Position numbers and translations under genes: made by a program. 10,301 nt of DNA. Source: Candidatus Eiseniibacteriota bacterium (GTDB lineage Bacteria > Eisenbacteria > RBG-16-71-46 > JABDJR01 > JAWXBZ01). How positions within the stretch are numbered: position 1 is the stretch's first letter; the number at the start of each line of letters is the position of its first letter. This document shows, piece after piece, positions 1 through 10,301 of the stretch. The notes beneath the pieces are model-generated. The model made no database searches. It was not told the origin of the DNA and saw nothing but the letters and a program-made list of their open reading frames with translations. Location of the stretch: positions 1 to 10,301 of the forward strand of contig JAWXBZ010000055.1 of assembly GCA_034440375.1 (NCBI GenBank), given 5' to 3'.

Positions 1-517
1 CGCCCTGTCGGGCCTGCAACGGCCGGGCGAATACTTGAAGGAAGTGGGGAGAGCGCTGCACGCCCCGATCAAATCGTTCGGCCTCCTGCGCGAATTCGCC
101 GGCAAGCACATTCAACGGGCCGTCCAACCGCCGCCCATCAAGCACGCGGCCGCGCCGCTGACACGGGATGCCGAACGGCTGTCGCGCCTCACGATGGCTT
201 TCGCCGACCAGTGCGAAGCCGTTCTTCGCCGTCACGGCAAGTCGATCGTCGAGCGCGAGTATCTCCAGAAGCGCCTGGCCGACGCCGCCATCGATCTGTA
301 CGCCGTCTCGGCGTCCATCTCCCGCGCCACCGCCCGCATCGAATCAGCGGGGGAAGAAGGCGCCGCCGACCACGTCCGGCTGGCTCACACCTTCACCAAC
401 CTCGCCGTCCGCCGCATTCGACGCAATCTCCGCATGATCGACCAGAACTCCGACCGCCGTTTCCACGACATCGCCGGCTGGCTGCGCGAGCGCGGGGAGT
501 ACCGACTGGAGAGTTAG
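1..517 (+). CDS. Acyl-CoA dehydrogenase, ACAD9/VLCAD-like C-terminal part (5' partial)
   Basis: Frame is open from base 2 (ALSGLQRPGEYLKEVGRAL...), so the TTG at 35 is internal. The segment 'LRRHGKSIVEREYLQKRLADAAIDLYAVSASISRA' matches the C-terminal extension of VLCAD/ACAD9-type dehydrogenases. Stop TAG at 515-517. Confidence 0.88.
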   Translation, partial: ALSGLQRPGEYLKEVGRALHAPIKSFGLLREFAGKHIQRAVQPPPIKHAAAPLTRDAERLSRLTMAFADQCEAVLRRHGKSIVEREYLQKRLADAAIDLYAVSASISRATARIESAGEEGAADHVRLAHTFTNLAVRRIRRNLRMIDQNSDRRFHDIAGWLRERGEYRLES

Positions 518-957
518 ATGCTTGCGCCGGCGGTGGCCGCTTCGGGCATCCTGAAGAACCGCATCAGTTTGTTCGAGGTGTCGTTCCAGAATTCAACCTG
601 TTCGACGGTAACCTTCAGGATGGGACCCCACAGTTCTTTTGACTTTCGTCGGTCAAACACCAGTTGCGCCGTTCCGAAAATGGACACATACCGATTCTTC
701 CGGCGGAGAGCGTAGCTGAGGTGTACGCGGCTCGAACGAGGAATTTCATCGACGTTCCTGGAATCGACAGCCGTGAAGTACCAGAGATCGCCCTCGGGTT
801 TGAGCTGTTGCGTCGACATGGGCCGACTACTGATTGTGCCGTCTTCTTCGAGGGTTGTGAACATGCAGATGTCCATTTCCTCGATCAACCGGCGTAACTT
901 GGAGATCTGGCCATTTGAGGCCATCGACATGTCCATGGCTGCTTCCATCACTTTCAC
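514..957 (-). CDS. General stress protein 26 / pyridoxamine 5'-phosphate oxidase-like FMN-binding split-barrel protein (possibly internally deleted)
   Basis: Motifs 'ICMFTT..DG.ISSRPMSTQ', 'GDLWYFT', 'YVSIFGTAQLV.D...KELW', 'LKVTVEQVEFW' are typical of the family. GTG at 957 overlaps the upstream stop (GTGA); the true start could be a nearby in-frame ATG. Confidence 0.85.
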   Translation of the reverse strand: MKVMEAAMDMSMASNGQISKLRRLIEEMDICMFTTLEEDGTISSRPMSTQQLKPEGDLWYFTAVDSRNVDEIPRSSRVHLSYALRRKNRYVSIFGTAQLVFDRRKSKELWGPILKVTVEQVEFWNDTSNKLMRFFRMPEAATAGASI

Positions 958-1229
958 CCGTGTACTTTATCGGACCCGGCCACCTTGACAATCTTGTTGT
1001 AGACCCCCATGAGAAGAAGAGGCGCAGCCAACTGTCCGACAAAGAGGGCGCTCTCTTCCTTCCTGGTCTGGTGCAAGATCAGCGAAATTCCCAGAGCGCC
1101 CAATGCGGCCCACAAGAACAGGTCAGAGGGCAGCTTTGCCGTCTGATCCTCGATCTTTCGGGCCACCTCGCCCTCCACGTGCTTGCCGTCGACTCCCAGT
1201 AATCCTGTGCTATCCAACAGTGATTTCAT
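954..1229 (-). CDS. Small conserved hypothetical membrane protein (91 aa)
   Basis: ATG at 1229 preceded by AAAGGAGA. The sequence 'EGEVARKIEDQTAKLPSDLFLWAALG...ALFVGQLAAPLLLMGVYNKIVK' has two hydrophobic stretches and resembles a widespread uncharacterised small-protein family. Its stop overlaps the next start. Confidence 0.85.
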   Translation of the reverse strand: MKSLLDSTGLLGVDGKHVEGEVARKIEDQTAKLPSDLFLWAALGALGISLILHQTRKEESALFVGQLAAPLLLMGVYNKIVKVAGSDKVHG

Positions 1230-1275
1230 CACATTCTCCTTTGTCGTTTGGGTTACAACTTCGCAGTCGCATGGC

Positions 1276-1291
1276 AGCAAGAGGCGTGCCG
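1276..1291 (-). promoter_or_regulatory. Sigma54 (-24/-12) promoter for the 1229->514 operon
   Basis: Minus strand reads CGGCACGCCTCTTGCT versus consensus TGGCACG-N4-TTGCW, with exact GG-N10-GC spacing. Predicted TSS about 1265, about 36 nt before the ATG at 1229. Confidence 0.78.
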
Positions 1292-1431
1292 CGACCGCGG
1301 AGAGACGGCAAAGTCTGAGGGCGGTCCAGAGAGCCGCGTGACGTCCCGTTGAGCCTGGCGCCCTCGCGTGGAGGGAAGAAGTGGGTATCCGGCCAGGCGG
1401 GGCAAAGCTTCAACCGATGGAAAGAAGTACT

Positions 1432-1446
1432 GGGGATGAGATCCCC
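1432..1446. promoter_or_regulatory. Inverted repeat GGGGAT-GAG-ATCCCC (weak terminator of the DUF4126-like gene or an activator site)
   Basis: Perfect 6-bp arms with a 3-nt loop. On the minus strand it is followed after 5 nt by TTCTTT. It lies about 170 bp upstream of the predicted sigma54 TSS. Confidence 0.3.
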
Positions 1447-1520
1447 TCGAGGCCGGTCGGCACCCTAATTGTTCCCGCCCATTTCCCCGTTCGACCCGCT
1501 TGCCCGATTTGCCTGTTCGA

Positions 1521-2102
1521 TCACGTCCTCGGCGGTATCTGAACCGCCTGCCGCCGCCCCGCCCACCACCGCGCGATTCCGATCGGCATGCCGATCAGCA
1601 GTACGATCAATGCCAGCGGGATCAGGATGGCCAGGATGGTGGCGACCAGCGACAGCGTATCTTCGATCAGTGAGACGATGGGATTTCCGACGCCGCCCGT
1701 GGTGGCGGTGACCAGGGGGCGGAAGAGGCTTTTGGCGCCGTGGACGGAGCCGGCGGTCAGGAAGCCGAGGGCGAGCGAGAGGCGGCTGTCGAGGCCGTCG
1801 ATCACGCCGCTACCCGCGGCGAAGAGGACGGCGCCGGCCAGCGGTCGGATGACGGTCTGGATGATGTCGTTGGCGTGGTCGACCAGCGGGATCTTGTCGG
1901 CGGCCAGTTCGATGACGAGCATGACGGAGGCGACGATCAGGAACCAGTCGCTGGCGAGGAAGGCGAATTGGGGTGACAGCTCAATCCAGCCGCCGGGCAG
2001 CCACCGGGCCGCGGCGCCAACCAGCACCACGGGAATCCAGGCATTGAGTCCGGCCGCCACCGCCAGGCCGAAGGCACCCAGAAGAGCGCTGATCAGGTCC
2101 AT
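1521..2102 (-). CDS. DUF4126-like integral membrane protein
   Basis: Motifs 'GLAVAAGLNAWIP', 'ELAADKIPLVDHAND', 'IRPLAGA', 'RPLVTATTGGVGNPIVSLIED'. RBS GGGAGGGG upstream of the ATG. Confidence 0.88.
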   Translation of the reverse strand: MDLISALLGAFGLAVAAGLNAWIPVVLVGAAARWLPGGWIELSPQFAFLASDWFLIVASVMLVIELAADKIPLVDHANDIIQTVIRPLAGAVLFAAGSGVIDGLDSRLSLALGFLTAGSVHGAKSLFRPLVTATTGGVGNPIVSLIEDTLSLVATILAILIPLALIVLLIGMPIGIARWWAGRRQAVQIPPRT

Positions 2103-2312
2103 CTTGCCCCTCCCATGTCGATGCGACTTTCGCCCGTTTCCCCGAAACCGAAACCGGGTGAGTGTACGCCCGAGGGCCCGACCGGTTGCGCCTTATGGCC
2201 GCCGGTGCCCTTGGGGCCATTTGACCCGGTGTGACGGAATGTTCTCAGGCCTCCGGGCTGTCGGCCGATAACCCACGGAGAACCACCCGCTGGCATCAAC
2301 CGGAGGCCTGAC

Positions 2313-2672
2313 ATGAAATTTCTATTTTTCGGGTTTGTTTTCGCCGGCTCGATATTCCTGGCCAGCATGTTCTATGGCCCGATCATCAAGAACCACATGC
2401 TCGAAGGCAAAATGATCAAATTGGCCAACGAGCGCCGGCTGAAGGACGACTTTTACCTCCTGCGCGACCTGACATCTTACATCGAAGAGAACGACATCCC
2501 GCTGAAGGCGGAACAGATCTCGTTCCAGCGGCCGTCACCCAAGGAAGTGATCATCAGCGCGAAGTACAAGGTCCACTGCAAGTTCTACTTCCTCGAGAAA
2601 AAGTACGTCTTCAAGCCGACCACGGTGAACGAGATCAACCACGGCCTTGTTCCGGACTTCGCCGCCTACTGA
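2313..2672 (+). CDS. Hypothetical single-pass membrane/exported protein (DUF4845/pilin-like architecture possible)
   Basis: GGAGG RBS at 2302-2306, N-terminal hydrophobic helix, then a helical and a beta-strand-like segment. GC3-biased codons support coding. Confidence 0.7.
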
Positions 2673-2704
2673 TTCTCGCTGCCCCCCTGTGGCAGAATGA
2701 GGGG

Positions 2705-3769
2705 GTGAACCCGAGACGTTCCGCCCGCAGCCGCCCCGGCAGTCGGGCCGTGCCCTTGAAAGACGAGACGGCACCCACCCGTGAAACGGTCGACGCCCGC
2801 AAGTCGGGCGGCGCGGGCAGCCCCATCATCGTCGGGGCCAGCGTTCGGATGCAGCGCATCTACAACCTGATCGCGCGCATCGCCCCGACCGATTCCAGCG
2901 TCCTGATCGCGGGAGAAAGTGGCACCGGCAAGGAGCTCGTGGCCCGATCCATTCACCTTCAGAGCCGCCGGGCCGATCAGCCATTCATGGCCGTGAACTG
3001 CGGCGCCCTTCCCGAGAACCTTCTTGAAAGTGAACTCTTCGGTCACGTTCGCGGCGCCTTCACCGGCGCCTGGATCGACAAGAAGGGGCTCTTCGACCAG
3101 GCCGACCACGGCACGCTCTTCCTGGACGAGGTTGGTGAGATGTCGCCGGCCAGCCAGGTCAAGCTGCTTCGCGTGCTCCAGGATAACGAGTTCCGCCGGG
3201 TTGGCGGCAACACGACGCTCAAGGTCGATGTCCGTATCCTGGCTGCCACCAATCGGGACCTGCGACAGGCGATGAAAGTCGGTCAATTCCGGGAAGACCT
3301 GTATTACCGGCTCAATGTTTTCCAACTGGACCTGCCGCCGCTGCGTGAGCGGGGCGAGGACATCCCCCTCCTCGCGCACTACTTCCTGGACCTCTACTCC
3401 CGAAGGCTCGGCAAGACCATCCGGCAGTTCGATTCCAAGGCGATGTACCAATTGACGCACTACCCGTGGCCGGGAAACGTCCGCGAGCTGGAAAACATCA
3501 TCCAGCGAGCGACGGCTTTATCCGAGGACGACGAGATCCAGGTGGCCGACCTGCCGCGTCACCTGCGGGAGGCGACCATGCCCCAGATCGGTGCGCCATC
3601 GAGCCCGCCGCTGGTCCTTCCGGAGGGGCTCCGCCTGGAGGAGCTCGAACGACTTTATATTGAGCAGACTTTGGCCCGGGTGGATGGAAATGTGAGCCGC
3701 ACGGCGAGGCTCCTTGGTATCTCAAGGTCGACAATGTGGCGCAAAATGAAGCAATTTGGGCTTGAATGA
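2705..3769 (+). CDS. Sigma54-dependent transcriptional activator (bEBP: AAA+ domain plus Fis-type HTH) lacking an N-terminal sensory domain
   Basis: Walker [22 protein letters not shown], Walker [29 protein letters not shown] and C-terminal HTH '[22 protein letters not shown]'. Only about 40 low-complexity residues precede the AAA+ domain. Start codon uncertain. Confidence 0.95.
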
Positions 3770-3774
3770 CCCGC

Positions 3775-3787
3775 TAACTTATTGATT
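3775..3787 (-). promoter_or_regulatory. IHF-binding consensus
   Basis: Minus strand AATCAATAAGTTA matches WATCAANNNNTTR exactly, at the edge of the AT-rich intergenic region. Confidence 0.55.
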
Positions 3788-3798
3788 TTCGGTCGAGC

Positions 3799-3859
3799 TG
3801 ATTCAATCTGGATCATGAATTGCTTTAAAGTGAAACACTTTTTGATATCACTTGAACAG
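3799..3859. promoter_or_regulatory. Putative upstream activator sequences: three 17-bp TG-N3-CA-N3-TG-N3-CA-type sites at 22-bp period
   Basis: TGATTCA-ATC-TGGATCA (3799-3815), TGCTTTA-AAG-TGAAACA (3821-3837) and the more degenerate TGATATC-ACT-TGAACAG (3843-3859). They lie about 110-175 bp upstream of the predicted sigma54 TSS. Confidence 0.55.
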
Positions 3860-3945
3860 ATCCAGAGACCTGACGATCCTACTAGAGCATCTATCTAATT
3901 AATTTAAAACAACTTATAGCCGCAGATCACTATCAAAAGCAGCTC

Positions 3946-3961
3946 TGGCACACTCCCTGCG
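3946..3961 (+). promoter_or_regulatory. Sigma54 (-24/-12) promoter of the hsp20-dnaK cluster
   Basis: TGGCACACTCCCTGCG has GG at 3947-3948 and GC at 3959-3960 (GG-N10-GC). Predicted TSS about 3972, 48 nt before the hsp20 ATG. A bEBP gene, UAS-like sites and an IHF consensus lie upstream. Confidence 0.72.
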
Positions 3962-4019
3962 TTGTCACACTCCCAGTGCTGCACTAGTTTAGCAAGGCCC
4001 ATTCTGGAGGTGTTTCAAA

Positions 4020-4460
4020 ATGACGCTTGTCCGTTACCGCCCCTTTGGGGGTACGCTGCCTGTGTCCGAGGAAGTGAACCAGATGCTCGAATCCTTCTTC
4101 GCCGGTCCGGGTGCCCGTCCAGTCCGTCGGGTGGCCTGGTCCCCACCCTCGGATGTTCGTGAGACCGAGACCCATTTTGTCGTGCGAGCTGAAGTACCGG
4201 GCGTCGGCAAGGATTCGATCACGATCAACCTGACCAACAATACGCTCGTCATCAAGGGCGAGAAGAAACAGGAGCTTGACGAGACGAAGGGGCAGTGGCA
4301 CCACACCGAGCGGACCTGGGGTTCGTTCGAGCGGAGCATCACCCTGCCAACCCGGGTGAACGGTGAGCAGATCACCGCACGCTGCATCGATGGCGTCCTC
4401 GAAATCACGATTCCAAAGGCCGACGAGGCCAGGCCGCGCGAGATCAAGATCGAGGCGTAG
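4020..4460 (+). CDS. Small heat-shock protein, Hsp20/alpha-crystallin family
   Basis: 'WSPPSDVRETETHFVVRAEVPGV', 'LVIKGEKK', 'ERTWGSFERSITLP', 'DGVLEITIPK' and C-terminal IXI motif (IKI). RBS GGAGG at 4006-4010. Confidence 0.96.
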   Translation: MTLVRYRPFGGTLPVSEEVNQMLESFFAGPGARPVRRVAWSPPSDVRETETHFVVRAEVPGVGKDSITINLTNNTLVIKGEKKQELDETKGQWHHTERTWGSFERSITLPTRVNGEQITARCIDGVLEITIPKADEARPREIKIEA

Positions 4461-4492
4461 GATCCAACTCAACGCTCGACCCTGACAAACGA

Positions 4493-4524
4493 GAGGCGGC
4501 CGGCAGCGTCCGGTCGCCTCCTTT
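4493..4524 (+). terminator. GC-rich stem-loop between hsp20 and dnaK (partial terminator or mRNA stabiliser)
   Basis: GAGGCGGCCGG-CAGCGT-CCGGTCGCCTC forms an 11-bp stem with one G-U pair, followed by a short CTTT tail. Confidence 0.5.
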
Positions 4525-4563
4525 ACATATATCCGCACACTGGACTGAAACGAGGGAAATGAC

Positions 4564-6456
4564 ATGGGAAAGATCATCGGCATCGACCTGGGCACCACCA
4601 ATTCATGCGTGTCCGTGATGGAAGGCGGCGAACCGGTCGTGATTCCGAACTCGGAAGGCGCCCGCACCACGCCGTCCGTCGTCGCATTCACGAAATCGGG
4701 TGAGCGACTGGTGGGCCAGCAGGCCAAGCGCCAGGCCGTCACCAACCCGAAAAATACGGTCTATTCGATCAAGCGCTTCATGGGTCGGGCCTACGATGAA
4801 GTCGGTGGCGAGATCAAGGAAGTTCCCTACGAGGTTACCAAGGGCGCCAACGGTCAGGTGGCGGTCAAGATCGGCGACAAGGAGTACACGCCTGCTGAAC
4901 TCTCGGCCATAATTTTAATGAAGATGAAGCAGACAGCCGAGGATTACCTGGGCCAGAAGGTGACCGAGGCGGTCATCACCGTTCCCGCCTACTTCAACGA
5001 CACACAGCGCCAGGCCACCAAGGACGCCGGTCGAATCGCCGGGCTCGACGTCAAGCGCATCATCAATGAGCCGACGGCCGCCGCGCTCGCTTACGGGCTG
5101 GACAAGAAGAAGAACGAGATCGTGGCGGTCTACGATCTGGGTGGCGGCACGTTCGACATCTCGGTTCTCGAAATCTCGGAAGACGGCGTTTTCCAGGTCA
5201 AGTCGACCAACGGCGACACCCACCTGGGCGGCGACGACTTCGACCAGCGGATCATCGATTGGCTGGCGGACGAATTCAAGAAGCTCGAGGGGATCGACCT
5301 CCGAAACGATGCCATGGCCCTGCAGCGGCTCAAGGAAGCGGCAGAAAAAGCCAAGATCGAGCTCTCGTCCTCGATGCAGACCGACATCAATCTGCCGTTC
5401 ATCACGGCCGATCAGAACGGCCCCAAGCATCTGAACCTGGCATTGACGCGCGCGCGGTTGGAGCAACTCGTGGCCGACCTCGTTGAGGGCACCGCCGAAC
5501 CGTGCCGGAAGGCCATGGCCGACGCCAAGGTCACCGCCAGCCAGATCGACGAGGTCATTCTCGTCGGCGGATCGACGCGCATGCCAAAGGTGCAGGAACT
5601 GGTCAAGAAGCTGTTCGAGAAGGAGCCCCACAAGGGGGTCAACCCGGACGAGGTGGTGGCGGTGGGCGCGGCCATTCAGGGCGCCGTGCTGGCGGGGGAC
5701 GTCAAGGATGTTCTCCTTCTGGATGTGACGCCGCTGTCGCTGGGCATCGAGACGCTGGGCGGTGTGTTCACGCGGCTCATCGACCGCAACACGACGATCC
5801 CGACCAAGAAGATGGAGACCTTTTCCACGGCCGCCGACAGCAAGACCGCCGTCGATATCAAGGTGTTCCAGGGTGAGCGTGAGATGGCTGCCAGCAACAA
5901 GCAGATCGGCCACTTCCAGCTTGATGGAATTCCGCCCGCCCCGCGCGGCATGCCGCAGGTCGAAGTGACGTTCGACATCGATGCCAACGGCATCCTGTCG
6001 GTGTCGGCCCGGGACAAGGCCACCAACAAGGAGCAGAGCATCAAGATCCAGGCCTCGTCCGGCCTGACCGAGGACGAGATCAAGAACATGGTCCGGGACG
6101 CCGAGTCCCATTCCGTTGAGGACAAGCAGCGGCGCGCGGAGATCGAGGCCCGCAACAAGGCGGACAGCCTGGCCTACGAGACCGAAAAGCAGCTCAAGGA
6201 GTCGGGTGACAAGCTCGACGCCGACACGAAGGCCAAAGTCGAGGCCGCCGTGGCGCGCCTGCGCGAAGCGCTGAAGACCGACAACGTCGAAGAGATCAAC
6301 TCAGCGGCGGAGAGCCTGACGATGATCTGGCACGAGGCCGCCGAGAAGATGTACAAGTCGGCCGGTACCGGACCGGGCGGCCCGGGACCGGATGGCGATG
6401 CCAGCACTCCGCCGAAAGACAAGCCGGTCGATGCCGATTTCGAGGTGGTCGACTAG
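4564..6456 (+). CDS. dnaK: Molecular chaperone DnaK (Hsp70)
   Basis: '[12 protein letters not shown]', '[10 protein letters not shown]', '[13 protein letters not shown]', linker '[13 protein letters not shown]' and C-terminal 'VDADFEVVD'. Carries the N-terminal insert typical of diderm DnaK. Confidence 0.99.
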
Positions 6457-6511
6457 CGTTCGAGCGAGTGCCCGTGTATCACCGGCATCGTCCCAATTGA
6501 CAATCAGGATG

Positions 6512-6549
6512 GCGGGCGGGGCTCCGATGGGGGTTCCGCCCGCTCTTTT
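6512..6549 (+). terminator. Rho-independent terminator-like hairpin after dnaK
   Basis: GCGGGCGGGGCTCC-GATG-GGGGTTCCGCCCGC forms a 14-bp stem with three G-U pairs, followed by TCTTTT. Confidence 0.72.
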
Positions 6550-6564
6550 CGGGGAGGATCGATC

Positions 6565-6954
6565 ATGCTCGTACGGTTGATGGTGTCGTGGATTCATCCC
6601 CAGGTGATGGTGTTCCTGGGCAAGGTCAAAAATCCGGCAACGGACACGATGGAACGGAATCTTGATGCGGCCCGGACGTTGATTGACGTCCTGGCCGAGC
6701 TGCAGACGAAAACCGAGGGACGCCTCGATGCCGAAGATCAGCGCCATCTCCAGTACGTCCTGACCGAGCTGCGAATGAACTGGGTCGATGAGTTGGCGAA
6801 GGGTGAGGCGGCGGTGGATGGGGGCGCAGGGGAAGCCCCGGCCGAGCCGGTCCCCGAAGTGTCACCTGAGCCCTCGGTCGAGGCGGCCCCGGAAACGTCG
6901 CCCGAGCCTTCGGCCGAAGCGGCCCCCAAGGCTCCGCCACTGGCGCCCGAATGA
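6565..6954 (+). CDS. DUF1844-like protein with Pro/Glu/Ala-rich C-terminal tail
   Basis: 'LGKVKNPAT...NLDAARTLIDVLAELQTKTEGRLDAED...L..VLTELRMNWV' fits the DUF1844 pattern (LG..NP..G...L..A...ID.L..L..KT.GNL..EE). RBS GGGGAGGA at 6551-6558. Confidence 0.85.
   Translation: MLVRLMVSWIHPQVMVFLGKVKNPATDTMERNLDAARTLIDVLAELQTKTEGRLDAEDQRHLQYVLTELRMNWVDELAKGEAAVDGGAGEAPAEPVPEVSPEPSVEAAPETSPEPSAEAAPKAPPLAPE
6853..6924 (+). repeat. Two imperfect 36-bp coding repeats (PEVSPEPSVEAA / PETSPEPSAEAA)
   Basis: Units at 6853-6888 and 6889-6924 share 10 of 12 residues. Confidence 0.75.
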
Positions 6955-6969
6955 GTATGATGGTGGAAC

Positions 6970-7950
6970 ATGGCGAAACGCGACTATTACGAGGTGCTGG
7001 GCGTAGCCGAAAACGCCACTCCGGATCAGGTCAAGAAGGCTTTTCGGACCCTGGCCAAGAAGTACCACCCGGACGCCAACCGGAACGATCCATCGGCTGA
7101 ATCCAGGTTCAAGGAGGCGGGTGAAGCGTTCGAGGTGCTTTCCGATCCGGAGAAGCGGCAACAGTACGATCGGATGAAGCGCTACGGCGCCGGGTTGAGC
7201 GGTCGCGGCGGGTTTTCCGGCGGTGGTTTCCCCGAGGGGTCCGAGGGATTCGATCCGGGGACGTTCCGATCCGGCGGGTTTCGCGGTGAAACGATTGACC
7301 TGAGCGATCTCTTCAGCGGCGGCGGCGGCCGCGGTACGGGCGATATTTTCGAGCACCTGTTCGGCGGCCGTCAGCAGCAGGCCGAGCCGGAACCCAATCG
7401 GGATATCGAAGTCAGCCTCAATGTTCCCGCCCACGTGGCCGCCAAGGGGGGCTTCGCCCGGTTCAGCGTACGGCGCCACGCGGCCTGCCGAACCTGCGAT
7501 GGCACGGGCGCCGCGCCTGGCCAATCCGCCGTAACCTGCAAGACCTGCAGCGGGCGCGGCAGCGTCGTGCAGAACCGCGGCGGTTTTTCAGTCAGCCGCA
7601 CCTGCCCGCGCTGCCTGGGCCGGGGCAAGGTCATCGAGAAGCCGTGTCCGGCCTGCGAGGGAGAGGGAATGCGCTACGACGAGCGCAAGTTGCGGGTGAA
7701 GATTCCCGCCACAGCCTCGAACGGCCAGAAACTCCGACTGCGCGGCCAGGGACACGCCGGCCTGGAAGGCGGACCAGCGGGTGATCTCATCGTGACGCTG
7801 CTCGTCCTGCCGGCCGCGGCTGACGCCAGCAAGGCCGCGCCCAACGCCAGCAAGACCGGGACCGACGATGGAAAGGCCGCGCCCGACGACAGCAAGACCG
7901 GGACCGACGATGGAAAGGCCGCGCCCGACGACAACAAGGCCGGAGCCTGA
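6970..7950 (+). CDS. dnaJ: DnaJ class A co-chaperone, C-terminally truncated (J domain, G/F region, zinc finger, CTD I; no CTD II or dimerisation helix)
   Basis: 'KRDYYEVLGV', HPD motif, G/F-rich linker, four CxxCxGxG motifs (CRTCDGTG, CKTCSGRG, CPRCLGRG, CPACEGEG) and 'LRLRGQG...GPAGDLIV', followed by a repeat-encoded tail. Confidence 0.92.
   Translation: MAKRDYYEVLGVAENATPDQVKKAFRTLAKKYHPDANRNDPSAESRFKEAGEAFEVLSDPEKRQQYDRMKRYGAGLSGRGGFSGGGFPEGSEGFDPGTFRSGGFRGETIDLSDLFSGGGGRGTGDIFEHLFGGRQQQAEPEPNRDIEVSLNVPAHVAAKGGFARFSVRRHAACRTCDGTGAAPGQSAVTCKTCSGRGSVVQNRGGFSVSRTCPRCLGRGKVIEKPCPACEGEGMRYDERKLRVKIPATASNGQKLRLRGQGHAGLEGGPAGDLIVTLLVLPAAADASKAAPNASKTGTDDGKAAPDDSKTGTDDGKAAPDDNKAGA
7822..7947 (+). 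repeat. Tandem repeat: six 21-bp units with 42-bp higher-order alternation
   Basis: GACGCCAGCAAGGCCGCGCCC / AACGCCAGCAAGACCGGGACC / GACGATGGAAAGGCCGCGCCC / GACGACAGCAAGACCGGGACC / GACGATGGAAAGGCCGCGCCC / GACGACAACAAGGCCGGAGCC, ending immediately at the dnaJ stop TGA. Confidence 0.95.
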
Positions 7951-7984
7951 TCGCCGGCCGGCCAGCGGTCGACGAACCCGGCGC

Positions 7985-9823
7985 ATGACGACCCGCGGCC
8001 GCCCCTCCGCATCAACGCTGGTGGTGCCGGCCTACCTGGTCCTCACACTCCTCCTGACCTGGCCGCTGGCGCGTGAATTTGGCCGGGCCATCCCGGCGGT
8101 CTTCGGCGCGCTCGACCCGCTGCTCCAGAGCTTCCTGCTGGGTTGGGACTGGCAGGTACTTCTCAGCGAGCCCGGCCGGCTCTTTCACCCCCCGATCTTT
8201 CACCCGCACCCGCGGGCGCTGACCTTCATGGATCACCTCGTGGGCGAAGCCATCCTTGCCTGGCCCATCGCGCTTCTCACCGGCCGGACGGCGCCGGCGT
8301 ACAACACGCTGGTGGTGCTCTCCTTCATCCTGAGCGGCTGGTTCACCTACCGGCTGGCGCGGGGGATGGGCCTCTCGCGGCCCGCGTCATTCCTTGGTGG
8401 ACTGGTCTTCGCTTTCGGGCCGTACCGCTATGCGAACCTGGGCAATCTCAACCAGCTCCAGACGCAGTTGCTGCCGCTGGGACTTCACCTGGCCCTTCGA
8501 TGTCATCGGCGGCAACGCCTCGGCGACATGGCCGGAGTTTTCCTGGTCCTGGTCGTGCAGTCCTGGTTCGGCTGGTACTACTTTTTTCACCTGGCCCTCG
8601 CCACGGGGCTCATCTTTCTCCACGAAGCGGCCCGGGGTCGACGAGGCTGGCGCGCACAAGACAGCGGCAGGATCCTCCTCATGGGGCTGGCGGCGATCGC
8701 GCTGGTCCTCCCATGGTACTGGCCCTACTGGGAGCAGCAGCGATTGATGCCCGCGTTTCGGCGAACGATCGGCATGACGGCGCTCTGGTCGGCGGACCTG
8801 ACCGACTATTTCAAGGTGAACGTGGAGAATGCCTGGGGCCAGTTCTGGCCGGGAGGAAGCGGTGCGCAGGGGTTCTGGCCCGGGTTCCTGGCCGTGCCGC
8901 TGGCGCTCGTCGGGTTGGTGGCGGTGCTTGGAGGCCGAGTCGCGACTACTGTCGAGCGAATCATATCGCGGGCTGATTCAACCATCGCTCGATCGCCCTG
9001 GCTTTCGATTCGCGCCGCGCGATGGTGGTTCGCGCGCGCGGAATCCCTGGCCCGTCGAACCGGCGAAAGTGGTGCGCTTCTTCTGGTGGGTTTCGCCGGC
9101 TGGATACTCTCCCTGGGTCCGATTCTGCAGGTGGCCGGTCATCGCACGGTTGTGCCGCTTCCCTTTGCTGTGGGCTTCCTGCTCGTACCGGGATTTTCCA
9201 GCATGCGCGCGCCGAGCCGGTTCGCGGTGCTGGTTCTCCTGTCCGCGGCGGTCCTGGCCTCGATCGGTTACGACCGGCTTCGACGGTCGCGCTGGTTCAG
9301 CGGTCGCAATCGCGGGGCACTGCTTTTTGCTTTCGCCCTGTCGCTGGGGATCGCGGGGGCCTGGCCGCTTGACTTGCCCATGACGCCGGCCCCGCATCGC
9401 ACCGACATGCCGCCGGTATATGCCTGGCTGGCCAACCAGTCGGATCGTGATCCGCTCGTCGAGATTCCGATGCCGAAGTGGGTGGTCGACGAAAATCCGA
9501 CCCATGCGCGGCGCCAGGCCTGGCTCCTGGAACACCGGCATCCGCGCCTCGACGGTGTCAGCGGTTTTGTACCGCCCGATTATGAAAATTTGCGGCTGGT
9601 CATGCAGGGTTTTCCGCGCCCGGGAACGCTGGCGGCGCTGGAGCGGTATGGCGCCGGCTGGGTGATTGTCCACTACGGCGATTACGAGGCAAAGACGTCG
9701 GCCCGACTCGAACAGGCGGTGGCGGCCTCGCCGCAGCTGGCGCCGGCGGCGCGATTCGGTTCGGACGCCATCTACCGGCTCGTGCCGGTGGGAAGCGCCG
9801 GCGAATCCCAGTTCAATCGGTAG
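7985..9823 (+). CDS. Polytopic membrane protein, YfhO-like / GT-C-fold glycosyltransferase-like
   Basis: About 12 hydrophobic segments, N-terminal loop 'DP....L.W......LFHPPIFHPHPRALTFMDHL', 'AYN', 'GGLVFAFGPYR', 'MRAPSRF' and soluble C-terminus 'DGVSGFVP...VIVH...YRL'. Start placed at ATG 7985 because the ORF-track start (7868) lies within the dnaJ repeat; no clear RBS. Confidence 0.75.
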   Translation: MTTRGRPSASTLVVPAYLVLTLLLTWPLAREFGRAIPAVFGALDPLLQSFLLGWDWQVLLSEPGRLFHPPIFHPHPRALTFMDHLVGEAILAWPIALLTGRTAPAYNTLVVLSFILSGWFTYRLARGMGLSRPASFLGGLVFAFGPYRYANLGNLNQLQTQLLPLGLHLALRCHRRQRLGDMAGVFLVLVVQSWFGWYYFFHLALATGLIFLHEAARGRRGWRAQDSGRILLMGLAAIALVLPWYWPYWEQQRLMPAFRRTIGMTALWSADLTDYFKVNVENAWGQFWPGGSGAQGFWPGFLAVPLALVGLVAVLGGRVATTVERIISRADSTIARSPWLSIRAARWWFARAESLARRTGESGALLLVGFAGWILSLGPILQVAGHRTVVPLPFAVGFLLVPGFSSMRAPSRFAVLVLLSAAVLASIGYDRLRRSRWFSGRNRGALLFAFALSLGIAGAWPLDLPMTPAPHRTDMPPVYAWLANQSDRDPLVEIPMPKWVVDENPTHARRQAWLLEHRHPRLDGVSGFVPPDYENLRLVMQGFPRPGTLAALERYGAGWVIVHYGDYEAKTSARLEQAVAASPQLAPAARFGSDAIYRLVPVGSAGESQFNR

Positions 9824-9975
9824 ACGCTCGCGGAACCCAGGTCCTCCTCCAGTTCCAGCTCGGGATACTGTGAAAGCCGTGCTTCCAAGGGCCGCCCGAT
9901 GACATGGGTTGTCAGGTGCCGGGTCAGCGGCCAGGTGCTGACGATTTGCCAGAATCGTGAAGAAGAGTCCGACAA
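9772..9975 (-). pseudogene. Probable remnant of the C-terminus of a paralogous YfhO/GT-C-like gene in convergent orientation
   Basis: RPLEARLSQYPELELEEDLGSASVYRL (9894-9814, -) aligns without gaps to ARLEQAVAASPQLAPAARFGSDAIYRL (9701-9781, +) with 9/27 identities. Confidence 0.45.
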
Positions 9976-10032
9976 GCAGGAATTCCGGTCGTGTCGCGTT
10001 CAAATGGATCCGATGGGAAAGAGGTCGGCGGC

Positions 10033-10061
10033 TTGTGCCTGTGGATAGGCACACTCATAAT
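10033..10061 (+). promoter_or_regulatory. Putative sigma70 promoter for murQ overlapped by a palindromic operator
   Basis: TTGTGC (10033-10038), 17-nt spacer, CATAAT (10056-10061). Perfect inverted repeat TGTGCCT-N6-AGGCACA at 10034-10053. Confidence 0.5.
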
Positions 10062-10147
10062 AGTCGAGATGGTGCCAGACCGTCGCTGTCGATCGCGCGC
10101 GGCCGGATGCACATGATCACGACTGGAACGGGGAGTGGGACGCCAAC

Positions 10148-10301
10148 GTGACGGGCGATCGCCGGGTCTTTGAGGAAGTTTCGGGACTTGCCACCGAGCA
10201 GCGGAATCCGCGCACGATGGATCTCGACCGGCTGGCCGTTCGTCCGCTGCTCGAACGAATCAACGCCGAGGATCGTCTCGTCGCCGACATCGTGGCCGGC
10301 G
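10148..10301 (+). CDS. murQ: N-acetylmuramic acid 6-phosphate etherase (3' partial; not in ORF track)
   Basis: Translation from GTG 10148: MTGDRRVFEEVSGLATEQRNPRTMDLDRLAVRPLLERINAEDRLVADIVAG, matching the MurQ N-terminus (L.TE.RNP.T..LD.L.....L..IN.ED..V). Purine-rich GGGAGTGGGA upstream. Confidence 0.88.
   Translation, partial: MTGDRRVFEEVSGLATEQRNPRTMDLDRLAVRPLLERINAEDRLVADIVAG

Follow-up and report, generated by a model that had tools for sequence, protein, structure and literature searches.

Sequence comparisons indicate that the locus described here is likely to be a dedicated enhancer-dependent transcription unit for hsp20-dnaK, in which a neighbouring sensor-less sigma-54 activator (bEBP) would act as a family-specific activator of the two genes. 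The locus lies within a stretch of 10,301 nucleotides from an uncultured Candidatus Eiseniibacteriota bacterium (contig C55), which was analysed as a whole and is called the window. An original prediction, made from the letters of this stretch, had placed the Hsp70 genes under sigma-54/bEBP control, and this reading is now supported by comparative evidence, the presence of rpoN, synteny and promoter conservation. All checks at the sequence level by which the prediction could have failed turned out in its favour. The predicted gene order, a bEBP gene followed by hsp20-dnaK-DUF1844-dnaJ, was borne out by a Pfam scan. All genes are encoded on the plus strand. The bEBP gene (2705-3769, 354 aa, assigned by Pfam and translation) is preceded by a gene for a small membrane-anchored protein of 119 aa (2313-2672), which ends 32 nt 5′ of the bEBP start. 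The first gene behind the promoter is hsp20, encoding a small heat-shock protein (4020-4460; Pfam HSP20, 2.2e-24), followed by dnaK (4564-6456; Pfam HSP70, 2.5e-268), a gene for a DUF1844 protein (6565-6954; Pfam, 2.3e-18) and a gene for a short DnaJ-type co-chaperone (6970-7950), in which Pfam recognises a J domain, a zinc finger and a truncated C-terminal domain. The short DnaJ scores 262.1 bits against DnaJ_bact (cut-off 377.2) and covers profile positions 1-258 of 354. A genome search, which also answered the question of further dnaK copies, returned the dnaK of the window as the sole full-length Hsp70 gene.

The region between the bEBP gene and hsp20 (3770-4019) is the 250-bp AT-rich spacer that had been described, with a GC content of 0.42 compared to 0.60-0.70 in the flanking genes. 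It carries the putative sigma-54 promoter TGGCACACTCCCTGC at 3946-3960 on the plus strand, 59 nt 5′ of hsp20, with the GG at 3947-3948 (-25/-24) and the GC at 3959-3960 (-13/-12). From this position, the transcription start site (TSS) is predicted near 3972. The GG-N10-GC promoter proposed earlier is the only exact TGGCAC-N5-YTGC match in the window and is conserved at the corresponding position in relatives; with up to one mismatch, four matches were found in the window versus 1.46 expected. At its genome-wide density, the strict motif is predicted to occur 0.004 times per 330 nt. GG and TGC are invariant in 23 aligned orthologous promoters. At 3963-3979 on the plus strand, the promoter 17-mer is repeated in tandem in a degenerate form (TGTCAC..., without the GG); this copy is specific to the window and has no counterpart in the nearest relative. 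No sigma-70-type promoter was found in the window by a simple scan with the consensus of E. coli; as this phylum may follow a different one, a second promoter is conceivable. The fold of 3970-4030 has a z-score of +0.51, and the hsp20 leader was on this ground rejected as an RNA thermometer.

Two 17-bp imperfect palindromes, 22 bp apart, are located 5′ of this promoter and resemble TGTTTCA-N3-TGAAACA. Site 1, TGATTCAATCTGGATCA (3799-3815), is centred at about -165 from the predicted TSS and 139 nt 5′ of the T of TGGCAC, as in relatives. Site 2, TGCTTTAAAGTGAAACA (3821-3837), is centred at about -143 and 117 nt 5′ of TGGCAC. Both candidate enhancer sites of the window are degenerate, with three and two mismatches, respectively, and site 2 is one of only three sites with at most two mismatches in the 3.96-Mb genome. 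We infer from co-location and co-conservation only that the bEBP binds these palindromes. Three phased palindromes had been proposed, of which these two are clear; the third, TGGCGCAAAATGAAGCA (3737-3753, four mismatches), is only a possible distal enhancer site, as it lies inside the end of the bEBP coding region and may be a by-product of WRKMK codons instead of an enhancer. Its distance of about 200 nt to the promoter matches that of a non-coding third site in locus L039 and of a site in L031. The exact IHF consensus match that had been pointed out is present once in the window (3775-3787, minus strand); shuffling the window produced at least one exact match in 14 of 200 cases. The match is situated 5′ of the enhancer pair and hence outside the enhancer-promoter interval, and it has no counterpart at that position in the nearest relative, as judged by eye. 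The enhancer-promoter spacer of the window contains no IHF match with one mismatch or fewer. The IHF site is probably non-functional.

The bEBP consists of an N-terminal tail of 24-41 aa, an AAA+ domain with GAFTGA, a lid and a Fis-type HTH, and has no sensor domain; the start codon is uncertain within 2705-2756. Pfam assigns Sigma54_activat (1.5e-72), AAA lid and HTH_8. Walker A and the GAFTGA loop are both present in the AAA+ domain, and the GAFTGA, which had been called intact, is seen in the translation in the context HVRGAFTGA. Its residues G117, F119, T120 and A122 are invariant across 28 aligned orthologues, whose N-terminal tails are likewise short and are unconserved. A hidden N-terminal sensor connected by a frameshift was ruled out, as a conserved gene of its own, read in a different frame, occupies the open frame upstream. 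In a quick tree, the 29 best-hit orthologues form one clade (SH-aLRT 99), and all other rows fall outside it, namely 17 paralogues from the same genome, 20 bEBPs of other phyla and eight 'second bEBP' rows. In an NCBIfam profile search the bEBP stayed under every equivalog cut-off. Among solved structures, it is nearest to the AAA+ domains of ZraR, NifA and FleQ (1e-88 to 1e-82), with PspF at 1e-58. The Fis-type HTH is too generic for assigning DNA specificity. A search of genome contigs for related loci brought up nothing but ordinary NtrC-type paralogues, which were from other phyla, and a clear bEBP orthologue was not found in one 'uncultured Bacteroidetes' genome that was searched.

To assess conservation, as the original prediction had suggested, bEBP-(hsp20)-dnaK synteny and the -24/-12 motif were examined in relatives, which are not independent samples. 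The activator gene lies directly 5′ of (hsp20-)dnaK in 24 of 39 relatives, comprising 18 of 29 best-hit loci and 6 of 10 best-hit loci of further relatives. As a control, 20 bEBP loci from other phyla were inspected, and none has either of hsp20 and dnaK at a distance of up to 4 kb. Of the 18 adjacent loci, 14 carry the strict -24/-12 motif and three more a relaxed pattern; the relaxed pattern also occurs in five of the six additional adjacent loci. The adjacent locus L051 has no recognisable -12 element, and no promoter pattern was seen at L121. In the window, as in 11 further loci, the paired sites are 22-25 bp apart, with centres 112-118 and 136-143 nt 5′ of TGGCAC. The orthologue is located away from dnaK in family f2 and in seven other genomes. 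All five genomes of f2, where the activator is unlinked, still have promoter and enhancer at hsp20-dnaK; four of these five loci show the spacing given above, and the fifth, L104, has its sites at 116 and 157.

Genome-wide searches place this locus beside a second mode of chaperone control. The genome encodes rpoN, which the prediction required, in a 541-aa open frame on contig C93 (Sigma54_DBD, 216.5 bits). The best match to the rpoH profile TIGR02392 reached 140.7 bits in the genome search and is under the cut-off of 323.1. Neither CIRCE nor hrcA had been seen in the window, which holds for the window itself: hrcA is absent from it, and a genome scan allowing up to four mismatches placed no CIRCE-like element on its contig. 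Elsewhere in the genome, however, hrcA is present, and CIRCE-like elements (YTGGCACTC-N9-GAGTGCCAR) precede both groESL operons and hrcA-grpE-dnaJ. The Hsp70 system is therefore split between two regulons, and the notion of a 'self-contained' circuit applies to dnaK but not to the genes of this HrcA/CIRCE-like regulon. No sigma-54 motif or enhancer was found at groESL or hrcA-grpE, and neither of these nor a CIRCE-like element was found at clpB, clp, hsp20b-lon or lon. A search for htpG gave no hit in this genome, whose completeness is 93.66%. In a genome scan, two enhancer sites together with a promoter occur only at the locus of the window. Two further enhancer-plus-promoter candidates were judged to be outside this regulon: C85:13818 is located within a coding region, and C148:31966, with only one weak site, is followed by a gene for a small exported protein. 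In this genome, the putative circuit thus appears to serve only the hsp20-dnaK locus.

Based on these features, the following order of events can be proposed. Sigma-54 RNA polymerase would occupy TGGCAC-N5-CTGC (3946-3960) as a closed complex, with transcription predicted to start near 3972. bEBP, presumably as dimers, would bind the pair of 17-bp palindromes, whose centres lie about 143 and 165 bp 5′ of the TSS, and the AT-rich spacer could allow the bound oligomer to loop to the promoter. Walker A and GAFTGA would then support ATP-driven opening of the closed complex and switch on hsp20 and dnaK. A stable RNA hairpin lies between hsp20 and dnaK (4493-4520, plus strand; -22.7 kcal/mol, z -4.5), and a terminator-like hairpin followed by UCUUUUC is found directly 3′ of dnaK (6511-6544, plus strand; about -32 kcal/mol, z -4.45); neither was matched by any of 200 shuffles. 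These hairpins probably attenuate transcription, in which case DUF1844 and the short dnaJ would rely on read-through. The DUF1844 gene lies 3′ of dnaK in all five f2 loci and in 6 of 16 further loci of the class with a full dnaK.

Because the activator carries no sensor, its activity presumably has to be set in trans, and since DnaK is the sole gene product that always accompanies it, chaperone titration is the reading we favour. DnaK and a J-protein would bind the activator and block its assembly into an active hexamer until unfolded proteins titrate DnaK away and release it, resulting in a homeostatic feedback like that of DnaK on sigma-32 or HspR. We tentatively suggest that the switch responding to proteotoxic stress is the sensor-less activator itself. 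Alternatively, the activator could be constitutively active or itself a thermosensor, controlled by abundance, proteolysis or temperature-dependent oligomerisation without any anti-activator. HrpR/HrpS are controlled partly through their abundance, and DnaK is the only conserved partner that was found. The DUF1844 protein is unlikely to be a dedicated partner: as a PspA-like anti-activator it was rejected, since no copy was found in 7 of 41 relatives, its gene is often away from dnaK, and it also occurs in Deinococcus and Thermotoga controls without a sigma-54 match. On the other hand, an enhancer system that depends on ATP would serve no purpose at a stress gene if the bEBP were constitutively active, and we regard this alternative as rather unlikely.

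It is less probable still that the circuit is real but responds to Psp-type envelope or membrane stress, in which case the small membrane protein (2313-2672), or some other partner, would control the activator. The PspF-like sensor-less architecture of the activator would fit such a signal, as would the membrane-protein gene 32 nt upstream, which accompanies the bEBP gene throughout the order, also in genomes with dnaK at another place. In Flavobacterium psychrophilum, the sigma-54 promoters were induced on blood agar, under high osmotic pressure and by plasma exposure (PMC9723704). Yet families f1 and f2 are the only ones in which the membrane protein was found, whereas the link between bEBP and dnaK extends over the class; no PspA-type gene is among the ORFs of the window as judged by Pfam, and the outputs are cytoplasmic chaperones. 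The small membrane protein is probably co-transcribed with the activator, and its homologues lie directly 5′ of the bEBP gene in the same order only (eight loci). It matches no Pfam or NCBIfam family; its AF2 model has a pLDDT of 80, a fold search gave no PDB match at E <= 0.001, and an Atlas search yielded a weak lead to DUF4845 (31% of the members of one cluster). Finally, the -24/-12 element might not be a working promoter, in which case an unrecognised promoter of the housekeeping type within the AT-rich spacer, or read-through out of the bEBP gene, would drive dnaK, and the bEBP would have other targets. The main sigma factor of this phylum may indeed prefer a consensus other than the E. 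coli type used in our scan. However, the motif and the paired palindromes occur at fixed spacing in at least 15 families, hsp20-dnaK retains them in genomes with an unlinked bEBP gene, and no other locus of the genome combines them, so that we consider this explanation very unlikely.

Bacterial heat-shock control is usually taught as sigma-32, HrcA, HspR or CtsR, to which the locus would add a conserved alternative for the main Hsp70 genes. It shows a clean division of labour with the HrcA/CIRCE-like regulon in the same genome, and its set of parts is compact and can be named, comprising a sensor-less activator, a pair of 17-bp sites, a single promoter and one operon. Rebuilt in E. coli, they could show how a sensor-less activator reads protein damage. 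If the titration proposal is true, a sigma-32-like chaperone-titration loop has been rebuilt on an AAA+ activator of sigma-54 and works beside the HrcA/GroEL loop, with the Hsp70 and Hsp60 systems sensed separately.

E. coli PspF has no sensor domain, adjoins its sigma-54 operon and uses two upstream binding sites. The arrangement in the window is the same, with a sensor-less bEBP beside the sigma-54 operon that it would serve and two upstream sites, and in both cases feedback on the activator by a regulated product is conceivable. In contrast to PspF/PspA, the window has no PspA gene, and its output is Hsp70 and a small heat-shock protein instead of a membrane-repair protein. Its bEBP is not a PspF orthologue, scoring 280.8 bits against TIGR02974 (cut-off 443.55) and 229.6 against PRK11608 (cut-off 529). 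DnaK feedback is known to act on sigma-32 in E. coli and on HspR in Streptomyces, and GroEL works with HrcA/CIRCE. The homeostatic logic proposed here would be the same, but the target would be an AAA+ activator of sigma-54, whereas a sigma-70-family factor or repressors are targeted there. HrcA/CIRCE-like control itself is shared, as it also exists in this genome for groESL and grpE-dnaJ.

Sigma-54 promoters at dnaK as such are already known. For F. psychrophilum, Guerin et al. (2021) give TSS-mapped sigma-54 promoters (motif SM4) 5′ of dnaK, groESL, grpE-dnaJ, clpB, htpG and lon, based on 5′-end mapping across the genome (PMC9723704). Sigma-54 control of dnaK, which the original prediction had called not the usual mode, is in this light less unusual than stated. 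A -24/-12 promoter directly 5′ of dnaK outside Pseudomonadota is common to both systems. In F. psychrophilum, the promoter class spans groESL, lon, grpE-dnaJ, htpG and clpB as well (PMC9723704), whereas here it is confined to hsp20-dnaK, and groESL and grpE-dnaJ have CIRCE-like operators. A PSSM survey likewise predicts sigma-54-type promoters at DnaK, DnaJ, GrpE, GroEL/ES and IbpA genes in Planctomycetota and Bacteroidota (PMC12316311); like our work, it is a computational finding of such chaperone promoters in non-proteobacterial phyla, and in the passages considered the present phylum is unmentioned, with no dedicated activator named and no enhancer motif given. The literature that we found on sigma-54 promoters at chaperone genes, including the passages considered from the F. 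psychrophilum report (PMC9723704), assigns no activator or enhancer, whereas in the present locus a candidate activator and its putative sites can be named.

The arrangement described in the original prediction, a sigma-54 activator (bEBP) gene followed by hsp20 and dnaK, was confirmed. Comparative evidence strongly supports putative control of hsp20-dnaK by sigma-54 and this bEBP. The locus and its sigma-54 reading therefore stand, with corrections concerning an IHF site, a regulon split with HrcA and hairpins inside the operon. The window is an entire 10.3-kb contig (C55) of a 3.96-Mb assembly that is 93.7% complete. Its plus strand encodes a 227-aa ORF assigned to no family (1588-2271), a protein of 119 aa that carries a membrane helix at its N-terminus (2313-2672), the 354-aa activator (2705-3769), hsp20 (4020-4460), dnaK (4564-6456), a DUF1844 protein (6565-6954), a DnaJ-type protein (6970-7950) and a large membrane protein without family. 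The 250-bp spacer between the bEBP gene and hsp20 is AT-rich as described (GC content of 0.42 versus 0.60-0.70 in the flanking genes). It carries the proposed sigma-54 promoter, TGGCACACTCCCTGC at 3946-3960, which is the sole exact match to TGGCAC-N5-YTGC in the window. From this -24/-12 motif, transcription is predicted to start at about 3972, 48 nt 5′ of the hsp20 start. Directly downstream, at 3963-3979, the 17-nt promoter core is repeated in degenerate form (13/17 identical, GG changed to GT); this tandem copy was not found in the nearest relative. Folding of the hsp20 leader revealed no unusual RNA structure. Another sigma-54-like motif, CGGCACGCCTCTTGCT, is located on the minus strand at 1276-1291, 46 nt 5′ of the ribosome-binding site and ATG of a small hydrophobic protein of 91 aa (957-1229, minus strand). 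That ORF is followed by a PNPOx-like gene of the ‘general stress protein 26’ type (514-957, minus strand), and no dnaK-type enhancer was found near the motif.

The activator has Sigma54_activat (1.5e-72), AAA lid and HTH_8 domains (Pfam), and the GAFTGA motif is intact in its translation. It has just 24-41 residues N-terminal to its AAA+ domain, against 142 or more open codons at the corresponding place in 20/20 control bEBPs from other phyla. The reading frame of the activator stays open 5′ of its start, and a hidden sensor domain was considered. This was ruled out because the same stretch is occupied, in another frame, by the separate conserved gene for the small membrane protein, which ends 32 nt 5′ of the activator gene and is kept beside it across the order (8 relatives). 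Among the relatives examined, the small protein occurs in two families only (f1 and f2). Its AF2 model (pLDDT 80) contains two helices, the N-terminal one long, and a four-stranded sheet. Neither a Pfam family nor a PDB fold match was found for it, and an Atlas search gave one neighbour cluster that is 31% DUF4845.

To compare the locus among relatives, we searched the activator against 40 genomes from 15 families of the same class. The best match per genome is 52-67% identical to the activator of the window, and paralogues are mostly 47-53% identical. Of the 29 best-hit loci retrieved, 18 have hsp20 and/or dnaK downstream of the activator on the same strand; among 10 further loci taken from 101 sampled genomes of the phylum, 6 showed this layout. 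No chaperone gene lies within 4 kb of the bEBP in the control loci from other phyla (0/20). The promoter is conserved as well: 14 of the 18 linked loci have the strict pattern TGGCA[CT]-N5-NTGC in their spacer and 3 more a relaxed form, with only the -24 half present in L051. The relaxed pattern was also found in 5/6 adjacent loci of the second set (none in L121). GG and TGC are invariant in the 23 promoters that were aligned. Based on the genome-wide density (105 sites on both strands), 0.004 strict matches would be expected per 330-nt spacer; being kin, the relatives do not count as independent samples.

In a quick IQ-TREE tree of 74 AAA+-HTH segments, all 29 best matches fall into one clade with 99% support (SH-aLRT only). 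Nineteen members are beside dnaK, seven come from f2 and three others are unlinked; in all of them the N-terminal tail is short and unconserved. Left outside the clade are 17 paralogues from our genome, the 20 control bEBPs from other phyla and 8 entries of a different bEBP. The latter, located 1-3 kb beyond the dnaK operon in eight relatives (L081, L083, L085, L086, L089, L090, L091 and L093), groups with the copy on contig C34 of our genome. At E <= 1e-100, a match was found in 74/101 genomes of the phylum sample, nearly always with one match each; this tally includes one unpublished genome (G046), which enters into none of the other results.

Common to the related spacers is a 17-bp palindrome, TGTTTCA-N3-TGAAACA, which is usually paired at 22-25 bp and represents the candidate enhancer. 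The window carries one copy with 3 mismatches at 3799-3815 and another with 2 mismatches at 3821-3837. Measured from the T of TGGCAC, their centres are 139 and 117 nt upstream, compared with 136-143 and 112-118 nt in 11 other loci. Two smaller groups of loci have the sites about 20 or 12 nt nearer to the promoter. There may be a third site some 200 nt upstream, which lies within the last bEBP codons in the window and in L031 but is non-coding in L039. In several loci a half-site includes the TGA stop codon of the activator. In f2, the orthologous activator does not adjoin dnaK. The hsp20-dnaK-DUF1844-dnaJ locus nevertheless keeps TGGCACG-N4-CTGC in 5/5 f2 genomes examined, with the palindrome pair 137-138 and 113-114 nt upstream in 4/5 and at 157 and 116 nt in the fifth (L104). 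This retention indicates that the predicted cis elements are features of the chaperone operon itself, not by-products of the 3′ end of the activator gene. The unlinked f2 activator is followed by a lipoprotein-like gene (L038 of genome G008, L032-L035), which in L038 has its own upstream TGGCACAGAGCCTGCT motif without dnaK-type palindromes.

The spacer had also been predicted to contain an IHF site. An exact consensus match does exist (3775-3787, minus strand), but it is located upstream of the enhancer and not in the gap between enhancer and promoter, and it has no counterpart at that position in the closest relative. Within the enhancer-promoter spacer of the window, no match was found at up to one mismatch, and only 9/23 related spacers contain one. 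A role for IHF at this spacer thus appears unsupported. Two HU/IHF-family proteins are encoded in the genome.

Within the proposed operon, an 11-bp hairpin separates hsp20 from dnaK (4493-4520; -22.7 kcal/mol, z -4.5). A 15-bp terminator-like hairpin followed by UCUUUUC is placed directly 3′ of dnaK, just 5′ of the DUF1844 ribosome-binding site (6511-6544; about -32 kcal/mol, z -4.45). Due to these hairpins, expression of DUF1844 and the short dnaJ probably relies on read-through and is lower, and a single hsp20-dnaK-DUF1844-dnaJ operon is plausible. The encoded DnaJ is a short form: its match to the DnaJ model stops ~100 positions before the end of the model, and its C-terminus is a low-complexity repeat. 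DUF1844 is flanked by dnaK and dnaJ here, in 6 further loci of the class and in 5/5 f2 loci. It also occurs in Deinococcus and Thermotoga and may be a factor associated with Hsp70.

The genome encodes rpoN and has 19 strong bEBP matches. No RpoH was found at or above the cut-off, and the dnaK of the window is the only full copy. C55 is free of CIRCE-like repeats as described, but the genome has hrcA, which limits the proposed ‘self-contained’ circuit to dnaK. Downstream of hrcA are grpE and a full-length dnaJ, in a cluster on another contig (G000:C64:17526-20700), and CIRCE-like YTGGCACTC-N9-GAGTGCCAR elements precede hrcA and both groESL operons. Genome-wide, two enhancer sites and a sigma-54 motif occur together only at the dnaK locus. 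At clpB, a second clp gene, hsp20b-lon and lon, we found no sigma-54 motif, enhancer site or CIRCE-like element, and htpG was not found in the 93.7%-complete genome. This distribution of motifs indicates a split Hsp70 machine, with DnaK, Hsp20, DUF1844 and the short J-protein predicted to lie behind sigma-54 and GrpE, canonical DnaJ and GroESL behind HrcA-type operators.

Promoter, activator and enhancer would follow standard sigma-54 logic, with an activator that has no sensor domain. It seems unlikely that DUF1844 acts as an anti-activator: it was not found in 7/41 relatives, is often unlinked from dnaK, and is present in the Deinococcus and Thermotoga controls, which have no sigma-54 match. 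Hsp20 is missing from about half of the linked loci. Since no product other than DnaK is found with the activator in every case (DUF1844, hsp20 and the membrane protein are not), we favour, by inference, a signal input in which DnaK would feed back onto the activator. Sigma-32 and HspR offer analogues for such feedback. A loose precedent, in which a chaperone affects expression that depends on sigma-54, comes from Herminiimonas, where the sigma-54-dependent aox operon is reported to require dnaJ (PMC2848651).

The activator scores below every NCBIfam equivalog cut-off, including that of PspF, and comparison with solved structures places it closer to ZraR, NifA and FleQ than to PspF. In literature outside subscription-only sources, we found no description of this circuit in Eisenbacteria and no dedicated sensor-less dnaK activator or binding site for one. 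Sigma-54 control of chaperones is already known. A 2025 PSSM survey reports sigma-54-type promoters enriched at chaperone COGs in Planctomycetota and Bacteroidota (PMC12316311), and Guerin et al. (2021) mapped TSSs in Flavobacterium psychrophilum and list such promoters at groESL, lon, dnaK, grpE-dnaJ, htpG and clpB (PMC9723704). The latter list assigns no activator; what is new here is the predicted restriction to hsp20-dnaK, together with a candidate activator and enhancer that can be named.
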